In this document: positions 1 to 64,000 of the stretch, in pieces | Layout: each line of letters starts with the position of its first letter | Position numbering within the stretch: the stretch's first letter is position 1 | Assembly: GCA_964398815.1 (NCBI GenBank) | Contig: CAYNNZ010000004.1 | Location: 8,074 to 72,073 of the forward strand | DNA length: 64,000 nucleotides | Reading direction: 5' to 3' | Origin: an uncultured Candidatus Saccharibacteria bacterium | Lineage (GTDB): Bacteria > Patescibacteriota > Minisyncoccia > Phycocordibacterales > Phycocordibacteraceae | Program-made: the position numbers and the translations under genes | The notes under the pieces: model-generated | Told to the model about the DNA's origin: nothing | Database searches by the model: none | What the model saw: the letters and a program-made list of their open reading frames with translations, nothing else

Positions 1-636
1 AATCTTCGCAATGGTGAACACGCGCTCGAACGCACCTACCATTATCTGTTTGTAGAGCTGGGGCGAGGTGGCAAGGAATGCCGTCTGGTCGTTAAAGTAT
101 TCGACCCTAAAGACTGCGGCTCCACCTTCAGCGTCGCCACCGACGAGCGCAGGAGCCACGAACTCGAGAAGACCCTGGCGTCGGAGCGAATTACGGTATG
201 CGTTAAGGATGGTGGCCTGTACCGCGAAAATATCGCGGTCGCGCTGACTGCGCAGCGTGTAGGGACGATTATCGAGACGAGTTTCGAGAGTGAGCTCCGC
301 ATCCTTATCAAACGGAATCTCGTGAGCAGCTGACAGCACGGTCATTCCAGTAATCTCGAGCTCAATGTCGCCGTTCTGCTTATCCGTCTGGATGTTCTTC
401 TCCGGACGCTTGTTTACGATTCCTTCGACGGACACGACGTATTCCGTGCGCGACTCCTTCGACGTGTCGGTGGCTGGAGAGCCCGGTAAGACAACACCCT
501 GCACTTTTCCAGAGCGGTCCCGGAAATCGAAGAAGACCAGTTTACCCTGGTCACGTCGCACATCTACCCACCCACAGATGGTCACTGTCTCTCCCACGTG
601 AGCGGAAAGCTCACCAATAAGTACCCTGCCCTTCAT
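1..636 (-). CDS. aspS: aspartyl-tRNA synthetase, archaeal/eukaryal type, N-terminal 212 codons (rest lies beyond window start)
   Basis: Not in the ORF track because it runs off the window. Hand translation of the minus strand from ATG 636-634 is open to position 1: MKGRVLIGELSAHVGETVTICGWVDVRRDQGKLVFFDFRDRSGKVQGVV (OB-fold N-domain) ... AAVFRVEYFNDQTAFLATSPQLYKQIMVGAFERVFTIAKI (SPQLYKQ block typical of type-2 AspRS). Confidence 0.85.
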   Translation of the reverse strand, partial: MKGRVLIGELSAHVGETVTICGWVDVRRDQGKLVFFDFRDRSGKVQGVVLPGSPATDTSKESRTEYVVSVEGIVNKRPEKNIQTDKQNGDIELEITGMTVLSAAHEIPFDKDAELTLETRLDNRPYTLRSQRDRDIFAVQATILNAYRNSLRRQGLLEFVAPALVGGDAEGGAAVFRVEYFNDQTAFLATSPQLYKQIMVGAFERVFTIAKI

Positions 637-658
637 ATAGGACTAAAATAGCACGTTA

Positions 659-1612
659 TTACGCGACGCCAATTGCCTTTCGAATCTGGGTCAGCTTCTT
701 GTCCGCCCGAGCGCGTGCGGACTCAGCACCCTGCCGTAGAACGCTCTCTACCATGGCGGAGTCGGTATCAAGGCGCTCGTACTCCTCGCGCATTGGGGCG
801 ATGAAGGTGTCGAGGTCTTCCACAAGGGCGTCCTTGAGCGCCTTGTACTTCCCTGCATGCTCGGCATACAGCGGTGCGAGCTCACGTTCTGATTTGAGGA
901 GCCGATGAATGGCGTAGACGTTCTCGGGACGTTCCCCAGACGAGTCTGTCACGATGCTCATTACCGCTTTGGTGATTTCCTCGCGCGTAGCGAAAAGTGG
1001 GATGGTGTTTCCGTATGACTTACTCATCTTTCTTCCATCGATACCTGGCACCACGGCTACTTCGGGCATGATGTAGGGCTCAGGGAGCGCGAATGTCTCA
1101 CCGAATATACGATTGAACTTCTCAGCAGTATCGCGTGCGTATTCGATATGCTGCTTTTGGTCCTGACCGACCGGCACTGCCGCTGCGTCGTAGAGCAGAA
1201 TGTCGGCTGCCATAAGCATCGGGTAATTGAAGGTCCCGACGTTGATTTCCTTGTCTTTAGCCTCAGCATCCTTGAACGCATGTGCGCGCATGAGGTACGG
1301 CATGGTGGTGATGGTGTCGAATATCCACGCCACCTCCGTATGTGCGGGTACATCTGACTGCTTGAAGATGGTTACGCGCTCTGGGTCGAGGCCGATAGCG
1401 AGTAGGGTACGCGCAAGCTCGCGCGTGAGTGCATGCATTTGTCCGGCGTCCTGGATGAAATTCAGAGCGTGGTAGTCCGCGAGCATGAAGTAGCAGTCGA
1501 ATTCACCTGCATTCTGGAGGTCCACCCACTGCTTGAGCGCGCCGAAATAATTCCCGATGTGGGCAATGCCGGTTGGCTTCATGCCGGAGAGCAGTATGGC
1601 GCGGTCTGACAT
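659..1612 (-). CDS. trpS: tryptophanyl-tRNA synthetase
   Basis: MSDRAILLSGMKPTGIAHIGNYFGALKQW (HIGH-type motif) and GRKMSKSYGN (KMSKS). The track ORF extends to 1894, but the conserved protein begins at the internal ATG at 1612. Confidence 0.93.
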   Translation of the reverse strand: MSDRAILLSGMKPTGIAHIGNYFGALKQWVDLQNAGEFDCYFMLADYHALNFIQDAGQMHALTRELARTLLAIGLDPERVTIFKQSDVPAHTEVAWIFDTITTMPYLMRAHAFKDAEAKDKEINVGTFNYPMLMAADILLYDAAAVPVGQDQKQHIEYARDTAEKFNRIFGETFALPEPYIMPEVAVVPGIDGRKMSKSYGNTIPLFATREEITKAVMSIVTDSSGERPENVYAIHRLLKSERELAPLYAEHAGKYKALKDALVEDLDTFIAPMREEYERLDTDSAMVESVLRQGAESARARADKKLTQIRKAIGVA

Positions 1613-1692
1613 ATGGCTACGATACCACGGGCCACAAACATAGAAGCCGCACCCTCGGGAGGATGCGGCTTTGTGCCTTGCGGCAGATGGTG

Positions 1693-2046
1693 TCAGGCGA
1701 GGGCCTGGCGCCGCTGCTGACGCAACGGGTGGTCGGGGTGCCAGTAGCCCACGCTCTTGGTCGGGGTGATGAGCACCGCGTCTTCTTCCGGCGGAAGCTT
1801 GATGGCGGTGATGGTGTGTTCCGCCACGTTGCATTCCGGCATAGAAAGTTCGGCTTTGGCGCCGACACCCTGGCCCATGAGCGGACCGAGCCAATCCGCG
1901 GCGACAGTGGGCGGGACCGTTTTGGAGTCCGCACCCCGTTCACCGACACGAAACGTGTCTTCGCGATCAGTGCCATCGCAGGCTTTCCAGGCAAGCTGGA
2001 CCAGATGACCGGGCTCGAGCCGGTCGGTTTGAATCGGACGGGTCAT
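1693..2046 (-). CDS. small protein with GreA/GreB C-terminal-like domain
   Basis: 117 aa. VAADWLGPLMGQGVGAKAELSMPE..HTITAIKL resembles the GreA C-terminal block S-P-x-G-x-A-L-x-G-x-x-V-G-D...I..I. Sits in a G+C-rich island (by eye). Confidence 0.5.
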   Translation of the reverse strand: MTRPIQTDRLEPGHLVQLAWKACDGTDREDTFRVGERGADSKTVPPTVAADWLGPLMGQGVGAKAELSMPECNVAEHTITAIKLPPEEDAVLITPTKSVGYWHPDHPLRQQRRQALA

Positions 2047-2194
2047 AACCCAATCTCCCTGTTTGTACGTTGCCCGGTGCCGTGTCGGGATAGATGCTAG
2101 AACTTATCAGCTTACGCAAAAGTTGCCAAGAAAAGAGCAGGCGCCGAACGGAGAGGTTCCGTCCGGCGCCCTTGTTCTTAGTTATGCACGAAGA

Positions 2195-2794
2195 TCAGTG
2201 TGCGGCTGGTTGTGCGGCCTTCTTGCCGACAGCGGTCGCGGGTTGCGCCGAGATTTCCGTCGTCGGGTTGAAGATTTTGCGGATTTCCACCGCATAGGGC
2301 TTGCCGGACGGCGGGGTGATGGTGATTTCCTCGCCCACCTCCTTGCCGAGCAGGGCCTTGGCGAGCGGGCCGAGGCAGCTGAGCGTATGCGGCTCCGACG
2401 TGGAGTCGTTCTCGCCGGGACCCCCGACGATGATGCGCTCAATGGCGCCCATGTCGAGTCTGGAGTTGTCGTCCAGATGTTCCAGTTCGACGCCAGCTCC
2501 GGATTGGACCCGGACCAGATTCGCCGGCAGCTTGACCGGCCGCAAACGGGCGACCAGATTGTGAGCCGCCGCCCATTCACCGCGTTTCAGCTCACATTCG
2601 TCCTTGTGAGCCGTCAGGTCTTGCGCACGCGCATCCGTAGGCGAGCCGGTGTGGCATTCACCATCACCGTGCTGCCTCATGCACGCGTCGTACACAGCCT
2701 TTTTCCTCGCGAGGTCTTGCTTCGCGCGGTCGATGCCTTGCTGGGTCCAAGGAAGCGGCCCAGTCGTGTTATCAGTTGCCACTAGCGTTTGCAC
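2195..2794 (-). CDS. GreA/Rnk-like transcription factor family protein
   Basis: 199 aa with a GTG start preceded by GGGGGA. C-terminus LSCLGPLAKALLGKEVGEEITITPPSGKPYAVEIRKI matches the GreA/Rnk C-terminal domain signature. N-terminal half is helical and Cys/His-containing. Confidence 0.6.
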   Translation of the reverse strand: MQTLVATDNTTGPLPWTQQGIDRAKQDLARKKAVYDACMRQHGDGECHTGSPTDARAQDLTAHKDECELKRGEWAAAHNLVARLRPVKLPANLVRVQSGAGVELEHLDDNSRLDMGAIERIIVGGPGENDSTSEPHTLSCLGPLAKALLGKEVGEEITITPPSGKPYAVEIRKIFNPTTEISAQPATAVGKKAAQPAAH

Positions 2795-2969
2795 TAGGTA
2801 TTCCCCCTAACAGAGCTATCCCTGGGTACACCCCCAGAGCTTCGGACAACCACTGCCCGAAGCCCTTACCATACGCCTGCTTTGGCCAAATTTCAAAGCC
2901 TTCCTGGGGACGCGGAAAAGCGTCTAGCGAATCGGCCGTCTAATTGCTATAGTGCCCAAGTTAGCAATT

Positions 2970-3055
2970 GCGTCGGTGGTAGAGTGGTCAATTACAACAG
3001 GCTGTAAACCTGTCGGCTTCGGCCTACGAAGGTTCGAATCCTTCCCGGCGCACCA
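2970..3055 (+). tRNA. tRNA-Tyr (anticodon GTA), long variable arm, CCA encoded
   Basis: Hand-folded cloverleaf: acceptor GCGTCGG/CCGGCGC; anticodon arm ACAGG-CTGTAAA-CCTGT; variable arm CGGCTTCGGCCTACG; T arm GAAGG-TTCGAAT-CCTTC; ACCA end. Confidence 0.93.
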
Positions 3056-3062
3056 AGAAAAG

Positions 3063-3086
3063 AACTCCCGTTCGGGAGTTTTTTCT
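3063..3086. terminator. bidirectional intrinsic terminator shared by tRNA-Tyr and tyrS
   Basis: AACTCCC-GTTC-GGGAGTT followed by TTTTTC on plus and preceded by AAGAAAAG (T-rich on minus). Confidence 0.7.
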
Positions 3087-4317
3087 ATTTGAAGCGGACG
3101 AGCAGCTTCTCGGACTTCCCTTTCTGCAGGACCGCGAGGCCGTCATTCAGGTCCGCCTCCCGGAGCGGTCGGTCCTCGGTAATCTGCTCACCATTCAAGC
3201 GAATGCCTTTGCCCTCGATAAGCCGGCGCGCCTCAGACTTTGATGCGACGAAGCCAGCGCCAGTGAGCGCATCGATAATGGACGTCTCAGCGACCACACT
3301 CGCAGAAGGTACGGAGGCGAACAGTGAGTCTCGCTCAGATGCTGAAAGCGAAGTGAAGGGAGCGGCGCCGAAGAGGACATCCGTGAATTTCTCGGCACGC
3401 GATGCCTCTGCCGCACCATGGACGAGCGCCGTGACCTCATCAGCGAGTTTTCGCTGCGCCGTGCGACGTTCAGGATTGCGGCCATGGAGTTCCATGAGCG
3501 CATCTATCTCAAACGGCGGGAGAAAGGTGAAATACTTCAGGTATTTGCCGACGATATCGTCAGGCTGATTTACCCAAAACTGGTAGAACGCAAACGGCGA
3601 GGTCTTCTTGGGGTCGAGCCAGACTGCATTCCCTTCTGACTTACCGAATTTTTTACCAGTTGAGTCCGTTACGAGCGGCGTTGTAAATGCGAATGCCTCC
3701 TTACCTGCCTTGCGTCGAATGAGCTCGACTCCTGAGAGGATATTGGTCCACTGGTCGGACGCACCTATTTGCACGTCACACCCGTATTTCTGATTGAGCA
3801 CGAGATAGTCGTATCCCTGGAGCAGTGAGTAGGCGAATTCAGTGTATGAAATGCTCTCATCGGGTGTTTCAAGGCGACGGCGGATGATATCGCGCTTCAC
3901 GAGCTCGTTCACCGTGAAGTGCTTGCCGATATCACGCAGGAAATCTACCAATTTAATCTTGAGAAGCCAGTCTGCGTTATTCACGAGGGTGACTTTTGCG
4001 CCGATAATGCGCTGCATTTGCTCGCGAAGCGCCTTTGCGTTCTTCGCTATGACACGCGCGTCTGCCAGTTGTCGTTCACCGCTCTCACGAGGATCGCCAA
4101 TCATGCCGGTACCGCCACCAACCAGCAGGATGATGCGATGACCCGCATCCGCAAGGCGCTTCATAGTAAGCACCACCATGAGATGTCCCGCATGCATGGA
4201 GTCCGCAGACGGGTCTACACCCAGATAGACCGTGCGCTTCGTCTCGAAAATCTTTGCAGGCTCTGCCGAGTGATGCTCGACGAGACCTCGGGCTTCCAAG
4301 TCTTTAAGTAAATCCAT
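3085..4317 (-). CDS. tyrS: tyrosyl-tRNA synthetase
   Basis: 410 aa. GVDPSADSMHAGHL (HIGH region), KFGKSEGNAVWL (KMSKS variant), and a C-terminal S4-like KSEARRLIEGKGIRLNGEQI. Confidence 0.95.
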   Translation of the reverse strand: MDLLKDLEARGLVEHHSAEPAKIFETKRTVYLGVDPSADSMHAGHLMVVLTMKRLADAGHRIILLVGGGTGMIGDPRESGERQLADARVIAKNAKALREQMQRIIGAKVTLVNNADWLLKIKLVDFLRDIGKHFTVNELVKRDIIRRRLETPDESISYTEFAYSLLQGYDYLVLNQKYGCDVQIGASDQWTNILSGVELIRRKAGKEAFAFTTPLVTDSTGKKFGKSEGNAVWLDPKKTSPFAFYQFWVNQPDDIVGKYLKYFTFLPPFEIDALMELHGRNPERRTAQRKLADEVTALVHGAAEASRAEKFTDVLFGAAPFTSLSASERDSLFASVPSASVVAETSIIDALTGAGFVASKSEARRLIEGKGIRLNGEQITEDRPLREADLNDGLAVLQKGKSEKLLVRFK

Positions 4318-4335
4318 AGCGCGAGTATAGCAGAC

Positions 4336-5079
4336 CTACTCGGTCGCTTCCTTGAGCACATTCCGCACATGGCGCTCTGAAGTCTCGAATCGCTCGATAG
4401 TTTCGGCGCAGTACGGATTGAATCGATACACATCCTCGAACAGTGCGCGGTCATGCTTCACGCTGTCGACTGCGTCCATAAGGAATCCGAAGGACACCGT
4501 ATCAATCTCCGTGCGCTCAAAGCCTGATGCGTGAACGATTTGGCCAATGTAGTGGGTGAGAAAGAGTGTGTCTGCAAGATGCTTATCATGCTGGTCAGAG
4601 GACATGGTAACGACATCGAACCCAATGCCGCGCAGACGATCGAGAAAGGCATCGACCTCATCTTGCGTGAGTGTATGCTCAGTAACCACAATGCGCATGC
4701 CAGCCACGTTTTCTTTACGCTTTGCGTAACTCTCCGGGCCGAACATCGGGTGCGTGGCAATGTAGCGGCGAGCGCCCAGAATCTCTTTCAGGAGACCTGC
4801 TGTGTAGGACTTTACGGTCGATACATCGACAACGATGGTGTCAGCCCCAAGCAAGGGAGCCGCCTTCCGGAGCGTGTCTCCGAACGCATGGATGGGCACA
4901 GCCAGAATGACCGCATCTGCCTTGCAGACATCTTCAAATGAATGGAAGAGTTCGCCAGCAGGAGCCTGGCGCGAAGAGTGCACGAGAATGCGCACTTCTG
5001 GCGCAAAGCGCTTAATGAGGACTGCCAGAAAGGCGCCGAAGGCGCCGTATCCGATTATGCCGATGCTGCCCAATTTCAT
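4336..5079 (-). CDS. tyrA: prephenate/arogenate dehydrogenase-like NAD(P)-binding protein
   Basis: 247 aa. N-terminal GIIGYGAFGAF dinucleotide fold, DVSTVK, THPMFGP and HDKHLADTLFLTHYI blocks typical of the TyrA family. Confidence 0.8.
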   Translation of the reverse strand: MKLGSIGIIGYGAFGAFLAVLIKRFAPEVRILVHSSRQAPAGELFHSFEDVCKADAVILAVPIHAFGDTLRKAAPLLGADTIVVDVSTVKSYTAGLLKEILGARRYIATHPMFGPESYAKRKENVAGMRIVVTEHTLTQDEVDAFLDRLRGIGFDVVTMSSDQHDKHLADTLFLTHYIGQIVHASGFERTEIDTVSFGFLMDAVDSVKHDRALFEDVYRFNPYCAETIERFETSERHVRNVLKEATE

Positions 5080-5104
5080 GGGCGCATCCTAGCACAAGCT
5101 GCCG

Positions 5105-6568
5105 CTATGCGGCTGGGAGTTCAACAATGAAGTGAGAACCCTTTCCGCTTCCTGCGGATTCAATCCATGTCTTACCGCCATTACCCTCTACTAGCTGCTT
5201 CACCACGTAGAGACCAAGGCCTGTACCGGTCGTATTGACCTTGTTGGCATCGCGAGCACGAGTGAATTTAGAGAATAGCTTAGGGATATCTTCCTTCGAG
5301 ATACCCACGCCCGTATCCGCGACTGTGACGCGTACTCCGGTAGGTGCCTTAGCAACAGAGACCGTAACACTACCCTGCTTTGTGTACTTAATTGCGTTAT
5401 CAATAAGGTTTGTGAGGACCTGCTTTATCTTGCCGATGTCGGCATTTACCATTGCCGCCTCGCCTCCTCCGTACACGAACGCAATGCTTTTTTGCTTAGC
5501 AACAGCTTGGAATTCGTTCACCACTTTCTGAGAAAGTTCCGCAAGGTCAAACTTGCTCTTCTCATACTTCATGCGGCCCTGCTCAATGCGTGAGATGTTC
5601 AGGTAATCCTCGATAGAATTGACCATGAGACGAGACGACTCCTGAATAACCGACAACGGGTCAACAAGATATGGTGGAATCGCACCATACGTGCCATCAA
5701 TCATGTTTGCTGCGTAGCCGCGGATTGCCGTAATAGGCGCACGCAGCTGGTGGGTAGCCACCGACAAGAATTCGCTCTTAAGGCGATCAAGTTCCGCAAG
5801 ATTCTCAGCACGACGCTCCCAGATGTAAATGAGTGTAAGTGCGAGAAGTGAAATAACTACGACGAGGAAAGCAATGAACAAGAGGAACGGATAGAGCGTT
5901 GCCTGGGTAATGGTAAAGAAGTCGTCGGCCTTAATGTCAGTAGCGAGAATAGCGACAACCGTTCCGCTCGCGTTTCGGATAGGTGCATAACCAGTGAGCA
6001 CCGTCCCATAATCATCCGTATAGAGGTCCTTCACCGTAAGCGGGCCGTCGTAAGCCTGAAAAGCCTCTGGGATATCTACCGCCTCAGGATATGGCTGACC
6101 TGGCCACTGCAACTTGTCCGGCCCGTCAGGTTCTATCTTCCCATCGCGATTCACATCAACATCGTTGTTTGGATTTGCATCCGTATTTGCATACGGGTCA
6201 ATGGAGTCCGCATCAGCGATGTATTCCATCTCATTCGGGTTGTTCGCCATCTTGCGGAACATGTACATGTACACGATGCCGCTATTGGCATACTTGGACC
6301 GATTAAGTTCGTTGACGACGCGTGCCCATTCAGGCTTCTTGGCATCTGCTTCAGTATGGAGCGCCTCTAGATCAACGGGCGATATCGCTGTTGCGGTCGT
6401 TATGGAAACCGTGAGGAGCCGCTCACGAAGGTTCTCCGTGAGCAGCTTGATGGTCTGCTGATACAGGAGCCAGGAGGCTGCCGCAGCAATAAGAATAATG
6501 ACAATGGAGAAGGCGCTCCCGAACCATACGAGGCGCCGCAGTTTCTGTGCTTGAGTTTGAGTATTCAT
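5105..6568 (-). CDS. sensor histidine kinase with large extracytoplasmic domain
   Basis: 487 aa. Two TM segments flank an extracytoplasmic domain of about 190 aa. H-box ATHQLRAPITAIRGYA, N-box LIDNAIKYT, G-boxes DTGVGI and GTGLGL. No response regulator in the window. Confidence 0.85.
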   Translation of the reverse strand: MNTQTQAQKLRRLVWFGSAFSIVIILIAAAASWLLYQQTIKLLTENLRERLLTVSITTATAISPVDLEALHTEADAKKPEWARVVNELNRSKYANSGIVYMYMFRKMANNPNEMEYIADADSIDPYANTDANPNNDVDVNRDGKIEPDGPDKLQWPGQPYPEAVDIPEAFQAYDGPLTVKDLYTDDYGTVLTGYAPIRNASGTVVAILATDIKADDFFTITQATLYPFLLFIAFLVVVISLLALTLIYIWERRAENLAELDRLKSEFLSVATHQLRAPITAIRGYAANMIDGTYGAIPPYLVDPLSVIQESSRLMVNSIEDYLNISRIEQGRMKYEKSKFDLAELSQKVVNEFQAVAKQKSIAFVYGGGEAAMVNADIGKIKQVLTNLIDNAIKYTKQGSVTVSVAKAPTGVRVTVADTGVGISKEDIPKLFSKFTRARDANKVNTTGTGLGLYVVKQLVEGNGGKTWIESAGSGKGSHFIVELPAA

Positions 6569-6617
6569 CTCCGCAAGCCGTTGCCGGTACCCTTACAGCC
6601 TAGCACGCGGCTAGAGG

Positions 6618-8480
6618 CTATACGTCAAGCAGGTGGGATATTTCCCGAGAGTCAATTTCTGAAAGGAATTCAGCCAGGCGAGGACCTGAGCGCGCAGCAA
6701 ACAGAAGCTGGTACACGTGCTGGAAGAAACGTAGCTGCATTTCCTTCTTCTCGCCGGCAGACACCCCGCGCGCCACCGGTATTGCATATAGTTTCGTTTT
6801 GAATGCTTCGAACTCCATCGCATCACGATTCTCGAGAAGCGTGCGGAGTCCCTGTATCCAAGCGAGTTCATACGGCTGCATCTGCGCGATGTAGTCTGCG
6901 TTCGGCTCCGCGAGCAGATTGTACGCATGCTCCTTGTCGAGGCGCACATAGCGACTGCCACCGGTAATGACGCGGGTATCGAGATAGGTCGTAGTGGTTT
7001 CCTTACCCGCATCTTCTGCCTGATTCGCATCAGACTTAATGCGTAAAAGCTTTGCGATATTCTTGCGGCTAATCTGCGTGCATGCTGCTGCTTTCTTCCG
7101 CAATCCGGCAAGAGACTTCACGCGCTCGAGCGGGCGTGCGACCCATTCATATATATCTCGCTGCGGAAGAGTGGCCTTCGCGATAAGGCGTCCGTTTATG
7201 GAAAGGCTCGATGCGCCGTAACCCAAGCCACCGTAGGGCTCAGTACCGCGCTCATTACCGGCTGCGTGCAGGTGGGTGTTATGCAGGAATGAGCGGCGAT
7301 CATGCAGTACCACGCCATTGATTTTGCGACCAATAAGCTTCTTAACGTATGCACTACCGCCATACAGCGTGACGTACATAGCGTTCGTCGCGTATTTAGG
7401 GTCTTCAAAGTAGTTCTTCAGGTCTTCATCGCGCATGTAGGTCTGCAGGAATATGACGGGGGCAAATATTTCATTGAAATTGCCTCCCTCAGAAAGAGGT
7501 TTTGCGATGATGGTCGGCTGCAGCGTCGCATCCTGTGCACGCATTACGCCCGGGGTCGTTGAGTCGAGCCAACGGCGATTATCTATGAGGAAATCTTGGA
7601 TGCGCACGAGGTCATGCGGGTCGCTGATAGGACCCACGCGGCAAGTACGGTCGCGGTAATCGCCGACTCCAACCGCACGGATACCATCACGTAGTTTGTG
7701 AAGGAAGAGCGGGAGGACGTCGTTGTGCACGAGCACTGCATTTGGAGCGGCACAGTCCTGTCCCTGGTTGTAGAGTTGGAGCGTAAGCACCGCATCTACG
7801 GCCTTATCGATGTTTGCGTCTTTGCCGACGACGACCGGGTTGTGGCCAGAGCCGTTACCGATGAAAAGAGTACGCTGGTCGAACACGAATCGCAGCTGGT
7901 CGGCATGCACCGGAGTACCGGTGAAGATGACCGCCTCAGTGACCGGCATGCTTTCCTTCGTCTTCGGATTAATACGCAACGCGGTGCGCTCACGGAGAAA
8001 GTCCGCACGCGTCGCGTGGGAAACGACGATATTCGGAAAGCGCTCGAACACCTCGAGAAGCGCGAGCATCTTTGGGAAGAAGTGGCGCATGCTGTGCGGG
8101 ATGCGGAAATGCACCGAGCTTCCCATGAAGGACGGGATGATGACGAAGCAGGCAAATGCGTAGAGCGGCTGATTACGTGGAAGGAATGCAGCAACTTGGC
8201 CGATGCGTGTTTTGAAATATTCTTTGTTCTCGTCGAGACTACGCAGGAGGTCGAGTGTGCGCGAGACTTCGTCTACGACTACTTCGTAGCTTTCGTACTC
8301 AAGGAGGATATGTGCGAGCGCTTCAAAGTTCGATTCGATGTGCTCAGCAAGCGCTTCGCTCTGGCTTTTGATTTTCTTGTAGTTAAGCGGGGTGTAGGCA
8401 GCGTAGGACGCTTTCGACACTGCTTTTTTTGCCGCTGCCGGACGCGTGCGCTTCCGTGCGGTTTTTTTCTTCGCAGCCAT
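6618..8480 (-). CDS. fusion protein: acylating-type aldehyde dehydrogenase-like domain + class I LysRS C-terminal-like helical domain
   Basis: ALDH blocks VIFTGTPVHADQL, FIGNGSGHNPVVVGKDANIDKAV, LYNQGQDCAAPNAVLVH (catalytic Cys context) and EPYGGLGYGASS. The last 59 residues align ungapped with the LysRS C-terminus at 10878-12443, with 25 identities by hand count, including FF..VY.LL....GPRL..FL and a common end LL-x-V. Start taken at MAAKKK (ATG 8480); the track ORF extends to 8528. Confidence 0.8.
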   Translation of the reverse strand: MAAKKKTARKRTRPAAAKKAVSKASYAAYTPLNYKKIKSQSEALAEHIESNFEALAHILLEYESYEVVVDEVSRTLDLLRSLDENKEYFKTRIGQVAAFLPRNQPLYAFACFVIIPSFMGSSVHFRIPHSMRHFFPKMLALLEVFERFPNIVVSHATRADFLRERTALRINPKTKESMPVTEAVIFTGTPVHADQLRFVFDQRTLFIGNGSGHNPVVVGKDANIDKAVDAVLTLQLYNQGQDCAAPNAVLVHNDVLPLFLHKLRDGIRAVGVGDYRDRTCRVGPISDPHDLVRIQDFLIDNRRWLDSTTPGVMRAQDATLQPTIIAKPLSEGGNFNEIFAPVIFLQTYMRDEDLKNYFEDPKYATNAMYVTLYGGSAYVKKLIGRKINGVVLHDRRSFLHNTHLHAAGNERGTEPYGGLGYGASSLSINGRLIAKATLPQRDIYEWVARPLERVKSLAGLRKKAAACTQISRKNIAKLLRIKSDANQAEDAGKETTTTYLDTRVITGGSRYVRLDKEHAYNLLAEPNADYIAQMQPYELAWIQGLRTLLENRDAMEFEAFKTKLYAIPVARGVSAGEKKEMQLRFFQHVYQLLFAARSGPRLAEFLSEIDSREISHLLDV

Positions 8481-8493
8481 AAGTGGTGTCCGC

Positions 8494-8522
8494 AGAATAC
8501 CTGATTTTATCGAAAACGTCAA
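8494..8522 (-). promoter_or_regulatory. putative sigma70-type promoter of the ALDH-fusion gene
   Basis: Minus-sense TTGACG-N17-TATTCT, with the -10 element ending 13 nt upstream of ATG 8480. This implies a very short leader with no SD. Confidence 0.35.
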
Positions 8523-8608
8523 TAGCAAGCCCTCGGGTGTGTATAAAAGAAGACCGCGCCGTGTTACGGGCGCGGTCAGGTAGTTGCTCTACCGAGGGAG
8601 GCAGAGCG

Positions 8609-8998
8609 TTAGGCGGGGGTCGGTTTGCCGAACTGGGTCATCAGGATGCCGATGACCACCGCGGCGACACCGACCTTCTGGGCGAGGGACATGGTGTTCC
8701 ACTCATTCCGGAAGATGATGGCGACGCCGATAGTCGCGACCGTCAGCAGGGCGTCCACGTTGGCGGAGCCGAGCGCGAGGCCCAGTCGGTCAGCCGTGGC
8801 CCCGAAGGTGATGAACACCAGCGGGGCGATGATGAGCATCGGCGCAAGCCAGATGTTCGCCCACTGGGAGCTCCAGTTCCCCGAAGCTGTTTCGGCCCAG
8901 CGGGTCGCGATGACGTTGGCCGCCAGCGCGATGCCGACAGTGACCGCGACATAGAGCCAGGACAGCATAAGGTCCTGGGAGATTCCGAATATACGCAT
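8609..8998 (-). CDS. small 4-TM membrane protein (SMR/DMT-like)
   Basis: 129 aa from MRIFGISQD, with GAGGAGG 6-7 nt upstream. Four hydrophobic segments. A hairpin plus T-tract terminator lies at about 8551-8576 downstream. Confidence 0.5.
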   Translation of the reverse strand: MRIFGISQDLMLSWLYVAVTVGIALAANVIATRWAETASGNWSSQWANIWLAPMLIIAPLVFITFGATADRLGLALGSANVDALLTVATIGVAIIFRNEWNTMSLAQKVGVAAVVIGILMTQFGKPTPA

Positions 8999-9095
8999 GT
9001 GTGCCTCCTCGGCAGCTAGAGCATGTAGCACCTATCGGCTACTATGATATTACTATAGCACACTATGTACTAAAAATCAAGCCCTCGGAAACGGC

Positions 9096-9272
9096 CTAGT
9101 TGAACGATACGTCGCCGGACTCTTCGAGACTCCACCCAATGATGCCGATAACCGTGAACGCATAGCCGAGGCCTGACACGATGCCGGAGATGATGGCTAC
9201 GTGATGGAAGAAAAAGGAGAAAAATCCCGCAATCATGAGGAAGATTCCGAACCGCATGATGGTAAGTGGCAT
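9096..9272 (-). CDS. 58-aa two-TM membrane peptide (below the ORF-track cutoff)
   Basis: Hand translation: MPLTIMRFGIFLMIAGFFSFFFHHVAIISGIVSGLGYAFTVIGIIGWSLEESGDVSFN. TATACT lies 6 nt upstream of the ATG (possible leaderless start). No SD. Confidence 0.3.
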   Translation of the reverse strand: MPLTIMRFGIFLMIAGFFSFFFHHVAIISGIVSGLGYAFTVIGIIGWSLEESGDVSFN

Positions 9273-9294
9273 ATGTCTAGTATATACCGGCCCA

Positions 9295-10851
9295 CTACTC
9301 TTCCGTCAGGTACTGTCGATAATGGTCCTCGGGCTCGATGTCAGACGTGTACGGGTGTAGATATTCGGAGAGTGTTCCAAGCGCAACGCGTATCTTCTTA
9401 TCCTCGAGTACCCATAACTTCCCTGCTATCGCATCGATGAATGCGCGGTCATGCGTGATAGCGAGCACCGTGCCGTCGTATCCCTGTATTGCTTCGACAA
9501 TTGCCTCCCACGTGGGTGGGTCTACATGATTGGTCGGCTCGTCGAGGATGAGGAACTCGGGAGCGAGCGCGAACGTGAGCGCGAGCTTGAATCTCGCCTG
9601 CTGTCCGCCAGAGAGCTGCCAGAGCGGGCGGTCCATAACTGACGGAGCAAGACCATAGCGGCGCAGTGCGCTTCTGCATCTGACTTCGTCCCAGTCGAGC
9701 GTCGACCGCATAACCTCGAGCGCGCTTTGCGTTTCATCAATTCCCTTCAGATGGTCCTGCGTCATTACCTGCCATCGGATATCGTTGCCGATTCGAACCG
9801 TTCCAGAAGAGGGAGTAAGCATTCCCGTGATGAGGGAGAGGAGTGTGGACTTTCCTGAGCCATTCCTGCCAAACACTACTACTTTCTCTCCGAAGCGCAG
9901 TTCGGCATTTGCGTTCTTGAATACTTCTTTCGTTCCATAGGCGAACGAAAGGTCCTTAATTTCGACAAGCAACTTTCCTCCCTTCTGCACGACTGTCGAG
10001 AGCCTGATTTTAGGTTTGTCCGGTTCGGTTCGCGGTGGAGCGTCTGCATGACTCTCTTTCAGTTCCTCGTAGCGACGCTTGGTCTGGCGATAGGTGGCGA
10101 CGCCGCTATCGCTCACCCGAGTTTTCATCTTGAGCATCTCGACGGTCTTCTTTAGGCGTTCCAGTGTTTTGCGTTCCATCTCCCAGTCGCGTCCTGCACC
10201 GGTGAGCACACGGACTTTCTCATCGAGATATTCCTCGTACGTCATGGAGTAGACCGTCAGGTGACCGTTCGCCAGTTCGATGATGGAGTCTGCGAGCGCA
10301 TCAATGAGGTACTGGTCATGTGAAATAAATACGAGACCGCCTCGGTATGCCGAGAGCGCGCGTACGAGCCATTCGATGGTCTGGTAGTCGAGATGGTTTT
10401 CAGGCTCATCGAGCGCAAGAAATGCGGAACCCGTGGCAAGTCCGGCGGCCATTTCTAGTTTCTTAAGTTCCCCGCCAGAGAGGTCTCCGCAGCGCGCACC
10501 TTTGAGACGTTCCTGTGATGCTCCGAGTTCGAATGCGCAGTCAGCCAAAAGCGAAATCGCCTTGCTCACACCGCTCGCAGGCATCCGCGACGCGAGAAAG
10601 TCGTAGGGCGATTGCTCTTCGTCGCCCGAGAAGTCCTGCGGAATATAGACGCATCCAGCATCGAGTCCGAACAATTCCCCCTCATCTGGTTCGAGTTTTC
10701 CGCACAGAATCTTGAGGAGCGTCGATTTGCCTGCACCGTTCTCGCCAACGATTGCCATCTTGGCACCCATGGCAAGCGTGAAAGAAACCCCGGAAAGCGC
10801 CGGAGTCGGTCCGTAGGACTTATGAATATTTTTGAGCGTGATAGTACGCAT
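9295..10851 (-). CDS. ABC-F family ATPase (two tandem ABC domains, no TM domain)
   Basis: 518 aa. Walker A GENGAGKST and GRNGSGKST, signature LSGGELKK and LSGGQQAR, and a charged linker between domains. Confidence 0.9.
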   Translation of the reverse strand: MRTITLKNIHKSYGPTPALSGVSFTLAMGAKMAIVGENGAGKSTLLKILCGKLEPDEGELFGLDAGCVYIPQDFSGDEEQSPYDFLASRMPASGVSKAISLLADCAFELGASQERLKGARCGDLSGGELKKLEMAAGLATGSAFLALDEPENHLDYQTIEWLVRALSAYRGGLVFISHDQYLIDALADSIIELANGHLTVYSMTYEEYLDEKVRVLTGAGRDWEMERKTLERLKKTVEMLKMKTRVSDSGVATYRQTKRRYEELKESHADAPPRTEPDKPKIRLSTVVQKGGKLLVEIKDLSFAYGTKEVFKNANAELRFGEKVVVFGRNGSGKSTLLSLITGMLTPSSGTVRIGNDIRWQVMTQDHLKGIDETQSALEVMRSTLDWDEVRCRSALRRYGLAPSVMDRPLWQLSGGQQARFKLALTFALAPEFLILDEPTNHVDPPTWEAIVEAIQGYDGTVLAITHDRAFIDAIAGKLWVLEDKKIRVALGTLSEYLHPYTSDIEPEDHYRQYLTEE

Positions 10852-10877
10852 GGGTGCGCTGCCGAATGTGCAGCCGA

Positions 10878-12443
10878 CTAGACGGAAAGAAGTTTCAGAA
10901 TCTGCTTGCGGTCGCTTGCCCAGAGGAACGTGCCGAGGCGCGGTCCGGTATCACGACCGATGAGCAACATGTAGACATCCTTGAAGAATGCGCGTTGAAC
11001 TCGCTTCAACTCCGCCTCCTCGATTCCAGCTTCCTTCGGTATGTCATAGACGAGCGTTTCGAGTTCCCCGACCGTATCGCCTGCAGTCTCGAGTGCGCTT
11101 CGTAGTCGCTCGATACGCGCTTTCTGTTCGCTACCGAGCGAGTTCGCATACTGTGTGTCTGCCTGTGTTCGTAGTGCAATAACCTCGTCTGGGTTGTACT
11201 TCACGAGCCAGTTGCGCGCGAGTGGCAGTCTCCGCTCAATACTTTCCGTTGAATAGGAAAGTGACAGTGCTTCGAGTATCGCACCGAGTTTGTCTGCCTG
11301 CCATCCCACAATCTGACCAAACGAGACTGCCTGACGGAATGGAATGGCGTCAGTTGCGCCGCGCTCCGTATCAAACTCATCATATTGGCGATAGATTTCG
11401 GTATTGAATGCTAGTTCGAAAGATTGGTCAGGACTCTTGCGGAAATAGAGCCACTTGAGCAGTTCCGGCTCATAGATATCGAGAAGTTCGAGCGGAGAGA
11501 CTGCATTCCCCTTTGAGCCTGACATTTTTGCGCCGAGCCCCTGGATACCCACGAACTTATACTCGACGAATATCGGTGCGGCGTACTCGTAGATGTCGTG
11601 TGCGACAGTCGAGGCGACATCGTAACTGCCTCCTGGCGACGCGTGGTCATGCCCACCCGGCTCGAAGTGAACTTTCTCGTGGCGCCAACGCATCGGCCAG
11701 TCGATTTTCCACGCGAGCTTTGCGATATGTTCCTCGGCTATGTCGACCGTCTCAGTCTGTTTGGTGTCGACACAGAGATAGGTAACGTTCGTACCATCCA
11801 CCTTCTGGACCTTCGTGATGTCCGTTCCCGTAAAGCGGGAATAAACCGCTATCGGGTAGTACGTCTCGCGATATGCCGCCGGATCGATGCCTTTTTCGCC
11901 CTTCGCCTTATCAGTCATGAACGAGAGCAGGATGTCTGCAATCTCAAGTCTTCGGTCGAGTGCTTCACGTATCGCCGCATCATATGCACCACTCTCATGG
12001 AGCTCGGTCTGATTACGGTATTCGATGTCTATGCCGAGCTTTGCCATCGCTTCCACGAACGGTGCCTGGAAGTGTTCCGCGTAGGAGGCATGCTCACCGC
12101 AGAAGTCCGGAATCTTTGAAAGCGGCTTGCCGATATGTTCGACATAGGATTCCGGAACGCCCGCAGGGACTTTGCGGAAGCGGTCAAAGTTGTCCCAAGA
12201 GAATATGAGGCGTGCGTTTTTACCCTTCTCTACAAGCGCATTGCGTACGAGGTGCGCGGTCACTATGTCGCGGAAGTTACCGAAGTGCACGACGCCCGAT
12301 GGACTGATGCCGGCCGCGCAGGTATAGAGCGACTCGTCGGGATGCTGGCGGATTACCTCATCAGCAACATCGCTCGCCCAATTACTGGTCGATTTCAGCT
12401 TTCCGAGGTCAAATCTATTGGTATAGCCTGCGCTTTCTGCCAT
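10878..12443 (-). CDS. lysK: lysyl-tRNA synthetase, class I
   Basis: 521 aa. GISPSGVVHFGNFRD (HIGH-type), KMSGSKGN (KMSKS), and C-terminal FFKDVYMLLIGRDTGPRLGTFL typical of class I LysRS. Confidence 0.93.
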   Translation of the reverse strand: MAESAGYTNRFDLGKLKSTSNWASDVADEVIRQHPDESLYTCAAGISPSGVVHFGNFRDIVTAHLVRNALVEKGKNARLIFSWDNFDRFRKVPAGVPESYVEHIGKPLSKIPDFCGEHASYAEHFQAPFVEAMAKLGIDIEYRNQTELHESGAYDAAIREALDRRLEIADILLSFMTDKAKGEKGIDPAAYRETYYPIAVYSRFTGTDITKVQKVDGTNVTYLCVDTKQTETVDIAEEHIAKLAWKIDWPMRWRHEKVHFEPGGHDHASPGGSYDVASTVAHDIYEYAAPIFVEYKFVGIQGLGAKMSGSKGNAVSPLELLDIYEPELLKWLYFRKSPDQSFELAFNTEIYRQYDEFDTERGATDAIPFRQAVSFGQIVGWQADKLGAILEALSLSYSTESIERRLPLARNWLVKYNPDEVIALRTQADTQYANSLGSEQKARIERLRSALETAGDTVGELETLVYDIPKEAGIEEAELKRVQRAFFKDVYMLLIGRDTGPRLGTFLWASDRKQILKLLSV

Positions 12444-12592
12444 AAAAAGCAGTATGCCACAGGCACGGGCTGCCTAAAACTCCATCTCCTTTGTTACTTC
12501 CTTCTCTCAAACACTCACCGTGCTCAGAGTACGGCTCGTATTTTCGCTCTGTCGCGTCGCGGATATGAAATTTTTGACAGCCCGTGATGTAG

Positions 12593-13117
12593 TTAGTGAA
12601 CAAAAAGGAGAAGGCCGATAAGTGGTGCAGCAAACCACCAGAAGAAGTACTGGTCGGGAGCGAAGAGCGTATTCATCGGCTCCGGGAACGTATAGATATT
12701 CGTGACATGAAAGACATGGTACGCAAGCGCCATCAGGAACGCAGCCGAAAGGAAGGAAAGCACGATACGAGGAAAGATAGATATCATGCCGATACCTCCT
12801 CCAACAAGCCGCTCGCAAAAGATGAACGCAGGAATACAGCCGATACCGAATATGGCGACACTTATGACTGCCTTTATCATCGGCTCACCACCTGCAGCGA
12901 CAATGTCCTTGGTATACGGGAAGACCAGAAAGAGTCCGTACCCGACATAGAAGGACAGCAGGAGCGAAATGATACTCATTCCCGAACGGGAACGGTAGGT
13001 GACGATAATGAAAAGAAGCGTGAGTCCTGCCAGAATGATGAAATTGCTGGCAATGCTCCAGGAATTGTTCACCACCATGAGGGTGACGTCCGAGACCTGC
13101 TGGGCTATTTGGTCCAT
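12593..13117 (-). CDS. multi-pass membrane protein, unknown function
   Basis: 174 aa with five to six hydrophobic segments. No recognisable motif. Confidence 0.6.
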   Translation of the reverse strand: MDQIAQQVSDVTLMVVNNSWSIASNFIILAGLTLLFIIVTYRSRSGMSIISLLLSFYVGYGLFLVFPYTKDIVAAGGEPMIKAVISVAIFGIGCIPAFIFCERLVGGGIGMISIFPRIVLSFLSAAFLMALAYHVFHVTNIYTFPEPMNTLFAPDQYFFWWFAAPLIGLLLFVH

Positions 13118-13134
13118 ACGGGACAGTATAGCCC

Positions 13135-14967
13135 CTACACTTCTACCGTATCGTTATTGTCCTCCGTCTCGTTTCTTTCCTCTTCTCCACCAAGGAACCC
13201 GCCCGCCTGGATGCTCCACAGTTTGTGATAGAGCCCACGCTGCGCCAGCAGCTCGTCGTGCGTACCCTTAGCGACAATGGCGCCATCTTCCATCACAACA
13301 ATCCGGTCCATTTTCATGATGGTTGAGAGGCGGTGCGCGATGACAATGACCGTCTTGCCCTGCATGAGAGTATCGAGCGCTTCCTGGATGTAGTGCTCGC
13401 TCTCGGAATCGAGCGATGAGGTCGCCTCATCCAAGATAAGGATTGGTGCATTCTTCAGGATTGCGCGCGCAATAGCGACACGCTGACGCTCGCCACCGGA
13501 CAACTTCACTCCGCGCTCACCGACGTAGGTCTGGTACCCATCTTTGAAGGAAGAGATGAATTCATGCGCATGGGCCTGTTTCGCCGCTGCGATAACTTCC
13601 TCGTCAGTCGCATCACGTCTGCCATAGCGAATGTTCTCCATGAGCGTGCGATGGAAAAGTATTGGCTCTTGTGGGACGTAGCCAATTGCCGCACGCAAAC
13701 TTTCCTGCGTCACAGTGCGGATGTTCTGGTCGTCTATCTCGACCGCTCCTGCGTTCACGTCATAGAAACGCAGAAGCAGCTTTGTAACAGTGGACTTACC
13801 CGCACCTGACGGTCCGACAAGCGCGACCTTAAGCCCACCTGGTATCACCATCGAGTAATCACGCATAACCGGACTACCATCATGGAATCCGAAATCAACT
13901 TGGCGGAATGCCACTTCTCCACGAATGACATTGAGCGGCTTCGCGTCAGGCAAATCCTTCACGCCATGCGGCTCTTCGAGAATTTCCACCATCTCGCTTG
14001 CGTCTGCGAGCGCAGAGAAGAACCGGCGCAGGTTCATGTTGATGAACACGAGTCGATCGAAGGTGGTGATGAGATACGCCTGAATGAGAATGAAGTCACC
14101 CACGGTAAGACCTCCCTGCTGCCAGAGGTGTATCGCGAGCCAGAGCACGCTGATTTCCGTCAGCATGAATACGATGCCAAGCGCTGACCATATGACCTCG
14201 TCTGCCGTCCAGGACCGGTTCGTAACCTTTCGCCATTGCTCGACCGCTTTGCGGAACAGCTCGTGCTCATGATGCTGGCCCGAGAAGAGCGTGACGGTTG
14301 TCTGGTTGCTTATCGCGTCAGCAAGCGCGCCAGAGACCTTACTTTCCTCTTCGGACGCAGCAACGCGTAGCGGCTGGCGCCAGCGTGCCAGCTGCACCTG
14401 CAGAATGGTGATGATGACTGCCCATACGAGAAGCGCCATACCCAGCATCGCGTTCCTTTGCCAGAGCACCCATATGGCACCGACAATGAACGTAACTGCA
14501 GGTAAAAACTGAAGGAATACATTGTCTGTAATGGTCTCGAAGGCATCTGCGAGCTTGCGCACGCGCCTCGTAAGCGTCCCCGTGAACTGGTTCGCAAAGA
14601 ACTGCTGCGAGTGCGCCATCAGGTATTCGAATGCCTGAGTGGAGAGGTCCGCCATGATGCGGGTCTCCATCATCATGATTGCGAAATTTCCTATGCGGCG
14701 TGCCACCCACTCGAGCACGTACATGAGTGCGAGGAATCCAAGCACATGGATGAGTCCCGAGACGATTTCAGGTGAGGGAGTTGCCTGCGCAATCGTGTTG
14801 AAGAGCTGACGCAGGAAGAGCGGTGCTGCAAGTTGGGTGAGCTGCAGGCCGATACTTGCGAGAACGACAATGGCAACAAGCCCCAGGTGCTTCCTGAGTG
14901 CTTTTGTATACACCGTCATTACGGAGCGAAAACTCGCCCCCTTCTTTTTGGGAGCCGACATGGCCAT
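13135..14967 (-). CDS. ABC exporter, fused permease/ATPase (MsbA-like type)
   Basis: 610 aa. Six-TM N-domain, Walker A GPSGAGKST, signature LSGGERQR, Walker B ILILDEATS. Confidence 0.9.
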   Translation of the reverse strand: MAMSAPKKKGASFRSVMTVYTKALRKHLGLVAIVVLASIGLQLTQLAAPLFLRQLFNTIAQATPSPEIVSGLIHVLGFLALMYVLEWVARRIGNFAIMMMETRIMADLSTQAFEYLMAHSQQFFANQFTGTLTRRVRKLADAFETITDNVFLQFLPAVTFIVGAIWVLWQRNAMLGMALLVWAVIITILQVQLARWRQPLRVAASEEESKVSGALADAISNQTTVTLFSGQHHEHELFRKAVEQWRKVTNRSWTADEVIWSALGIVFMLTEISVLWLAIHLWQQGGLTVGDFILIQAYLITTFDRLVFINMNLRRFFSALADASEMVEILEEPHGVKDLPDAKPLNVIRGEVAFRQVDFGFHDGSPVMRDYSMVIPGGLKVALVGPSGAGKSTVTKLLLRFYDVNAGAVEIDDQNIRTVTQESLRAAIGYVPQEPILFHRTLMENIRYGRRDATDEEVIAAAKQAHAHEFISSFKDGYQTYVGERGVKLSGGERQRVAIARAILKNAPILILDEATSSLDSESEHYIQEALDTLMQGKTVIVIAHRLSTIMKMDRIVVMEDGAIVAKGTHDELLAQRGLYHKLWSIQAGGFLGGEEERNETEDNNDTVEV

Positions 14968-15004
14968 AAAGTATTTATGTTAGCACGCGCACGTGTTTGG
15001 ATTT

Positions 15005-16078
15005 TTATAATCCCTCAGATTTCAGGTCTTCAATTGCTTTTTTTGCTTTGCCGGAAAGTTTCTTCGGCAGTGTTGTCGTAACACGGATGAGCAGGTCTCC
15101 TGTACCGTGCTCGTAGTGCACTCCCTTGCCGCGTATGCGCAGAATCTCTTCAGTCTTTGACATGGGTGGAACCTTCACTTCAAGTACCTTGTCATCAATA
15201 GTCGTGACCGATACGGAGGTGCCGAGAAGCGCATCGGTAAGCTTCACCGGAAGATCCATAGTGAGATGCGCGCCTTCCTTTCGGAACACGGCATGCGGCT
15301 TCACGTGCACCTTTACATAGAGGTCGCCCGAGACGCCGCCCTTTACCGCCTCTCCCATTCCTGGCATGCGAATCATCTCGCCGCCATCGATTCCGCGCGG
15401 AATGTCGATATTGAGCTCGACTTCGCGTTTAAGGACTCCATGACCTTTGCAGTTCTCACAGACTTCCTTCGGTACCTTGCCGGAGCCTTCGCAGGCAGGA
15501 CAGACCGTCTGCATCTGTATCGCGCCCATGATGGTCTGACGCGTCTCGTGGATGCGGCCGGCACCATTACAGGTCTTGCAAGTCTCGAGCTCGGTGTTCG
15601 GCTTCGCACCGGTGCCCGTACAGACTTCGCACTTGTCTACCTTGCTAATCAGGATAGAACGCTTACCGCCCAATATGGATTCCTTGAACGTCACCTCGAT
15701 GTCTACGGAGATATCACGCCCTCGCTTCATACGCGTTCCGCGGGAGCCGCCAAAGATGTCGCCGAAGCCTTCGAAGATATCACCGAAGTCGAACTCCACT
15801 CCGCCGTTATTGAATCCACTGAACTGTGAAGGATCGAATCCGAACCCGCCAGCAGGACCACCTCCTCCCCCATTGAATGTCTGGCCGTAGGAGTCGTACT
15901 CACGACGCTTCTTCTCGTCGGAAAGCACGGAGTAGGCCTCCGTGATTTCCTTGAAGCGCGCCTCATCGCCACCTTTGTCCGGGTGGTGCTTCTGGGCGAG
16001 TTTGCGGAACGCCTTCTTTATGTCGTCCTGAGTCGCTTTCTTTTCGACTCCGAGCGTTTCGTAGTAGTTCTTAGCCAT
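15005..16078 (-). CDS. dnaJ: chaperone DnaJ
   Basis: J domain KNYYETLGV...HHPDKGG, G-rich linker, four CxxCxGxG zinc motifs. Start taken at MAKNYY (16078). Confidence 0.95.
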
Positions 16079-16174
16079 GAGGTGGTCAGTATACCCCAAG
16101 CGATTTTTTGTATCAAAAGAGACGCCGCCCGGATATTCTCCGGGCGGCAGGCCGAACAGGTCGGCGATTGTTGT

Positions 16175-16453
16175 TCAGGCGGTGTGTTCGTAGCCAGCGA
16201 TGGTCCCACGGGCGCCGCGGCGATGCCGCTTCAGGTCGGGGTGCTGCTTTTGCAGGCGACGAGTCGCCTCGTTCACCTCGTCGAGAGTCGGTGCACGAAT
16301 CTCAAAGAGCGTCCTCGGAAACCAGATGCCCCAGAACGAGAGGTTCTGCCGACGATGCCGGATTTTCCGGACCTCCTTGCACACGTCCTGCTGTGAGATG
16401 GTGCCATCCTTGGCGCGGATGACCTCCCACACATCCTCATCGAGCTGCCTCAT
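16175..16453 (-). CDS. hypothetical protein (92 aa)
   Basis: Strong SD AGGGAGGA 8 nt upstream. ATGA start/stop overlap with the upstream ORF. No recognised motif. Confidence 0.5.
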   Translation of the reverse strand: MRQLDEDVWEVIRAKDGTISQQDVCKEVRKIRHRRQNLSFWGIWFPRTLFEIRAPTLDEVNEATRRLQKQHPDLKRHRRGARGTIAGYEHTA

Positions 16454-16773
16454 TGGTCGTCCTCCCTTTTCTTACGGAACCATGAGCGGTTCAGCTTTGC
16501 GGGTTTCTCACCCTCTTGGCTCATGGTTGCGCCCATGAGCACGCGTCCGTCCGCATGCAGAAGTGTCAGCATGAACGGAGTCTGGCAATGTCTGCGGGAT
16601 TGTCCCTCGACCAGCTCGATGGTCTCAACAAAGAACGGCCCGTTCGACTGGTACTTGCGCTTCATGCTTTCGAGAAGTCCCGTATCCTCCTTGCGGGCGG
16701 GCGGGTCCTCGAAGTAGAGCGGTTCGCCGACGACGACGTCGGGAACCGGGTCTGGTTCGATGTCATCGCTCAT
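16450..16773 (-). CDS. hypothetical protein (107 aa)
   Basis: SD AAAGGA about 7 nt upstream. Acidic N-terminus. No recognised motif. Confidence 0.5.
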   Translation of the reverse strand: MSDDIEPDPVPDVVVGEPLYFEDPPARKEDTGLLESMKRKYQSNGPFFVETIELVEGQSRRHCQTPFMLTLLHADGRVLMGATMSQEGEKPAKLNRSWFRKKREDDQ

Positions 16774-16791
16774 AGCGAGTTCCTTTCAGGG

Positions 16792-17154
16792 TTATGCCGG
16801 GACAAAAATCGGCGGGATGAAAACGCGACGACGCTTCTTGGGCGGCATTCGCGGCGCATCAGGCGAAATTCTCCACTCGAGCGCGCTGTGGCTTTCGTCG
16901 GAATATTGGGACTCTGCACGTCCGAGACGACGAAGTCCCTCAAGGGCGCTGTGCACGCGACCGAGCGATACACGGTGCCCACAGTTCCAGAGAACCCCAC
17001 GGATGCGAGGCTCGCTCCACCAGCTGCTGCCGGTGTAGCCGACGGCCGTCTGGATGAAGAATGCAGTCTGGTTGATACGCGCATTCAAGATGCGAGGCAC
17101 CGCAAGCGCGACGGTGATGAGCCCAATGAGGGCCAACAGAGGCAAAATGTTCAT
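16792..17154 (-). CDS. hypothetical protein with N-terminal signal/anchor (120 aa)
   Basis: SD AGGAGG 9 nt upstream. N-terminus is MNILPLLALIGLITVALAV. Confidence 0.45.
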   Translation of the reverse strand: MNILPLLALIGLITVALAVPRILNARINQTAFFIQTAVGYTGSSWWSEPRIRGVLWNCGHRVSLGRVHSALEGLRRLGRAESQYSDESHSALEWRISPDAPRMPPKKRRRVFIPPIFVPA

Positions 17155-17229
17155 GGCTTGTGCCCTCCTGCCCGTGTTATAGCACAGCAGAAAGCAAAAG
17201 CGACCTGGTTTCCCAGGTCGCTTTTGTAG

Positions 17230-19137
17230 TTACCCTGCCTTCGGCTCTTCCGGCGGTTTCTCCGTGAATTCCGCGTCCGTTGCGCCTCCTTCTGGCTGAG
17301 CACCGGCGTCAGGCGCTGCTCCCTGTGCCTGCTGGTCCTTCATCATCGCCTCGCCAATCTTGCTGAGCGATGCACCAAGCGCATCAGATGCCGACTTGAT
17401 AGCATCGAGGTCTTCGCCTTCATGTGCAGTACGAAGCGTTGCGACCTTCTCGTTCACCTCGGTCTTCACGTCATCAGCGACCTTGTCGCCCGCATCCTTG
17501 ACTGCCTTCTCTGCGGTGTAGATAAGCTGCTCAGCGATGTTCTTCGCTTCGACGATATCTTTACGCTTTGCGTCGTCGGATGCATGCGCCTCAGCATCTG
17601 CCTTCATCTTGTCGATGTCAGCCTGCGAGAGTCCGGTCGAGCCCTCGATGCGAATGCTCTGCTCCTTTCCGGTCGTCTTCTCCTTTGCCTTCACGGTGAG
17701 GATGCCGTTAGAGTCCACGTCGAAGGTCACCTCAACCTGCGGCATGCCACGCGGTGCTGGCGGGATGCCATCGAGCATGAAGTTGCCGAGCGACTTGTTG
17801 TCGGCAGACATCGCGCGCTCTCCCTGCGTGACGTGGATTTCCACGCTCGTCTGGTTATCGCTTGCAGTCGAGAACGTCTGCGAGCGCGAGGTAGGAATGG
17901 CAGTGTTACGCTCGATGAGCTTGGTGGCGACACCTCCCATGGTCTCGATAGAAAGAGAAAGAGGAATCACGTCGACGAGGAGAATGTCCTTCACATCACC
18001 TTGGAGGATGCCGGCCTGGATAGCGGCACCGATAGCGACCACTTCGTCCGGATTCACACCCATGTGCGGCTCCTTGCCGAAAAGTTCCTTCACGCGCTGC
18101 TGAATGAGCGGCATGCGCGTCTGACCGCCCACCATGACGATTTCATTGATATCACCCGGCTTCATGCCAGCGGCCTCGAGCGCGCGCTTGGTGATTTCCA
18201 TCGAGCGGTCGATGTATTCGCCTGCGAGGCTCTCGAGCGTCGCGCGGCTGAGCTTAATCAGAAGATGCTGCGGCGTACCGTCCTGACCAACCGTGATGAA
18301 CGGAATGTTCACCTCGGTCTCGCTTGCGGACGAAAGCTCGTGCTTTGCCTTTTCTGCCGCCTCATCCATGCGCTGAAGCGCGAGTGGGTCCTTTGCAATA
18401 TCGAGTCCAGACTCTTTCTTGAACTCATCTGCAATCCACCGGACAATTTTCTGGTCGATGTCGCGACCACCCATGTGGCTGTCACCGTCAGTGGATTTCA
18501 CTTCAATGACGTCGTCGCCCACTTCAAGAATCGAGACGTCGAAGGTACCGCCCCCGAAGTCGTAGACGGCGATTTTCTCATCCTTCTTCTTATTGAATCC
18601 GTATGCGAGCGCTGCGGCCGTCGGCTCGTTGATGATGCGCTTCACATTGAGGCCAGCGACCTCACCTGCTGCCTTGGTCGCTGCGCGCTGCGCATCGTCA
18701 AAGTATGCCGGTACCGTAATGACTGCTTCGGTGATTTTCTCACCGAGCTTTGCTTCCGCGTCGGCCTTCAGCTTGCCGAGAATCATTGCGGACACTTCCT
18801 CAGGACGATAGTCCTTATCACCCAAGTGCACCTGCACGCCACCATCAGCTCCTGCCTTTATCTCGTACGGGACAATGTCCTTGTCCTTCGTAACGACGTC
18901 ATCGCCGAAGCGATGGCCCATGAAGCGCTTGATGCCGTAGATGGTGTTCTTCGGATTCGTTACGGCCTGACGCTTCGCGAGTGTGCCGACAAGACGCTCG
19001 CCGTTCTTCGCGATAGCAACAATGGATGGAGTAGTGCGCTGACCCTCAGCATTCTCGAGAACGCGTGGCTCACCACCCTCCATGATTGCCATGGCGGAAT
19101 TAGTCGTGCCCAAATCGATACCAAGTATCTTTGCCAT
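17230..19137 (-). CDS. dnaK: chaperone DnaK (Hsp70)
   Basis: 635 aa. [29 protein letters not shown]. Confidence 0.97.
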
Positions 19138-19227
19138 ATCAAATGCTTCTTAGCGGTTAGTAATCGGGCTGCCCAAATGTGCCCTGTTGTCTCTTATTTT
19201 ACGCCTGTTGAATGAAGGCTTCAAGTT

Positions 19228-19758
19228 CTAGCCCTCGAAGTGTCCAACGCGGACTTTAGCTGGCCGAACCACGACGCCACCGGCGCGCCAGCCATGCTCG
19301 AGTACCGCGGTTACCGTATCGTCCTCACGTGCTGAGGACACTGGGTCCTGTCCCAGTGCCTCATGCATCGTCGGGTCAAACTGTTCACCCGTCGTACCGA
19401 ATTGCTCAAGCCCAAGACTCTTCGCACCCTCGTGGAGCTGTCGCGCAATGCCCGCGAATGCCTCAGGAATTTCTCCCGCAGCTTCTGCGCGAGCCAGCGA
19501 GTCCATCGCTGGTAAGAATGCGCGAGCGGAGCGGACGACACCCATACCGACGGCGGCGCCCTTTTCCTCATCGAAGCGCTTAAGCGCGTTTACATAGTCT
19601 GCCTTTGCGCGCTGCCAGCCATCGAGGTACTCCTGCTTTTCTTTACGCGCGCGCTCGAGGTCTTCTTTCATTTTGCCGAGCTTGTCCTTCACACCCTTGC
19701 CCTCGGCACCGAGCTCCTCAGAACCGTCGGCTTCAATAGTGAGTTCGTCGTCCTGCAT
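19228..19758 (-). CDS. grpE: nucleotide exchange factor GrpE
   Basis: 176 aa. Coiled-coil N-terminus, YLDGWQRAKADYVN, and C-terminal beta domain ending GGVVVRPAKVRV. Confidence 0.93.
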   Translation of the reverse strand: MQDDELTIEADGSEELGAEGKGVKDKLGKMKEDLERARKEKQEYLDGWQRAKADYVNALKRFDEEKGAAVGMGVVRSARAFLPAMDSLARAEAAGEIPEAFAGIARQLHEGAKSLGLEQFGTTGEQFDPTMHEALGQDPVSSAREDDTVTAVLEHGWRAGGVVVRPAKVRVGHFEG

Positions 19759-19926
19759 ATATAGAGAATATGCCTGAATGCTTGAGGCGCGTCAAAGTTA
19801 TGTAAAAAGGAAAAGACCTACTGGCGCGGCTGCGTTTTCGGTCTTCTTGCTTGGTATGCCTTCTTTTCCAAGCGTGTGTGGGTCGTCCGGTGCCATTTAG
19901 TTCAGGCAGCACTCGGTCGCGTGGGC

Positions 19927-20112
19927 TCATCCGCAGTAACGCTGGAGGAGCAGGTCGGCCTCTTCGGCTCGACCGTGGTTTTCCAGATACAGCATGTGCC
20001 GCATCCAGTCTTCCTCGGTCTTGAGCGTCGGAATCGGACATACCCGGAACCCTTCGGTCCACGAGTAGATCACGAGCCTCCCCTTTACACGCTTAATCTT
20101 GCGATCAGCCAT
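19927..20112 (-). CDS. hypothetical small protein (61 aa)
   Basis: Internal ATG at 20112 (MADRKIKRV...); the longer track ORF starts at TTG. Weak SD. No motif. Confidence 0.3.
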   Translation of the reverse strand: MADRKIKRVKGRLVIYSWTEGFRVCPIPTLKTEEDWMRHMLYLENHGRAEEADLLLQRYCG

Positions 20113-20291
20113 GGCGTTTGCTTCGTGTGTCTCAGGCGATGTGCCTAGGACAGTGCATACAAGCTCCAATGCTTGCTGCTAAGCGCCTGCGTACTTGCAG
20201 GCCTCCATGTGTGCCATTGCTTCTAACTGATCAAGAACTCGACCCGAGCGGACATTAACACATCATTTTGAGGTGTCAATGGAACGAATCT

Positions 20292-20313
20292 GGGCCCCGC
20301 CGAAGCGGGGCCC
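20292..20313 (-). terminator. GC-rich hairpin downstream of 20341 gene
   Basis: GGGCCCCGC-CGAA-GCGGGGCCC. The same 9-bp stem sequence occurs at 29195-29215. The T-tract is weak. Confidence 0.4.
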
Positions 20314-20340
20314 ATGGGTCTGTTGCGCGGTGCAGGTCGG

Positions 20341-20847
20341 CTAAGCCGCCATGTCCTCCACGATTTCTTTGATGCGGTGCATCTGTTCACCCCGCATACT
20401 CGCAGGAAGGTCAGTGACCGGGTAGAACGTACCCGGACCCTCGAACTTTCCCGCCGTGAAGCAGATGTACGGCAGCGCCACCGACGGTGCGTCAGGCGAC
20501 GCTTCGCGACTCACATCAGCAGCGTTGCAGGCGCGAGCCGGCGTGACGCTGTCGAAGATGCCGAGGTCCGAAAGGAGCGCGTTAACCGCGTCCTTGGGCG
20601 TCTCATCCGCGAGGATGATGCGCTCCGGCAATTGCCAGACCGGCTGCTCGCCGACCGCCGCTGCGTTCAGCAGGAGGACATGCATGTTCGATTGGCCTCC
20701 CTGGAAGAGGACAACCTCGACGTGCACGGTCTTGATGCGCCGCATGATGGCCTTGCGGACAGCCGGCGACGCACGCGCAAGGTCGAAACGTTCGAGATAG
20801 AGCAGCAGATGCCGCTCGGTTTCAGGTGTGTAGAGCGGATCGCCCAT
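20341..20847 (-). CDS. hypothetical protein, possibly a degenerate Nudix-fold protein
   Basis: 168 aa from MGDPLY (SD AAGGA upstream). WQLPERIILADETPKDAVNALLSDLGI resembles a Nudix box that has lost its catalytic RE..EE residues. Confidence 0.45.
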   Translation of the reverse strand: MGDPLYTPETERHLLLYLERFDLARASPAVRKAIMRRIKTVHVEVVLFQGGQSNMHVLLLNAAAVGEQPVWQLPERIILADETPKDAVNALLSDLGIFDSVTPARACNAADVSREASPDAPSVALPYICFTAGKFEGPGTFYPVTDLPASMRGEQMHRIKEIVEDMAA

Positions 20848-20931
20848 CGAGTAGTCCTTGTGCAGAGATGAGAACGAAAAGAATCGGTTCTTCTGCACAA
20901 TCGCACGATTTCAGGCTTTGGTCAATTACGA

Positions 20932-21411
20932 CTAAAGTTTTTCGTATGCAGTTATCTGCCAGCCATCGAGTCCCTTCGAGAGGGTGAATTTCACCGGCAC
21001 GGTGCCAACGACTTCCTGTCCGTTTGCGCCATTGGCCATTTCTACTATGTTCGCAGTTGCCACATACGTGCCATTCTTCCCTTTCGTCACCTGGGTGACG
21101 TCGATGCGGTCCGGCCACGGACTCGATACCTGTCGTCCAGGCGCCTCAGACGGATTCGCCTTCCACTTATTCAGGAGGTCCGGATGCACATAGAGCGCGT
21201 AGTACTGGTCCATCGCAAACGCGACAATGTTAGGAGGAGCGATGAGCGGCACCTTCTGGAGTTGGTCGCCGAGACCCGCTACCGTGATGCGCACCTGCGC
21301 CGTATCGGAATTAGAGGATTGCGAGAACGTGTACGTGTAATACCCATAAGCCGCCCCCGTGGCGACTACTGCCGCGAGCGCGACAACTGCATAGCGTTTC
21401 CAAATAGTCAT
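20932..21411 (-). CDS. hypothetical exported/anchored protein
   Basis: 159 aa. N-terminal hydrophobic segment YAVVALAAVVATGAAYG. Confidence 0.55.
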   Translation of the reverse strand: MTIWKRYAVVALAAVVATGAAYGYYTYTFSQSSNSDTAQVRITVAGLGDQLQKVPLIAPPNIVAFAMDQYYALYVHPDLLNKWKANPSEAPGRQVSSPWPDRIDVTQVTKGKNGTYVATANIVEMANGANGQEVVGTVPVKFTLSKGLDGWQITAYEKL

Positions 21412-21434
21412 ATCGTTACAGTATACGACGTGTT

Positions 21435-22094
21435 TTATGAAGGACTCTTACAAAAAAGAGAGTTGCTTCCATTTACGCTACGGAGCGCCATCGTATTAGT
21501 TATTACATTGAGTGAGCATCCAAATTTAAACATGTTCCACTCGACTGACGGTAAAGAAACGAAGTCGCCATATTCCTCTTTGTTCAAGGAGAGAATTCTA
21601 TCATTTAGAACTAGCACTATCTGCTTTTCATCCTCATAGGCCACACATAACTGTTCGGTTTGGATTGGACTTGCGGATTTGATGGCAAAATTGTTCAAAT
21701 ATTCTATTTGCGCGGGTGTTCCAACAATGGCAAATGCTCGAGGCGCTCCACCTCCGAAAGCACCAGGAATGAATGGAAACAACAATAATGAGTACAGAAA
21801 AAGAAGTAACAGACTACATATGGTTGCGGCTTTTGGATGTGGCTTCTTAAGCAGTTTGCTCCACGTAGCTGCACAAGCCGTATAAACAATAGCGAAAGCA
21901 AGGCCACTATAAATAAACACTGGTTGGAAAAGATCCTTTGTAAGGAATCCAAGACTTTGTAGATAAATACTCCACACGACAAATCCAAGGGCAAAACTGA
22001 GGATGCCCACGCATGTCAACAGAGTAAATATCGACTCGAAAGTTGATTTACCCTGTCTTACAAATGCAAAGAAGCTTTGGAACGCGCTCATCAT
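21435..22094 (-). CDS. multi-pass membrane protein, compositionally atypical (AT-rich by eye)
   Basis: 219 aa with four N-terminal TM segments followed by a soluble C-domain. Codons are visibly AT-richer than the flanking ribosomal genes. Confidence 0.6.
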   Translation of the reverse strand: MMSAFQSFFAFVRQGKSTFESIFTLLTCVGILSFALGFVVWSIYLQSLGFLTKDLFQPVFIYSGLAFAIVYTACAATWSKLLKKPHPKAATICSLLLLFLYSLLLFPFIPGAFGGGAPRAFAIVGTPAQIEYLNNFAIKSASPIQTEQLCVAYEDEKQIVLVLNDRILSLNKEEYGDFVSLPSVEWNMFKFGCSLNVITNTMALRSVNGSNSLFCKSPS

Positions 22095-22101
22095 ATTAAG
22101 T

Positions 22102-22127
22102 ACAAAACGCCCTTTCGGGCGTTTTGT
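22102..22127. terminator. hairpin terminator after rpsI
   Basis: ACAAAACGCCC-TTTC-GGGCGTTTTGT. Confidence 0.6.
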
Positions 22128-22135
22128 AAAGTGCT

Positions 22136-22543
22136 CTAACGCTTCGACCAGGATGGTCGCTTGCGGGCCTTCAGGAGACCCGGCTTCTTGCGCTCCACAG
22201 CACGTGGGTCGCGCTTCAGGTAGCCTGCTGACTTGAGTGCGCCGCGGGCAGTTGGGCCCTCTGCATCTACTGAAAGAAGTGCGCGAGAGATGGCGTGGCG
22301 GACTGCCTCTGCCTGTGCGGACTTGCCGCCACCCTGTACTCGAGCCTCTACGGTGTAGTTCTGCTTGGTCTCGAGCGCCTTGAAGGCATCCATGGTGATG
22401 GAGTCGCGCTCTGCAGTCGCGAAGTACTCGCGAGCAGGCTTGCCGTTGACCGTGACGGTGTTCTTGTCCGCGGGCGTAAGCTTTACGCGTGCGCTTGCGG
22501 TCTTGCGGCGACCTACTGCAGTGGTGTATCGGATATCAGCCAT
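22136..22543 (-). CDS. rpsI: 30S ribosomal protein S9
   Basis: 135 aa. GRRKTASARV near the N-terminus and C-terminal PGLLKARKRPSWSKR. Confidence 0.96.
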   Translation of the reverse strand: MADIRYTTAVGRRKTASARVKLTPADKNTVTVNGKPAREYFATAERDSITMDAFKALETKQNYTVEARVQGGGKSAQAEAVRHAISRALLSVDAEGPTARGALKSAGYLKRDPRAVERKKPGLLKARKRPSWSKR

Positions 22544-22551
22544 AGTAATTA

Positions 22552-22953
22552 TTATGCGACTACCGTGAGGCGCTTCATGCGTTCCTTGCGAAGCTTGTTG
22601 CGGGGAATCATGCCATCCACCGTCTTGCGGAAGACTTCCTCAATGCCCTTCTTCTCAATCATCATCTGCATGGAGGTGGTGATGAGACCGCCCGGGTAGC
22701 CGGTGTAGCGGACATAGTTCTTGTTTGCGATGCGCTTTTCGCCCATCTTCAGCTTGCTCACGTTCTCGACGCGGACCTCGATAGGAAGCACCTCGTTCTG
22801 GACGTAGGTAACGGACTTCTTGCCGAGCAAGATAGAAGCCGCTTCGCTTGCCACGCGGCCGAGCGACTTGTCTGCGGCGTCGATAGTGAAGAGCTTGCGG
22901 TCACCCGACTGCACGTATCCGCCCTTATTCGTCTTTTTTGGAGTTTCAGCCAT
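22552..22953 (-). CDS. rplM: 50S ribosomal protein L13
   Basis: 133 aa. LGRVASEAASILLGK, YVRYTGYPGG. Confidence 0.96.
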   Translation of the reverse strand: MAETPKKTNKGGYVQSGDRKLFTIDAADKSLGRVASEAASILLGKKSVTYVQNEVLPIEVRVENVSKLKMGEKRIANKNYVRYTGYPGGLITTSMQMMIEKKGIEEVFRKTVDGMIPRNKLRKERMKRLTVVA

Positions 22954-22959
22954 ACCGGT

Positions 22960-23313
22960 TTATACGAAGGAAATATACGCGTTGCGGCGTGCAGTAGTCG
23001 CATCCGGAGCTCGCTTGGTGATGCGGGTGTATCCGCCTGGGCGCTCTGCGTAGCGAGGAGCGATAGACGAGAAGAGCTTCTTCACAATCTCATCGTCGTT
23101 ACCGACGCGTGCTGCGACGAGGCGGCGAGCCGCTACCGTGTCCTTACGAGCTGCCGTGACAAGCTTCTCGATGATTGGGCGGAGTTCCTTGGCCTTTGCC
23201 TCGGTGGTGGAGATGCGCTCGTGAATCACGAGGGACTTCACAAGGCCACGGAAAAGAGCCTCGCGCTGGTCGTGCGAGCGATTGAAGCTTCGTCCTTTGT
23301 GGCTATGTCGCAT
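22960..23313 (-). CDS. rplQ: 50S ribosomal protein L17
   Basis: 117 aa. MRHSHKGRSFNRSHDQREALFRGL, TTEAKAKELRP, GGYTRI. Confidence 0.95.
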   Translation of the reverse strand: MRHSHKGRSFNRSHDQREALFRGLVKSLVIHERISTTEAKAKELRPIIEKLVTAARKDTVAARRLVAARVGNDDEIVKKLFSSIAPRYAERPGGYTRITKRAPDATTARRNAYISFV

Positions 23314-23366
23314 ATCTTTTGTGTCAGTACCCTATCACGAGTCGCTTATTTCCTCAATTTTCCAGC

Positions 23367-24323
23367 TTATTCGCCCTTCAAGACGTGACCGAGCTTGGCA
23401 AGAGCCTCCTCGATTTCCTCGATAGCCTTGTCTCCGACGCCATCAAGCTCCTTGAGGGCGCTTGCGGTCTTCTTGGAGAGGCCAGCGACGGTCTTAATGC
23501 CGCCCTCGGTAAGTGCCGATGCGATGCGTGCGGAAAGGCCGAGGTCGTCGATTTTCATCTTGGACGCATCCTTTGCAGCCGGCATGCCCATCATGTCGCT
23601 CGCGGAACCAGCAGACGAAGACGACTGCTCTGCCTCCTCCTGGAAGCCGACAATGGCCTTGAGCTGGTGAATCATAATCTCAATCGACTTCTCGAGCGCC
23701 TCACGTGAGGTGAGGGTGCCGTTGGTCTCGATGAGGATGCGCAGGCGGTTGAAGTCTGTGCGGTCTCCAACGCGCATGTTCTCTACTTCGTAGTTCACGC
23801 GGCGAATCGGGGTAAAGGTCGCATCAAGCGCAATCGTGCCGATGTCTACCTTCTCCTTCGTGAGTACCTCGCGCGGCACGTAGCCGAGACCGCGCTCGAT
23901 GGTTGCCTCGAGTTCGAGCGTAATCTTGCCGGACACATCGCAGATGTGCTGGTCCGGGTTCGTAATGGAAACCTGGCTCGGGAGGGTGAGGTCAGCTGCA
24001 GTAACCACCTTCGGACCCTTCACCGTGAGGCGGATAACCTGCGGCTCATCGCCCTGGAGGGCGAAGTGCACGCGCTTCAGGTTGAGGAGAATCTCCATGA
24101 CGGACTCATGGACGCCCTCGATGGTAGCGAACTCGTGCTGAATACCCTCGATTTTCACCGAAGTAATAGCCGCGCCAGAAAGCGAGGAAAGGATAATGCG
24201 GCGAAGCGAGTTGCCGAGGGTGTGGCCGTAGCCCGGATAGAGCGAATCTATCTCGTAAACGCCCTGAAGACCTTCTTCAGATACAACGCGAGGCTTGCTG
24301 GGTAGTGTGATGTGATATTCCAT
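23367..24323 (-). CDS. rpoA: DNA-directed RNA polymerase alpha subunit
   Basis: 318 aa. PGYGHTLGNSLRRILLSS-type block (GYGHTLGNSLRRIILSSL) and a C-terminal HhH domain DDLGLSARIASAL. Confidence 0.96.
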   Translation of the reverse strand: MEYHITLPSKPRVVSEEGLQGVYEIDSLYPGYGHTLGNSLRRIILSSLSGAAITSVKIEGIQHEFATIEGVHESVMEILLNLKRVHFALQGDEPQVIRLTVKGPKVVTAADLTLPSQVSITNPDQHICDVSGKITLELEATIERGLGYVPREVLTKEKVDIGTIALDATFTPIRRVNYEVENMRVGDRTDFNRLRILIETNGTLTSREALEKSIEIMIHQLKAIVGFQEEAEQSSSSAGSASDMMGMPAAKDASKMKIDDLGLSARIASALTEGGIKTVAGLSKKTASALKELDGVGDKAIEEIEEALAKLGHVLKGE

Positions 24324-24368
24324 AACTCAATCGTCTTTATCGTTTAGTAAAAATTCGGCGCGTGAGGC

Positions 24369-24408
24369 TCCGTATGGAGGACACGATTGCTCGCATCCTC
24401 CATACGGA
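24369..24408 (-). other. 13-bp stem hairpin in the rpsD-rpoA intergenic spacer
   Basis: TCCGTATGGAGGA - 14 nt - TCCTCCATACGGA (perfect inverted repeat). Confidence 0.5.
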
Positions 24409-24420
24409 ACCCCAATGCGA

Positions 24421-25035
24421 CTAGCGGCTGTAGAACGAGAGCACCATCGGGTAGTCGCCAGCGACATCTGCCGACTCCGGAGTCGGGAGCTCAATCATGC
24501 CACCGGTCATCTCCTTCGGATTCCAGGTGAGCCACGACGGAAGCGGACGCTCCATGAACTTCTCGCTGAAGTTATCGAAGTATGCGCGGTTCTTAGAACC
24601 CTCGCGTACTGCGATGCGATCACCAATCTTGATTGCCTGAGAAGGAATCGTGGACTTCTTGCCGTTCACGGTGATGTGGCCGTGGGAGACCATCTGGCGA
24701 GCAGCACGGCGAGTAGGCGCGAGGCCGAGGCGGTAGACGATATTGTCGAGGCGCATCTCGAGCTGACGATGGAGGACTTCAGACGGATTCACACCGTGAG
24801 CACCCATGGCGTTCTCGACATAGCCGTAGAACTGCTTCTCAGAAAGACCGTAGGTAACGCGTACCTTCTGCTTTTCGAGGAGCTGCTTGCCGAACTCAGT
24901 CTGGTTGCTGCGGCGGCCGCTCTTCTTATTCATGGCAGCACGCTCCGCTGAGACAGCGAACTTCTGGCTCATCGTCTTCTCGAAGATGGTTGCTCCGAGG
25001 CGCTTGGCGAGTTTGTATTTAGGTCCGAGTTTCAT
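24421..25035 (-). CDS. rpsD: 30S ribosomal protein S4
   Basis: 204 aa. GPKYKLAKRLG, RLDNIVYRLGLA, S4 RNA-binding domain. Confidence 0.96.
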   Translation of the reverse strand: MKLGPKYKLAKRLGATIFEKTMSQKFAVSAERAAMNKKSGRRSNQTEFGKQLLEKQKVRVTYGLSEKQFYGYVENAMGAHGVNPSEVLHRQLEMRLDNIVYRLGLAPTRRAARQMVSHGHITVNGKKSTIPSQAIKIGDRIAVREGSKNRAYFDNFSEKFMERPLPSWLTWNPKEMTGGMIELPTPESADVAGDYPMVLSFYSR

Positions 25036-25043
25036 ACAGAAGA

Positions 25044-25478
25044 TTAGACGCGACGAGGCTTAGGGGCGCGCGGTCCGTTGTGCGGAACCGGGGTCGCGTC
25101 CTTGATAGCGCGGATAGCGATGCCCTTGCCTGCGAATGCGCGAAGTGCAGACTCGCGGCCGGCACCGACGCCGCGGATGATAACGGATGCCTCCTTTACG
25201 CCGATAGCGAGAGCGCGATCGCCGAGAAGCTCGCCGACCTTAGCGGCAGCATACGGAGTGGACTTGCGAGCGCCGGAGAAACCGAGTGCGCCTGCAGAGG
25301 ATGCCATGACAGCATTTCCCTTCTCGTCCGTGAGAACGGCCTTGGTGTTGTTGAACGTAGCCTCCACGTGGAGTACGCCGCGCTCGAGGCGCTTCTTGAC
25401 GGCCTTGCCGAGGGCACGCTCCTTGCGTCCCTGGTCCATGCCGCGCCCGCTCTTCTTGATGATTCGTTTCTTTCCCAT
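25044..25478 (-). CDS. rpsK: 30S ribosomal protein S11
   Basis: 144 aa. HVEATFNNT, GFSGARKSTPYAA, DATPVPHNGPRAPKPRR. Confidence 0.96.
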   Translation of the reverse strand: MGKKRIIKKSGRGMDQGRKERALGKAVKKRLERGVLHVEATFNNTKAVLTDEKGNAVMASSAGALGFSGARKSTPYAAAKVGELLGDRALAIGVKEASVIIRGVGAGRESALRAFAGKGIAIRAIKDATPVPHNGPRAPKPRRV

Positions 25479-25501
25479 AGGTAGTTAAAAGCAGTGCAGA
25501 A

Positions 25502-25882
25502 TTATGTCTTCTCGAGTGTGCGGCGACCAGAGCCCATCGTCTTACGCGTGTTACCACGGACGGTGCGGGAATTGGTCTTGGTGCGCTGATTGCGGACCGG
25601 GAGGCGGCGCTCATGGCGCATGCCACGAAGCGAACGGATGTCCTTCAGGCGCTTGATGTTGTTACCGACTTCGCGCTTGAGCTCACCCTCGATGGTGTAT
25701 GCCTCTGCAAGCGTGCGGATTTTCTGCTCCTCGTCTGCCGTGAGGTCCTTGCCCTTGGTGGTCTCCTTCACCTTTGCTTCTGCGAGAATCTGCTTCGCGC
25801 GAGTAAAGCCGATGCCATAGATAAGAGGCAGCGCGAATACGAGCTGCTTGTCATCGGGAAGTGTTACTCCGGCGATACGCAT
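25502..25882 (-). CDS. rpsM: 30S ribosomal protein S13
   Basis: 126 aa. MRIAGVTLP, IYGIG, GMRHERRLPVRNQRTKTNSRT. Confidence 0.96.
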   Translation of the reverse strand: MRIAGVTLPDDKQLVFALPLIYGIGFTRAKQILAEAKVKETTKGKDLTADEEQKIRTLAEAYTIEGELKREVGNNIKRLKDIRSLRGMRHERRLPVRNQRTKTNSRTVRGNTRKTMGSGRRTLEKT

Positions 25883-25918
25883 GTTGTACTTAAATAGTGT
25901 TAGGTGATGAGCACGTGA

Positions 25919-26035
25919 TTAGCCCTGACGCGCTTTGCGGCGCGGATTGCGCTTGTTGATGCGGTAGAGACGGCCGCGTCGGCGGACAATAATGTCGCCT
26001 GGCTGCTGCTTCTTGATTGATGCGCGGACTTTCAT
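25919..26035 (-). CDS. rpmJ: 50S ribosomal protein L36, cysteine-free (C-minus) form
   Basis: Below the ORF-track cutoff. Hand translation: [38 protein letters not shown] (38 aa). Sits in the canonical infA-rpmJ-rpsM position. Confidence 0.85.
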
Positions 26036-26054
26036 TTAGGTAAATTGCTTACAC

Positions 26055-26270
26055 TTAGGATAGGCGTCGAACGATGCGAGCACGTCCGCCGTATGGATCG
26101 AGGACCAGTTCAACTGTGTCCCCTACCAATACACGGATGCGGTGCAAGCGCATTTTTCCGGCTAGGTAGCTGAGTATCAACTCCCCAGTCGGCATTCGAA
26201 CGCGAAACAACGAATTGGGAAGCACCTCTTCTACGGTGCCTGTTACCGCATCGTTTGCCTTATCCTCCAT
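26055..26270 (-). CDS. infA: translation initiation factor IF-1
   Basis: 71 aa. [40 protein letters not shown] (S1-like OB fold). Confidence 0.95.
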
Positions 26271-26317
26271 GTGAAGCTTGTCTATAGTATATCACTGACT
26301 AAAAACCCGCAAGCAGG

Positions 26318-27634
26318 CTATTTCCCTGCCGGCTGGTCGGTCACGCTGACCTTGATTTTTGCTGGGTCCCCAGGGAAATGCTGGGCCCAGAACGGGCGCA
26401 GGACGAGGGTCGCCTTACCCACCTCTGGGAAGGATTCAAGGGCAATTTTGGCGGAATTACGGTCTTTCCCGGCGACTGCTGAGGAAATCTTCCCGGAATC
26501 CACTATCCAGACGATGGTCGTGGAGCCTGACAGATTAAAGGCAAATTCCGTCGCGTCTGGAGCGATGGTCGGCTGAACCGGCTTCACCGTAAGGCCCTCG
26601 ACCGACTTGAGCGTCACGGGCTGGCCACCATAGGTACCGACCGACTTGAATGCGATGTTACGCGCGAGCGCCTCTGCTGGGAATACGACTGCGATAACCT
26701 TGCCAGTCTCGGAGAGCGCCACAGTGCCTGACGCACCCGCAGCATCCGTGCCCGGGGTGAAGGTCGTGAATGACGAGCCCGGAAGCATGATGTAGCCCTC
26801 CGGCACCTTTGTCGCGAGCTCCTTTGCGAGTTCAGCGGAAAGCTTGCCCTGCATGTCGGCATACTGTTTGTCCTTGGTCGCCTGAGCGACTGACGGGCGC
26901 GTACCGGAGAATCCGCCAGTCATAGGGGCATCAGACTTGGCCGTCACCTGATCAAATGCTGCAGAACCCTTCAGGCCCGGCACTGTGAACGACGTAGGGC
27001 CAATATTGTACTTATCGCCTGCTTCGTCCGCATAGACGGTAGTGGTGATGCTGCCGCCGGCCGGAATGGAGACGGTGTCGCGCACACGGAATACCAGCCC
27101 GTCAGCCGTCTGGAAGCGGGTGTTCTTGATGAGGCCCTGAGCCTTCGTCTGGCGGTTCGTAATGGTTATCTTCCCGGATGCTGGGTCTGACGCAGTGACT
27201 GTGCTCTCAGCCGGGACGTTTGCGCTCGCAGTTTTCTCAACTGTAACGAGCTGGAACGGCAAATCGCCAGTGCCGAGCGTGGCCGTCAGGTCAGTTGCCA
27301 CGGTCGCCGAGTTCATAACTGGCGTGATAGTGACCTTTGCGCCCTGGAAGGCGTAGAGGACCACACCGCAGGCGACTATAACGAGGACCGCGATAAGGGC
27401 AGTGCCGATCGGGAATCCACGACCACCACCGAATGAGAAGCGCTTCCTTCTCGGCATCTTCGGCATCGGTGCAGCCGCCTGCATAGGCTCGAGTGGTGCA
27501 GACTCGCGCATCGGCGCGGGAGCAGCAGGACGCATGTCCATGGTGGGGCCGGACGGAGCCGCCGACTGAGCCGGTCCCATGTCCATAGCCTTGCGGCGTG
27601 AGGGCGGAATGATGTCGTTAAGGTCGCGATGCAT
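26318..27634 (-). CDS. hypothetical N-terminally anchored extracytoplasmic protein
   Basis: 438 aa. Pro/Ala/Met-rich cytoplasmic N-terminus, a single TM (IGTALIAVLVIVACGVVLYAF), then a T/S/G-rich beta-type region. Confidence 0.6.
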   Translation of the reverse strand: MHRDLNDIIPPSRRKAMDMGPAQSAAPSGPTMDMRPAAPAPMRESAPLEPMQAAAPMPKMPRRKRFSFGGGRGFPIGTALIAVLVIVACGVVLYAFQGAKVTITPVMNSATVATDLTATLGTGDLPFQLVTVEKTASANVPAESTVTASDPASGKITITNRQTKAQGLIKNTRFQTADGLVFRVRDTVSIPAGGSITTTVYADEAGDKYNIGPTSFTVPGLKGSAAFDQVTAKSDAPMTGGFSGTRPSVAQATKDKQYADMQGKLSAELAKELATKVPEGYIMLPGSSFTTFTPGTDAAGASGTVALSETGKVIAVVFPAEALARNIAFKSVGTYGGQPVTLKSVEGLTVKPVQPTIAPDATEFAFNLSGSTTIVWIVDSGKISSAVAGKDRNSAKIALESFPEVGKATLVLRPFWAQHFPGDPAKIKVSVTDQPAGK

Positions 27635-27688
27635 AGATATTCAGCCAGCGAATAATGACGGAACTAATATGAAGACAGTATACCAGCC

Positions 27689-28825
27689 CTACGGATGAGA
27701 TTTGGCTGCAAGGGCGAGTATCGCCAGCGCGGAGTCTCCGGGGCTCGCACTGCCTTCCGCGAGGAAGGTCGCGAACTGACCCGGTAGAATTGGCAGGATT
27801 GAGAGCGCCTCATCAGAAAGCCAGAGGCTGCGGAGCTGCGGAGCGTCCACCAGATGCTTTAGGAAGTCCCTGACATTGTCCTCTGCCATGAGGAACACCG
27901 TGCGCGGGAGTGGTTCCTGCTTTGCGAGCGAGCCGAGCGATGAGCTCATTTCTGTGAGCCACGCGGTCTCCGTCGCATCCATATGCTCGGCAAAATTGCC
28001 GCCACGACTCATGTCGACTGCGGGACCTTCTGGACGCAGCGTAGGCACGGATGCAGACGACACACCCCCGCCGCGCGCTGCGCGCGTAATTTCTCCAACG
28101 CCATGCGGCATGCAGGTCGCGGAGATAAGGAGGCCATGCTTCACGAGAAGAACGTCCGTCGCTTCGTTTCCGACATCCATGATGAGGAAGTCTCTCTGAT
28201 GCGGATACAGATTGCGGAAGACGAGATATGCCTCAGGCATGAAGGCATTCCAGGAGATGTGGTGCTGATGCAGTGACTTCCGGACCGCTTTCTCGACGAT
28301 TTCGCGCGTGGCGTCCTCCACGCTCGACGAGAGCATGATGAGTTCAGCACGACTGGCCTTCTTCCCGAATGGATTCTGTACCTCGTATCCGTTCAGGAGG
28401 GTCGCAATAATCATCTCACTTACCTGCGTATAGCCTTCTACCCCCTTTGGAGCCTCCTTTTCCGTCTCGTGCAGCACTTCCTTGCTGAATATGAACGGCT
28501 TTTCCTTCTCTATGGTCTTGCTATAGACCACTGAATACTGCCAGGGCGCGGTGATAGTGACCAGAACGCGGTCAGTCTTAGCGTTTCCGGCAATTTTACG
28601 GAGTACGGGTGCGCCTTCGGTGACGAGTGTATGGAGTGTGCGCTCGAGCGTCCGCGGGAATGCTTCTGCAATGGGCTCAGTTGCATGTGGGTCTATAGGA
28701 GTGCGCGTGACGTACGCGAGCGTCGGTGCGCCGTCTTTCGGACACACCACGAAACCGGCGCCGATAGACGACGAACGAATATCGAGAACTGCGACAGTCT
28801 CGCTTCCCTTACCGAACAATGCCAT
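27689..28825 (-). CDS. actin-like ATPase fold protein (PilM/FtsA-like)
   Basis: 378 aa from MALFGKG (ATG 28825). VAVLDIRSSSIGAGF (phosphate-1-like) and FLIMDVGNEATDVLLV (phosphate-2-like). Confidence 0.55.
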   Translation of the reverse strand: MALFGKGSETVAVLDIRSSSIGAGFVVCPKDGAPTLAYVTRTPIDPHATEPIAEAFPRTLERTLHTLVTEGAPVLRKIAGNAKTDRVLVTITAPWQYSVVYSKTIEKEKPFIFSKEVLHETEKEAPKGVEGYTQVSEMIIATLLNGYEVQNPFGKKASRAELIMLSSSVEDATREIVEKAVRKSLHQHHISWNAFMPEAYLVFRNLYPHQRDFLIMDVGNEATDVLLVKHGLLISATCMPHGVGEITRAARGGGVSSASVPTLRPEGPAVDMSRGGNFAEHMDATETAWLTEMSSSLGSLAKQEPLPRTVFLMAEDNVRDFLKHLVDAPQLRSLWLSDEALSILPILPGQFATFLAEGSASPGDSALAILALAAKSHP

Positions 28826-28904
28826 TACCTCTAGTATACCGTTTCGCTTTCTTATTTTGCAGGAATTGTGTACTCTCTGGGCTGGACTGCAACCAAGGGG
28901 AAGT

Positions 28905-29165
28905 ATGTACATGCCATTTCCAGGCAATCGTCAGAGCATCGGCGCGCGCGTCAAAATCGTCGAACAGCGCGCGGCAGAAAAGAAGGAGAACAGCGAAATC
29001 GCCATCCGCATGTTTGCACTCGGCTGCCGCCACTCGAATCCGAGGACCGGCACCCGCTGCTGCGAGGCGACCGAGCCGGGTGAATCCCGGTGCGTGAGGC
29101 ACAAGGGCAGCAGCCCAGCCGTCATCCATGGCCTCGGCAGCACCCTCGCTCTGCTCCACGGCTAA
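28905..29165 (+). CDS. small Cys/His-rich hypothetical protein (86 aa)
   Basis: This is the 3' third of track ORF 28551..29165. ATG preceded by AAGGGGAAG. LGCRHSNPRTGTRCCEATEPGESRCVRHKG is a possible metal-binding knuckle. A hairpin follows at 29195-29215. Confidence 0.4.
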   Translation: MYMPFPGNRQSIGARVKIVEQRAAEKKENSEIAIRMFALGCRHSNPRTGTRCCEATEPGESRCVRHKGSSPAVIHGLGSTLALLHG

Positions 29166-29194
29166 CAGCCGCCGGCTTCTGACAACGACGAAAC

Positions 29195-29215
29195 GGGCCC
29201 CGCAATGCGGGGCCC
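29195..29215 (+). terminator. GC-rich hairpin after the Cys-rich ORF
   Basis: GGGCCCCGC-AAT-GCGGGGCCC then GAATCTGTTTG. The stem is identical to the one at 20292-20313. Confidence 0.4.
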
Positions 29216-29277
29216 GAATCTGTTTGACACATTGGCTAAATATGTCATGCTCACGTCAGCAATTTTCTTGGAAGGAA

Positions 29278-29523
29278 ATGTTCATGGCCGCACACATTGT
29301 TCATCTGCTCGCCCAAAAGGGCCCTGTCATCCGCCTGGTCGCCATCGATTCCGCCATCGCTCCGGCGGTGGGCCAGGAGTTCGACGCCGTCTACGAAAGT
29401 GTGGAGGGTATGTGGACCGTTCTCAAGCGGTACAACGAGCACGAGCAGAAGACTCTTAACGCCCTGGAGGAACTGCTTCCGGACTACACGTTCTATGGCC
29501 TGTTCAAGGTCACTGGAAGGTAG
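29278..29523 (+). CDS. hypothetical protein (81 aa)
   Basis: ATG preceded by GGAAGGA. MFMAAHIVHLLAQKGPV... A hairpin plus T-run lies downstream, shared with the alaS end. Confidence 0.4.
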   Translation: MFMAAHIVHLLAQKGPVIRLVAIDSAIAPAVGQEFDAVYESVEGMWTVLKRYNEHEQKTLNALEELLPDYTFYGLFKVTGR

Positions 29524-29577
29524 CCGCACAAAACGGGGCGGACGGGTAAAGGGTCGGATACCATCCGGCCCTTTTGC

Positions 29578-31497
29578 TTATTCAAGCACTGCTTTGATGC
29601 GCCGGATGCCGGCTGCGACCGCTTCCTCTTTCTGGATTTTGAATCGCTTCCCTCCCTCGTGAATCTGGGAGGTATTGGTCACATGAGGACCACCACAGAA
29701 TTCGAGCGAGAATGCATTTGGAATATCAGGAGCATCTTCGGTCGCATGAGCAGGACCGACTGAGTAGACCGACACCATATCCGGATACTTCACGCCGAAT
29801 TCCATCTGCGCACCCAACTTCTCCGCCTCCTCGCGCGGCATGACCGTCCGTGTTACCGGCAAATCCTGATACACGACTTCGTTTACGATATTTTCCACTT
29901 CTTCTTTCTGCTCAGGAGTCATTTTGCCCGGAGCATTGAAATCGATGCGCAGGCGTTCGCTCGTAATATTCGAGCCGCGCTGCTTCACTTCAGTGCCGAG
30001 AACTTTCTGCAACGCTGCAAGCAGAATATGGTGCGTCGTGTGGTAGCGGACGGTCTGCTCGCTGTGGTCCGCGAGACCTCCTGCGAATTTCTGTGCCGCA
30101 CCTGCACGGCTCTCGTCCTGATGCTTCTTCATAGCATCGAGGAAGTCCTGCTCGTCTATTGAAATACCCAACTCTCCTGCACGCTCAGCCGTGAGCTCAA
30201 ACGGGAAGCCGTAGGTGGTAAAGAGAATGAATGCTTCCTCCCCTGACATGCGGCCAGCCTTCTGGAACTTATCGAATTCGCGAAGTCCCTTCTCGAGTGT
30301 CTTTCTGAATTGCTCCTCCTCCTTTGCGAGTTCATCGCGAATCTTATCTGCGTGCTCAAGTACATGCGGATACTGGTCTTTGTACATCTCGCCGTACCCG
30401 CGTGCGATGTCCGGAAGCACCGCATCCTTGATACCGAGGCGGTCTGCTTCGCGAATGGCACGGCGAATGAGGCGACGCAGGACATACCCTGCCTCCGTAT
30501 TCGAAGGAATGATGTCTTCCGCGAGCATGAATGACGCTGCGCGCATATGGTCGAGGATGATGCGCATTGCCTTGGTAGTTGCCTCATCTTCGCCATACTT
30601 CTTGCCGGTACGTGCTTCGAGTACGCCGCGTGCAGCGTCAAAGACGTCTATATAGAACGCATCCGGACTACCGATGGTCGCCATCGTGAGACGCTCGAGT
30701 CCGCCACCGAAGTCCACGTTCTGTTTCGGCAGATTGGAGAAGGTGCCATCCTCGTTTTTCACGAACTGCATGAAGACGGAGTTACCAATCTCGACAAAGC
30801 GTCCGCAATCGCAGTTCGGGTGGCAGTTCGCTCCCCACTTCGTGTCGTGCGGCAGTCCGAAGTCATAGAACACCTCGCTGTCCGGTCCGCCTGGCTCACC
30901 TGTCGGCATCTGCGCCGGCGTGCCCGAGCGACTCCACCAGTTCTTCTTCGACTCGTAAGCAAAGATGCGATCGTTTCCGTTCATTCCTTTCTCGTAGCCC
31001 TGTGCTTCGCTACCGATATTCGCAAACTCTGCATCGATTCCTTTTGATTTAAAGAGTTCCTTCCAGATTTCGACTGCCTCCATGTCTGCCTCCATGCCAG
31101 CGCCCTCGTCACCTGCGAATACGGTCACGTAGAGTTTCGACGGATCGAGGCCGAGACCTTCTGACTCGCTCGTAAGAAATTCGAAGAACCACGGAAGCTG
31201 TTCCTTCTTGAAGTAGTCACCGAGCGACCAGTTGCCAAGCATCTCGAAGAATGTCGTGTGGCGGTTATCACCCACTTCCTCGATGTCGCCCGCACGGAAG
31301 GAGAGCTGTGAGTCTGTAACGCGATTACCCTCTGGGTGATCCTTGCCGAGGAGGTACGGAATCAGCGGCTGCATGCCTGAGGAGGTAAAGAGAGTGGTCG
31401 GGTCATTACCCGGCACGATAGGCGCGGACGGGATAATCACGTGGCCGCGGGCCTTGAAGAATTCGAGATATCGCTTGCGTACGTCGCTGACAGTCAT
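29578..31497 (-). CDS. alaS: alanyl-tRNA synthetase, short form lacking the C-Ala domain
   Basis: 639 aa. FTSSGMQPLIPYLLG, editing-domain HTTHHILLAALQ and CGGPHV. Ends about 35 aa after CGGPHV. Confidence 0.95.
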   Translation of the reverse strand: MTVSDVRKRYLEFFKARGHVIIPSAPIVPGNDPTTLFTSSGMQPLIPYLLGKDHPEGNRVTDSQLSFRAGDIEEVGDNRHTTFFEMLGNWSLGDYFKKEQLPWFFEFLTSESEGLGLDPSKLYVTVFAGDEGAGMEADMEAVEIWKELFKSKGIDAEFANIGSEAQGYEKGMNGNDRIFAYESKKNWWSRSGTPAQMPTGEPGGPDSEVFYDFGLPHDTKWGANCHPNCDCGRFVEIGNSVFMQFVKNEDGTFSNLPKQNVDFGGGLERLTMATIGSPDAFYIDVFDAARGVLEARTGKKYGEDEATTKAMRIILDHMRAASFMLAEDIIPSNTEAGYVLRRLIRRAIREADRLGIKDAVLPDIARGYGEMYKDQYPHVLEHADKIRDELAKEEEQFRKTLEKGLREFDKFQKAGRMSGEEAFILFTTYGFPFELTAERAGELGISIDEQDFLDAMKKHQDESRAGAAQKFAGGLADHSEQTVRYHTTHHILLAALQKVLGTEVKQRGSNITSERLRIDFNAPGKMTPEQKEEVENIVNEVVYQDLPVTRTVMPREEAEKLGAQMEFGVKYPDMVSVYSVGPAHATEDAPDIPNAFSLEFCGGPHVTNTSQIHEGGKRFKIQKEEAVAAGIRRIKAVLE

Positions 31498-31520
31498 GAT
31501 TTAGAGACGATATCACGTCT

Positions 31521-31562
31521 TTATATAAATAATGAAGCCTCCGATCAATTTCGGAGGCTTCC
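31521..31562 (-). terminator. intrinsic terminator upstream of alaS start
   Basis: GAAGCCTCCGA / TCGGAGGCTTC stem followed on the minus strand by ATTATTTATATAAA. Confidence 0.6.
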
Positions 31563-31585
31563 GTGCCCATGCCCTGCATCGGGCT

Positions 31586-31735
31586 CTAGTCGTCCTTCAT
31601 AACATGAAGGGTCAGCAGGATGCAGATGGTGGCCAAGCCCACACTCAGACTTGCCCAGGCGTTGTGAGAAAGCTGGAAGGTGGCGACACCCACCACAAGC
31701 CCACTCAGAAAACTCATCCCTAAAACTGGCCACAT
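31586..31735 (-). CDS. possible 49-aa two-TM membrane peptide
   Basis: Hand translation: MWPVLGMSFLSGLVVGVATFQLSHNAWASLSVGLATICILLTLHVMKDD. Below the ORF-track cutoff. Start uncertain. Confidence 0.25.
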   Translation of the reverse strand: MWPVLGMSFLSGLVVGVATFQLSHNAWASLSVGLATICILLTLHVMKDD

Positions 31736-31820
31736 GTTCCTAATCAATCGGTAGTGCACGATGCACTCATCAATCCGATTGTCCTTTCATTTATACTTAT
31801 ACACCATTTAAATGCAAAAG

Positions 31821-33089
31821 TCAAGTATTAGGAAACGTTCCCGCCGCTGCTAGAGACAGCTTCTGAAGTGGGATGAGGTCTGCTGCATCCTGCAAATCCT
31901 TTACCGTAATCGCATTCAAAAGGGTGATGTAGTCATCTATATAGGAGAGGTCGCGATGGCGACGACCAATCTGATGGAGTGCTGCCGCGAGCCCGCGCGT
32001 GGTCGAAAGCCCGACCACGTAAAGCCCAGACATTTCTTCTTTCCGCTCTTCTAGTTTCTTCTTGGTGATGCCGCCCTTAAAGAATATATCTATCTCGCGG
32101 CGGAGCGCAGCAACGCTTTCGTCGTAGCGTGCCGGCGAGAACGTCGCCCAGACTTTGAAGGCGCCATCACCGCCGCCCGTAAACCCGGACGGGCGGGCGT
32201 ATACGCCGTAGGTGAGTCCATCACGCTCACGAATGGTGGACATGAGGTGACTGGTGAATCCCCTACCGCCGAGCATCTCGGTCGTAACTATGAACGGCAG
32301 GAAGAGTGGGTCGTTATAGGTGAGCGGTACGGCAGCTCCGAGGAACACGTCCACATTTGCCTTATCGGCAATTGAAACATGCTGGGTTAATACTTCCGGC
32401 TGCTTTGTATTCATCTCCTTTGCCGGGGCTTCCGGTGTTCCGGCAGGAAGCCGTGCGAAAGCCGTCTCAACCGCCTGAGCGACCTTTGCGGTGTCGATAT
32501 CGCCTACTACCGCGATAACGAGTCCGCCACGGCCAATCATCTTCTTGAATGACATCAGGTCAGCTCGCTCAACCTTCGCGAGGTCACGAATGCGCTCCTC
32601 GGTAGTCTCGTCATAGTTCACATGCGACGGGTCATACACGAGACGCGAGAAGGCGATGCCTGCCTGCACGCGTGTATCCGACTTCTCCTCGACGAGTTCA
32701 CCGCGGATACGCTCCATGGCAGACTTCACCTCGCTCGCTGGAAATGCTGCTTCGCCGAGACACTCAACGAGCACTGAAAGGAGGTGGGAAACATCTTCCG
32801 GAAGGCATGAACCGCGGAAATAGGTACGCTCATCGCCTGACGAGAATGAGAGCGTAGCGCCACGAGACGCGAGCGCTTCGCGTATTGCATCCTTCCCCTT
32901 CTTCTTCGTGCCAGCATCAAACAATTCTGCTGCGAGCACCGACACTTCACCCTTCCTGCGCGGGAGCATGTTCCAGCCACCGAGCACGCTACCCTCCAAA
33001 TAGACCAAATCCTTCACTCCGGTACGCGCGAGGAATAGACGCCCTCCGGCGACACTCTTCTCTATGATGCTTTCGGACATGCGTTCCAT
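31821..33089 (-). CDS. M16 (pitrilysin) family peptidase-like protein, non-catalytic type
   Basis: 422 aa from MERMSES (ATG 33089, one nt after the upstream stop). M16 fold blocks are present but there is no HxxEH motif. Confidence 0.85.
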   Translation of the reverse strand: MERMSESIIEKSVAGGRLFLARTGVKDLVYLEGSVLGGWNMLPRRKGEVSVLAAELFDAGTKKKGKDAIREALASRGATLSFSSGDERTYFRGSCLPEDVSHLLSVLVECLGEAAFPASEVKSAMERIRGELVEEKSDTRVQAGIAFSRLVYDPSHVNYDETTEERIRDLAKVERADLMSFKKMIGRGGLVIAVVGDIDTAKVAQAVETAFARLPAGTPEAPAKEMNTKQPEVLTQHVSIADKANVDVFLGAAVPLTYNDPLFLPFIVTTEMLGGRGFTSHLMSTIRERDGLTYGVYARPSGFTGGGDGAFKVWATFSPARYDESVAALRREIDIFFKGGITKKKLEERKEEMSGLYVVGLSTTRGLAAALHQIGRRHRDLSYIDDYITLLNAITVKDLQDAADLIPLQKLSLAAAGTFPNT

Positions 33090-33090
33090 G

Positions 33091-34419
33091 CTATTTTGCA
33101 GAATTATGGAAATACCCGATCGTCGCCTGGTCGTCCTTGAAGTACTTCTGCGCGACTGCACGGATGTCGGAAGCGGTGACCTTCATAATCGCTTCGCCAG
33201 CCTTAAAGAAGTACGTCCAATCGCCGGTAGCGATACTCTCATTAATCACTGAGAGGAACTGATACGGGCCATCGCGTCGTTGCGCGAGCGCAGTACGCAG
33301 AAGACGACGCGCACGAGACAGCTCGGCCGTCGTGACGTTCGTCTTCATAAGCTTCGCGTACTCTGCCCGGATTATTTTCTCCACCTCCTCATGCTTCACA
33401 CTCGGCGTGAGCGATGCGTAGGTCATGAAGAGACCAGGGTCATGGAGTTCGTAGCAATAGACCGACACATCAGTCGCAAGCGCCTTATCGACGAGTGCAC
33501 GATAGAGTCGGCTCGTCTTTCCATTATCAAGAATGGCCGACAGCATAAGCAGTGCTGGCATATCCGCATGGAGCGCATTCGGAATCTTGTGCGCAATACC
33601 GACCATATCGTTACCCGCACGACGGACTTTGACACGGCGCTCACCTTCCTGTGGCGGTTCCTCCGTATACATCTGCGGATACCCCGCAGGATTTTTTGAA
33701 TGCGTACTGAATTCCTTTGCAATGAGCGTCAACGCCTCTCCCTCATTGAAATCACCCACGACCGTCACCGTCGCGTTATCCGGCCAGTAGAACTCGTTAT
33801 AGAACTGATTGAGTCGCTCGATGGAGACACCTTCAATGTCGCTCTTCCAACCAATAGTGGAGTGATGGTACGGATGCGCCTGGTATGCGAGCGCCCATAT
33901 CTGCTTATCGAGCGCCTCGATAGGCAAATTCTCTCCACGCTCAAACTCATTGCGTACGATAGGCATCTCATCTGACCGGTCCTTCTCCGTCATGATGGCG
34001 GTGCGCATGCGGTCTGCCTCCCACGCCACTGCCTGCGGCAACAAATGCGAAGGCATCACCTCGAAATAATTCGTGCGATCAAACCACGTCGTCGCGTTGA
34101 TGTAGGCACCCTTGGCTTCAAGAAAATCCTTCGGATTCTTGAAATTCTTCGACTTCTTGAACATCAGGTGCTCAAGCAAGTGTGTTGCACCTGTGTACCC
34201 AATTGCTTCATTACGCGAACCGACATGGTAGGTAACCATGAAGCCGACGACCGGTACTGAACGGTCCGATGCGAGGAGAATTCGCAGGCCGTTTTTATCA
34301 AGGCAATACTCGCGCACCCCACCGACTTCTCGTACGAACGATGCGCCGCTCTGCGGGGCTTTTTTGTTCGGCGATTTCTTCACCGTCTTCTTCACTGCCG
34401 TACGAGCCATATCCTTCAA
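33091..34419 (-). CDS. M16 family zinc peptidase (catalytic type)
   Basis: 442 aa. GATHLLEHLMFK (HxxEH zinc motif), NATTWFDRTNY. Confidence 0.9.
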   Translation of the reverse strand: MKDMARTAVKKTVKKSPNKKAPQSGASFVREVGGVREYCLDKNGLRILLASDRSVPVVGFMVTYHVGSRNEAIGYTGATHLLEHLMFKKSKNFKNPKDFLEAKGAYINATTWFDRTNYFEVMPSHLLPQAVAWEADRMRTAIMTEKDRSDEMPIVRNEFERGENLPIEALDKQIWALAYQAHPYHHSTIGWKSDIEGVSIERLNQFYNEFYWPDNATVTVVGDFNEGEALTLIAKEFSTHSKNPAGYPQMYTEEPPQEGERRVKVRRAGNDMVGIAHKIPNALHADMPALLMLSAILDNGKTSRLYRALVDKALATDVSVYCYELHDPGLFMTYASLTPSVKHEEVEKIIRAEYAKLMKTNVTTAELSRARRLLRTALAQRRDGPYQFLSVINESIATGDWTYFFKAGEAIMKVTASDIRAVAQKYFKDDQATIGYFHNSAK

Positions 34420-34477
34420 AGATACCAGCCGCCCTCCCGCATATCAAAGCGCCGCCTTTGCGCGACTCCGACTCCCC

Positions 34478-34499
34478 AAAAAGGTGCCAGCCACCTTTT
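34478..34499. terminator. hairpin terminator
   Basis: AAAAAGGTG-CCAGC-CACCTTTT. Confidence 0.55.
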
Positions 34500-34501
34500 A
34501 T

Positions 34502-34993
34502 TTAGTTTCGTTCGATATACTCTCGCGCCATCTGCGCATATAGGTCTGCCTGCTCCTCGGCAGCACTAATGGTCGCCTGCCACTGTTGGCGATATGGTTC
34601 CGGATTGAGCGGCTTCGCTGCGTTTGGATCATCGAGCGAGTCCATGTTCCTTTTTGCCTCTGCGTACTGCGAATTGCGCGCGAGTGTCCGCTCGCGTACC
34701 GCTTGAAGCGCGACTTCCTGTATGAGCTCTGGATTGCCGGCGAGGAATCCATGCTGTCCCAGTTCCTGCTTTAGTTCCGTCGCCATACGTTCAAGACCGT
34801 TGCGATCATTCGGCAGCCCAGCAATGCCACGATCGACAGCCGCGTCGATTGCTCCTTTGCGTGTAATTCGTTCAAGAATCGTTTCTGGGTCGGTTAGACC
34901 CTTCTCTGCATCCTCGATTTCCTCAGGAGCGAGAGTTCGTTCCTGACCCTCTTCTACAACGTGCACCTTGCGAAACGGCTGTTCTATTCCCAT
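34502..34993 (-). CDS. hypothetical protein (163 aa)
   Basis: Start taken at MGIEQPF (ATG 34993) to avoid a long overlap with ung. Helical and charged. No motif. Confidence 0.55.
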   Translation of the reverse strand: MGIEQPFRKVHVVEEGQERTLAPEEIEDAEKGLTDPETILERITRKGAIDAAVDRGIAGLPNDRNGLERMATELKQELGQHGFLAGNPELIQEVALQAVRERTLARNSQYAEAKRNMDSLDDPNAAKPLNPEPYRQQWQATISAAEEQADLYAQMAREYIERN

Positions 34994-35013
34994 GGAGAGA
35001 GTATAGCAATCGA

Positions 35014-35679
35014 TTACTGCCAATCTATCGGGGTTTGGCCGCTCTCTGTTAGATAGGCGTTTGCCTTGCTGAAGGGTTTGCTCCCGAAAAAGCCGTTATA
35101 CGCGGAAAATGGGGACGGGTGCGGAGATTCAATGACGAGGTGTTTGCTGGTATCGATGAGTGATTTCTTTCCACGTGCGTAGTTCCCCCAGAGGATAAAC
35201 ACGAGATGCTCGCGCTCATCTGAGAGTTTCTTGATTACCGCATCGGTAAATCGCTCCCATCCCTGTCCCTGATGCGAGCCTGCGGCGCCTGCGCGCACCG
35301 TAAGCGTCGCGTTTAGTAGAAGCACTCCCTGCTTGGCCCAGCGCGACAAATCCCCTGATTCGTTCGCTGGCTTTCCGGTGTCTGTCGCAATCTCTTTAAA
35401 TATATTCTGGAGCGATGGCGGATTTCGCACACCTTCTGTAACGGAAAACGAAAGACCATGCGCCTGCTTAGGTCCGTGATAGGGGTCCTGGCCCAGTATG
35501 ACGACTTTCACGGCATCGAACGGCGTTAAGTCGAATGCAGCAAAGAGATTTTTCGGGTGCGGATAGACAGTCGCTGTTTCATATTCCTTCTTAACGAATG
35601 CGGCGAGTTCCTTGAAATACGACTCCTCAAATTCGTTTGCAAGATGTTCCCGCCACGAGGTTTCTATTTTCACTTCCAT
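35014..35679 (-). CDS. ung: uracil-DNA glycosylase, family 1
   Basis: 221 aa. [41 protein letters not shown]. Confidence 0.95.
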
Positions 35680-35713
35680 ACAGGAACTATACCAACCACC
35701 AATTAGAGAGACA

Positions 35714-35753
35714 GGAGTGTTAACCTTGCGATATATCGCAAGGTTAACACTCC
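35714..35753. repeat. 40-nt perfect palindrome
   Basis: GGAGTGTTAACCTTGCGATATATCGCAAGGTTAACACTCC equals its own reverse complement. Shares GTTAA-N3-TGCGATATATCGCA-N3-TTAAC with 50327-50362. Confidence 0.95.
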
Positions 35754-35787
35754 GGTTGCGTGAGGTATCTCAATGTCTCAATGAGAG

Positions 35788-36579
35788 TTACTTCTTTACG
35801 ACCTTCATGCCGGCACCATGAAGCAATTTTTTTGCGGCTGTTTCGCGGTAGGGACAGAACTCACATTTCGGACCAGAGGGGGGAATGTCCGAAGAGTCGA
35901 GCGTCTCTTTAATTTTTGGCAGTACGTCATCTATCCAGTCAGCTTTCCCGGTGCTCGGCACCACCGTGACTTCGAACTCCAGCTGCCCGTCGAATGCTTT
36001 CTTATCGGTCGTTGCATTCGCATAGACGAAATATCCGGTATCAGAGACCTTGAATCCGTTATTCCGTAGGAGCCACTGATACACGCCCATCTGGCGCTGA
36101 TACTGCTCATTCCACGATGAGTCCTCGAGCGTGGTGATGGTTCCTGCCTTTGAGGTCGACTTGTAGTCCACGACCATGAGTTCCCCTGCCGGGTTCACCC
36201 AGATGTCGTCCACAGCACCCGAGATAGTGAATCCAGTCGGCTCATGGAAATATTCAACGCCCTCGAAATTTTCCCGCCACGTGTCGATATCCTTATGCTG
36301 ATACGGAACCGCATCGATGCCGTACTGAGTCATGAGTGGATGCGGCGTGCCTGCAGCTCGATGCACATCGAACTCCTTCTTAAAGAGGGCATCTACAGCG
36401 ATGTTGAGAGTGAATGCAGGTCCGCGCGGGCGCCCGGTACCGAGTTTGTTGTCCAAGTAGAAGCAACGCGGACATTCGTTGAATAGCTCGATCTTTGAGC
36501 GCGAGAGGCGCCACTTTGCTCCGCCGTAATTCCAGTCGCTGCTTCTATTTGGGTTGTACTTCTTTACGAAATCGCTCAT
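35788..36579 (-). CDS. PD-(D/E)XK nuclease family protein (Cas4/RecB-like) with 2+2 cysteines
   Basis: 263 aa. N-terminal ECPRCFY, core GAVDDIW...ELMVVDYKST, QMGVYQWLL, C-terminal PKCEFCPY. Confidence 0.75.
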   Translation of the reverse strand: MSDFVKKYNPNRSSDWNYGGAKWRLSRSKIELFNECPRCFYLDNKLGTGRPRGPAFTLNIAVDALFKKEFDVHRAAGTPHPLMTQYGIDAVPYQHKDIDTWRENFEGVEYFHEPTGFTISGAVDDIWVNPAGELMVVDYKSTSKAGTITTLEDSSWNEQYQRQMGVYQWLLRNNGFKVSDTGYFVYANATTDKKAFDGQLEFEVTVVPSTGKADWIDDVLPKIKETLDSSDIPPSGPKCEFCPYRETAAKKLLHGAGMKVVKK

Positions 36580-36582
36580 GCC

Positions 36583-37419
36583 TTAGGCGTAACTATTACA
36601 CAAGGAATTCGCCTCGGCCAATATGCCCCCGATGCGCTCCGGAGATATGGAAATAGCGCGCAACAGGTCGCGATTCTGGCGAACCTGCTCGCAGGTAACT
36701 ACGCCCTGATCTATGAGTAGTCGCTTTTCCGCCTTCTTCAACATAGTGAGCGCAGTAATGGGATAGAGACCGGTCGCTACAATACGGTCATACAGACTTC
36801 CCTCTGACGGATAACTCCAGCCGAGGAGTTGGATACCGGAGCACTTGGCGAATTGGACCGCATCACGCGTGAATTTCGTATTGGTGATGAGGAATCCATG
36901 GTCCACCTTACAGGTCTTGTCCTCTTTCGGGTCGCACTGCCAGATATCGTCGAATCGCGCCTTCACATAGAGTGCGACTTTTACGTCGGTCTTGTAGCCG
37001 GGGTCGTTGTGGTATTTCAGTTCTGCTGCGAGATATTCTCCCTCGCGGTGCGCGTACACGTCCACTTCATGGGTAACGCACTTTCCGGGAATCATGCGCC
37101 GATACTCGACTTCCCATCCCTCTGCTTTGAATAATTCAGAAATGTAATTCTCGAATGGGTGGCCGGAAGGACCGAATTCAAAAAGCGCACGGCGTAGGCT
37201 GTAGCGCGCCGCTGCAGGACGTGCATCATGGCGCAGCATCTGGAATGCGCGCTTGTATATTTCTTGCGTCATCGCGCCGGCTGCAATGGAGCCCTCGATG
37301 GTATGTCGGATGCGCTCTGCAGTGTGCGTTGTCGCGCCCGCGCGGCGTAGCGACCATTCGAGCTTCATCCCGTCGAATGGCTCGACGCTTCCATCGGTCT
37401 TAACAATCTCAACGGACAT
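36583..37419 (-). CDS. ATP-cone domain fused to restriction-endonuclease-like (Mrr-type PD-(D/E)XK) domain
   Basis: 278 aa. N-terminus VKTDGSVEPFDGMKLEWSLRRAG...TQEIYKRAFQML (ATP-cone). Core FENYISELFKAEGWEV...HEVDVYA...YLAAELKY (D...ExK). HGFLITNTKFTRDAVQFA. The start overlaps the mnmA stop (TAATG). Confidence 0.75.
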   Translation of the reverse strand: MSVEIVKTDGSVEPFDGMKLEWSLRRAGATTHTAERIRHTIEGSIAAGAMTQEIYKRAFQMLRHDARPAAARYSLRRALFEFGPSGHPFENYISELFKAEGWEVEYRRMIPGKCVTHEVDVYAHREGEYLAAELKYHNDPGYKTDVKVALYVKARFDDIWQCDPKEDKTCKVDHGFLITNTKFTRDAVQFAKCSGIQLLGWSYPSEGSLYDRIVATGLYPITALTMLKKAEKRLLIDQGVVTCEQVRQNRDLLRAISISPERIGGILAEANSLCNSYA

Positions 37420-38441
37420 TACTCGATGATACCACCGCCAACTACGGTATCTCCGTTGTATATGACGAGTGACTGGCCCGAAGCAGCTGGCTCAGGGAGT
37501 AACGTATCCGGCGTGAACGTCTGTTCGGTATAGGTGCCTGACACTAAAGGACCATGGTAGCGATATTGCGCCTCTACTTTCTGTCCAGGAGTTTGGAACC
37601 AATTTGCTTCGGTAAGTCTGATTGCGAACGCTGGTGCCTGTGAGGCGCGTTCATTCGAGACGACGAGCGTGTTTGTCTGGATGTCCTTCGCGATTACGTA
37701 CCATGGGCCTGCTGTAGCATCCTGTAGCGGCGCGCGTTCACCAAGTGTGTAGAGAAGCGCTCCGTCATGCGTTCCTACCTTCTTCCCCATTGAGTCCACG
37801 GCCTCGCCGGGCGTAACGGGAAATTCCGCACGCAGAAAATCATCCATCGAGACAGGTCCGAGGAAGCATATGCCCTGGCTGTCGCGCTTTTCGGCATTCG
37901 GAAGCCCCAGACTCTTTGCTTCGGTTCGTACTGCGGATTTATGCATTCCGCCGAGCGGAAAAAGGGTGTGAACGAGCGCTTCCTTGCCTATCGCCCAGAG
38001 GAAATAGCTCTGGTCCTTTTCTGGATCTACGCCTCGTAGAAGGCGACCGTCTTCTTGCCGCGCATAATGGCCAGTGGCGATGAAATCTGCACCATGTTCC
38101 ATCGCAAATCGATAGAACACGCCGAATTTCACGTCGCGATTGCACATAATGTCGGGGTTAGGCGTTCGGCCAGCACCATATTCCCGTATGAGGTAGTCGA
38201 TGACCGACTGTTTATATTCCTTCGATGCATCAAGCGTGTGGAATGGTATGCGCAGGTGCGCCGCAACGCGCATGGCGTCCTTTCTATCCGCTGCCCAGGT
38301 GCACGGCAGACCTTCCGGGTACCACCCCTTAATGAATACGCCTACGACTTCTGCGCCTGACTTCTGCAGTAGTGCAGCAGTGACCGCAGAGTCTACTCCG
38401 CCTGAGAGTCCGACGAATATTTTCTTACCCGCGACGTTCAT
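37419..38441 (-). CDS. mnmA: tRNA-specific 2-thiouridylase MnmA
   Basis: 340 aa from MNVAGKK (ATG 38441). VGLSGGVDSAV PP-loop, DSQGICFLG. Confidence 0.93.
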   Translation of the reverse strand: MNVAGKKIFVGLSGGVDSAVTAALLQKSGAEVVGVFIKGWYPEGLPCTWAADRKDAMRVAAHLRIPFHTLDASKEYKQSVIDYLIREYGAGRTPNPDIMCNRDVKFGVFYRFAMEHGADFIATGHYARQEDGRLLRGVDPEKDQSYFLWAIGKEALVHTLFPLGGMHKSAVRTEAKSLGLPNAEKRDSQGICFLGPVSMDDFLRAEFPVTPGEAVDSMGKKVGTHDGALLYTLGERAPLQDATAGPWYVIAKDIQTNTLVVSNERASQAPAFAIRLTEANWFQTPGQKVEAQYRYHGPLVSGTYTEQTFTPDTLLPEPAASGQSLVIYNGDTVVGGGIIE

Positions 38442-38530
38442 GTTCCCTGTATAGCATCCTTGACAGACGGTAGGAAGTTGTAATGATTTAGGTATCAGAA
38501 CGACATTCAAAGTCTGAACCCTGAAAGGAG

Positions 38531-38890
38531 GTGAGTTCTTTGAAACAAGGCTCTATTGAACGACAGAAATTGGAAGTCTTCGTCAATCCTGGCAAGGACT
38601 TGCAGTTGCGCAAGCCGGAACAGGCGAGCGACAAGTCCGTCGTGCGCGGCCCCTGCACACTGCGTGGCGAGGTAATCCTCTACGGCGAGGAGGAGTGGAT
38701 GATGGTCCCCAGCATGCCTGGGTACGGCATCCCACTCTATGAACGGAAACTCGGCGCCCTACCTAAAGGGAAAGACCGACAAGCGCGTCCAAGCACCATC
38801 ACCCAGCGCTCACTCCACGAAGACTGGGGAGAAGAGCGGATAGAGGTGAGCTGTCTCAATGATGACGGCACCACGGAGGAATTCTTCTGA
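38531..38890 (+). CDS. hypothetical protein (119 aa)
   Basis: GTG start preceded by GAAAGGAG. Terminator downstream. No motif. Confidence 0.5.
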   Translation: MSSLKQGSIERQKLEVFVNPGKDLQLRKPEQASDKSVVRGPCTLRGEVILYGEEEWMMVPSMPGYGIPLYERKLGALPKGKDRQARPSTITQRSLHEDWGEERIEVSCLNDDGTTEEFF

Positions 38891-38911
38891 TGTCTAGGAA
38901 GGGCCACACGG

Positions 38912-38955
38912 GTCGCGAGCCGCTGCCACCTGGCATGCTCGCGACTTTTCTTTTA
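38912..38955 (+). terminator. intrinsic terminator
   Basis: GTCGCGAGC - 15 nt - GCTCGCGAC followed by TTTTCTTTTATTT. Confidence 0.6.
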
Positions 38956-39951
38956 TTTGAAATACTTTTTTTGGTTCGAGATATGCTCCGCGAACGTCTT
39001 TGCGTAATGCATTTGTCCGTCGTCTCCGGTGAGGTAGTAGAGATAGTCCGTTTTTGCAGGCGTCAGCGCCGCCAGAAGTGACTCTCGACCCGGATTGTTT
39101 ATAGGCGTCGGTGGAAGTCCCTTGTATCGATAGGTGTTATAGGCGGAGTTCGATTTGAGATCTGCCTGGGTGGGCGCATAGCCGGTCCTGCCATAGATAT
39201 ACCCAAATGCCGCGTCCACCTGAAGCGGCATACCGATTGCCATGCGCTTCCAGAGTATTCCAGCGATGACGCGCCTATCCTCAAGCGTCTTCCCTTCTGC
39301 CTCAAGCAGCGAGGCCATGATTACCACATCACGCTCAGGGTGTGGTGATGCACGGAATTCTGCTTCGAGGCCCTGATTCGCATACGCAGCCTTCATGATG
39401 CTGATGACCTGCGTGGTGGTTGCGTCAGCGCGGAAGAAATATGTATCCGGGAACAGATACCCTTCTTCTGGAATTGCGACACTATCGAATTTCTGCTCAT
39501 CAATTTTCGGTAGATGTTGTGCGAGTGTCGCACCCATCTGGCGAACGGTCGTTCCCTCAGGGAATGTAATGCGCACCTGCGGGACTTCCGATGTTCCGTA
39601 TGCGAGAGCGCGTGCAAGCGCGAGTTCGCCCACTGGCTGCGGGAATACATAGTATCCGCTCCGTACACCATGCTGCCCCGGCAAGACTCGATAGAGCACA
39701 CGAAACAGGAGAGTTGAACGAATCAGCCCTGCGTTCTTAAGCACAGCTGCTTCGTGACGAACACTAACACCCTCATCCACGCCGATAGTCGTATTGGGAT
39801 GGAAAGTTACAGGCGACACAAAGAGATACCAAAACACGACAGCCGCCGGAACGACGAGTACGAGCAATGCACCTAGATACATCGTCCGCAGACGGCGAAA
39901 ATGGATGGAGAGGACAAGCGAAGCAACACGCAAAAAAGAAACAGGACTCAT
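38953..39951 (-). CDS. mltG: endolytic murein transglycosylase MltG (YceG-like)
   Basis: 332 aa. N-terminal TM, SLLEAEG, SAYNTYRYKGLPPTPINNPG, YLYYL. Confidence 0.9.
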   Translation of the reverse strand: MSPVSFLRVASLVLSIHFRRLRTMYLGALLVLVVPAAVVFWYLFVSPVTFHPNTTIGVDEGVSVRHEAAVLKNAGLIRSTLLFRVLYRVLPGQHGVRSGYYVFPQPVGELALARALAYGTSEVPQVRITFPEGTTVRQMGATLAQHLPKIDEQKFDSVAIPEEGYLFPDTYFFRADATTTQVISIMKAAYANQGLEAEFRASPHPERDVVIMASLLEAEGKTLEDRRVIAGILWKRMAIGMPLQVDAAFGYIYGRTGYAPTQADLKSNSAYNTYRYKGLPPTPINNPGRESLLAALTPAKTDYLYYLTGDDGQMHYAKTFAEHISNQKKYFK

Positions 39952-39958
39952 ACCACTA

Positions 39959-41320
39959 CTACGTCGGCAGGTTAGACGGCGCTTCGGAGGTCGAGGATTG
40001 TATACGCGGTAGCGACGGCGTTGTGACGCCCGATGATGGGATATGGAATATCGTCGCGAGCTCTTCAGTGTTCATGACCTGCCATGGCATCTTGTACGGC
40101 TCATTGAAGTAGGAACGGCGGCGGTATGAGTCCACCAGTCCATGCGCGGAATGGTGATGATGATGGCCCTTCGGGTCCTCCCATGGCCAGTCATCGAAAT
40201 TGGCAAACCAGCGCGTAATACCGAATGAATTACCCTGCGCGGACGCGATTGGATTCCAAAGTCCGATAAGGTGCGAGACGACGATACCCTGATAGGCATC
40301 CTTCGGTGCGGTGTAAATAGAGCGAATGCCCACATCGAAGAGCGGCTTACTGAGTTTGCGCTCGAGCGCCTCCATCTGATTCATCTGGCCCTTTGTGGGG
40401 TTCGGGAAGCTTTCCGTCTCGAATGTCTTGCCGGTCGCTGGGTCCACATGGGTCTGCTTACGCGTAATTGACTTGCGGATTGCCTCAAGCTCTTCGTTCT
40501 TCTCGTCGAATATCGTGTACTGCTTACCGGAAGAATTCTTCTTGCCGATGTATTTATCATCCTTGGTCACGCGTACGAGGATTTGAATCCAGAATTGCTC
40601 TTTAGGCGAAAGCGAGCCAAGCATTTCGAATATCTGAGCAAGCGGATCGACCTGCTCTTCAGGCTTCGCGAGTGGCGAATCCGGCTTCATGAACTCAGCG
40701 TAGGTGCGAATTGGATAGACATCCTTCGCCGTGAATTTATACTCGCAGCCCCACAAATCCCAATCATGTGCGGTGGGGTCTACCTTGAGGCTGTAGTCTT
40801 CCGCTTCAATGATTTCAACGCCAGGGTACTGCGCATAGATATAGCTCTCGAGACCACGACGGAAGCCGACGCGCGTACGAACGAATAGATGCACGCGTCC
40901 ACCGAGCGAGACGATTTCATAGGACCACGATGGGCGTACCGCACCTATCACGAGACGCTTCCACCACGTGGATTCTCCCGGACGAAGGTGCATGGACGAG
41001 AACACAGCCTCCATCGCGAGTGGCGTCTTGCGGACGTCGCGCGGAATGCGGATTTCGAGCAGGACGTACTCCTGGCGAGCAATGAACGCGAGGCGGTTCG
41101 CAGTCACCCAACGTAGGAATGCGAATTTTCCGAGGACAATCGGGAGCCAGAGCGGCGAGATGACCGCAAGAAATTCAATGTTCCGCCACGTCTGGAGCGG
41201 GTCGAGCGTGAGGAATGCAATATTCGCCGCAATGAAGCAGATAATGAACGGCTGCGCAGAGACGAATATGCCTCGCTGGTGCGCAGCATGCAGGATGTCG
41301 AACCCGCCTCCGGAACTCAT
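39959..41320 (-). CDS. conserved-looking membrane protein of unknown function
   Basis: 453 aa. Three N-terminal TM segments, LLEIRIPRDVRKTPLAMEAVFSSMH block, and a KGHHHHHSAHG histidine run near the C-terminus. Confidence 0.65.
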   Translation of the reverse strand: MSSGGGFDILHAAHQRGIFVSAQPFIICFIAANIAFLTLDPLQTWRNIEFLAVISPLWLPIVLGKFAFLRWVTANRLAFIARQEYVLLEIRIPRDVRKTPLAMEAVFSSMHLRPGESTWWKRLVIGAVRPSWSYEIVSLGGRVHLFVRTRVGFRRGLESYIYAQYPGVEIIEAEDYSLKVDPTAHDWDLWGCEYKFTAKDVYPIRTYAEFMKPDSPLAKPEEQVDPLAQIFEMLGSLSPKEQFWIQILVRVTKDDKYIGKKNSSGKQYTIFDEKNEELEAIRKSITRKQTHVDPATGKTFETESFPNPTKGQMNQMEALERKLSKPLFDVGIRSIYTAPKDAYQGIVVSHLIGLWNPIASAQGNSFGITRWFANFDDWPWEDPKGHHHHHSAHGLVDSYRRRSYFNEPYKMPWQVMNTEELATIFHIPSSGVTTPSLPRIQSSTSEAPSNLPT

Positions 41321-41338
41321 GAGGAAAAGTATAACAAA

Positions 41339-41368
41339 CGAAAAGCCGCCCTTTCGGGCGGCTTTTCG
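41339..41368. terminator. bidirectional hairpin terminator
   Basis: CGAAAAGCCGCCC-TTTC-GGGCGGCTTTTCG. Confidence 0.65.
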
Positions 41369-41377
41369 TTTGGCTGA

Positions 41378-42445
41378 TTAAACAGCGGAGTAGGTGCCGT
41401 CTTTCGCCTTCTTGAAATAGCGCGTGTCGTTGAGGTTCACGAGGATGGTGTTGTCCTTCACATAGCGAACTTTCTTCACTGCTTCGATGACCTCGTCGCG
41501 CGTAAGTGCCTTGCCTGCGAGCACCTTCTTGATGACATCGCGCACGACACCTGGCTGGTAGCCCCACTCAGCGAGCGCGTAGAGACCGCGACCGACAAGC
41601 ACGAAACGAGAGTCCTTGATGAGCTCATTGTGCGTCGTTGCAACATGCGCCTTCTTGGAGAAGGTCTCGCTGATAGCCTTCGCCACATCAGAGAAGTGCA
41701 TCGGGGAGCCCTCCTTCTTAATGACGAGGTAGGCATAATCGCGAATACCCTTGGTGCGGATAGCAGGCGCGTGCGCCTTACCCCACTCAGCAAGCGGGTT
41801 CTTCGCGATGTTCTTTGAGATAGAAAGCCAACGCTTGAGGATTTCCTCATTGCGGTATGCAGCGTTCACCTCCTTGAGCTCCTCGAGGAACTTGTTGATG
41901 ATTTCACCTTCCGGAAGAACCTCAGCATCATCGAGCTGCGCGTAGAGACGCGTAAGCGCTGCATGGACCATGTCCGCAGTGCGGGAGTCGACATGCCAAC
42001 GTGCATAGAAATCATCGGTCTCGCGCTCGCGGAAGAACGCAGAACCGACTACGAGGAGAAAACGAAAACGGTTGCGGCTCTTCTCGTCAGACGCGAGGCC
42101 TGCGAGAAGCGCATCCTCAGGGACGATGGCGCCCTGCGCGTCGATGTAGGCGCGAAGCTCCTCAAAGGAACCCTCTACCTCACGGAACGCACGGGAGTGG
42201 CGGATGGCCTCAATGCCGGATGCCTCAATCTGGCGGACGCGCTCGCGCGTGATGCCCCAGCGCTCGCCAATGGCCTCGAGAGTCTCGCGCTCAGAGGAAG
42301 TGCCCAGTCCAAAGCGATAGACCAGGACCTCGCGGGCACGCTCAGGCACCTCCGCGAGGAGCTTCTTCACGAGGGCAGCGCTGTCGAACGAGAGCGAGCT
42401 CTTCGCCTTGCTGACCGCCTTTGATTTAGCCACTTTTTTCGCCAT
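41378..42445 (-). CDS. sigma-70 region-4-like HTH protein with C-terminal HARE-HTH-like domain
   Basis: 355 aa. ERAREVLVYRFGLG...TLEAIGERWGITRERVRQIE (region 4.2-like). C-terminus SPMHFSDVAKAI...FVLVGRGLYALAEWGY (HARE-HTH-like, as in the RNAP delta subunit). Confidence 0.7.
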   Translation of the reverse strand: MAKKVAKSKAVSKAKSSLSFDSAALVKKLLAEVPERAREVLVYRFGLGTSSERETLEAIGERWGITRERVRQIEASGIEAIRHSRAFREVEGSFEELRAYIDAQGAIVPEDALLAGLASDEKSRNRFRFLLVVGSAFFRERETDDFYARWHVDSRTADMVHAALTRLYAQLDDAEVLPEGEIINKFLEELKEVNAAYRNEEILKRWLSISKNIAKNPLAEWGKAHAPAIRTKGIRDYAYLVIKKEGSPMHFSDVAKAISETFSKKAHVATTHNELIKDSRFVLVGRGLYALAEWGYQPGVVRDVIKKVLAGKALTRDEVIEAVKKVRYVKDNTILVNLNDTRYFKKAKDGTYSAV

Positions 42446-42508
42446 ATTTCGTAATTAGTTGTGTGTTGTAGTTATATCAAATGTATTGCAAATCGTCAAA
42501 TACCCGCA

Positions 42509-45346
42509 TTAGACCACAAGATTGAGGATTCGGCCGGGCACGTAAATGACACGTGAAGGCCTCACTTTACCAAGTGAAGTCTTCACACTGGCAATCTGGA
42601 TGGCCATATCCACTGCATCTGCCTCGGATGCATCCGGAGCGATGGTTATTTCCCCACGTTTCTTGCCGTTTACCTGCACGGTAAGCACCACCTCATCTGC
42701 GACGAGAAGCGACTCATCCGCTGTCGGCCATGCCGCAGCGTGGACACTTCCCTCTTCTCCCAGAGTGCCCCAGAGATGCTCTGTGAGATGCGGAGCAAAC
42801 GGTGCGAGCAAAACCAGAAGGGTACGAACTGCCTGTCGCGGTACCGCTGGCAGTGCTTCGAGGTCGCGCACGAGCACCATGAGCGCAGAGAGGGCGGTAT
42901 TGAATTTAAAGCGGTCGATTTCGCCAGTTACTTTACTCGTCGCCAGTGCGAGTGCGCGTAGTGTTGCTTCGTTCGGCTCGCTGTCGTCTGCCTTACTGGC
43001 GAGTGCATACACGCGATCGAGGAATTTGCGCATCGACAGCGTTCCGTCCAGATTCCATGGGTAGTGACCTGGCTCGTTATATGGACCGATGAATGCGAGG
43101 TACATGCGCACCGCGTCAGCGCCGAATTTCGCCACTACTTCGTCCGGGTTCACGACATTCCCCTTCGACTTACTCATCTTCGCGCCGTCCGTGCCGAGCA
43201 CGATGCCGCGATTGAATCGTTCGGAGAATGGTTCCGACACCGGTGAGAGTGCGAGGTCGTAGAGCACCTTCGTAAAGAACCGTGCATACAGGAGATGCAT
43301 CGTTGTGTGCTCGCTGCCGCCTGAGTAGCGGTCTATCGGCATCCACTTCTTCATGAGCGCAGCGTCGGAGAAATCATGCTCATCCTTCGGGTCGAGATAG
43401 CGGAAGAAATACCAGGATGAGTCTACGAAGGTATCGAGCGTGTCGTATTCCGGTGTCCAGCCTTCGCCGAATATGCGCGTAACGCGCTCCTGGAGTTCTT
43501 TAGAAGACGCGAGCGGGGACTTTCCTTCGCCTGCAGCACCCGGCGTCATGTCGACATCTTCCGGAAGCAACCACGGGAGATGCTCAGATGGGATAGGGTG
43601 CGGATTACCTTCTGGGTCATAGACGACCGGTATCGGACAGCCCCAGTATCGCTGTCGACCAACTGACCAATCGCGTATACGGAACTGCTTCACCCGCTCG
43701 CCTCCGGCGGCCTCAGCGATATCCCAGATGGCTTCGCGGTTTGGCTTTCCGGTAAAGTCTCCGGAATTCGTGAGCAGACCATCGCCAGTGTAATGACCCT
43801 TTCCGAGGAATCGGGCGAGTGCGTACTGATGCTGGTCATCATGTATCTCCTTCACCGCAACCTCCGGCGTTACCCACTCCACGGTGAATTTACCCTTCTC
43901 ATCTTCTTCGAGCTCCTGCTCGCTCTGTGTATCGGATGCGAGCTTGAAATGCAGAATGGTCGTATGCGCGAGCGTTGCTTGATTCTTCGAGAATGCAAAA
44001 TAGGAATGATGGACCTTTTCGTCCGCACGTTCGATGAGCTCTAATTCCTTGTAGCCGGTCTCTTCGCCTATTTCTCGGCTCGCGGTAATTGCTGGGTCTT
44101 CACCCTCATTTACTGTCCCGCCCACGAGCAGGCGCCCACCGAGCTCTTTCGGCCAGTTGATGGTGAGCACTTTACCGTTGTGCTCGACAACGGCGACGAT
44201 TTTCTCCTTATGTTTCGGGTCGACTTGCTCTTCACCGGTAATCGGGTCGATGACGTAGCGAATTGGTAGGTTGTACTTCTTCGCGAACTCATAATCGCGC
44301 TCGTCGTGCGCAGGCACCGCCATAACAGCGCCTGTACCGTATGAGGCAAGTACGTAATCAGCGACATAGACCGGAATGGATTCCTTGGTCGCAGGGTTTG
44401 TTGCAGTGAGGCCATCGAGCACCACACCAGTCTTCTCTTTGTTCTCACTGCGCTCGCGCTCGGTCTTCTTCCCGGTCGCCTTCTGATATGCGCGAACCGC
44501 ATCGACATTGGTCGCGTGCGCAAGAAGCGATTCGAGTGCCGGGTGCTCCGGAGCGAGTACGAGGTAGGTGGCGCCATAGAGGGTGTCAGGACGGGTAGTG
44601 AACACCTGGATATCCGTAGTCTCCGATCCAGTCGCAACCGGGAATGTAATTTTCGCGCCGTCTGACTGCCCTATCCACGCGCGCTGCGCTTCTTTTATCT
44701 CATTCGGCCAGGCGAGCCCGTCGAGGTCAGCAAGGAGACGCTCCGCGTACGCGGTGATTTTGAGGAACCACTGCGTGAGCATCTTGTCTTCGACTTCATG
44801 TCCGCAGCGTTCGCATTTTCCATCCACTACCTGCTCGTTGGCGAGCACCGTCTTATCATTCGGGCACCACTTCACCGATGCGAGCCTGCGCTCTGCGAGT
44901 CCGTGCTCGAGGAACTTCGTGAAGAGCCACTGCGTCCACTTGTAGTAGGAAGGGTCGCAGGTGATGACTTCCTTCGACCAATCCATGGATGCGCCCATCG
45001 TCTCCAGCTGGCGACGCATGTTCGCCATGTTGTCGTAGGTCCATTTCTTCGGGTCGAGACCACGCTTTATCGCCGCATTCTCAGCCGGCAGCCCGAACGC
45101 GTCGAATCCCATCGGGAAGAGTACGTTCTTCCCTGCCATGCGCAGTTTGCGGGCGTAGATGTCCGTAAGTGCGAACGCATACCAGTGCCCGATATGCAGA
45201 TCTCCTGATGGATACGGAAATTCAAAGAGGAGGTAGTACTTCTCTTTGGTCTCATCCGTGAGGTCGGTCTCGTACAGATTGAGGCCTGCCCACTTTTGGC
45301 GGGCTGCCTGTTCTATCTCTACGTGATTGAACGACTCTCGCGCCAT
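42509..45346 (-). CDS. leuS: leucyl-tRNA synthetase with an inserted Nudix hydrolase domain
   Basis: 945 aa. PSGDLHIGHWY (HIGH), TTRPDTLYGATY and GTGAVMAVPAHDERD (CP1 editing), KMSKSKGN. Residues about 378-515 carry a perfect Nudix box GTVNEGEDPAITASREIGEETGY. Confidence 0.96.
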   Translation of the reverse strand: MARESFNHVEIEQAARQKWAGLNLYETDLTDETKEKYYLLFEFPYPSGDLHIGHWYAFALTDIYARKLRMAGKNVLFPMGFDAFGLPAENAAIKRGLDPKKWTYDNMANMRRQLETMGASMDWSKEVITCDPSYYKWTQWLFTKFLEHGLAERRLASVKWCPNDKTVLANEQVVDGKCERCGHEVEDKMLTQWFLKITAYAERLLADLDGLAWPNEIKEAQRAWIGQSDGAKITFPVATGSETTDIQVFTTRPDTLYGATYLVLAPEHPALESLLAHATNVDAVRAYQKATGKKTERERSENKEKTGVVLDGLTATNPATKESIPVYVADYVLASYGTGAVMAVPAHDERDYEFAKKYNLPIRYVIDPITGEEQVDPKHKEKIVAVVEHNGKVLTINWPKELGGRLLVGGTVNEGEDPAITASREIGEETGYKELELIERADEKVHHSYFAFSKNQATLAHTTILHFKLASDTQSEQELEEDEKGKFTVEWVTPEVAVKEIHDDQHQYALARFLGKGHYTGDGLLTNSGDFTGKPNREAIWDIAEAAGGERVKQFRIRDWSVGRQRYWGCPIPVVYDPEGNPHPIPSEHLPWLLPEDVDMTPGAAGEGKSPLASSKELQERVTRIFGEGWTPEYDTLDTFVDSSWYFFRYLDPKDEHDFSDAALMKKWMPIDRYSGGSEHTTMHLLYARFFTKVLYDLALSPVSEPFSERFNRGIVLGTDGAKMSKSKGNVVNPDEVVAKFGADAVRMYLAFIGPYNEPGHYPWNLDGTLSMRKFLDRVYALASKADDSEPNEATLRALALATSKVTGEIDRFKFNTALSALMVLVRDLEALPAVPRQAVRTLLVLLAPFAPHLTEHLWGTLGEEGSVHAAAWPTADESLLVADEVVLTVQVNGKKRGEITIAPDASEADAVDMAIQIASVKTSLGKVRPSRVIYVPGRILNLVV

Positions 45347-45352
45347 GACTCT

Positions 45353-46348
45353 CTAGAGCGGCTTTGCGGCTGGAATGGGCGGGAATTTATCCGGGTCGAT
45401 AGTACGTGTGAAGCACGCAGTTCCTGCTTCGTGCTGCCAGTTGTCATCCATTCCGCCAAAGCTTGGAGAGGTTGGGTAGGCGATGTCGCGTCCCATACCT
45501 ACAGAACCACGTCCCTTCATGTCAGCTGCAGCCGTCTTGAAGTCGGCGCAGAGCTTGAACGTAAGCGGAGCAGTGCGTTCATACGTGTAGTTTGCACCTG
45601 TCTGCGGGTCGACCGGCACAATGAAATTCGAGAGCGGGTCATTGAGCAAATCAAGCGACTCAGGAAGCTTCTGCTTCTGCTGATAGTAGTACGTCAGCTG
45701 GTACTGAATGCTGGTGAGATCTGACACACGCTGGCTATCGAGGCGCAGGTCGCGCACATGGCCCGGAGTTCCAATGATGAAGAATCCAGCGACCACAGTT
45801 GCGAGTGCGGCAATACCGACAATGATGCCGACGAGATTTCCCTTCTTTGCGTTGCGTACCCAGTAGCCCTTCAGGTCAAGATAGAAGTAACCGAAGGTAA
45901 GGAGTGCGACTACGAGCACGGCGAGGACCTTCAGACCAAAGCGAATGGTTATCTCACCGCCAAGGAATGTATTGATAAGCGTAGCGAGGTCGATGAGCGC
46001 AGCGACGACTGCAATGAAGAGCGTGAGCACGAGCGCCCAGCGACGCACCCAGATGTTTGCCTTACCAGACTCTGCGATTATCGAGCCGCGAATGAGACGG
46101 AAAAGCACGAGCATCGTAGGGACGAGCACTATGAGTGCTGCCATAGAGGTGCGCACGGCGCCACCATATGGGTCTCCATATCCAGCGAGCGCATCCGGGA
46201 AAAGATAGTTAATGTACTCAAACTTAAGCGCGAGAACGGAAGTAACAGAGCCGTAGAGCGCGATGATGGCACCAAGCCAGAGGAAGAAATCGCGCGGGGT
46301 TGTTTTTGAGGAATTGCTTGCAGGAGCTGGAGCGGGTGTGTTTTCCAT
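45353..46348 (-). CDS. multi-pass membrane protein with C-terminal extracytoplasmic domain (DUF5671-like by recollection)
   Basis: About 331 aa from MENTPAP. Five to six TM segments, then a region resembling pilin/pseudopilin-associated domains (SDLTSIQYQLTYYYQQKQKLPESL). Confidence 0.6.
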   Translation of the reverse strand: MENTPAPAPASNSSKTTPRDFFLWLGAIIALYGSVTSVLALKFEYINYLFPDALAGYGDPYGGAVRTSMAALIVLVPTMLVLFRLIRGSIIAESGKANIWVRRWALVLTLFIAVVAALIDLATLINTFLGGEITIRFGLKVLAVLVVALLTFGYFYLDLKGYWVRNAKKGNLVGIIVGIAALATVVAGFFIIGTPGHVRDLRLDSQRVSDLTSIQYQLTYYYQQKQKLPESLDLLNDPLSNFIVPVDPQTGANYTYERTAPLTFKLCADFKTAAADMKGRGSVGMGRDIAYPTSPSFGGMDDNWQHEAGTACFTRTIDPDKFPPIPAAKPL

Positions 46349-46388
46349 AGTGCGCGGATTATACCACAAAAAAGTTTCGCCCGCCGTC

Positions 46389-47078
46389 TCATGAAGAGTC
46401 GGCGGGCGTCTCGCGTGCGGCGAATAGTTCAGCTATGAGATCACTGACCAGTGGATAAAGTTCCTGGTCAAAGAGCGAAATGGGCGCACTTTTATCCTTA
46501 CCAAAGACCGATGTTTGGAGTTCATTGTACTCGGCCTCACTGAACGCAATGCCGAGGTAGCGGTTCCATTCGCAGCCGATATACATGCTCCAGTCGATGG
46601 CCCTGTCGTCTGTCAGACTGTACGTATTCCACGCATGGAGCATAGGGTTGGCCAGGTAACCGCAGACCATACCCTCCACGTAGCACAGACGGTTAGTGTC
46701 CTTATGCCGTCTTGCACCTTTATTGACGTTTCGCATCCACACCTGCGAATTGCCGAAGCATTCGCCGGCGAGAGGCTGACGGGGGAAGGTTCGGAATTTT
46801 GGTGATAATTCTGGAGTGGAGCGGTAATGGCGTCCTTGTTTCAGCAAGAGTTCAAGAGCATCCGGATGAAAGACGCACTTTCCAGGCATCGATGGTTGCA
46901 GCGCGAAGCCACTCCTCATGTGGGCGAGTTCAACGAGGGCGATATGCCCGATGAGACTATCGTGGCCGTCCGGAAAGTTCTGACTGAACCACTCATCAGC
47001 CTTGAACTTAAATTCTGGGTCCTCGTAGACGTAGTTCCATGCCTCCTCGTAGGAGGTGAAGGGTTCTTGGTCGGACAT
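46389..47078 (-). CDS. hypothetical protein with transglutaminase/papain-like Cys-His-Asp arrangement
   Basis: 229 aa from MSDQEPF. GECFGNSQVW ... YVEGMVCGY...MLHAWNTY...DRAIDWS parallels the transglutaminase-core order C...H...D. Confidence 0.45.
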   Translation of the reverse strand: MSDQEPFTSYEEAWNYVYEDPEFKFKADEWFSQNFPDGHDSLIGHIALVELAHMRSGFALQPSMPGKCVFHPDALELLLKQGRHYRSTPELSPKFRTFPRQPLAGECFGNSQVWMRNVNKGARRHKDTNRLCYVEGMVCGYLANPMLHAWNTYSLTDDRAIDWSMYIGCEWNRYLGIAFSEAEYNELQTSVFGKDKSAPISLFDQELYPLVSDLIAELFAARETPADSS

Positions 47079-47165
47079 GTTCACCTCCTTGGCTGTCCGC
47101 CTGCAATAGAACACGAACGGGATGGAAAGTAAATCGACGCCAGGGTAACCGTATATACTTTAGGA

Positions 47166-47369
47166 ATGGAACCCACTGAACAGAAACTCGCTGCCCTTGA
47201 GCAGAAGATTGATGCAATTTATGTATCGGTAGAGAAAACGCGGAAGTATTTCCTCTGGACGATGGTTGTAACTATCGTCCTGTTTGTCCTTCCGCTGATC
47301 GGACTCGTATTCGCCATTCCGGCCTTCATGACCAATTACCTCGGTCAAATAAACAGCCTGGGTCTGTAG
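47166..47369 (+). CDS. small membrane protein (67 aa)
   Basis: N-terminal helix followed by two hydrophobic segments. Confidence 0.5.
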   Translation: MEPTEQKLAALEQKIDAIYVSVEKTRKYFLWTMVVTIVLFVLPLIGLVFAIPAFMTNYLGQINSLGL

Positions 47370-47382
47370 TTCGGTTTTTGGA

Positions 47383-48480
47383 CTAGCTGTGCAGAAACAC
47401 CATCACGTCACCGTCTTTGACCTCGTAGGTCTTCCCTTCGGTGCGTATATCCCCCTTATCGCGCGCAGCGCTCCATGAGCCGTCAGCAAGCAGCTTGTCC
47501 CACGCGACCACCTCGGCGCGAATAAACTTGTCGCGGAAGTCCTCATGGATAGCAGCACCCGCGTCAGGCGCGAGCGCGCCCTGCTTCACGGTCCACGCGC
47601 GACTTTCCTTCGGTCCGGTCGTGAAGAACGTGAGGAGACCGAGCGTCTCGTATGCGCCGCGGATGAGGTCTTTAATACCGTCATCCTGTACTCCGAGCTC
47701 TGAGCGGAACATATCCTTGTCGCTGTCTGCGACATCATTCAGTTCATGCTCGGTGCGTGCGTCTATAAGAACGTAGCTTCCGCCGAGGGACTTCACATAG
47801 TCATATGCCTTTTGCGCGCGGCCATCATTCATTTCCGCGAGGTTGTGTCCACCGGACTTACCATTGAATGCGTAGAGGATCGGCTTCAACGTGAGGAGAT
47901 TGAGGGATTTTATGAGCTTCGCTTCCTCAGATGTTAGTCCCGCCGTTATGGCGAGCTTTCCGGACTCCAGTTCAGTAGCAACCTTAACCAAAGCTGCTTT
48001 CTCCTCCAGTGCTTCCTTCTTGTTCATTGCGACGTCGCGCACGAGTTTCTCGAGGCGGCGATCCACACTATCCTTGTCCGCAAGAATCAGTTCGAGATTA
48101 ATCACCTCGATATCCTGCATCGGGTCAATTTCGCCATGCACGTGCGTAATATCCGGATCCTCAAAGAAACGGACCATGTGGAGGATTGCGTCCGTCTCAC
48201 GGATGTTCGAGAGGAATTGGTTACCGAGGCCTTCGCCCTCGCTTGCTCCCTTCACCAAGCCTGCAATATCGACGAATTCAATGACTGCAGGAACGGTCTT
48301 CTCGGATTTCGAAAGCTCCGCGAGCTTATCCAGGCGATCGTCCGGCACCGTAACGACACCCACGGAGGGGTCTATGGTTGCGAATGGATAGTTCGCCACG
48401 AGTGCGTTCGCTCGTGTGAGCGCATTGAAAAGGGTCGACTTCCCGACATTGGGAAGTCCTACGATTCCTATCTTAAGCAT
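47383..48480 (-). CDS. ychF: ribosome-binding ATPase YchF
   Basis: 365 aa from MLKIGIVGLPNVGKSTLFNALT (ATG 48480); the track ORF extends spuriously to 48642. TGS-like C-terminus. Confidence 0.95.
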   Translation of the reverse strand: MLKIGIVGLPNVGKSTLFNALTRANALVANYPFATIDPSVGVVTVPDDRLDKLAELSKSEKTVPAVIEFVDIAGLVKGASEGEGLGNQFLSNIRETDAILHMVRFFEDPDITHVHGEIDPMQDIEVINLELILADKDSVDRRLEKLVRDVAMNKKEALEEKAALVKVATELESGKLAITAGLTSEEAKLIKSLNLLTLKPILYAFNGKSGGHNLAEMNDGRAQKAYDYVKSLGGSYVLIDARTEHELNDVADSDKDMFRSELGVQDDGIKDLIRGAYETLGLLTFFTTGPKESRAWTVKQGALAPDAGAAIHEDFRDKFIRAEVVAWDKLLADGSWSAARDKGDIRTEGKTYEVKDGDVMVFLHS

Positions 48481-48506
48481 TATCCCTACCTTACGGTGTT
48501 CGTCAG

Positions 48507-48735
48507 AAAAGGAAAAGGGCCGGCGCTTGCGCGTCCGGCCCAATCCAACCCTTCGTCTGGGAGAGCATAGGGTTGAGTGGCTCGGTGCTGTAGTGCGCAT
48601 GTCTCCGAGGTGCCTAGGCCTCGATGGGCACCACAGCGACAAGCCAGAGGCATCCTATACCAGCATCCTTCATGGGTCTACCTATTCAGTACCTAAACCG
48701 CACCAACTAGGTGCTTACTCACTAACGCTACACAT
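48507..48735 (-). ncRNA. candidate structured RNA (independent sRNA or ychF leader) ending in an intrinsic terminator
   Basis: Minus-sense rod-like fold. GGCTTG/CGAGCC plus GCTGTGGTG/CACTACAGC (two G-U pairs that are valid only on minus) enclose CGAGG-CCTAGGCA-CCTCG. Outer ATAGG/CCTAT. 5' hairpin GCACC-TAGTT-GGTGC. Terminator GGGCCGGaCGC-GCAA-GCGCCGGCCC plus TTTTCCTTTTC lies at 48507-48541. No Rfam-class motif recognised. Confidence 0.4.
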
Positions 48736-48874
48736 ATGACGACAGAAGAAATGAAGAAGAAGGAGGCTGATGAGGCAAAGAAGAAAGAGGAGGAAGTGGC
48801 GAAGAATTCTTCAGATAAGAAGTAAGCTCGCTCGGGCAAGCTCGCACAGAAAAGCCGCCTATGGCGGCCTTTGT

Positions 48875-48991
48875 GTATATAAAAAGAAAAGGCCCTACGT
48901 GAGGGCCTTGGGGGGTTGGGAGGTGGGATGGGGTGGTCGTGGGGTGACCGCGCCGTTGTCGGGGGGGCGTCAGCTGGCGCTCCCACCTCCC
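48875..48991 (-). ncRNA. candidate small RNA with C-rich loops
   Basis: Promoter-like TTGCAT-N17-TATAAC (49026-48998). The transcript would start at the 12-nt arm TGGGAGGTGGGA, which pairs with TCCCACCTCCCA 52 nt downstream. Inner GCGCC/GGCGC stem. C-runs in the loops. Terminator AAGGCCCT-CACGT-AGGGCCTT plus TTTCTTTTTATAT. Confidence 0.4.
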
Positions 48992-48997
48992 AGAATG

Positions 48998-49026
48998 GTT
49001 ATAACATCTCCTTGCTGATTATGCAA
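48998..49026 (-). promoter_or_regulatory. putative promoter of the C-rich sRNA candidate
   Basis: Minus-sense TTGCAT (49026-49021), 17-nt spacer, TATAAC (49003-48998). Confidence 0.35.
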
Positions 49027-49051
49027 GTATGTTTCCGGACCGAGGCGTATA

Positions 49052-49080
49052 TTGACTTTTCCCGCATTTTATGCTATTAA
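49052..49080 (+). promoter_or_regulatory. putative promoter of the 49110 gene
   Basis: TTGACT-N17-TATTAA, then GGGAG 8 nt before ATG 49110. Confidence 0.4.
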
Positions 49081-49109
49081 ATACCCAACGTCATTCTGGG
49101 AGATAGACA

Positions 49110-49508
49110 ATGACTAAGAACATTCCGTTCAAATTCACCGTTGCGTTCACCTTCCTCTTGGGCTTCGGCTTGCTTGCCTTCGCCTGCTTCCTGCAGTGGG
49201 ACATCACGGACTACCCGAATAGGGTCTATATGTCCGAGATGATCGCCCGCGGCTGGTCCGCCACTGCCGGCGCCCTGCCGGCCTCGACGACTGCCCGCTT
49301 CCCCATGCTCGGCGACGGGTATCTGGGCGTCTGCGCCCCGATCGTCTTCGCCATCATGGGCTTCGCCATGCTGGTGCTCGGCTGGCATCTCCTCGATGCC
49401 GTCCATAAGGACGACGAGGAAGAGCCGGAAGAGCCGGCGCGTGAGCCCGTGGCGACGGACGACAACGTCCGCCACATGGGTGAAGGCGCCCGCGACATCG
49501 CGGCCTAG
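49110..49508 (+). CDS. hypothetical membrane protein (132 aa)
   Basis: Two to three hydrophobic segments and an acidic C-terminal tail. Own promoter, SD and terminator. Confidence 0.5.
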   Translation: MTKNIPFKFTVAFTFLLGFGLLAFACFLQWDITDYPNRVYMSEMIARGWSATAGALPASTTARFPMLGDGYLGVCAPIVFAIMGFAMLVLGWHLLDAVHKDDEEEPEEPAREPVATDDNVRHMGEGARDIAA

Positions 49509-49532
49509 CAACACCAACAGCGCATCATGCGC

Positions 49533-49570
49533 GAGCCCCTGCCATCACGGCGGGGGCTCTTAGTTTTATA
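49533..49570 (+). terminator. intrinsic terminator
   Basis: GAGCCCCTGCC-ATCAC-GGCGGGGGCTC followed by TTAGTTTTATAT. Confidence 0.6.
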
Positions 49571-49609
49571 TAAAAAGGAAAAGGGGTCGACGCCAAAGAC
49601 GTCGACCCC
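49568..49609 (-). terminator. intrinsic terminator of the 49688 gene
   Basis: GGGGTCGACG-7 nt-CGTCGACCCC, followed on the minus strand by TTTTCCTTTTTATA. Confidence 0.6.
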
Positions 49610-49687
49610 CGCTCCGAGGCCATAGAGGCTGGGAAGTGCCAGCCCCGGAGTTCGTCAGCTGGGAGGCTGAACAAGCACAGAATTGCA

Positions 49688-50269
49688 CTACTTAGCTGCG
49701 CGCGCAAGCGACGCAATGGCCTTCAGATAGCGTGCTTTGCGTGCTGGGGTGCAACTCTCTGAATTTCCAAACTGCGTAAGGCTCACCTTATAGCCAGACA
49801 TACCAAGAGTGGCGTAGGAGATTTCGTTCGTGAAGTCACCGAATACGAGACGTATGAAAATTGGCGGCATCTTGGAAAGCGTAATGACTCGCGCCGTCTT
49901 CCCCGTCATCATGCGGTCCCATCCCATACCGTTCTTCCAGAAATGGAACGCAAAGCTGGGAAGCCAGATACGGTCAAAGAATCCCTTGAGTAGCGCAGGC
50001 ATTGCCGACCACCAGACTGGATACAGGAGCACGAAGTGGTCCGCCCACTTCATATCCTCCTGCACTTTCTTCAGGTCCGGCTCGAGTTCTTGAATTACCT
50101 TGTAGCCCTTGTGGAGAATGGGGTCGAACGAAAGGTCCCCGATATTCGCACGTCGCACGTAGTGGCCAGCATCGGCGGCCGCCTTTTCGTATGCATCGGC
50201 AAGTTCGTTCGTAAGTGTACCGTCCTTATCGGGATTACCCATCAGGATATAGATGTTCTTCTGCTTCAT
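49688..50269 (-). CDS. flavodoxin-like fold NAD(P)H dehydrogenase (quinone)-type protein
   Basis: 193 aa. IYILMGNPDKD, ADHFVLLYPVWWSAMPALLKGFFDR. Confidence 0.8.
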   Translation of the reverse strand: MKQKNIYILMGNPDKDGTLTNELADAYEKAAADAGHYVRRANIGDLSFDPILHKGYKVIQELEPDLKKVQEDMKWADHFVLLYPVWWSAMPALLKGFFDRIWLPSFAFHFWKNGMGWDRMMTGKTARVITLSKMPPIFIRLVFGDFTNEISYATLGMSGYKVSLTQFGNSESCTPARKARYLKAIASLARAAK

Positions 50270-50326
50270 GCCGTAACTTTATCATGCGACCACCCCCATC
50301 TCCGTGTCGACTTTAGGGCGACTGGA

Positions 50327-50362
50327 AAAGTTAATAGTGCGATATATCGCACTATTAACTTT
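50327..50362. repeat. 36-nt perfect palindrome
   Basis: AAAGTTAATAGTGCGATATATCGCACTATTAACTTT equals its own reverse complement. Same core and GTTAA/TTAAC flanks as 35714-35753. Confidence 0.95.
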
Positions 50363-50403
50363 CTGTGTTGGTGGTGCCATCTATCGCAAGCCGTAGCGAA
50401 GAC

Positions 50404-50637
50404 CTATTTCTGCATTAAAGCCGCGAGTTCACTGCGGTATTTTTTCATTACTTCCATCGTCGCCTTCATCTGTGGCTCGCCTCCCTTTTTGACGCGGCGA
50501 TCCACCTCTTCGCCAATCTTCTTAAACAGTTCCGGGTCCTTCGTCACAAGCGCCATAATCTGCTCGCGCTGCGCCTCCGGCACGTCTTTCATTTTCGCCT
50601 TCATCATCTGGCGCAGGAAAAAATCTTGTACTCCCAT
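50404..50637 (-). CDS. hypothetical small helical protein (77 aa)
   Basis: Lys/Glu-rich helical sequence. No motif. Confidence 0.5.
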   Translation of the reverse strand: MGVQDFFLRQMMKAKMKDVPEAQREQIMALVTKDPELFKKIGEEVDRRVKKGGEPQMKATMEVMKKYRSELAALMQK

Positions 50638-50671
50638 AGTCGGTTCAGTATAGCAAAAAGGGTTGGGCCCG

Positions 50672-51079
50672 CTACCAGCGGGCCCATTCCTCTTCCTTTC
50701 GTTCCTGCAGAATTGCTTTTTTGCGGAGCCGTTCCAGCCGATGAGAGATGCGCTGCATCGTCATGTTCTGAATTTCAGCCGGGGTATCGGTCTCGTAGAC
50801 GGTAATCATGACCGCATCGCTGTTCGGCCTTGCGGCCACATGCTTGTCGACGCAGTCACGAGACGAGGTCACTTGGAGCGGGATACGCCCGTATTCCGTA
50901 TAGACCCACCCATCGATGCCGAGAAATAAGTCCTCGTATACGGTGCCGCGTTCGACGCGGTAGACGTCGTCGAGCAGTTCGACAGGAAATTTGTAGAAGG
51001 CGTCGAAGAACTGCTGTTCGCGCGCCTGACCGATTTGGACCCGCTCAAGGCCGGTGAATCGGGAAGTGATGTAGTTCAT
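50672..51079 (-). CDS. hypothetical protein (135 aa)
   Basis: Start at MNYITSRF with GGAAGGAG 6 nt upstream. Lies 66 nt downstream of atpC on the same strand. Confidence 0.5.
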   Translation of the reverse strand: MNYITSRFTGLERVQIGQAREQQFFDAFYKFPVELLDDVYRVERGTVYEDLFLGIDGWVYTEYGRIPLQVTSSRDCVDKHVAARPNSDAVMITVYETDTPAEIQNMTMQRISHRLERLRKKAILQERKEEEWARW

Positions 51080-51145
51080 CGCTTGCTCCTTCCGCGCGCG
51101 TTGCTGTCCACACAATACAACCCGCGCCCGGGATGACAAGGCGGA

Positions 51146-51388
51146 CTACAGCAGGACTGTGGCTTGGTTGCTCGAGACCTCCGCAATCCCTTTCTCAATT
51201 GAGAAGGTCTGCTTCTCTCCGTTCTCGGTCTCGACGACAGCATCACCTGCCTTAAGCGGCGTCACGAACGCCTCGTGGTTGGCCATCACGGTGAACACAC
51301 CTTCCTCGCCCGGAAGCGTAACGGCCACCGCTTCTCCGTCAAAGAGGTTCTCTCCGACTTTCGCGATAGTGAGATGAAAGGTTTTCAT
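51146..51388 (-). CDS. atpC: ATP synthase epsilon subunit, N-terminal beta-sandwich only
   Basis: 80 aa. LTIAKVGENLFDGEAVAVTLPGEEGVFTVMANHEAFVTPLKAG. No C-terminal helical hairpin. Confidence 0.85.
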   Translation of the reverse strand: MKTFHLTIAKVGENLFDGEAVAVTLPGEEGVFTVMANHEAFVTPLKAGDAVVETENGEKQTFSIEKGIAEVSSNQATVLL

Positions 51389-51395
51389 AAATTAA

Positions 51396-51617
51396 TTAGA
51401 TTACGTGCCAATACACGAGACCCCACGCAAGAATAAGAAAAAACAATAAGAATGGTATTGCATTCGGATACCATAGCGGTGACGCCTCTCGGGCACTTTT
51501 TGTTCCGAAATACGATTCCCATTTCTGTCCTTTGTATTTCGTCTGGAACAGCCAGAACATCACTGCAAGACACAATGTCGGTATCACTAGACCAAGAAGA
51601 GTTACGACTATTTCCAT
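51396..51617 (-). CDS. small two-TM membrane protein inserted between atpD and atpC
   Basis: 73 aa. MEIVVTLLGLVIPTLCLAVMFWLF ... AIPFLLFFLILAWGLVYW. Visibly AT-richer than its neighbours. Confidence 0.5.
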   Translation of the reverse strand: MEIVVTLLGLVIPTLCLAVMFWLFQTKYKGQKWESYFGTKSAREASPLWYPNAIPFLLFFLILAWGLVYWHVI

Positions 51618-51639
51618 GAGTAGTACCCTTTCGTTGCGA

Positions 51640-53945
<2,306 letters not shown>

Positions 53946-53969
53946 AGATGGGAGATAGGTAGAGAGTGA

Positions 53970-55520
53970 TTACTCGCCAGTGCGCTCGACGAACTGGTCG
54001 AGCTTCGCGCGAAGGTCCTTCTCGATGGTCTCGTTGATTTCGCGCGTGGTGCGGATTGCCGCGAGCACGTCATTCGCTTCGCGCGAAAGATACTCCTGCA
54101 GGCGCTCCTCTGCCTGACTTGTCTTCTCCGGCGGGAATCCATCGAAGTAGCCGTTCACTGCAGCGAAGATGACTGCTGCTTCCATCTCAAACGGAAGCGG
54201 CTTGCCGTTTGGCTGCTTGAGCATCTCCGTCATGCGGCGGCCAGAGTCAATCTGCTTCTTCGTGTTCTCATCGAGGTCGGATGCGAACTGCATGAACGCC
54301 TCAAGTTCGCGGAACTGTGCGAGCTCGAGCTTAATCTTTCCGGACACCTTCTTCATAGCCTTCGTCTGTGCAGCAGAACCCACGCGAGACACGGAGTTAC
54401 CAACGTCGATAGCCGGACGGAGTCCTTGGTTGAAGAGGTTGGTGAGCACGAATATCTGTCCGTCCGTGATGGAAATCACGTTCGTCGGAATGTAGGTCGA
54501 GATGTCGCCTTCCTGCGTCTCGATGATAGGAAGTGCGGTGAGCGAACCACCACCCTTTTCCTTAGAGAGCTTTGCGGCGCGCTCGAGGAGGCGGGAGTGG
54601 AGGTAGAAGATGTCTCCCGGGTATGCCTCGCGGCCCGGCGGGCGACGAAGAAGGAGCGACATCTGGCGGTATGCCACGGCCTGCTTGGAGAGGTCGTCGT
54701 AGATGACGAGTGCGTCCTTGCCCTGCTCCATGAAGTGCTCGCCGATAGCAGCACCTGCGAACGGTGCGAGGTACTGGAAGGCAGCCGGAGAGGATGCCGG
54801 TGCAGTGACGACGATGGTGTACTCCATTGCGCCCTTGTCTGCGAGCTCTGCAACGAGCTTCGCGGTCTTCGACTCCTTCTGGCCGATAGCAACGTACACA
54901 CAGATAGGACGATTCTCAGCCGGCTCAGACTTCTGGTTGATGATGGTGTCTATCGCGATGGTGGTCTTACCCGTTCCGCGGTCACCAATGATGAGCTCGC
55001 GCTGGCCGCGACCAATTGGCACCATGGCGTCGATAGCCTTAATGCCCGTGTGAAGCGGCGTGTTCACCGGAGAGCGGTCCATAACGCCGTATGCTTCGGA
55101 CTCGATAGGACGAATCTTGTCGGCACCCGTCGGGCCCTTGCCGTCTACCGGCTCGCCGAGCGGATTCACCACGCGACCGACGAGCGAGTCACCTACTGGG
55201 ATGGAGAGTAGGCGGCCGACGCGACGCACGAGCATGCCCTCATAGACGCGAGCATTGTCTCCGAGCACGACGGCACGCACGCCGTCTTCCTCGAGGTTGA
55301 GCACGAGGCCGTAGATGGGGTCAGCATCTTTGAGCGCAGCCTCGAGAGTGCGGTCGAACGTAGGATCAAAGAGCACCATCTCGTTCATGATGGCTCCCTC
55401 CAGTCCGTCTATCTCCGCGATACCGTCTCCAGTAGCGCGCACAATACCTGTCTCCTGCACGTCGCCTTTCGGGGCGAAGCCTGCGATTTCACTCTCGATG
55501 CGCTTGATAATGCTCTCCAT
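53970..55520 (-). CDS. atpA: ATP synthase alpha subunit
   Basis: 516 aa. GDRGTGKT Walker A, PGREAYPGDIFYLHSRLLER. Confidence 0.97.
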   Translation of the reverse strand: MESIIKRIESEIAGFAPKGDVQETGIVRATGDGIAEIDGLEGAIMNEMVLFDPTFDRTLEAALKDADPIYGLVLNLEEDGVRAVVLGDNARVYEGMLVRRVGRLLSIPVGDSLVGRVVNPLGEPVDGKGPTGADKIRPIESEAYGVMDRSPVNTPLHTGIKAIDAMVPIGRGQRELIIGDRGTGKTTIAIDTIINQKSEPAENRPICVYVAIGQKESKTAKLVAELADKGAMEYTIVVTAPASSPAAFQYLAPFAGAAIGEHFMEQGKDALVIYDDLSKQAVAYRQMSLLLRRPPGREAYPGDIFYLHSRLLERAAKLSKEKGGGSLTALPIIETQEGDISTYIPTNVISITDGQIFVLTNLFNQGLRPAIDVGNSVSRVGSAAQTKAMKKVSGKIKLELAQFRELEAFMQFASDLDENTKKQIDSGRRMTEMLKQPNGKPLPFEMEAAVIFAAVNGYFDGFPPEKTSQAEERLQEYLSREANDVLAAIRTTREINETIEKDLRAKLDQFVERTGE

Positions 55521-55534
55521 AATGTGCGTGGTTA

Positions 55535-55900
55535 TTAAGTAGTTACCTTTCGATAGAGCTCAATGAGCCCCTGCTTGGCGCTCCTATCTATGAGCGTCCC
55601 TCCTGTGCGTGCGCGCCATCCGCGGATGAGCGCCGGGTTCACGGTCGCGTGCGCGACCTCGATACCCTCTGCCTTTGCAGCCTTTACGGCGGCTGCCGCC
55701 TCCTTCTCGCTCGCTGCTTCTACAGACGGGGCGAGTTTTGCCTTGCGGGCTTCCAGGACGCGCAGATGGCGCAGGATTCCGGGGAGTAGCTTTACGCGTC
55801 CGGTCTCGGTGAGGTGCTTCGTCAATTCAGCGACAAGCTTCTTCTCGTCGCTTCCTTGTGCGAGCAGGTTCTCGATTGCCTTTGCGTAGAGCTTCTCCAT
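55535..55900 (-). CDS. atpH: ATP synthase delta (OSCP) subunit, short form
   Basis: 121 aa in the operon position between b and alpha. C-terminal LIRGWRARTGGTLIDRSAKQGL matches the OSCP C-terminal block. Confidence 0.75.
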   Translation of the reverse strand: MEKLYAKAIENLLAQGSDEKKLVAELTKHLTETGRVKLLPGILRHLRVLEARKAKLAPSVEAASEKEAAAAVKAAKAEGIEVAHATVNPALIRGWRARTGGTLIDRSAKQGLIELYRKVTT

Positions 55901-55902
55901 GA

Positions 55903-56346
55903 CTATTTATCGCGGAGCACCTTCTCTGCGGCGAGCACGGCCATGCGCGCGATTTCCTTTTCGCTTTCGCGAAGCGTGCGAGCCGCCTCTTCCTTTGCGC
56001 GAGCCTCAGCATCCTTCTCGACGCTTGCTGCACGCGCTTCTGCCTCCTTCACGATGCGAGTGCGCTCCTGCTGCGCGCTTTCGCGTGCGGTAGCAACGAT
56101 GCCCTCTGCTTCGCTTTCTGCACCCTGCACGACCTTCGCCGCCTCGTCGTCTGCCTTTGCAGCCTTCGCCTCAGCCTCTTCGGCTGCACGAACACCCGCT
56201 GCAATCTTTTCTTTGCGCGCCTCGAGCGTAGCCATCACTGGCTTATAGAGGAGGTACCAGAGCACCGTCATCAGCACGCCGAAGTTCACCAGCTGCGCGA
56301 TGAGGAGCGGTACTTGGAGACCGAATGCTGCGAAGAGGTCAGACAT
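55903..56346 (-). CDS. atpF: ATP synthase subunit b
   Basis: 147 aa. A single N-terminal TM followed by a long Ala/Glu/Lys coiled coil. Confidence 0.85.
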   Translation of the reverse strand: MSDLFAAFGLQVPLLIAQLVNFGVLMTVLWYLLYKPVMATLEARKEKIAAGVRAAEEAEAKAAKADDEAAKVVQGAESEAEGIVATARESAQQERTRIVKEAEARAASVEKDAEARAKEEAARTLRESEKEIARMAVLAAEKVLRDK

Positions 56347-56495
56347 AGAATTGGTAAGTGAGGTTTAGTTAGAGAGTGCGATTACAAAGTTTCTTATGCA
56401 AGGCATGGGTGAACGATGAGCGGAGACGTATGTGCTATACGGCGAAGCGAAGCGTTGGGACCCATAACGTAGCAGAAGGAACTTTTAATCGTGCT

Positions 56496-56732
<237 letters not shown>

Positions 56733-56789
56733 TTACTTTTTAATTTTCGAACTCCATCCCGGAGCCGCATGAAGGCACTAGCCAAATGG

Positions 56790-57596
56790 CTAATGCGCCT
56801 CGTGCGGGTCAGTGACAGACAGCTTGATGAAGAACATGGTGAGCATAGCGAACACCAAGGCCTGAATCGCGCCGATGAACATCTCGAAGCCCATGAGCGG
56901 CACCGGAAGCAGATACGGCAGGAAGTAGCCGGCGACCAGAATCATCACCTCGCCGGCAAAGATGTTGCCGAAGAGACGGAACGAGAACGAGACGAGGCGG
57001 GAGAGATTCGAGACAACTTCGATGAGGCCCACGACGAAATTGACCGGTGAAGTAACGTTAACAAACCGGCCGACATACTTCCACCATCCGAGTACCGCGA
57101 TGCCGGTGATTTCGATGACGAAGAAGGAGATGAATGCGAGTGCGAGCGTGAAGTTCAGGTCTGCCGCAGGCGCGCGGAAGAGCGGCTCGAACTCCGTTCC
57201 GTGGAAAAGACCGATGGAGCCGATACCCGGAAGGAACGCGAGCTCATTCCCTACGAGGATAAAGAGGAAGATGGTCGCGATGAGCGGGAAGAAGCGCTTC
57301 GCGAGTGCTTCGCTCTCGAAGGTCTCCATGACATAGCCGTAAGCACCTTCGAATACCCATTCCACCGCTGCCTGCAGCTTGCCCGGAATCATTTTGAGCG
57401 TTCCGCGGAACCAGATAGCGAAAATGATGAGCACCGCCATGACGAGCCAGGTCATGAGGAGCGAGTTCGTAATTGGGAAGCCGAACAGGTGCCCAAGCAC
57501 TTCGGCTTTGAGCGATACGTGGATAGGGCTTTCGTGCACCGCCTCGGTGGCGGTTGCGATAGCGGTCGTCGAAGCTGCGACTAGCTCAACGTCCAT
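56790..57596 (-). CDS. atpB: ATP synthase subunit a
   Basis: LSRLVSFSFRLFGNIFAGE (essential Arg block). Start uncertain: ATG 57596 is preferred, and the track ORF reaches a TTG at 57668. Confidence 0.88.
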   Translation of the reverse strand: MDVELVAASTTAIATATEAVHESPIHVSLKAEVLGHLFGFPITNSLLMTWLVMAVLIIFAIWFRGTLKMIPGKLQAAVEWVFEGAYGYVMETFESEALAKRFFPLIATIFLFILVGNELAFLPGIGSIGLFHGTEFEPLFRAPAADLNFTLALAFISFFVIEITGIAVLGWWKYVGRFVNVTSPVNFVVGLIEVVSNLSRLVSFSFRLFGNIFAGEVMILVAGYFLPYLLPVPLMGFEMFIGAIQALVFAMLTMFFIKLSVTDPHEAH

Positions 57597-57704
57597 ACGA
57601 AAAAGAGACCCGTCTGGGCCGATACCCCTGTCATAGGGCCATTCTAGCAAAGGAGTCGCTATCCACAAAGAACATCAGGCCCGTAGGCGGCATGTGTCCT
57701 AATT

Positions 57705-57733
57705 TTGACGCGGGAAATAAAACATGGTAGATT
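57705..57733 (+). promoter_or_regulatory. putative promoter of the cold-shock gene
   Basis: TTGACG-N17-TAGATT. The -10 element ends 9 nt before ATG 57743, which implies a leader of only a few nt. Confidence 0.4.
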
Positions 57734-57742
57734 CATTACATT

Positions 57743-57946
57743 ATGCAGCGCGGCAAGATTTCCCAGCTGGGCGACCGCGAATCCGGCTTCATCAAGCGGG
57801 ATGGCGCGAAGGAGGACCTCTTCTTCCATTCTGATGCGCTTCAGGGCATCACCTTCCGCGAGCTCAAGAAGGGGGACAAAGTGGTCTACACCGAAATCAA
57901 GAGCATGAAGGGTCCCTACGCGACTAAGGTCCTCAAGGACAAATAA
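57743..57946 (+). CDS. cold-shock domain protein
   Basis: 67 aa. GKISQLGDRESGFIKRDGAKEDLFFHSDAL (RNP1/RNP2-like) and KKGDKVVYTEI. Confidence 0.85.
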   Translation: MQRGKISQLGDRESGFIKRDGAKEDLFFHSDALQGITFRELKKGDKVVYTEIKSMKGPYATKVLKDK

Positions 57947-57949
57947 CAA

Positions 57950-57975
57950 AACAGCCCCTCGGGGCTGTTTTGCTT
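57950..57975. terminator. bidirectional intrinsic terminator
   Basis: ACAGCCCC-TC-GGGGCTGT followed by TTTGCTTTT, and preceded by AACAAAA. Confidence 0.7.
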
Positions 57976-57979
57976 TTGG

Positions 57980-58519
57980 CTACTGCTTTGGCTTTTTGAG
58001 CGCTTCGAGATCAGCGAGGAGTTTCTGCACATCGCTTGAGAGCTGCTCGAGAAGTGCCGCCTCATCGAGTGCGGCTTTCTCCCGTTTCTCTTTCCGCTGC
58101 TTCTGCTGCGTCACTTTCTGTTCCGCCTTCTCCTCTTCGCTCATTTCCTCGACATCTTCCTGAATCTCGTCGATGTCCTCACTGATTTCCTCGATGTCTT
58201 CCTGAATGTCCTCGACATCCTCCCCGAGCTCTTCGACATCTTCCTGAATTTCGTCGATGTCCTCCTCGACTTCGCGCAGCTGCTCGGTGTTACGGTTGAC
58301 CGCAATCTGGATGAAAATAGCCATATATATCGCCTCGAGCGAGACGACGGTGGTGAGGACCAGCAGCATCATCTGCCACTCCACGATGCCGAGCAGGGAG
58401 AGCAGGAAACACGCCACGAAAAAAATCGAGTGCAAAATCAAGGACGCTACCGATCCGATGGATGCGATAGCGGCCTCGATGAATGGAGTTTTCGGGCGCT
58501 CCTTTCTCATCAATCGCAC
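57980..58519 (-). CDS. DUF1003-like membrane protein with acidic tandem-repeat tail
   Basis: 179 aa. Two TM segments, SLEAIYMAIFIQIAVNRN block, then a repeated EDIDEIQEDVEE motif (exact twice) within a run of E/D-rich 7-mers. Confidence 0.7.
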   Translation of the reverse strand: MRLMRKERPKTPFIEAAIASIGSVASLILHSIFFVACFLLSLLGIVEWQMMLLVLTTVVSLEAIYMAIFIQIAVNRNTEQLREVEEDIDEIQEDVEELGEDVEDIQEDIEEISEDIDEIQEDVEEMSEEEKAEQKVTQQKQRKEKREKAALDEAALLEQLSSDVQKLLADLEALKKPKQ

Positions 58520-58740
58520 CGTATCTCTGTAACGCGTGTTTGTCTACCACTTCACTGATTGCGACAGTGCATAACATCAAACAAGTCGACCATGAGCGCG
58601 CATTCTGGAAAGTTTGAGTGCGAGGCGCGGGCAATCGAAGAGCGTAGGCGTATTCATATACGACGGAGCGAGGAGATGGGCGTCCGCAACGACGCAATCG
58701 AGCTTTGCAGTTGCGTGCGCTTTACTGTTAAAATTTGCAC

Positions 58741-59802
58741 ATGCCGGGCCCCCAAAGGACCTTAATGCCCCATACGTTTGGGCCTCAAAAGAAAAAACCG
58801 AGCTCGCAAGTTCGGAAAGCTTTGGTGTCTACCGGACCGGTTGTACTCTCCACGCTCGTGATGGCAATCGCGCTCTTCTCGCTTCCTTCTATTCTTTCGT
58901 TCGACCTACGCGCCGATGAGTTATCGCAGCGTGCGAAGGCGCCATTCCCCGTATCGGTCGACCCTGCACGCAAAGTCATTGTCGAGAGTCCTACTGCTGA
59001 CGCACTGCTGCGCGAGGGTACAAACCCCGCCCTTTCTGCAGCTGCTACACAGGCGAGTACCTTCATCGCATGGCTCGCCTCGAAGATTGCTGACTTCCCT
59101 GTCTATCGCCTGCTTGCAGGTGCGGACGTGAATTTCGTGACCATCCAGCCAGGGTACCGACAGGAACAGGTTGCTTCTGCGTTCGCGAGCAGTCTCGGCT
59201 GGAGTGTGAAGGAGCGCCAGGCATTCCTTGCAAACGTAAAATCGACGCCACCAACGCTTTCCGAAGGAGAGTTCGTGCCGGGCACGTATGAGGTGCATGG
59301 AGCAATGACGCCTACGGAGGTGCAGAACATGCTGAACGACCGCTTTACCGCGGAAATATTGAATCGCTACAGCACCACGACTTCAGAACAGGTTCCGCTC
59401 ATGGATGCGCTCACCATCGCTTCGCTCATCGAGCGCGAGACTGGCGGCACCGACGATATGCGTATGATTTCCGGAATTATCTGGAATCGTCTCTTTGTGA
59501 ATATGAACCTGCAGATTGATGCGACGCTGCAGTATGCGAAGTCCGCAAATACCAAATCATGGTGGCCACCCGTGAAGCCAGCCGATAAATACATAAAGTC
59601 CGCATATAACACCTATGCGCATCCGGGCCTCCCGCCAGGACCTATTGCGAGCCCTTCAGTTGCTGCGGTTATCGCTGCACTCAATCCGAAGCCGACGGAC
59701 TGCATCTTCTATTTCCATGACAAGTATGGAAACTTCCACTGCTCCGAGAATTACTCCGAGCACGTGAAGTCACTTAAAAAGTATTACGGTCAGGGGAAAT
59801 AA
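58741..59802 (+). CDS. MltG/YceG-like endolytic transglycosylase, second paralog
   Basis: SLIERETG, SAYNTYAHPGLPPGPIASPS, CIFYFH. ATG 58741 is preferred (the track start at 58735 is TTG). TGTTAAAAT extended -10 ends 6 nt upstream. Confidence 0.85.
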   Translation: MPGPQRTLMPHTFGPQKKKPSSQVRKALVSTGPVVLSTLVMAIALFSLPSILSFDLRADELSQRAKAPFPVSVDPARKVIVESPTADALLREGTNPALSAAATQASTFIAWLASKIADFPVYRLLAGADVNFVTIQPGYRQEQVASAFASSLGWSVKERQAFLANVKSTPPTLSEGEFVPGTYEVHGAMTPTEVQNMLNDRFTAEILNRYSTTTSEQVPLMDALTIASLIERETGGTDDMRMISGIIWNRLFVNMNLQIDATLQYAKSANTKSWWPPVKPADKYIKSAYNTYAHPGLPPGPIASPSVAAVIAALNPKPTDCIFYFHDKYGNFHCSENYSEHVKSLKKYYGQGK

Positions 59803-59812
59803 GTAGAAGCGG

Positions 59813-60052
59813 TCACCCGGATGACCGCTTCACCACTTTGACTTCGCGTCTGCGGATGAACTTATCCATACCCGCAACGTGATAGCTCGGGATGCCCTCG
59901 GGATCATCTTCTTGATTGCGTCCCTTCACGCGCACCTGCGTTCCGATAAGTTCGCAGACACACCCCGGATTGTCGCCGTGGACCTGAGCTTCGCAGCTGT
60001 GAATGACCACGTCCTCGCCGATGATCTTGTCATCGTATGTCCAGCACAGCAT
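59813..60052 (-). CDS. hypothetical small protein (79 aa)
   Basis: ATG 60052 preceded by AAGGGGAAGG. Cys-containing (CWTYDD, HSCEAQVHGDNPGCVCE). Confidence 0.45.
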   Translation of the reverse strand: MLCWTYDDKIIGEDVVIHSCEAQVHGDNPGCVCELIGTQVRVKGRNQEDDPEGIPSYHVAGMDKFIRRREVKVVKRSSG

Positions 60053-60066
60053 GGCCTTCCCCTTCA

Positions 60067-60094
60067 ATTATCACAACGTGCCTGTTGTGATAAT
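60067..60094. promoter_or_regulatory. 11-bp inverted repeat upstream of the 60052 gene
   Basis: ATTATCACAAC-GTGCCT-GTTGTGATAAT. Possible operator or 5' hairpin. Confidence 0.3.
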
Positions 60095-60129
60095 CTCACA
60101 CCATTCGGATGTAAGCATACTTACCTCTG

Positions 60130-60290
60130 ACATTCGGGCCGTATCCATTGCTTGCATGGATACGTTCCCTCGTTCCGGAGAAACCGTACAAGCATACTTG
60201 TCCGATTCTCCTACTCTCGGGCCGTATGTAGGCATACGACCTTTCATTCCGCTCGAATATCAAAAGCTTTTTTGATATTCTCGCTACATT
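60130..60290 (+). repeat. two tRNA-Pro 5'-fragment repeats embedded in a hairpin array
   Basis: ACATTCGGGCCGTA at 60130-60143 is identical to 60286-60299 (the leader plus first 9 nt of tRNA-Pro-GGG). TCGGGCCGTAT recurs at 60217-60227. Unit spacings of 83 and 73 nt are tRNA-sized. Neither upstream unit has a matching 3' acceptor strand. Confidence 0.5.
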
Positions 60291-60361
60291 CGGGCCGTAG
60301 TATACCGGTAGTACGCGTCCATGGGGTGGATGTAGACCGAGTTCGATTCTCGGCGGCCCGA
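60291..60361 (+). tRNA. tRNA-Pro (anticodon GGG), CCA not encoded
   Basis: Acceptor CGGGCCG/CGGCCCG (C1-G72); D arm GTAT-ACCGGTA-GTAC; anticodon arm CGTCC-ATGGGGT-GGATG; T arm CCGAG-TTCGATT-CTCGG; A73. Confidence 0.9.
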
Positions 60362-60365
60362 CAAA

Positions 60366-60773
60366 TCACATTTTGAAAACTTTGGTCGCAACGATGTAGG
60401 TGAGCCCTGAAGTGACGGCAGTCATAATTGTTCCCCACGCAATATCGATAAGCGCACCATAGAGCGGCCAGCCAGTGAGCGTCGCAATATTCGTGAGGTC
60501 ATACGTCATGTATGCAGTCGCGCCGAGAACGGCACCCCATATAACGGCTGTGGATAACGAACGGAGGGCGAGTGCGGGTTTGAGCACGAAGAAAATGAGC
60601 GAGAGCGAGTAGACGACGTAAAAGATTCCAGCAGCCCACAGGACCGGGTCAGGACGGAAGAACGCACCGAACTGCGCATGATAGAACCCGCTTGCGATGA
60701 CGCCTATCCAGCTCGCGTCGAGCGCGACCGAAATAGGAAGTGCGAGACAAAAAAGTTTGAGATACGTTCTCAT
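60366..60773 (-). CDS. DUF2177-like four-TM membrane protein
   Basis: 135 aa. LDASWIGVIASGFY, MTYDLTN blocks (recalled family resemblance). Confidence 0.65.
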   Translation of the reverse strand: MRTYLKLFCLALPISVALDASWIGVIASGFYHAQFGAFFRPDPVLWAAGIFYVVYSLSLIFFVLKPALALRSLSTAVIWGAVLGATAYMTYDLTNIATLTGWPLYGALIDIAWGTIMTAVTSGLTYIVATKVFKM

Positions 60774-60775
60774 AG

Positions 60776-61246
60776 CTACGGGTTAAGAAGAATAATACCG
60801 AGATTGAGGCTGGACGCGTACGTAACCCACAGTAAGTACGGAATAAGTAGATAGGTCGCGCGATGTGAGAATCGCCAGAAGAAAATCATCATCGCGACGA
60901 TGAGGAGCCAAAGCGACTTGATGATTACTAGAGCCGATACGACATCCTCGAGACCGAAGAACACGACTGACCACGCGATATTAACGCCTAAATGCAGCAC
61001 AAATAGCGCAATAGCCCACTCACGACCCTTGCTACCAGAATTCCACACGAATCCGGCCGAGAGACCCATAAGGATGTAGAGCGTGTTCCAGACCGGACCG
61101 AAGACCCAGTTCGGCGGAGTCCACGAAGGATGTACCAACCCTGCGTACCATGAGCCTATTGCTGGAAAGGTGAATAACGATCCGATGCCTCCTGCTGCGA
61201 GCGAAAGTGCCACAAAAAAAGCGAATGGTTTCCAGGCAGTTTTCAT
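60776..61246 (-). CDS. tspO: TspO/MBR family tryptophan-rich sensory protein
   Basis: 156 aa from MKTAWKPF. WYAGLVHPSWTPPNWVFGPVWNTLYILMG, LHLGVNIAWSVVFF, YLLWVTYASSLN. Confidence 0.9.
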   Translation of the reverse strand: MKTAWKPFAFFVALSLAAGGIGSLFTFPAIGSWYAGLVHPSWTPPNWVFGPVWNTLYILMGLSAGFVWNSGSKGREWAIALFVLHLGVNIAWSVVFFGLEDVVSALVIIKSLWLLIVAMMIFFWRFSHRATYLLIPYLLWVTYASSLNLGIILLNP

Positions 61247-61295
61247 ATATGCATTATAGCCATTTGAGGCTCCATTTGTTATCGTGCGCAATACT

Positions 61296-61370
61296 GGACG
61301 ATTAGCTCAGTTGGTAGAGCGTTCGCTTCACACGCGAAAGGTCACAGGTCCGAGCCCTGTATCGTCCACC
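61296..61370 (+). tRNA. tRNA-Val (anticodon CAC) with unusual T-loop TCCGAGC
   Basis: Acceptor GGACGAT/ATCGTCC; D arm TAGCTCAGTTGGTAGAGC; anticodon arm TTCGC-TTCACAC-GCGAA; T arm ACAGG-TCCGAGC-CCTGT; A73 then CC. Confidence 0.85.
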
Positions 61371-61404
61371 CGGGTTAACCCGAATAGCCCGGCCCAACAA
61401 CTAA

Positions 61405-61478
61405 CGGGGCGTAGTATACCGGTAGTACGCACGCTTCGGGTGCGTGAAGACCGAGTTCGATTCTCGGCGTCCCGACCA
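61405..61478 (+). tRNA. tRNA-Pro (anticodon CGG), CCA encoded
   Basis: Acceptor CGGGGCG/CGTCCCG; same D arm and T arm as tRNA-Pro-GGG; anticodon arm CACGC-TTCGGGT-GCGTG; ACCA end. Confidence 0.9.
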
Positions 61479-61531
61479 GTGCTTTATACTAATGAGAGTT
61501 ACTTTACCGCTTGCAACTAAACAACATTCAT

Positions 61532-61780
61532 ATGGCACCAAACGCAGGATTCGCAAAACCAATGACCCTCTCGCCTGAGCTTGAGGCAGTTATCGGCGCA
61601 GGACCCCTTCCGCGCTCTGAAGTTACCAAGAAGATCTGGGAGTACATCAAGAAACATGACCTCCAGAACCCAGCCAACAAGCGCAACATCCTCGCAGATG
61701 ACAAGCTGAAGGCAATCTTCGGAAAGGATGAGGTCACCATGTTCGAGATGACGAAGCTCGTCTCCGGACACCTCTCGTAA
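61532..61780 (+). CDS. SWIB/MDM2 domain protein
   Basis: 82 aa. LSPELEAVIGAGPLPRSEVTKKIWEYIKKHDLQNPANKRNILADDKLKAIFG. Confidence 0.85.
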   Translation: MAPNAGFAKPMTLSPELEAVIGAGPLPRSEVTKKIWEYIKKHDLQNPANKRNILADDKLKAIFGKDEVTMFEMTKLVSGHLS

Positions 61781-61800
61781 TCTGAATCCGTTCGAATGCA

Positions 61801-61826
61801 AAAGACCGCCCGAGGGCGGTCTTTTG
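61801..61826. terminator. bidirectional intrinsic terminator
   Basis: AAAGACCGCC-CGAG-GGCGGTCTTTT. Confidence 0.7.
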
Positions 61827-62384
61827 CTATTTGAACTTCACCGAATCGAGAACATCGCTCACCTCCTTTACGACGACATCGTCTGCCGAGAGCCAGGTGT
61901 AGCTGAATACGTATATATGGTCCCCGAAGGAGACAATGCTGCTATTGCCTTCATAGAGGCCAGACCAGTCGAACGAGACTGCCGGAAGGCCGCCAATCAC
62001 GATTCCGTCACGAACTATCGATTGCTTGGTCCAGTTCGTATCCTGCCGCATCCATTCCTCTGGCGTGAGGTGCTGCGGGTTCTTATAGATATCGATGGTA
62101 ATGCTCGGAGGTCCTTCTCCCGCTACCGGCGCAGTGCTGTTTAGGATTGCGCGATTACTTTCCGAATTTTCCACAAGAACGACTGAGCGTTCCAGCTTTG
62201 CTTCGTTCGCGACGCGCTCCTTCATGTAGAGCGTGGGTCGATAGGTGAACGTAAGGCCCGCATTCGAGTATGTGAGCGTCCCTACCGTAGGCGGATTAGC
62301 CGTCTGGCGTGACTGGTAATGCCAGTATGCGAGTCCGACAAACACAAGAACGATTACTAGCAGGACAGCAAGTTTCTTCTTCAT
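61827..62384 (-). CDS. hypothetical exported protein
   Basis: 185 aa. N-terminal signal/anchor MKKKLAVLLVIVLVFVGLAYW. Confidence 0.6.
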   Translation of the reverse strand: MKKKLAVLLVIVLVFVGLAYWHYQSRQTANPPTVGTLTYSNAGLTFTYRPTLYMKERVANEAKLERSVVLVENSESNRAILNSTAPVAGEGPPSITIDIYKNPQHLTPEEWMRQDTNWTKQSIVRDGIVIGGLPAVSFDWSGLYEGNSSIVSFGDHIYVFSYTWLSADDVVVKEVSDVLDSVKFK

Positions 62385-62386
62385 AC

Positions 62387-62746
62387 TTACTCAACAATCG
62401 TCTTGAATCCGCCGTAGCTGAAGTGCCTCGTGTCTACCGGCATCTTCTCGTGCTTATATTTGTCGTTGAAGTACTTCATCACCTGCTTATTCACCTTGTC
62501 GCGATGCGCGCGCGACTTGTAGACGATGTAGGAGAAGACGACAACTTCATTTGGTTTTGCGTTTGTCATCTTCCGGAACGGGTTCGGTACATACTTCCCG
62601 CCCGCTAAGTCATCTCCGATGCACTCCTTGTAATCGAGCGCGCCATATTTCATCCACATTTTCTTCCCTTCCGTCGCCATTTTCTTGTATGCAGCGAGCT
62701 GGGTCTTCGGGAAGGTAATTACGAATCCATCAACGTAGGTAGCCAT
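62387..62746 (-). CDS. DUF1428 family protein
   Basis: 119 aa. YVDGFVITFPK, GALDYKEC, VVFSYIVYKSRAHRD, GGF. Confidence 0.8.
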   Translation of the reverse strand: MATYVDGFVITFPKTQLAAYKKMATEGKKMWMKYGALDYKECIGDDLAGGKYVPNPFRKMTNAKPNEVVVFSYIVYKSRAHRDKVNKQVMKYFNDKYKHEKMPVDTRHFSYGGFKTIVE

Positions 62747-62757
62747 AGGTATGTAGG

Positions 62758-62979
62758 TTAGCGAAGCGGACCATCCAGGAGCGAGTCTATCTCGCGCACA
62801 GCGCGACGCAGATACTCTCGCATGCCCGTGCGCTTTTCGCGTGCATTCTCCTCGGATGTAGGGTCGTTGTAGTAGTAATCGATGACTTCGCGGGTAAGCG
62901 AGTCGCGGATGCCCGTCACGCGATTAATAAGGTCGCGATGCTCGCTTGCCGCACGGGAAAGGTCGAATTCGTCTGCCAT
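62758..62979 (-). CDS. hypothetical small protein (73 aa)
   Basis: Charged, helical. No SD and no motif. Confidence 0.45.
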   Translation of the reverse strand: MADEFDLSRAASEHRDLINRVTGIRDSLTREVIDYYYNDPTSEENAREKRTGMREYLRRAVREIDSLLDGPLR

Positions 62980-63114
62980 AGGGAAATGGTACCACTCGCC
63001 TCATACGAAAATTTGTCTCTCGTAAATTGCTTTTTTATAAAATCGTGGTATTTTCTGCTCGTCATGTCTTCCGTTGTGGCGGACCTCTGACCTGGGTTAT
63101 GAAAGGACCTTGTT

Positions 63115-63729
63115 ATGCACTCAGCTCTCTGCCAAGCAGGCGGACTCCTGAAACACCTCATCGACAACCTCGATGGGAAGAACGGCGAAGAATGGTTGGA
63201 GATCTTGCGGCGAGCGCTTCGCCGCCAGAACCCATTCGAACTTCCGCAGCCCGATTTCGACACGGCGTTTGTGCTGGAGATGAGGAGCCGGAATTTCGAT
63301 GAGGTCTTCGCCCAGCTCAGGACGCACCTCTTCGGTATCTCCGACCGATACCTTCGTGCGAGTGGCGGCGAGGGAATCTTCTTCGGCGGCATACCCTTCG
63401 ACCAGCACATCGTCCTGGTCACTCCGGCGCAGCTGGGTGTGCGCACCCTGATGGGGAACGCTTCGGATCTTGCTCACCTGTGGGTGCGAGCCGAGGAGTT
63501 TGGTCTCAAGCCCTGCTTGCCGGCGACCGCACCCCTCGCGGTGCTCCAGCATCCGGATTGGTTCGCTTCACGAGAGTACGTGTACTTCGCGAGTCGGCCG
63601 TTCGAAGACGAGAAGGTCTGGTACACCCACAAGCACAACGGGAAGGTGACGCTCGACACCTGTCCCGCGGCATTGGACACCGAGGTCTTCCCGGACGAGC
63701 AGTGGGCCTTCTGGCTCCCTAACGGATAG
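63115..63729 (+). CDS. hypothetical protein (204 aa)
   Basis: SD GAAAGGA upstream and a terminator downstream. No motif recognised. Confidence 0.5.
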   Translation: MHSALCQAGGLLKHLIDNLDGKNGEEWLEILRRALRRQNPFELPQPDFDTAFVLEMRSRNFDEVFAQLRTHLFGISDRYLRASGGEGIFFGGIPFDQHIVLVTPAQLGVRTLMGNASDLAHLWVRAEEFGLKPCLPATAPLAVLQHPDWFASREYVYFASRPFEDEKVWYTHKHNGKVTLDTCPAALDTEVFPDEQWAFWLPNG

Positions 63730-63756
63730 CCAGCAGCACATCAGGGCAAAAGCCCA

Positions 63757-63790
63757 GAGCCCCGCGTAGTATGCGGGGCTCGATTTTTTA
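63757..63790 (+). terminator. intrinsic terminator
   Basis: GAGCCCCGC-GTAGTAT-GCGGGGCTC followed by GATTTTTTATA. Confidence 0.7.
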
Positions 63791-63867
63791 TAGGTTAATG
63801 GTGACTGTCCCTATTTTCTCTATTTCCTGTGAGGACGTCCCCGACGTCGCCTAGGTCCTGAGGTGAC

Positions 63868-64000
63868 TTAATCCGATAGGCCGTGATCGCGGAGACAGCT
63901 TCGGTAATTCAAGTCGATGTCAGATGTCTGCAGAACACTCTGATAGCAGGTGCGCCGTATATTCATAATTTGCTCGTTACTCGAGTAGCTCATCCATGCC
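63868..64000 (-). CDS. possible C-terminal fragment of an ORF entering from beyond the window end
   Basis: The minus frame is open from 64000 to the stop at 63868-63870 (...MSYSSNEQIMNIRRTCYQSVLQTSDIDLNYRSCLRDHGLSD). No motif. Confidence 0.2.
   Translation of the reverse strand, partial: AWMSYSSNEQIMNIRRTCYQSVLQTSDIDLNYRSCLRDHGLSD

What the first reader, a model, noticed from the sequence alone, without database searches (positions are those of the whole stretch)
6618..8480. Acylating-type aldehyde dehydrogenase fused to a class I LysRS C-terminal domain: candidate aminoacyl-tRNA-directed reductase
Seen directly:
- The N-terminal roughly 480 aa carry ALDH-superfamily blocks (VIFTGTPVHADQL; LYNQGQDCAAPNAVLVH with the nucleophile Cys; EPYGGLGYGASS).
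- In place of the ELGGK general-base block the protein has FIGNGSGHNPVVVGKDANIDKAV. As I recall it, this is the pattern of the thioester-using (CoA-acylating, AdhE/EutE/PduP or LuxC-like) branch.
- The last 59 residues align without gaps to the C-terminus of the genuine class I LysRS in this window (10878-12443). I counted 25 identities by hand, including YxIP, FFxxVYxLL and GPRLxxFL, and both proteins end LLxV. The similarity extends further upstream with one gap.

In class I LysRS this C-terminal helical region belongs to the tRNA anticodon-recognition part of the enzyme.

Inference: a thioester-forming reductase fold tethered to a tRNA-recognition module is what a convergent analogue of glutamyl-tRNA reductase would look like. 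In that scheme the Cys attacks the aminoacyl ester, then hydride transfer releases an amino aldehyde, possibly acting on Lys-tRNA.

The gene heads a same-strand, tightly spaced array: fusion, histidine kinase, TyrA-like dehydrogenase, tyrS. I do not know of a described family with this architecture.
Basis: partly seen in the sequence, partly recalled or inferred. Interest (0 to 1): 0.85.

Follow-up and report, generated by a model that had tools for sequence, protein, structure and literature searches.

The report
Aldehyde-dehydrogenase-like reductase tied to lysyl-tRNA synthetase
This gene encodes a conserved, uncharacterised enzyme of ultra-small (CPR) bacteria: an aldehyde-dehydrogenase-like reductase carrying the tRNA-anticodon-binding end of lysyl-tRNA synthetase. 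Its relatives elsewhere are fused to complete lysyl-tRNA synthetases of both unrelated classes, so it probably reduces activated lysine, most likely lysine carried on tRNA, to an aldehyde.

Summary

- **The gene.** ORF 6618-8480 (-) encodes 620 aa with four parts: a basic disordered N-terminus, an ALDH-fold domain, a basic linker, and a C-terminal domain.
- **ALDH domain.** The nucleophile Cys243 and oxyanion Asn103 are invariant. The general-base Glu is always replaced by Asn209.
- **Not an assembly chimera.** More than 100 full-length homologues exist in Patescibacteria.

The new finding is that the same, highly conserved ALDH clade is fused to several LysRS forms:
- complete class I LysRS in other CPR bacteria (ALDH-LysRS);
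- class I LysRS-like proteins in Pseudomonas, Photorhabdus, Xenorhabdus, Vibrio and actinobacteria (LysRS-ALDH);
- class II LysRS-like proteins in other bacteria.

More distant members sit beside other adenylate-forming enzymes. The best reading is therefore a thioester-forming NAD(P)H reductase for LysRS-activated lysine. In the window's form, Lys-tRNA(Lys) would be captured through the retained anticodon-binding domain. This is inference; no biochemistry exists.

Conserved partners are a small EamA-type membrane protein upstream and a histidine kinase downstream. I found no description of this family in the searchable literature.

The parts
6618..8480 (-). Whole gene: ALDH-like reductase plus class I LysRS C-terminal domain (620 aa plus stop). 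I call this the 'A-type' architecture.
   Evidence: ORF list; 120 full-length homologues; AF2 model with pLDDT 91.5 and pTM 0.89.
8397..8480 (-). Residues 1-28: a Lys/Arg-rich disordered N-terminal extension (MAAKKKTARKRTRPAAAKKAVSKASYAA).
   Evidence: pLDDT <50 for residues 1-20. Across 120 homologues the median length is 26 aa and the median net charge is +4.
7116..8396 (-). Residues 29-455: ALDH-fold domain. Key codons are Asn103 (8172-8174), Arg126 (8103-8105, the Lys192 position), Asn209 (7854-7856, replacing general-base Glu268), His213 (7842-7844), Asp242-Cys243 (7752-7757, nucleophile) and Glu337 (7470-7472, the Glu399 position).
   Evidence: Pfam; PDB alignments; Foldseek ALDH hits at E about 1e-18. 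98 positions are >=93% conserved across CPR, gammaproteobacterial and actinobacterial members. The signature is kept in the top-150 cluster representatives apart from truncated fragments and occasional Ser209 or Ile/Val213. Codons checked.
6996..7115 (-). Residues 456-495: basic linker with the conserved K(D/N)VxKLLRLK helix.
   Evidence: Alignments A1 and A3; family median pI 9.7.
6621..6995 (-). Residues 496-620: helical domain homologous to the C-terminal anticodon-binding subdomain of class I LysRS. Conserved motif: Q..FF...Y.LL.G...GPRL..FL.
8609..9031 (-). Upstream small four-helix membrane protein of the EamA/DMT type. The true start is probably an internal Met. Conserved partner; candidate exporter.
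   Evidence: A profile of this family hits one ORF beside the fusion in 34 of 46 non-duplicate CPR fusion loci. Among 10,133 six-frame ORFs the only other hits are the small EamA proteins of the class II LysRS-ALDH operons (E 3e-22 in the two-sequence test; 3e-18 and 3e-16 in the all-ORF scan). Pfam labels those ORFs EamA.
5105..6568 (-). Downstream membrane histidine kinase: two TM helices flanking an extracytoplasmic domain of about 175 aa, then HisKA and HATPase_c. Conserved partner.
   Evidence: Pfam; HK853-like core. It lies directly downstream on the same strand in 35 of 44 A-type loci. Cache-like hits to the sensor are only faint, E about 0.1.
10878..12443 (-). Stand-alone, complete class I LysRS. 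It is the source family of the tail and the presumed supplier of Lys-tRNA(Lys) in trans.
   Evidence: tRNA-synt_1f E 2e-104 and TIGR00467 E 3e-111; 1IRX E 2e-85. It is 49-52% identical in four of the six ALDH-linked CPR LysRS examined and 39% and 44% in the other two.

Best explanation
**What it is.** The protein belongs to a distinct ALDH-superfamily clade that works as the reductase partner of lysine-activating enzymes.

**Proposed mechanism (inferred).**
1. The stand-alone class I LysRS charges tRNA(Lys).
2. The retained LysRS anticodon-binding domain captures Lys-tRNA(Lys). The basic linker and basic N-terminus probably help.
3. Cys243 attacks the aminoacyl ester to give a lysyl-thioester enzyme, stabilised by Asn103.
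4. No general-base Glu is present, so the thioester is not hydrolysed. It is reduced by NAD(P)H to L-lysine aldehyde (2,6-diaminohexanal) or a spontaneously cyclised or dimerised derivative.

In this scheme tRNA plays the role that the carrier protein plays in carboxylic-acid reductases, or that LuxE plays for LuxC.

**Fate of the product (inferred).** It is probably exported by the co-encoded small EamA-type membrane protein.

**Shown versus inferred.**
- Shown: domain identities, the conserved active-site signature, the recurrent LysRS fusions, and the conserved neighbours.
- Inferred: substrate, direction of the reaction, cofactor and product.
For: **(1) Active site.**
- Cys243, Asn103, Glu337 and the FTG Gly188 are invariant.
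- Glu268 is replaced by Asn in all 120 CPR homologues and in all 80 aligned domains from 83 loci. Among the top-150 cluster representatives Ser209 replaces it in a few and truncated fragments lack the position.

**(2) Recurrent fusions of the same ALDH clade (about 40-50% identity, 98 positions >=93% conserved).**
- ALDH-full class I LysRS in CPR: L043, L048, L049, L054. Split but adjacent genes in L052 and L053.
- Class I LysRS-like-ALDH proteins of 936-975 aa in Pseudomonas, Photorhabdus, Xenorhabdus, Vibrio, Brenneria and Photobacterium, and likewise in actinobacteria (fused in Saccharothrix L074, 962 aa; adjacent split genes in other actinobacterial loci). HIGH and KMSKS are intact.
- ALDH-class II LysRS-like proteins: best NCBIfam hit lysS at 3e-61, and about 20 clusters carrying Aldedh plus class II LysRS domains.

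Fusion to both unrelated LysRS classes points to lysine activation as the common denominator.

**(3) More distant members pair with other adenylating enzymes.** An ANL adenylate-forming enzyme lies in the same cassette in Streptomyces and Bacillus plasmids. This fits a LuxC/LuxE-like synthetase-reductase logic. Weak LuxC Pfam hits occur in relatives.

**(4) The tail.**
- It is the LysRS-I/GluRS anticodon-binding domain (PMC2978374).
- It is what remains when the catalytic domain is absent. Intermediates retaining more of LysRS exist: P0260 and P0261.
- In the class II lineage, P0332 likewise keeps the OB anticodon domain while its catalytic core has degenerated.

**(5) Appended segments are basic.** The linker (pI 9.7), the tail (8.9) and the N-terminus (net +4) are all basic, while the ALDH core is not (6.7).

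**(6) Position 195.** Position 129 (Glu195 of NAD-specific ALDHs by ungapped spacing from Asn103) is His/Gln/Asn in the CPR short form and Thr in the gammaproteobacterial and actinobacterial members. One of the full-LysRS CPR fusions has Glu. In most members this is compatible with NADPH.

**(7) tRNA dependence.** Class I LysRS needs tRNA to activate lysine (abstract of PMC2034488). Enzyme-bound adenylate does not normally leave the synthetase (general knowledge). So Lys-tRNA is the natural diffusible donor for a protein that lacks the catalytic domain.

**(8) Transporter partners in three lineages suggest a small-molecule product.** EamA accompanies the window's form and the class II form. 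An MFS transporter accompanies the gammaproteobacterial form.
Against: - There is no biochemical or genetic evidence of any kind.
- The tail is only the distal half of the LysRS helical anticodon-binding region. Whether it binds tRNA on its own is unknown.
- I had no model coordinates. I therefore could not test whether a tRNA docked by its anticodon on the tail can reach Cys243, in cis or across an oligomer.
- Distant clade members pair with ANL enzymes, nucleotidyltransferases, aminotransferases and GNATs. The clade as such does not require tRNA, and in the full fusions lysyl-adenylate could be the direct donor.
- In CPR bacteria whose LysRS is fused to the reductase, reduction would compete with translation for Lys-tRNA.
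- The tight link to a histidine kinase is not explained by a purely metabolic role.
- Lysine specificity of the paralogous LysRS-like halves is assumed, not shown.
Confidence: 0.5

Rival explanations
1. Reductase of activated lysine, but not tRNA-directed. Cys243 takes the lysyl group directly from LysRS-bound lysyl-adenylate, or from another carrier. The tail then serves to dock the enzyme onto LysRS or onto the LysRS-tRNA complex, or is a slowly decaying remnant of an ancestral ALDH-LysRS fusion.
For: - Distant clade members are partnered with ANL adenylating enzymes and Pol-beta nucleotidyltransferases, where no tRNA is expected.
- The full fusions put reductase and synthetase active sites in one polypeptide.
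- The short form appears derived from the long form. A rough NJ tree intermixes the two, and intermediates exist.
Against: - The tail is under clear purifying selection: Y590, G599, P600 and F605 are invariant in 120 sequences. It has also become more basic than the genuine LysRS domain.
- Lysyl-adenylate is enzyme-bound, and class I LysRS needs tRNA to make it (PMC2034488).
- Only 2 of 44 loci keep LysRS nearby.
Confidence: 0.2
2. tRNA-charging sensor for the adjacent histidine kinase. The protein would bind charged or uncharged tRNA(Lys) through the LysRS-derived domain and modulate the co-transcribed kinase. GCN2 similarly uses a HisRS-like domain. ALDH chemistry would be secondary or serve as the read-out.
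For: - The histidine kinase lies directly downstream on the same strand in 35 of 44 loci, sometimes with overlapping stop and start codons.
- Stand-alone receiver proteins occur in six loci.
- The tRNA-binding-type domain is retained without the catalytic domain.
Against: - The full catalytic and cofactor signature is invariant, which is not expected of a pseudoenzyme.
- The long CPR fusions, the gammaproteobacterial fusions and the class II fusions have no kinase but do have transporters.
- No kinase-reductase fusion was seen among 150 cluster representatives.
Confidence: 0.1
3. Non-redox lysyl transferase. The Cys243 lysyl-thioester is intercepted by an amine or hydroxyl acceptor, such as a lipid, cell-wall precursor or metabolite, rather than reduced. 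The nucleotide would then be structural.
For: - Loss of the hydrolytic base leaves a long-lived thioester.
- Top Foldseek hits include ALDH variants crystallised with amide products, which I read as capture of the thioester intermediate by amines.
- The partners include a small EamA-type membrane protein, which from memory resembles the ArnE/F flippase subunits.
- LysX (MprF-LysRS) is a precedent for a LysRS fused to a Lys-tRNA-consuming transferase (PMC9437257).
Against: Residues that hold the nicotinamide half of the cofactor (Glu337, Phe339, Gly188) are invariant across very distant members, which argues for hydride transfer.
Confidence: 0.07
4. Ordinary aldehyde-oxidising or CoA-acylating dehydrogenase with an unrelated substrate. 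The LysRS-derived tail would be an evolutionary accident.
For: - Database annotation is 'aldehyde dehydrogenase family protein' or 'acyl-CoA reductase-like'.
- The best NCBIfam hits are aminoaldehyde and semialdehyde dehydrogenases, though at 50-65 bits against cut-offs above 500.
Against: - Fusion or adjacency to LysRS arose in at least three arrangements and with both LysRS classes.
- The general base is absent everywhere in the clade.
- The window protein has no LuxC, PduP or EutE family membership.
Confidence: 0.06

Closest known systems
Glutamyl-tRNA reductase (GluTR/HemA)
   Same: The proposed chemistry matches. An active-site Cys attacks an aminoacyl-tRNA ester, a thioester forms, and NADPH reduces it to an amino aldehyde. 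The enzyme works downstream of the class I synthetase family (GluRS) most closely related to class I LysRS (general knowledge).
   Different: The fold is unrelated: GluTR is not an ALDH. GluTR carries no synthetase-derived anticodon-binding domain. The amino acid differs, Glu rather than Lys. tRNA use by the present family is unproven.
LuxC/LuxE fatty-acid reductase and carboxylic-acid / alpha-aminoadipate reductases (CAR, Lys2)
   Same: The logic is an adenylate-forming activating enzyme plus a thiol-based NAD(P)H reductase producing an aldehyde. LuxC is itself an ALDH-superfamily reductase. Relatives of the window protein give weak LuxC Pfam hits.
   Different: The window protein has no LuxC hit at E<=0.1. 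The activating partner is an aminoacyl-tRNA synthetase of class I or II. The presumed carrier is tRNA rather than a protein thiol or phosphopantetheine arm.
CoA-acylating aldehyde dehydrogenases (PduP, EutE, AdhE N-domain) and gamma-glutamyl-phosphate reductase ProA
   Same: These are ALDH-fold enzymes with a nucleophile Cys. As I recall, they lack hydrolytic deacylation and run through an acyl-enzyme that exchanges with an activated acyl donor or acceptor.
   Different: No significant sequence membership was found. The clade has its own signature (FLPRNQP, NGxGHNP, YNQGQDC) and different fusion partners.
Class I lysyl-tRNA synthetase (1IRX) and bacterial GluRS anticodon-binding domain
   Same: The last 125 residues or so are homologous in sequence and fold to the C-terminal helical subdomain. 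PMC2978374 describes this alpha-helix-cage region as the anticodon-binding domain shared by LysRS-I and bacterial GluRS.
   Different: The Rossmann catalytic domain with HIGH and KMSKS is absent, as are the stem-contact fold and the proximal half of the helical region. The tail is also more basic.
LysX (MprF-LysRS fusion)
   Same: It is a precedent for a LysRS fused to an enzyme that consumes the Lys-tRNA it makes, for a non-translational purpose (PMC9437257, PMC2922099).
   Different: The partner domain is a GNAT-type lysyl transferase acting on lipid, not a reductase, and the LysRS is class II.

Membership tests
ALDH superfamily (Pfam PF00171) | Profile match above the gathering score, and the ALDH fold | tested here: met
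   80.5 bits against a cut-off of 23. Foldseek gives E about 1e-18 to many ALDH structures over 430-490 columns.
ALDH superfamily (Pfam PF00171) | Nucleophile Cys302 and oxyanion Asn169 | tested here: met
   Cys243 and Asn103 align to them and are invariant.
Hydrolytic (classical) aldehyde dehydrogenases | General-base Glu268 in the ELGG block | tested here: not met
   Asn209 occupies the position in all 120 homologues and in all 80 aligned domains from 83 loci. Among the top-150 cluster representatives a few have Ser instead and truncated fragments lack the position.
LuxC acyl-CoA/acyl-protein reductases (PF05893) | Profile membership | tested here: not met
   The window protein has no hit at E<=0.1. 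Among relatives one hit passes the gathering score (L065, E 5e-6, 26 bits against a cut-off of 21); the others are weaker (E about 1e-3 to 1e-5, 18.5-23 bits).
CoA-acylating ALDHs (PduP/EutE/AdhE) | Sequence membership in curated models | tested here: not met
   No such family appears among the 25 best NCBIfam hits shown, of 44 in all. Those hits are hydrolytic ALDH families at 30-65 bits against cut-offs of 500-900.
CoA-acylating ALDHs (PduP/EutE/AdhE) | CoA-dependent thioester exchange | not testable with these tools
   Needs an enzyme assay.
Class I lysyl-tRNA synthetase (PF01921 / TIGR00467) | Rossmann catalytic domain with HIGH and KMSKS | tested here: not met
   There is no tRNA-synt_1f match in the window fusion. 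Only LysRS residues 398-521 are represented.
Class I lysyl-tRNA synthetase (PF01921 / TIGR00467) | C-terminal helical anticodon-binding subdomain | tested here: met
Aminoacyl-tRNA reductase (functional class, type GluTR) | Uses aminoacyl-tRNA as acyl donor and releases an amino aldehyde with NADPH | not testable with these tools
   Only comparative inference is available, from the LysRS fusions, the retained anticodon domain and the missing general base.
Aminoacyl-tRNA reductase (functional class, type GluTR) | GluTR fold (HemA N-terminal catalytic, NADPH-binding and dimerisation domains) | tested here: not met
   The fold is ALDH. No GluTR appeared in the Pfam, PDB sequence or fold searches.

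The most novel reading that the evidence does not exclude
The CPR three-gene module (small EamA protein, reductase with LysRS tail, histidine kinase) is a make-export-sense circuit fed by translation. Lys-tRNA(Lys) would be reduced to lysine aldehyde, which cyclises or dimerises, for example to a pyrazine-type compound. The product would be exported by the EamA protein and sensed by the extracytoplasmic, possibly Cache-like, domain of the co-transcribed kinase. That would be a tRNA-derived autoinducer, or host-directed signal, in episymbiotic bacteria. The gammaproteobacterial LysRS-ALDH-MFS cassettes would make the same or a related molecule.
Probability: 0.12. Interest if true: 0.92.

Novelty: new variant of a known kind. 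Interest (0 to 1): 0.82.

Why it matters
**If the inference holds.** As far as I recall, and in the two reviews checked, glutamyl-tRNA reductase is the only aminoacyl-tRNA reductase described so far. This family would be a second natural one. It is built on a different fold and would use tRNA as an acyl carrier for carboxylate reduction.

**Evolutionary interest.** The same reductase clade has been joined to both unrelated classes of lysyl-tRNA synthetase. That is an unusually clean case of convergent domain recruitment, and it points to an unknown lysine-derived aldehyde metabolite.

**Where the family occurs.**
- It is conserved in a large part of the Patescibacteria, organisms with very few biosynthetic enzymes.
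- It is also present in cultivable, genetically tractable bacteria: Photorhabdus, Xenorhabdus, Pseudomonas cichorii and coronafaciens, Vibrio cholerae and vulnificus, and Brenneria. The hypothesis is therefore directly testable.

**Annotation.** The work also corrects database annotation, where these proteins are variously called 'aldehyde dehydrogenase', 'acyl-CoA reductase-like' or 'lysyl-tRNA synthetase'.

Tried and rejected
- **Literature.** Six full-text searches found no description of a LysRS-ALDH fusion or of a lysyl-tRNA reductase. The same holds for four papers checked: PMC2922099, PMC5388404, PMC9437257 and PMC12945691. The library excludes most subscription journals, so absence there is not proof.
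- **'Anticodon domain then ALDH' architecture.** I first took P0274, P0280 and P0286 as an independent architecture. P0274 turned out to be a LysRS-ALDH gene split by an IS element (L085), so I dropped the argument.
- **Response regulator.** No receiver domain was found in the 64 kb window. Six related loci carry stand-alone receivers.
- **RNA elements.** There is no T-box or other Rfam element and no tRNA-Lys gene in the window. No dedicated tRNA genes lie beside the long fusions.
- **Flanks of the actinobacterial fusion (L074).** They were uninformative: GH10, GNAT and a PLP enzyme.
- **Phylogeny.** The NJ tree of ALDH domains intermixes the short and long CPR forms, which suggests repeated truncation. 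It is a rough distance tree and I do not rely on it.
- **Fold searches.** The afdb50 library was unavailable.
- **Geometry.** Model coordinates are not exposed, so the distance between the tail and Cys243 could not be measured.
- **Kinase sensor domain.** Only faint Cache hits were found, E about 0.1.
Full report
**1. The observation**

ORF 6618..8480 (-) encodes 620 aa.
- Pfam finds only Aldedh (residues 179-371, E 1.3e-22).
- AlphaFold2 with a 120-sequence alignment gives a confident model: pLDDT 91.5, pTM 0.89. Only residues 1-20 are disordered.
- Foldseek aligns about 430-490 columns to dozens of ALDH structures at E about 1e-18 but only about 15% identity.

HMMER alignments to PDB ALDHs place two key residues:
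- Asn209 of FIGNGSGHNP falls on the general-base Glu of (M)ELGG.
- Cys243 of YNQGQDC falls on the nucleophile Cys.

By ungapped spacing from the PWN-type motif (FLPRN103QP):
- Arg126 sits at the Lys192 position.
- His129 sits at the Glu195 position.

This residue numbering relies on my memory of the ALDH2 sequence.

The last 59 residues share 25 ungapped identities with the C-terminus of the window's class I LysRS (10878-12443, -). None of 100,000 shuffles reached this value. BLASTP extends the homology to fusion 496-620 against LysRS 398-521 (E 2e-11).

**2. It is a real, conserved family**

The protein search returned 381 hits. The 120 best are all 572-651 aa, cover 95-100% of the query and are 51-63% identical. 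Where named, they come from Patescibacteria/Parcubacteria (Paceibacteria, Kaiserbacteria, Zambryskibacteria and others). Their source annotations disagree: 'aldehyde dehydrogenase family protein', 'acyl-CoA reductase-like...', 'lysyl-tRNA synthetase class 1'.

In the 120-sequence alignment:
- Asn103, Asn209, Cys243, Asp242, Glu337 and the PYGG block are invariant.
- In the tail, Tyr590, Gly599, Pro600 and Phe605 are invariant.

**3. What the tail is**

- The window LysRS region 398-519 aligns to residues 406-519 of 1IRX, the only solved class I LysRS.
- A separate model of residues 456-620 (pLDDT 82) finds 1IRX as the top Foldseek hit, followed by about 15 bacterial GluRS entries.
- PMC2978374 states that the alpha-helix-cage anticodon-binding domain of bacterial GluRS is homologous to that of class I LysRS.

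The tail is therefore the distal subdomain of that anticodon-binding region. It is more basic (family median pI 8.9) than the genuine LysRS C-terminus in the same window (6.3). The linker (pI 9.7) and the 26-residue N-terminal extension (median net charge +4) are also basic, whereas the ALDH core is not (6.7).

**4. The decisive comparative result**

A scan of one genome per GTDB species found 96 loci encoding relatives; I analysed the 80 that were kept. Six-frame analysis of these, together with the three loci fetched earlier (83 in all), shows three architectures of one and the same ALDH clade.

- **A (the window's form).** ALDH plus LysRS-I tail, in 44 non-redundant CPR loci.
- **B.** ALDH followed by a complete class I LysRS in one protein of 980-1120 aa, in CPR bacteria. 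Examples: L043, L048, L049 and L054, with Pfam confirmation for L043, L048 and L054. In L052 and L053 the two parts are adjacent genes.
- **C.** A class I LysRS-like N-terminal half followed by the ALDH domain.
  - Proteins of 936-975 aa occur in Pseudomonas cichorii and coronafaciens, Photorhabdus, Xenorhabdus, Brenneria, Photobacterium, and Vibrio cholerae and vulnificus.
  - The same arrangement occurs in actinobacteria (fused in Saccharothrix L074, 962 aa).
  - In other actinobacterial loci and in Photorhabdus asymbiotica (L077) it is split into adjacent genes.

All C-type proteins are annotated merely 'aldehyde dehydrogenase family protein'. From general knowledge, these gammaproteobacteria use class II LysRS for translation, so their LysRS-I-like half is a dedicated paralogue. 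It keeps HIGH (PHxGT), KMSKS (KISKS) and the C-terminal Y..G...GPR motif.

Across A, B and C, 98 positions of the ALDH domain are >=93% conserved. Asn103, Asn209, His213, Asp242, Cys243 and Glu337 are conserved in 80 of 80 sequences.

**5. Wider census**

phmmer of the ALDH domain against 1.84 billion cluster representatives gave 212 clusters at E<=1e-30. The full-length representatives among the top 150 keep the signature N/R-K/G/N/H/D-C/E, apart from occasional Ser209 or Ile/Val213. Domain mapping and Pfam/NCBIfam scans show the following.

- Further A and B forms exist, including intermediates that retain more of LysRS (P0260 and P0261).
- At 33-34% identity to the window domain, there are ALDH domains fused to class II LysRS-like proteins.
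  - P0315's best NCBIfam hit is lysine-tRNA ligase NF001756, E 3e-61 over 4-469 of 488. AspRS scores only 7e-9.
  - A dedicated search shows this is a family of about 20 clusters (837-949 aa). JGI annotates several as 'lysyl-tRNA synthetase class II/acyl-CoA reductase-like...'.
  - Their ALDH domains are next most similar to the LysRS-I-linked ones.
  - In P0332 the OB anticodon-binding domain is well kept while the class II catalytic core has degenerated. This echoes the window's architecture.
- Still more distant members are stand-alone or fused to other domains. These are a Pol-beta nucleotidyltransferase, an aminotransferase, GNAT, AstE-like and PLD domains, with weaker hits to an AAA_33 P-loop and an epimerase-type domain.
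- On Streptomyces and Bacillus plasmids the stand-alone form heads a conserved cassette. It contains a ThDP enzyme, an ANL adenylate-forming enzyme and a KS-like protein.

The common theme is a reductase-type ALDH partnered with carboxylate-activating enzymes. In the half of the clade containing the window protein, that partner is a lysyl-tRNA synthetase of either class.

**6. Neighbourhood**

In 35 of 44 A-type loci a membrane histidine kinase (HisKA plus HATPase_c, HK853-like core) follows directly on the same strand.

Upstream lies a small four-helix membrane protein.
- A profile of this family hits exactly one ORF next to the fusion in 34 of 46 non-duplicate CPR fusion loci.
- Among 10,133 six-frame ORFs, the only other hits are the small EamA proteins that close the class II LysRS-ALDH operons. 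Those operons run ALDH-LysRS2, DUF1254/DUF1214, sulfotransferase, EamA. E was 3e-22 in the direct two-sequence test.

The C-type gene is followed by an MFS transporter in P. cichorii and on a conjugative element.

B-type loci have no kinase. They do have a Pol-beta nucleotidyltransferase, often together with a GTP-cyclohydrolase-II-like domain, immediately downstream.

The TyrA-like gene and tyrS are near the fusion only in its closest relatives. LysRS is near it only in the window and in L001.

**7. Interpretation**

The chemistry available to an ALDH that keeps its Cys, oxyanion hole and nicotinamide-binding residues but never has the hydrolytic base is thioester exchange plus hydride transfer.

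From general knowledge, biological carboxylate reductions proceed by activation followed by thioester formation and NAD(P)H reduction. Examples are LuxCE, CAR and Lys2, ProB/ProA and GluRS/GluTR. A clade of such reductases welded repeatedly to lysine-activating enzymes is therefore best read as a lysyl reductase.

For the window's form, the synthetase catalytic domain is missing and the anticodon-binding subdomain is retained and made more basic. The natural diffusible donor is Lys-tRNA(Lys), made by the stand-alone class I LysRS. That enzyme needs tRNA even for adenylate formation (PMC2034488 abstract).

Transporter partners in three lineages argue for an exported small-molecule product. The kinase link is unexplained. 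It motivates two other readings: the sensor rival, and the speculative make-export-sense hypothesis.

I put 0.5 on the Lys-tRNA-directed reductase reading. I put about 0.7 on the broader statement 'reductase of LysRS-activated lysine'.

**8. Comparison and novelty**

The protein is an ALDH-superfamily member by profile and fold.
- It fails the classical ALDH test, because the general base is missing.
- It is not a sequence member of the LuxC or CoA-acylating families.
- It is not a LysRS, having no catalytic domain.

It would work like GluTR and like LuxC/LuxE but belongs to neither. I found no description of it in the searchable literature or in two recent reviews of aaRS paralogues and aa-tRNA-dependent enzymes. 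I rate it a new variant of a known kind: an activated-carboxylate reductase with a new partner and carrier. It is of high interest because it is widespread, conserved and directly testable in cultivable bacteria.

Noticed in passing
L043 4134-5789; L048 13005-13862; L050 12633-14225; L054 12984-14493: CPR loci with the ALDH-full LysRS fusion carry a Pol-beta-type nucleotidyltransferase immediately downstream. So does the atypical short-form locus L050. In three of the four loci it is fused or adjacent to a GTP-cyclohydrolase-II-like domain; L048 has the nucleotidyltransferase alone. The same nucleotidyltransferase family is fused to more distant members of the ALDH clade (P0319, P0343, P0355). 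Its role is unknown.
   Followed up: partly
L088 7001-12676; L089 7001-12552: Class II LysRS-ALDH fusions head a conserved operon: DUF1254/DUF1214 protein, sulfotransferase, small EamA protein. This suggests a modified, possibly sulfated, exported product.
   Followed up: partly
L085 3589-9132: A LysRS-ALDH gene on a conjugative element (relaxase nearby) is split by an IS (DDE transposase) insertion and followed by an MFS transporter. It shows the cassette is mobile. It also warns that some 'anticodon-domain plus ALDH' proteins in databases are fragments.
   Followed up: yes
L086 8926-15140 (Streptomyces sp. Mg1 plasmid); L087 9028-15131 (B. thuringiensis pBMB171): Stand-alone distant members of the ALDH clade head a conserved cassette: ALDH, ThDP-binding enzyme, ANL adenylate-forming enzyme and KS-like protein. 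In B. thuringiensis it lies beside an NRPS gene and in Streptomyces beside ATP-grasp and NikS-like genes. It is apparently an uncharacterised biosynthetic module.
   Followed up: no
window 2970-3055 (+) and 3085-4317 (-): A tRNA-Tyr(GTA) gene lies convergent to, and 30 bp from, the 3' end of tyrS.
   Followed up: no
L001 5604-7169 versus window 10878-12443: The LysRS-I next to the fusion in the closely related genome L001 is only 29% identical to the window's LysRS catalytic domain. The fusions themselves are about 60% identical (ALDH domains 70%). The window's LysRS is 49-52% identical to most of the LysRS halves of the long CPR fusions. Two divergent LysRS-I lineages therefore circulate in these bacteria.
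   Followed up: no
L015 11956-14124; L020 6272-9322; L047 4052-9515; window 5921-6463: The extracytoplasmic sensor domain of the co-transcribed histidine kinase recurs in several other large CPR proteins near the fusion. It gives only faint Cache-type Pfam hits (E about 0.1).
   Followed up: partly
L017 210-587; L039 13256-13678; L040 12711-13079; L041 9175-9597; L042 2453-2830; L045 13365-14166: Single-domain receiver (CheY-like) proteins lie next to the module in six loci. None was found in the 64 kb window.
   Followed up: partly
window 9295-10851 (-): An ABC-F type ATPase (two ABC_tran domains plus ABC_tran_Xtn) lies 26 bp downstream of the class I LysRS on the same strand, between LysRS and the module.
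   Followed up: no

What the first reader, a model, noticed from the sequence alone, without database searches (positions are those of the whole stretch)
35714..35753. 40-nt perfect palindrome sharing a 30-nt design with a second palindrome 14.6 kb away
GGAGTGTTAACCTTGCGATATATCGCAAGGTTAACACTCC is exactly self-complementary, with 20-nt arms and no spacer.

It shares the pattern GTTAA-N3-TGCGATATATCGCA-N3-TTAAC with the 36-nt palindrome at 50327-50362. The 14-nt core is identical, the GTTAA/TTAAC flanks are identical and the spacing is identical.

Both sit 35-42 nt downstream of a minus-strand stop codon and upstream of the next gene. Here that is between the Cas4-like nuclease gene and ung.

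Neither has a T-tract, so they are not ordinary intrinsic terminators. Two independent occurrences of such a long symmetric site suggest one of the following: the operator of a dimeric DNA-binding protein, a recombination or nicking site, a cruciform or RNase III-type processing element, or a miniature palindromic repeat family.
Basis: seen in the sequence. Interest (0 to 1): 0.55.

Follow-up and report, generated by a model that had tools for sequence, protein, structure and literature searches.

The report
Operator palindromes of a CPR TrpR-like regulator
The two long palindromes are very probably binding sites of a small TrpR/YerC-like DNA-binding protein found across the ultra-small Patescibacteria (CPR), whose own gene is almost always bracketed by such palindromes; I found no published description of this pairing.

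Summary
35714-35753 is a perfect 40-nt palindrome and 50327-50362 a perfect 36-nt one, sharing GTTAA-N3-TGCGATATATCGCA-N3-TTAAC (2 hits, 0 in 100 shuffles). The window is a Patescibacteria/Parcubacteria-type genome, not a phage.

In relatives, palindromes with the same centre flank a 130-150-aa Trp_repressor-family (PF01371) gene. With 2 mismatches allowed in a 16-mer, 55 of 58 loci have a site just upstream of that gene and 53 of 57 just after its stop. Other copies occur about once per 90 kb. The site sequence co-varies with the start of the recognition helix (Pro with TACGAT, non-Pro with nGCGAT, Gln with TGATATATCA), including at least three independent switches in close pairs.

The best explanation is therefore operators of this regulator. 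In the window they lie at -54.5 and -75.5 from leaderless promoters of a UDG gene and an NADPH-quinone-reductase-like gene. Site 1 is conserved in a 93%-identical relative.

They are not ordinary terminators, Rfam RNAs or REP/MITE-like repeats. Two things stay open. Perfect symmetry runs well beyond the conserved ~20 bp. The window organism's own regulator gene was not found, and no binding has been shown.

The parts
35714..35753 (.). Site 1: a perfect 40-nt palindrome. It extends to 35711-35756 (46 nt) with one mismatch. The predicted operator core is CCTTGCGATATATCGCAAGG. Its centre is at 35733.5, which is -54.5 from the UDG start codon.
   Evidence: The orthologous site in a 93%-identical relative is a perfect 46-nt palindrome.
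35727..35740 (.). The 14-nt core TGCGATATATCGCA of site 1.
   Evidence: The same core flanks TrpR-like genes in L023, L030, L037, L046, L071, L111, L123-L132 and L137.
50327..50362 (.). Site 2: a perfect 36-nt palindrome. Its inner 24 nt, AATAGTGCGATATATCGCACTATT, are identical to the site just downstream of the regulator gene in L111, and lie within the 26-nt second downstream site of L123-L132. Its centre is at 50344.5, which is -75.5 from the start codon of the flavodoxin-fold gene.
50338..50351 (.). The 14-nt core TGCGATATATCGCA of site 2.
50375..50388 (.). A degenerate auxiliary core (TGCCATCTATCGCA, 2 mismatches) 37 bp from the centre of site 2. It may be a weak second site. Tandem sites 41-103 bp apart are common next to the regulator genes.
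   Evidence: 0.31 such matches expected in the whole window. Tandem sites.
35014..35679 (-). UDG-superfamily gene downstream of site 1; the presumed target.
   Evidence: PF03167, E=3e-17. Orthologs are 74-95% identical across Parcubacteria.
35686..35694 (-). Extended -10 box TGGTATAGT, followed by 6 nt and then the UDG ATG. This predicts a leaderless promoter.
   Evidence: The arrangement is enriched at gene starts in the window: 12 of 68 first ATGs against 0.5% of internal ATGs.
49688..50269 (-). Flavodoxin_2 / FMN_red gene (a source names it putative NADPH-quinone reductase) downstream of site 2; the presumed target.
   Evidence: PF02525, E=5e-28. Source name.
50276..50284 (-). Extended -10 box TGATAAAGT, followed by 6 nt and then the ATG of the flavodoxin-fold gene. 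This predicts a leaderless promoter.
   Evidence: for the sequence. The genome-wide enrichment of this arrangement is; the greedy ORF choice in that script did not list this particular gene.
35788..36579 (-). PD-(D/E)XK nuclease gene upstream of site 1. Its stop codon is 34 nt before the palindrome.
   Evidence: PF12705, E=7e-16. Cas_Cas4 is below its cut-off.
50404..50637 (-). A 77-aa ORF (called as 67 aa in metagenome records) upstream of site 2. Its stop codon is 41 nt before the palindrome. No family was found.

Best explanation
Both palindromes are cognate DNA-binding sites (operators) of a small dimeric helix-turn-helix protein of the Trp-repressor family. This is a 130-150-aa, YerC/HisR-like subfamily that is widespread in Patescibacteria/CPR.

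Shown here:
- In relatives, the gene for this protein is bracketed by the same kind of palindrome, one at its start codon and one at its stop codon.
- A few more copies are scattered in intergenic DNA.
- The base at arm positions 5-7 of the site changes together with the first residues of the protein's recognition helix.

Inferred:
- A dimer binds the central ~20 bp, with one HTH per half-site, as in TrpR and HisR.
- At its own gene the site covers the -10/start region, so the protein represses itself.
- In the window the two sites sit upstream of leaderless promoters, centred at -54.5 and -75.5 (21 bp apart, so on the same face of the helix). From there the bound protein modulates the UDG gene and the quinone-reductase-like gene, or blocks read-through from the gene just upstream. 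The sign of regulation and the ligand are unknown.
- The perfect symmetry beyond the ~20-bp motif is not needed for dimer binding. I attribute it either to a secondary DNA-level property (cruciform-prone, with an easily melted AT centre) or to template-switch 'palindrome perfection'. I cannot decide between these.
For: (1) A genome-collection scan for the core found two copies 456 bp apart in a Patescibacteria MAG. They flank a 132-aa PF01371 protein.

(2) Four diverged homologs all have GATATATC-centred perfect palindromes on both sides of the gene.

(3) In 80 metagenome loci, 128 of 173 perfect palindromes with arms of 8 nt or more lie within about 250 nt of the gene, which is roughly 6% of the DNA.

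(4) With 2 or fewer mismatches allowed in the cognate 16-mer, 55 of 58 loci have an upstream site and 53 of 57 a downstream site.

(5) Upstream and downstream sites of one locus share about 10 nt per arm. That is a 20-bp palindromic motif, the architecture reported for TrpR and HisR operators (PMC9413887).

(6) Site and helix co-vary:
- TACGAT with V/I-S-P-S-T in 22 of 22 loci.
- nGCGAT with a non-Pro residue.
- TATGATATATCATA with x-Q-T in 6 of 6.
- GATTCGAATC with x-G-T in 4 of 4.
- GATTTAAATC with x-P-T in 4 of 4.

(7) The Ser/Pro and G/A switch recurs independently in close pairs: L071/L102 at 84% identity, L050/L040 at 70%, and L023/L027 at 61%.

(8) The exact window core TGCGATATATCGCA flanks regulators in several lineages. 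The inner 24 nt of site 2 equal the site just downstream of the regulator gene in L111 and lie within a downstream site of L123-L132.

(9) In the P0052-type loci the upstream site overlaps the ATG, so its ATATAT centre lies at -12 to -7. This window's genome uses leaderless extended -10 promoters with that geometry.

(10) The protein has the TrpR fold. The top ~30 PDB matches are all TrpR or TrpR-like, and the closest by sequence are 3FRW, 3KOR and 3G1C.

(11) Site 1 and the promoter below it show 0 substitutions in 74 nt against a relative that is 6.6% diverged (P~0.008).
Against: - No TrpR-like gene is present in the 64-kb window, and I could not retrieve the window organism's own regulator. 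The link to this genome rests on motif identity with relatives.
- No binding experiment exists.
- Perfect palindromy extends far beyond the conserved motif: 239 positions against about 28 expected. A simple dimer-operator model does not predict this.
- Several dispersed copies, and the copies after the regulator's stop codon, lie between convergent genes where no promoter is expected. Promoter regulation cannot be the whole story.
- The neighbours of dispersed sites show no functional theme.
- The spacing between upstream and downstream sites shows no helical phasing.
- The co-variation is partly confounded by shared ancestry.
Confidence: 0.75

Rival explanations
1. The palindromes act mainly as RNA hairpins: unconventional terminators, RNase III or processing sites, or stabilisers at transcript ends. 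The TrpR-like gene association is secondary.
For: - As RNA, both sites fold into very stable hairpins: -32.6 and -22.2 kcal/mol, z about -9.5.
- They lie 34-41 nt after stop codons.
- Many family members begin 0-20 nt after the regulator's stop codon or sit between convergent genes.
- The outer arms vary but stay complementary.
Against: - Only 4 of 52 downstream palindromes are followed by a T-rich tail.
- The window genome has about 15 ordinary terminators with a GC-rich stem and a T-tract.
- Upstream copies occur where the neighbouring gene is divergent, so there is no transcript to terminate (L123).
- The would-be loop is itself palindromic and invariant, and arm positions 5-7 track a protein recognition helix.
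- Arms are strictly Watson-Crick. Only 9 internal mismatches were seen and they show no G.U bias, although that sample is very small.
- No Rfam family matches.
Confidence: 0.1
2. The same protein binds the palindromes, but their main role is architectural rather than promoter control. They could be roadblock or insulator sites between transcription units, or chromosome-organising sites comparable to parS, matS or Ter. The long perfect symmetry might serve cruciform extrusion.
For: - Sites lie between convergent genes: comEC/sodA, RNase J/HAD and regulator/htpX.
- The gene is bracketed on both sides in about 95% of loci.
- Copy number is low, about one per 30-90 kb.
- The sites are long perfect palindromes with an easily melted AT centre.
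- In the window both sites separate co-directional genes that have no canonical terminator between them.
Against: - The protein has no ParB/CTPase, SMC-loading or Tus/RTP-like domain. It is a plain TrpR fold.
- The upstream site lies exactly on the start/-10 region of the regulator's own gene, which is the classic autorepressor layout.
- Up-down spacing shows no phasing.
- Nothing here tests roadblocking or cruciform formation.
Confidence: 0.12
3. The palindromes are a mobile miniature palindromic repeat family (REP/REPIN- or MITE-like), with the flanked gene playing a RAYT-like role.
For: - A gene flanked on both sides by copies of a dispersed palindromic repeat recalls REP/RAYT.
- The copies are intergenic.
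- Assemblies often break at them.
Against: - Copy number is low: 2 in 64 kb here and about 1 per 90 kb elsewhere.
- Within a genome only the central 20-24 bp is shared and the outer arms differ.
- The protein is a 130-150-aa HTH with no HUH/Y1 or other catalytic domain.
- The regulator sits in conserved synteny: RRF-RseP-regulator in one lineage and regulator-htpX-lemA-groEL in another.
- Site 1 is at the orthologous position in a 93%-identical relative.
- No target-site duplications were seen by eye in the flanks of the two window sites; no systematic search was made.
Confidence: 0.03

Closest known systems
HisR (YerC) and TrpR operators of the Trp-repressor family (PF01371)
   Same: - The protein is a small dimeric TrpR-fold HTH. 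The best PDB matches are 3FRW, 3KOR, 3G1C and the TrpR entries.
- The operator is a ~20-bp palindrome with a lineage-specific consensus.
- A site commonly lies in front of the regulator's own gene, giving autoregulation (PMC9413887).
   Different: - The consensus is unrelated: nnTRYGATATATCRYAnn, against TGTAcTnGTnnACnAgTACA for TrpR and cacTTTAnnnnnnTAAAgtg for HisR.
- The most conserved part is the centre, not the outer half-sites.
- The proteins carry a 30-50-aa C-terminal extension, often with an RGKGRW-like motif.
- A second site sits at the stop codon in about 93% of loci.
- The palindromes are perfect for 26-46 nt.
- No Trp or His genes were seen next to any site examined. In the window the neighbours are a UDG and a quinone-reductase-like gene.
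CIRCE / HrcA
   Same: It is a perfect inverted repeat that serves as a repressor operator and can also form a hairpin in the mRNA (my own knowledge of the system). In one lineage here the regulator lies beside htpX-lemA-groEL-groES.
   Different: CIRCE is TTAGCACTC-N9-GAGTGCTAA, with a 9-nt spacer and a different sequence, and is bound by HrcA, which is not a TrpR-fold protein. No cognate palindrome was seen directly upstream of groES in L113, L134 or L135.
REP / RAYT (REPIN) systems
   Same: A gene flanked on both sides by members of a dispersed family of extragenic palindromes.
   Different: There is no tyrosine-transposase (HUH) domain. Copy number is tens, not hundreds. Outer arms are not conserved. 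Positions are syntenic.
parS/ParB, matS/MatP and Ter/RTP type chromosomal palindromic sites
   Same: A small number of perfect or near-perfect palindromes per genome. The gene of the binding protein lies next to some of its sites, and RTP also autoregulates through adjacent sites (my own knowledge).
   Different: The protein fold is different and there is no partner ATPase or CTPase domain. The relation of the sites to origin or terminus cannot be assessed from fragments.

Membership tests
TrpR-family (PF01371) regulator-operator pair | A cognate protein with the Trp_repressor domain and fold. | tested here: met
   The proteins flanked by the palindromes hit PF01371 above its cut-off (42.3 bits against 27). 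All 130 homologs listed carry PF01371. The profile finds 3FRW, 3KOR and 3G1C. The AF2 model matches TrpR or TrpR-like chains in the top 30 hits.
TrpR-family (PF01371) regulator-operator pair | The regulator is encoded in the same genome as the sites. | tested here: inconclusive
   There is no homolog in the 64-kb window (tblastn). Relatives with the identical core do encode it (L111, L123-L132, L137).
TrpR-family (PF01371) regulator-operator pair | A ~20-bp palindromic operator. | tested here: met
   Sites of one locus share a mean of 9.9 nt per arm. The two window sites share 7 nt per arm plus GTTAA at arm positions 11-15.
TrpR-family (PF01371) regulator-operator pair | The operator matches the known TrpR or HisR consensus. 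| tested here: not met
   The consensus sequences quoted in PMC9413887 differ from TGCGATATATCGCA. This is a different specificity class.
TrpR-family (PF01371) regulator-operator pair | A site at the regulator's own promoter (autoregulation). | tested here: met
   55 of 58 loci have a cognate site within 250 nt upstream, mostly 10-60 nt from the ATG. In the P0052 loci it overlaps the ATG.
TrpR-family (PF01371) regulator-operator pair | Direct, specific protein-DNA binding and a ligand response. | not testable with these tools
   The only evidence is indirect: helix-site co-variation with independent switches.
Intrinsic (Rho-independent) terminator | A GC-rich stem-loop followed by a U-tract. 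| tested here: not met
   The consensus scan does not call either palindrome, while it does call other terminators nearby. Only 4 of 52 family members have a T-rich tail. The centre and arms are AT-rich.
REP/RAYT or MITE repeat family | High copy number, full-length conservation of copies, and an associated transposase. | tested here: not met
   There are 2 copies in 64 kb and about 1 per 90 kb in other loci. Outer arms differ. The associated protein has no catalytic domain.
Known RNA family (Rfam 15) | A match at or above the gathering score. | tested here: not met
   Only generic hairpin (miRNA-precursor) matches of 15-24 bits, against cut-offs of 56-113.
NrdR box | A 16-bp palindrome of the type acaCwAtATaTwGtgt, usually in tandem and upstream of ribonucleotide reductase genes (consensus from my own knowledge). 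| tested here: not met
   Only the ATATAT centre is shared. The flanking bases differ, the downstream genes are UDG and a flavodoxin-fold reductase, and the sites track a TrpR-like protein.

The most novel reading that the evidence does not exclude
These palindromes and the TrpR-like protein form a CPR-wide regulatory architecture that, as far as I could find, has not been described. A single small regulator has its gene enclosed start-codon-to-stop-codon by its own operators. Its few dozen genomic sites are kept as long perfect palindromes because they work as more than duplex operators. For example, they could be supercoiling-sensitive cruciform/operator switches, or protein roadblock insulators that delimit transcription units in genomes with very few transcription factors.
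Probability: 0.2. Interest if true: 0.75.

Novelty: new variant of a known kind. Interest (0 to 1): 0.62.

Why it matters
Patescibacteria/CPR are a large share of bacterial diversity, yet almost nothing is known about how their tiny genomes are regulated. In the held library I found no paper that holds this motif or describes a CPR TrpR-like regulon.

This analysis provides:
- a concrete regulator-operator pair that can be recognised in hundreds of uncultured lineages;
- a first residue-to-base recognition rule (helix position 3 against base ±6, position 4 against base ±5) that can be tested by mutagenesis;
- candidate targets, here a uracil-DNA glycosylase and an NADPH-quinone-reductase-like gene.

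It also raises an open structural question: why are the operators kept as perfect 26-46-nt palindromes, and why do they bracket the regulator gene on both sides?

There is a practical point as well. These palindromes break short-read assemblies, so the regulator gene tends to lie at contig ends and may be under-represented in MAGs.

Tried and rejected
- **Phage origin.** The one-strand gene order suggested a phage. I rejected this: the genes are cellular (F-ATPase operon, LeuRS, M16 peptidases) and there is no meaningful match in the phage collection.
- **The 132-aa ORF beside site 2 (49110-49508) as the regulator.** It has the same length as the L023 protein but no similarity, and it looks like a membrane protein.
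- **A TrpR-like gene in the window.** None was found.
- **Retrieving the window organism's own regulator.** P0059 and P0052 are Hainich and Rifle groundwater organisms. P0085 (L134) has the right GC but a different core. P0040 (L137) has the same core, but I could not tie it to the window MAG. The NCBI record of the window was never displayed.
- **The genome-collection scan.** It returned about the chance number of hits (13 against ~17 expected), and the source genome is not in that collection. Only L023 was informative.
- **Canonical terminator.** Rejected.
- **Rfam.** Nothing matched.
- **G.U wobble asymmetry as a test for RNA-level selection.** Too few mismatches to decide (3/3/3).
- **Helical phasing of up-down site spacing as a test for looping.** No signal.
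- **A functional theme among neighbours of dispersed sites.** None found.
Not supported. The L111-type proteins lack the motif but use the same centre.
- **Resemblance of site 1's outer arms (GAGTGTTAA) to CIRCE arms.** The arm order is everted and site 2 lacks it. I treat it as coincidence.

Full report
**1. Observation**

Both palindromes are exactly as described. 35714-35753 is a perfect 40-nt palindrome, and 50327-50362 a perfect 36-nt one. The shared design GTTAA-N3-TGCGATATATCGCA-N3-TTAAC occurs twice, even with three mismatches allowed, and never in 100 shuffles. By arm length the two sites rank first and third among the window's inverted repeats. GATATATC occurs nowhere else in the window. 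The flanks outside the palindromes are unrelated. A degenerate third core with 2 mismatches lies 37 bp from site 2.

**2. Genomic setting**

The window is not a phage. It carries an F-type ATP synthase operon, LeuRS, M16 peptidases and DUF5671, and has no real match in the phage collection. Exact-sequence look-ups place it on a 73.8-kb NCBI MAG contig. Cluster mates are annotated as Patescibacteria or Parcubacteria.

Nearly all genes are on the minus strand. Site 1 lies between a PD-(D/E)XK nuclease gene (Cas_Cas4 below its cut-off) and a UDG-superfamily gene. Site 2 lies between a 77-aa ORF and a Flavodoxin_2 / NADPH-quinone-reductase-like gene.

The genome uses leaderless promoters. TAnnnT plus 5-7 nt precedes 12 of 68 first ATGs, against 0.5% of internal ATGs. 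The extended form TGnTAnnnT precedes 7 of 68, against 0 of 549. SD-like motifs are not enriched. Both downstream genes have this arrangement: TGGTATAGT-6-ATG and TGATAAAGT-6-ATG. The palindrome centres therefore lie at about -54.5 and -75.5 from the predicted start sites, 21 bp apart.

The genome also has about 15 ordinary terminators with a GC-rich stem and a T-tract on the minus strand of the window. The palindromes do not resemble them.

**3. The lead**

A scan of 185,579 species genomes for TTAANNNTGCGATATATCGCA gave only about the chance number of hits (13). One Patescibacteria MAG (L023) carried two cores 456 bp apart, each inside a longer perfect palindrome with different outer arms. 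The two palindromes flank a 132-aa ORF that is a Trp_repressor-family protein (PF01371, E=8e-11).

Homologs at 79%, 62% and 49% identity show the same arrangement. A perfect palindrome centred on GATATATC lies just upstream and another just after the stop. Arm positions 5-7 are genome-specific (TGCGAT, TACGAT, TATGAT), and the outer arms vary freely but stay complementary.

**4. Statistics on independent loci**

- Of 173 perfect zero-spacer palindromes with arms of 8 nt or more, 63 lie within 200 nt upstream of the gene and 65 within 250 nt downstream. Only 40 lie in the remaining ~94% of the DNA.
- Among distinct proteins, 50 of 69 have a perfect palindrome upstream and 50 of 66 downstream.
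- Allowing 2 mismatches in the cognate 16-mer raises this to 55 of 58 and 53 of 57.
- Upstream centres are mostly 10-60 nt before the ATG. Downstream centres are mostly 2-60 nt after the stop.
- In the P0052-type loci the ATG overlaps the right arm (CTAT|G) and the stop codon TAG lies in the left arm of the downstream site.
- Dispersed cognate copies occur about once per 90 kb. The window has two in 64 kb.

**5. Evidence that the protein reads the site**

Upstream and downstream sites of one locus share about 10 nt per arm. That makes a ~20-bp palindromic motif, the operator architecture reported for TrpR and HisR/YerC. Those regulators also often have a site before their own gene (PMC9413887).

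Across loci, the site co-varies with the first residues of the predicted recognition helix:

| Site | Helix residues | Loci |
|---|---|---|
| TACGATATATCGTA | V/I-S-P-S-T | 22 of 22 |
| nGCGAT | S, I, T, V or G at that position, never P | |
| TATGATATATCATA | x-Q-T | 6 of 6 |
| GATTCGAATC | x-G-T | 4 of 4 |
| GATTTAAATC | x-P-T | 4 of 4 |

The Pro/non-Pro switch with A/non-A at ±6 recurs within close pairs. These are L071/L102 (84% identical), L050/L040 (70%) and L023/L027 (61%). Proteins that share a specificity can be only 33% identical. The correlation is therefore not just shared ancestry.

The protein profile finds the YerC/HisR-type structures 3FRW, 3KOR and 3G1C (E 1e-8 to 2e-7). An AlphaFold model (pLDDT 85-95 over the HTH core) matches only TrpR or TrpR-like chains in its top 30 PDB hits.

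**6. Link to the window**

No TrpR-like gene lies in the window, and I could not retrieve the organism's own copy. Regulators in several lineages are flanked by the exact window core TGCGATATATCGCA: L023, L030, L037, L046, L071, L111, L123-L132 and L137. The inner 24 nt of site 2 (AATAGTGCGATATATCGCACTATT) are identical to the site just downstream of the regulator gene in L111. They also lie within the 26-nt second downstream site of L123-L132. These are Kaiserbacteria-like loci.

A relative at about 93% nucleotide identity (L138-L141) keeps site 1 at the orthologous position. There it is a perfect 46-nt palindrome, and the window copy differs by one mismatch at arm position 21. There are no substitutions in the 74 nt from the palindrome to the UDG ATG, where 4.9 are expected (P~0.008).

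**7. What is not explained**

Perfect palindromy continues past the point where the sites of one locus diverge: 239 positions against about 28 expected. In the window the N3 and outer-arm positions differ between the two sites, yet are complementary within each. A dimer-operator model does not require this.

The symmetry is strictly Watson-Crick. Only 9 internal mismatches were seen and they show no G.U bias, though the sample is too small to be decisive. The centre is always AT-rich and itself palindromic. This points to a DNA-level cause rather than RNA pairing. Candidates are cruciform-prone sites or template-switch perfection of quasi-palindromes.

Several copies lie between convergent genes or after the regulator's stop codon, where no promoter is expected. 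A roadblock, insulator or architectural role therefore remains possible. Up-down spacing is not helically phased.

**8. Rivals**

- RNA terminator or processing element: the hairpins are stable. Against it, T-tracts are absent, copies occur at divergent promoters, no Rfam family matches, and the centre tracks a protein helix.
- REP/MITE-like mobile repeat: copy number is low, only the centre is conserved, the protein has no catalytic domain, and both the sites and the regulator are syntenic.
- Chance: excluded.

**9. Comparison and novelty**

The system works like a TrpR/HisR-type autoregulated repressor-operator pair, and the protein belongs to PF01371. It differs in several ways:

- the operator consensus is unrelated;
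- the centre, not the outer half-sites, is the most conserved part;
- the protein has a C-terminal extension;
- the gene is bracketed by sites on both sides;
- the palindromes are long and perfect;
- the neighbouring genes are unrelated to Trp or His metabolism.

Full-text searches found no paper that holds the motif or describes a CPR TrpR-like regulon. I rate it a new variant of a known kind, of moderate-to-high interest for CPR biology.

Noticed in passing
window, genome-wide; e.g. 3085-4317(-), 34502-34993(-), 36583-37419(-), 39959-41320(-), 58741-59802(+): Many genes have an extended -10 box (TGnTAnnnT) 5-7 nt before the ATG, and Shine-Dalgarno motifs are not enriched. This Patescibacterium therefore appears to use leaderless mRNAs widely: 12 of 68 gene starts against 0.5% background.
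   Followed up: partly
window 36583-37419 (-): A 278-aa protein combines an N-terminal ATP-cone with an Mrr_cat / AF1548-like restriction-endonuclease-type domain. It sits in a run with the PD-(D/E)XK nuclease and UDG genes and is conserved in the 93% relative. It looks like an unusual nucleotide-sensing nuclease fusion.
   Followed up: no
window 42509-45346 (-): The leucyl-tRNA synthetase (945 aa) carries a NUDIX-domain hit inside the synthetase (precomputed Pfam hits).
   Followed up: no
L006, L007, L009, L011, L012 (start inside site 2); L003; L113-L122; L032: Short-read (Logan and other) contigs repeatedly begin or end inside or next to these palindromes. Regulator genes often lie within a few hundred nt of a contig end. 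The palindromes break assemblies, which may cause the regulator to be missed in MAGs.
   Followed up: partly
L125:859-900 and L128:606-649: A 42-44-nt perfect palindrome, ATATATCGCTAGCTCGTCCGG|CCGGACGAGCTAGCGATATAT, carries the regulator's half-site (GCGATATAT) in everted orientation at its outer ends. It lies near an intein-containing ribonucleotide reductase gene.
   Followed up: no
window 24363-24414: An imperfect inverted repeat with 24-nt arms, 83% complementary, and a 4-nt loop (TGAGGCTCCGTATGGAGGACACGA / TCGCATCCTCCATACGGAACCCCA) lies in an intergenic gap. It is unrelated to the palindrome family and was not examined.
   Followed up: no
L113, L123, L134, L135, L137 (relatives): In the Kaiserbacteria-like lineage the regulator gene is syntenic with htpX (M48), lemA, groEL and groES. 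This hints at a stress-related role. However, no cognate palindrome was seen directly upstream of groES.
   Followed up: partly
window 35719-35724 and 35743-35748: The outer conserved blocks of site 1 are themselves GTTAAC palindromes centred 12 bp either side of the main centre. GTTAAC is also the centre of the E. coli trp operator (my own knowledge). Site 2 has GTTAAT/ATTAAC at the same positions. It is unclear whether these are secondary binding centres.
   Followed up: no

What the first reader, a model, noticed from the sequence alone, without database searches (positions are those of the whole stretch)
48507..48735. About 200-nt rod-like structured RNA ending in a terminator 26 nt upstream of the ychF start
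Read on the minus strand, the region folds by hand into nested helices:
- ATAGG/CCTAT, followed by an 8x7-nt internal loop.
- GGCTTG/CGAGCC, followed by a 2x2 loop.
- GCTGTGGTG/CACTACAGC, enclosing the hairpin CGAGG-CCTAGGCA-CCTCG.
- A separate 5' hairpin GCACC-TAGTT-GGTGC.

Two G-U pairs in these helices would be A-C mismatches on the plus strand, which supports minus-strand expression.

The region ends with GGGCCGG(A)CGC-GCAA-GCGCCGGCCC plus TTTTCCTTTTC (48507-48541). Only about 26 nt, containing an SD-like AGGG, remain before the ychF ATG at 48480. There is no room for a separate ychF promoter. ychF must therefore be read through this terminator. That is the geometry of a cis-acting leader or riboswitch, or of an sRNA co-transcribed with ychF.

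An alternative pairing, GGTGCC/GGCACC, competes with the central helices. I could not match SRP, 6S, tmRNA, RNase P or T-box signature sequences.
Basis: partly seen in the sequence, partly recalled or inferred. Interest (0 to 1): 0.6.

Follow-up and report, generated by a model that had tools for sequence, protein, structure and literature searches.

The report
Candidate small RNA upstream of ychF
The stretch holds a real, strongly folding, terminator-ended RNA of about 140 nt in a Parcubacteria genome, but it looks like a stand-alone small-RNA gene next to a leaderless ychF gene that has its own promoter, not a riboswitch or leader controlling ychF.

Summary
Only 48645-48507 (minus strand) folds better than chance (z -5.6). 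The 5' third, 48740-48646, does not (z +0.17).

A -10-like TAAGGT sits 7 nt before the ychF ATG, and there is no conserved Shine-Dalgarno. It recurs in every close relative whose upstream region was read. In 54 of 76 Patescibacteria-like ychF loci a TAnnnT ends 5-9 nt before the start, against 12 of 76 controls. ychF is therefore probably leaderless, with its own promoter downstream of the terminator.

No Rfam family matches. No sequence is conserved in relatives and no antiterminator exists, so a riboswitch or attenuator is unlikely.

All relatives at 82-88% YchF identity, and L003 at 69%, carry one or two units at this position. Each unit is a -35/-10 promoter, about 6 nt, a long hairpin starting at +1, then a terminator abutting the ychF -10. 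The window has two:
- A, 49026-48881, with C-rich loops.
- B, the finding: TAGACC-17-TAGGAT-6-G48645.

Best reading: B is an independently transcribed small RNA of unknown target, from an undescribed fast-evolving family. Transcription is inferred, not shown. Interest is modest.

The parts
48675..48680 (-). -35-like hexamer TAGACC of the putative promoter of RNA B (4 of 6 matches to TTGACA), 17 nt upstream of the -10-like box
   Evidence: Sequence read. The homologous position in L003 is a perfect TTGACA with the same 17-nt spacing. The hexamer is below the threshold of the consensus scan.
48652..48657 (-). -10-like hexamer TAGGAT (TAnnnT), 6 nt upstream of the first base of the long hairpin
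   Evidence: The block GGTATAGGATGCC is identical in L003 (blast hit at 2482-2495). The geometry of -10, 6 nt, then hairpin base recurs in L172, L174, L177, L179, L171b, L180, L181 and window A.
48579..48645 (-). Long hairpin of RNA B, with predicted +1 at G48645. Helices are GGCUUG/CGAGCC, a 2x2 loop, GCUGUGGUG/CACUACAGC, and an apical CGAGG-loop-CCUCG.
   Evidence: -34.6 kcal/mol alone, with pair probabilities 0.98-1.0 for the first pair of each helix. It contains two G-U pairs. The L170 SNP at 48639 falls in the 2x2 internal loop.
48545..48576 (-). Second hairpin (UCAACCCU.../...AGGGUUGG), whose loop region carries the C/U-rich stretch CUCUCCCAG
   Evidence: MFE and centroid folds. The L170 SNP G48545A turns a U-G pair into U-A. 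A similar ACCCAAC...GUUGGGAUU hairpin follows the long hairpin in the second unit of L181.
48507..48541 (-). Intrinsic terminator: stem-loop 48541-48517 (-21.1 kcal/mol) plus U-tract 48516-48507. The U-tract overlaps the -35 region of the ychF promoter.
   Evidence: (terminator-only resemblance to sRNA 3' ends). A T-run is present only on the minus strand.
48488..48493 (-). -10-like box TAAGGT of ychF, 7 nt before the ATG at 48480. This is the signature of a leaderless mRNA.
   Evidence: Searches show conservation in relatives. One search gives 54 of 76 loci against 12 of 76 controls, and no SD core in 0 of 76.
47383..48480 (-). ychF (365 aa; MMR_HSR1 and YchF-GTPase_C domains)
48646..48735 (-). 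5' part of the reported interval: spacer and putative promoter, probably not part of the RNA
   Evidence: z +0.17 for 48740-48646. It contains the -35-like and -10-like boxes.
48881..49026 (-). Neighbouring unit A. Promoter TTGCAT (49026-49021), 17 nt, TATAAC (49003-48998), 6 nt, +1 G48991. Hairpin 48991-48918 with C-rich loops. Terminator 48909-48889 plus T-run.
   Evidence: z -6.05. By eye it resembles the L178 and L171a units in sequence (GGGTGG..GCTG.CCCCCCC.GAC).
48854..48868 (-). Extra terminator-like hairpin between units A and B (GCCGCCATAGGCGGC plus TTTTCTGTG)

Best explanation
Region 48645-48507 (minus strand) is a small, independently transcribed non-coding RNA gene, 'unit B', about 139 nt long.

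**How it is built**
- A weak sigma-70-type promoter (TAGACC, 17 nt, TAGGAT) places +1 at G48645, the first base of a 67-nt hairpin.
- A second hairpin follows, with a C/U-rich loop (CUCUCCCAG).
- An intrinsic terminator ends the transcript at about 48510.

**Relation to ychF**
- ychF is not read through this terminator. It is transcribed as a leaderless mRNA from its own promoter, whose -10 (TAAGGT) lies 7 nt before the ATG.
- The -35 region of that promoter coincides with the terminator's T-run.
- The terminator therefore also insulates the ychF promoter from upstream transcription.

**Context**
- B is the ychF-proximal one of two tandem units of the same design in this window. The other is A, at 49026-48881.
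- This is the local version of a fast-evolving, positionally conserved arrangement found upstream of ychF in related Paceibacteria.

**Status of each step**
- Shown: the fold, the terminator, the absence of known-family matches and of coding signal, and the conserved promoter/hairpin/terminator/-10 geometry in relatives.
- Inferred: that the promoters fire, that +1 is at 48645, and that ychF is leaderless.
- Speculative: that the RNA acts in trans by pairing its exposed C/U-rich loop with purine-rich (Shine-Dalgarno-like) mRNA sites, as RsaE/RoxS-type sRNAs do.
For: **Fold**
- z -5.59 on the minus strand against -3.61 on the plus strand. There are two G-U pairs, and a T-run only on the minus strand.

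**No known family, no coding signal**
- No Rfam family reaches gathering score or E<=10, apart from terminator look-alikes.
- None is found in 11 related loci either.
- No Pfam hit for any overlapping ORF.

**Conserved architecture in relatives**
- L001, L171 (two units), L172, L174, L175, L176, L177, L178, L179, L180, L181 (two units) and L003 all carry the same architecture. It is a hairpin of about 60-95 nt with a 10-18 bp basal stem, then a terminator, then a TAnnnT box 6-7 nt before the ychF ATG. In L177 that box precedes a duplicated ychF 5' fragment rather than the real start.
- Each unit has z between -3.3 and -7.4.

**Promoters in front of the hairpins**
- TTGCRA/TTGCAC/TTGACA, 16-17 nt, TAnnnT, 6 nt, then the hairpin base.
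- In window A this promoter lies outside any coding sequence, so it is not a by-product of the C-terminal codons of the Flavodoxin_2 gene.
- L003 has TTGACA-17-TAGGAT with the same 13-nt block GGTATAGGATGCC as B.

**Covariation in the relatives' hairpins**
- The basal five pairs are kept in 9 of 9 hairpins.
- Three of those pairs show changes on both sides.
- An invariant CAC lies at the 3' end of the stem.

**Leaderless ychF**
- 54 of 76 loci against 12 of 76 controls have TAnnnT 5-9 nt before the start. SD cores are 0 of 76 against 35 of 76.
- Other genes in the window show the same pattern: TATACT, 7 nt, ATG 41320; TATAGT, 6 nt, ATG 35679; TATACT, 9 nt, ATG 50637.

**No switch**
- With the terminator's 3' arm absent, its 5' arm stays essentially unpaired. 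The best upstream duplex is -10.9 kcal/mol, against -34.6 for the hairpin it would have to open.

**Near-identical strain**
- Only 3 SNPs fall in the 351 nt upstream of ychF, against 42 in the 1098-nt ychF CDS.
- All three are structure-neutral or structure-improving.
Against: - No transcript data exist. Promoter, +1 and leaderless status all rest on sequence.
- B's promoter is weak: 8 of 12 consensus matches, below the threshold of the scan.
- B itself has no detectable homologue outside its own species. It is 100% identical in 9 contigs and has 3 SNPs in a tenth. No covariation test is therefore possible on B.
- B lacks the GUYGR/YCRAC base sequence of the relatives' main type and lacks their C-runs. 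Its membership of that family rests on position and design only.
- The low SNP density may reflect a recombination block, because the SNPs in ychF are clustered.
- Hairpin-plus-terminator arrangements could be selected simply as terminators or insulators, with no RNA function.
- A strict terminator 8-60 nt before ychF was found in only 14 of 75 Patescibacteria-like loci. The arrangement is clade-limited.
Confidence: 0.55

Rival explanations
1. Insulator or terminator block with no RNA function. The hairpins and terminator exist only to stop upstream transcription (from unit A or stray promoters) before the tightly packed leaderless ychF promoter. Alternatively, B is a decaying duplicate of unit A. 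Any short transcript made is a by-product.
For: - The terminator T-run overlaps the ychF -35 region in the window and in the relatives.
- There are three minus-strand terminators in series within 400 nt.
- The hairpin sequences turn over completely between relatives.
- B has no C-rich loops and only a weak promoter.
- Comparable hairpin stabilities occur at ordinary terminators in the window.
Against: - A terminator alone would be enough for insulation. That does not explain why a 67-95-nt hairpin with a promoter placed exactly 6 nt before its base is kept in nearly all relatives.
- It does not explain why the basal stem covaries.
- In B, two terminators already lie upstream (48909-48889 and 48868-48854), so little transcription is left to stop.
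Confidence: 0.25
2. One reading: a cis-acting leader (riboswitch, attenuator or protein-binding leader). ychF is transcribed from a promoter upstream of the structure, and expression depends on conditional read-through of the terminator at 48541-48507.
For: - The terminator is only 26 nt from the ATG.
- The structure is very stable.
- Some read-through from the upstream promoter cannot be excluded.
Against: - A conserved -10 box lies between the terminator and the ATG, and there is no conserved SD.
- No sequence conservation of any putative aptamer exists at 84-88% YchF identity.
- There is no Rfam match.
- There is no antiterminator or alternative fold. The alternative GGUGCC/GGCACC pairing has probability about 0.
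- L002 (77% YchF identity) lacks the structure altogether. L172, L175 and L180 have only one unrelated-sequence unit.
Confidence: 0.07
3. B is the 3' part of a longer transcript that starts further upstream (around 48850-48700). That transcript would include the C/U-rich tract 48830-48745, or B would be antisense or UTR sequence related to the 29-aa plus-strand ORF called at 48736-48825.
For: - Gene callers report the 29-aa ORF in all ten contigs that reach it (nine with the identical YchF, plus L170).
- A weak TTGCCC-16-TATCTG lies near 48845-48815.
- The tract contains several CCUCC motifs.
Against: - The 29-aa ORF has no SD, no good -10 and no Pfam hit, and its composition is low-complexity K/E.
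- 48740-48646 shows no structure.
- Only 8 of 12 consensus matches support the alternative promoter, and its -10 (TATCTG) lacks the final T.
- The promoter-to-hairpin geometry of B matches that of the other units.
Confidence: 0.08
4. A DNA-level element: an inverted-repeat protein-binding site, a recombination site (attC-like) or a miniature mobile element inserted upstream of ychF.
For: - The window has about 1 kb more DNA between Flavodoxin_2 and ychF than the relatives do.
- One relative's hairpin (L172) has GTTGAGG...CCTCAAC ends.
Against: - B is not repeated anywhere in the window or in 180 loci.
- The core order is the reverse of attC (RYYYAAC...GTTRRRY).
- G-U pairs, the strand-asymmetric z-score and the one-strand T-run point to RNA.
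- No recombinase is nearby.
Confidence: 0.04

Closest known systems
Terminator-ended trans-acting sRNAs with C-rich loops (RsaE/RoxS of Firmicutes; PMC6158497, PMC8216469)
   Same: - Own promoter, about 100-140 nt, and a few hairpins, the last being an intrinsic terminator.
- Unpaired C-rich motifs are complementary to purine-rich ribosome-binding sites. They are very clear in unit A and in the relatives. In B there is only CUCUCCCAG.
   Different: - No sequence or covariance-model similarity to any Rfam family, which would include the Rfam-held model(s) for this family.
- The phylum is different.
- No target, chaperone or expression data exist.
- Sequence turnover between close relatives is far faster than for RsaE.
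Riboswitch or transcription-attenuation leaders
   Same: A structured RNA followed by an intrinsic terminator immediately upstream of a coding gene.
   Different: - No conserved aptamer.
- No antiterminator.
- A conserved promoter -10 lies between the terminator and the start codon.
- The downstream gene lacks an SD and looks leaderless.
Hairpin-shaped housekeeping RNAs (4.5S/SRP RNA, 6S RNA)
   Same: - A single long hairpin whose 5' and 3' ends pair.
- Its own promoter and terminator.
- A short ACC(C) tail after the stem in the relatives' units (from my memory of the E. coli 4.5S 3' end, not tested).
- Conserved synteny.
   Different: - No match to the Rfam SRP or 6S models.
- The apical region is not conserved at all between relatives. 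The SRP domain IV motif (GGAA...AGCAGC), recalled from memory, was not seen by eye.
- The hairpins are about half the length of any 6S RNA.
Leaderless mRNA promoters (common in Actinobacteria and Deinococcus; own knowledge)
   Same: TAnnnT -10 box 6-9 nt before the start codon, and no SD. This applies to ychF here, not to the RNA itself.
   Different: I found no published description of this for Patescibacteria. No TSS map is available.

Membership tests
Riboswitch / cis-regulatory leader of ychF | The structure lies inside the 5' UTR of the regulated gene, with no promoter between it and the start codon | tested here: not met
   TAAGGT lies 7 nt before the ATG. It is conserved in 12 relatives, and 54 of 76 Patescibacteria-like loci have TAnnnT 5-9 nt before the start, against 12 of 76 controls. 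This is sequence inference, with no TSS data.
Riboswitch / cis-regulatory leader of ychF | Ligand- or factor-binding domain conserved in sequence and structure across species | tested here: not met
   blastn and nhmmer find no similarity in 180 loci, including relatives at 84-88% YchF identity. There are no Rfam hits.
Riboswitch / cis-regulatory leader of ychF | Expression platform with mutually exclusive terminator and antiterminator folds | tested here: not met
   Without its 3' arm, the terminator's 5' arm stays essentially unpaired. The best competing duplex is -10.9 kcal/mol, against the -34.6 kcal/mol hairpin it must open. The alternative GGUGCC/GGCACC pairing has probability about 0.
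Intrinsic (Rho-independent) terminator | GC-rich stem-loop directly followed by a U-tract on the transcribed strand | tested here: met
   Stem-loop 48541-48517 is -21.1 kcal/mol, followed by UUUUCCUUUU. Its 3' end resembles sRNA terminators in cmscan.
Stand-alone bacterial sRNA gene | Own promoter with +1 at or near the 5' hairpin | tested here: inconclusive
   TAGACC-17-TAGGAT-6-G48645 has 8 of 12 consensus matches and is below the threshold. It is supported by L003's TTGACA-17-TAGGAT and by the same geometry in other units. No transcript data exist.
Stand-alone bacterial sRNA gene | Non-coding, intergenic, and folds better than chance | tested here: met
   No Pfam hit for overlapping ORFs. 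z -5.59.
Stand-alone bacterial sRNA gene | A discrete transcript is detected | not testable with these tools
   No RNA-seq or metatranscriptome access.
ychF-upstream hairpin units of related Paceibacteria (undescribed; defined here) | Position and design: promoter, 6 nt, long hairpin, terminator abutting the ychF -10 | tested here: met
ychF-upstream hairpin units of related Paceibacteria (undescribed; defined here) | Basal stem 5'-GUYGR...YCRAC-3' followed by AC(C), the main type in relatives | tested here: not met
   B has GGCUUG...CGAGCC followed by AC. Only the trailing AC agrees.
ychF-upstream hairpin units of related Paceibacteria (undescribed; defined here) | Runs of C in internal or apical loops | tested here: not met
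   B's loops are CCUAGGCA, CCCAU and CUCUCCCAG, with no C-run of 5 or more. Unit A and the relatives have them.
Known housekeeping RNAs (SRP, 6S, tmRNA, RNase P, T-box) | Score above the Rfam gathering threshold | tested here: not met
   cmscan on the window at gathering threshold, and on 48350-49150 at E<=10.

The most novel reading that the evidence does not exclude
A fast-evolving family of promoter-to-terminator hairpin RNAs is physically coupled to the leaderless ychF gene across Paceibacteria.

It could be functionally tied to ychF in one of two ways:
- It sets ychF transcription through promoter occlusion or terminator read-through.
- It acts together with YchF, which inhibits leaderless-mRNA translation in E. 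coli (PMC8138138). That would form a regulatory loop around leaderless translation in these minimal cells.

Unit B would be the ychF-proximal paralogue in this species.
Probability: 0.12. Interest if true: 0.65.

Novelty: new member of a known kind. Interest (0 to 1): 0.33.

Why it matters
I found no published description of small RNAs or transcription-unit architecture in Candidate Phyla Radiation bacteria, which are mostly uncultured and have tiny genomes. If the reading is right, it yields three things:
- A concrete, testable candidate sRNA locus, in fact two tandem ones.
- Sequence-based evidence that ychF, and apparently other genes, are expressed as leaderless mRNAs in Patescibacteria.
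- An example of extreme packing, where an sRNA terminator's T-run doubles as the -35 region of the next promoter.

It also carries a caution for genome scans. In lineages that use leaderless mRNAs, 'a terminator right before a start codon' does not imply an attenuator. None of this is surprising in kind, and nothing here opens a long-standing question.

Tried and rejected
- **Rfam.** Gathering threshold on the whole window; E<=10 on 48350-49150; gathering on 11 related loci. Only tRNAs and terminator look-alikes came back.
- **Sequence searches.** blastn and nhmmer of the region against all fetched loci and against the window itself found no homologue and no repeat.
- **Collection scans.** Genome and metagenome scans with YchF, and 12 contig look-ups, produced no relative closer than 99% or 88% that varies within B. 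B-specific covariation could not be tested.
- **Alignments.** MAFFT alignments of the units were too poor in the variable interior to build a covariance model, so none was built. Only the basal stem could be scored.
- **Pattern scan.** My own scan for 'long stem plus terminator' was too permissive (339 of 1314 terminators) and was discarded.
- **Strict terminator count.** It showed the arrangement is clade-limited: 14 of 75 loci.
- **Coding potential.** The overlapping ORFs (55, 97, 107 and 29 aa) have no Pfam hit. The two L170 SNPs inside the 55-aa frame, one synonymous and one not, give no coding signal.
- **SRP RNA and 6S RNA.** Considered because of the hairpin shape, the ACCC tail and the synteny. 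Rejected because there is no Rfam hit, the apex is not conserved, and the hairpins are too short for 6S.
- **attC-like site.** Rejected because the core order is reversed and there are no other copies.
- **SECIS or recoding hairpin after the Flavodoxin_2 stop.** Rejected because the stop codons differ between relatives.
Full report
**Context.** The window comes from a Parcubacteria/Paceibacteria (Candidate Phyla Radiation) genome. The best genome matches to its YchF are Parcubacteria and Patescibacteria MAGs at 84%, 77% and 69% identity. ychF lies on the minus strand at 48480-47383 and begins MLKIGIVGLPNVGKST.

**1. The observation**

So is the terminator, at 48541-48517 with T-run 48516-48507. 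The 26-nt gap to the ATG is also correct.

With the tool's shuffling control, 48645-48507 folds at -71 kcal/mol. Its z-score is -5.59, and 0 of 200 shuffles fold as well. The plus strand reaches only z -3.61.

The first base pair of each of the three nested helices of the central hairpin has probability 0.98-1.0. The alternative GGUGCC/GGCACC pairing has probability about 0.

The 5' third of the reported interval, 48740-48646, includes the GCACC-TAGTT-GGTGC hairpin. It is not structured beyond chance: z +0.17.

The outermost ATAGG/CCTAT helix is absent from the centroid. It overlaps by 2 nt, and so competes with, a stronger 8-bp hairpin at 48576-48545. The object is therefore three consecutive hairpins of about 139 nt, not a 200-nt rod.

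In a scan of all 100-nt windows on both strands, the hairpin ranks 80th and the terminator 69th of 6390. That is strong, but similar to ordinary terminators in this genome.

**2. Known families**

Rfam at gathering threshold finds only three tRNAs in the window. A permissive scan of 48350-49150 finds only weak resemblances to the terminator ends of unrelated sRNAs. Eleven related loci give nothing. ORFs overlapping the region have no Pfam hit.

**3. Is there room for a ychF promoter?**

Yes. The 26 nt contain TAAGGT (48493-48488), followed by 7 nt and the ATG.

The same box appears 6-7 nt before the ATG in L001, L002, L003, L171, L172, L174-L176 and L178-L181, as TAAGGT, TAAGCT, TACAGT, TAGTTT or TACGTT. 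In L177 it sits 6 nt before a duplicated fragment of the ychF 5' end.

| Group (non-redundant ychF loci) | TAnnnT ending 5-9 nt before start | SD core present |
|---|---|---|
| Patescibacteria-like, 76 loci | 54 | 0 |
| Controls, mostly Firmicutes, 76 loci | 12 | 35 |

The Patescibacteria-like counts peak sharply at 6-9 nt: 17, 16, 14 and 11, against a background of about 2 per offset.

Other genes in the window show the same pattern:
- TATACT, 7 nt, ATG 41320.
- TATAGT, 6 nt, ATG 35679.
- TATACT, 9 nt, ATG 50637.

I conclude, by inference from sequence, that ychF is a leaderless mRNA. Its promoter is squeezed between the terminator's T-run (its -35 region) and the start codon.

As background, E. 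coli YchF inhibits leaderless-mRNA translation via IF3 (PMC8138138). A leaderless ychF is therefore an intriguing detail, but I have no evidence of a loop.

**4. Relatives**

Nine contigs from different samples encode the identical YchF and are 100% identical over the part of the upstream 640 nt that each contains; the shortest covers about 380 nt.

A 99% relative, L170, has 62 SNPs in 2552 nt:
- 42 fall in the 1098-nt ychF CDS.
- 3 fall in the 351 upstream nt. A48686T lies upstream of the promoter. T48639C lies in the 2x2 internal loop. G48545A turns a U-G pair into U-A.

The SNPs in ychF are clustered, so a recombination block could explain the low upstream density.

Beyond the species there is no sequence similarity, but there is a striking conservation of design. 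In L001, L171, L172, L174-L181 (82-88% YchF identity) and L003 (69%), the space before ychF holds one or two units. The upstream gene is usually a Flavodoxin_2 gene.

Each unit consists of:
- a hairpin of about 60-95 nt with a 10-18-bp basal stem;
- a short linker, often AC(CC);
- an intrinsic terminator;
- then, after the ychF-proximal unit, the ychF -10 box.

Each unit folds with z between -3.3 and -7.4. More distant Paceibacteria (L027, L028, L031, L033; 55-57% identity) show the same arrangement. L002 lacks it. A strict terminator 8-60 nt before ychF is found in only 14 of 75 Patescibacteria-like loci, against 0 of 74 controls. The arrangement is therefore clade-limited.

**5. The units have their own promoters**

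Immediately upstream of the hairpin base there is a -35/-10 pair with canonical spacing. The -10 ends about 6 nt before the first hairpin base.

| Unit | Promoter and spacing to hairpin base |
|---|---|
| L172 | TTGCGA-17-TTTAGT-6-G |
| L175 | TTGCAA-17-GAATAT-6-G |
| L177 | TTGCGA-17-TACAAT-6-G |
| L179 | TTGCAC-16-TATAGT-6-G |
| L180 | TTGCGA-17-TACGGT-6-G |
| L181, first unit | TTGACC-17-TATATT-6-G |
| L181, second unit | TTGACA-16-TAGATT-6 |
| L174 | TATAGT-6-G |
| L171b | TATAGT-6-G |

In several relatives the -35 lies in the last codons of the Flavodoxin_2 gene, so coding constraint could mimic it. In the window's unit A, however, the promoter TTGCAT-17-TATAAC-6-G48991 lies in non-coding DNA, because an opposite-strand 132-aa ORF separates it from the Flavodoxin_2 gene. 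The promoter is therefore kept for its own sake.

An RNAalifold run on nine hairpins of the main type shows that the five basal pairs are kept in 9 of 9. Three of them have changes on both sides, and an invariant CAC lies at the 3' end of the stem.

**6. The finding in this frame**

The window has two such units on the minus strand.

Unit A (49026-48881) has C-rich loops (CGCCCCCCCGA, CACCCCAC). By eye it is sequence-similar to the L178 and L171a units. It looks like the orthologue of the relatives' element.

Unit B is the finding:
- -35-like TAGACC (48680-48675), then 17 nt.
- -10-like TAGGAT (48657-48652), then 6 nt.
- G48645, the first base of the long hairpin.
- A second hairpin.
- The terminator.

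L003 has TTGACA-17-TAGGAT with the identical block GGTATAGGATGCC, which supports the promoter reading.

B's promoter is nevertheless weak, at 8 of 12 consensus matches, and is not reported by the scan. B lacks the GUYGR/YCRAC base and the C-runs of the other units. Its kinship with them is by position and design only. L171 and L181 also have two tandem units, so a two-unit arrangement is not unique to the window.

**7. Mechanism**

No antiterminator is available. With the terminator's 3' arm absent, its 5' arm stays essentially unpaired. The best competing duplex is -10.9 kcal/mol and would require opening a -34.6 kcal/mol hairpin. Together with the lack of any conserved aptamer, this makes a riboswitch or attenuator unlikely.

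The most economical reading is a short primary transcript. It runs from +1 at the base of a protective 5' hairpin to an efficient terminator. That makes it a stand-alone small RNA. Its terminator additionally shields the leaderless ychF promoter.

What the RNA does is unknown. The only exposed low-complexity motif in B is CUCUCCCAG, in the second hairpin. Pairing with purine-rich ribosome-binding sites, as C-rich sRNAs such as RsaE/RoxS do (PMC6158497, PMC8216469), is a plausible but untested guess.

The main rival is that the units are selected only as insulators, or are decaying duplicates.

**8. Novelty and score**

The kind (sRNA gene, intrinsic terminator, leaderless promoter) is known. 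The family is not in Rfam, and I found no literature on it. I file it as a new member of a known kind, of modest interest.

Noticed in passing
window 49026-48881 (minus strand): A second candidate sRNA, unit A. It has promoter TTGCAT-17-TATAAC, 6 nt, +1 G48991; a 74-nt hairpin with C-rich loops (CGCCCCCCCGA, CACCCCAC); AACCCCCC; then terminator AAGGCCC...GGGCCTT plus a T-run. z is -6.05. By eye it resembles the L178 and L171a units and looks like the true orthologue of the relatives' ychF-upstream element.
   Followed up: partly
window 48493-48480, and ychF starts in loci L001-L181: ychF appears to be leaderless in Patescibacteria. A TAnnnT box ends 5-9 nt before the start codon in 54 of 76 loci, with no SD core in any. 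Controls give 12 of 76, with 35 of 76 carrying an SD core. YchF is itself reported to inhibit leaderless-mRNA translation in E. coli (PMC8138138).
   Followed up: yes
window ATG 41320, 35679 and 50637 (minus strand): Other genes show the same leaderless signature directly after a terminator or hairpin: TATACT 41333-41328, TATAGT 35691-35686 and TATACT 50652-50647.
   Followed up: partly
window 48868-48854 and 48830-48745: An orphan terminator-like hairpin lies between units A and B. It is followed by a C/U-rich tract with several CCUCC motifs. On the plus strand this tract is called as a 29-aa K/E-rich ORF (48736-48825) in all ten contigs that reach it. That ORF has no SD, no convincing -10 and no Pfam hit.
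   Followed up: partly
window 49650-49572 (minus strand): Directly after the Flavodoxin_2 gene stop (49688) there is a 39-nt hairpin plus a 13-bp terminator. It looks like a third hairpin-plus-terminator unit, but without a recognisable promoter. Compared with relatives, about 1 kb has been inserted between this gene and ychF, including a 132-aa plus-strand ORF at 49110-49508.
   Followed up: partly
window 20314-20063 (minus strand): A promoter-like TTGACA-N15-TTAATG is followed by about 200 nt of strongly folding sequence, ahead of a 109-aa ORF with no Pfam hit that precedes grpE. It might be a heat-shock operon leader. It has no Rfam hit at gathering threshold.
   Followed up: no
window 35711-35756, 24363-24414, 50327-50362: Unusually long palindromes or hairpins, with arms of 23, 24 and 19 nt (96%, 83% and 100% complementary). 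The first two are the most stable local folds in the window.
   Followed up: no
L177 about 355-430: The ychF promoter and first codons seem to be duplicated (TAAGGT-agagca-ATGCTTCAAATCG). They are followed by an extra 10-bp hairpin before the real ychF start. This suggests a small insertion with duplication at the promoter.
   Followed up: no
L179 1115-1500; L003 2455-2975; L181 250-480: These relatives carry an additional good promoter (TTGACA-16-TACTAT; TTGACA-17-TAGGAT; TTGACC-17-TATATT). It is followed by 150-480 nt of structured, apparently non-coding sequence ending in a terminator, upstream of ychF. L179 and L003 gave no Rfam match at gathering threshold; L181 was not scanned.
   Followed up: partly
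L170 versus window 48831-46280: SNPs between the two strains are strongly clustered. For example, 18 fall in 48445-48223 and none in 48222-47932. This suggests recombination mosaicism in this population.
   Followed up: no
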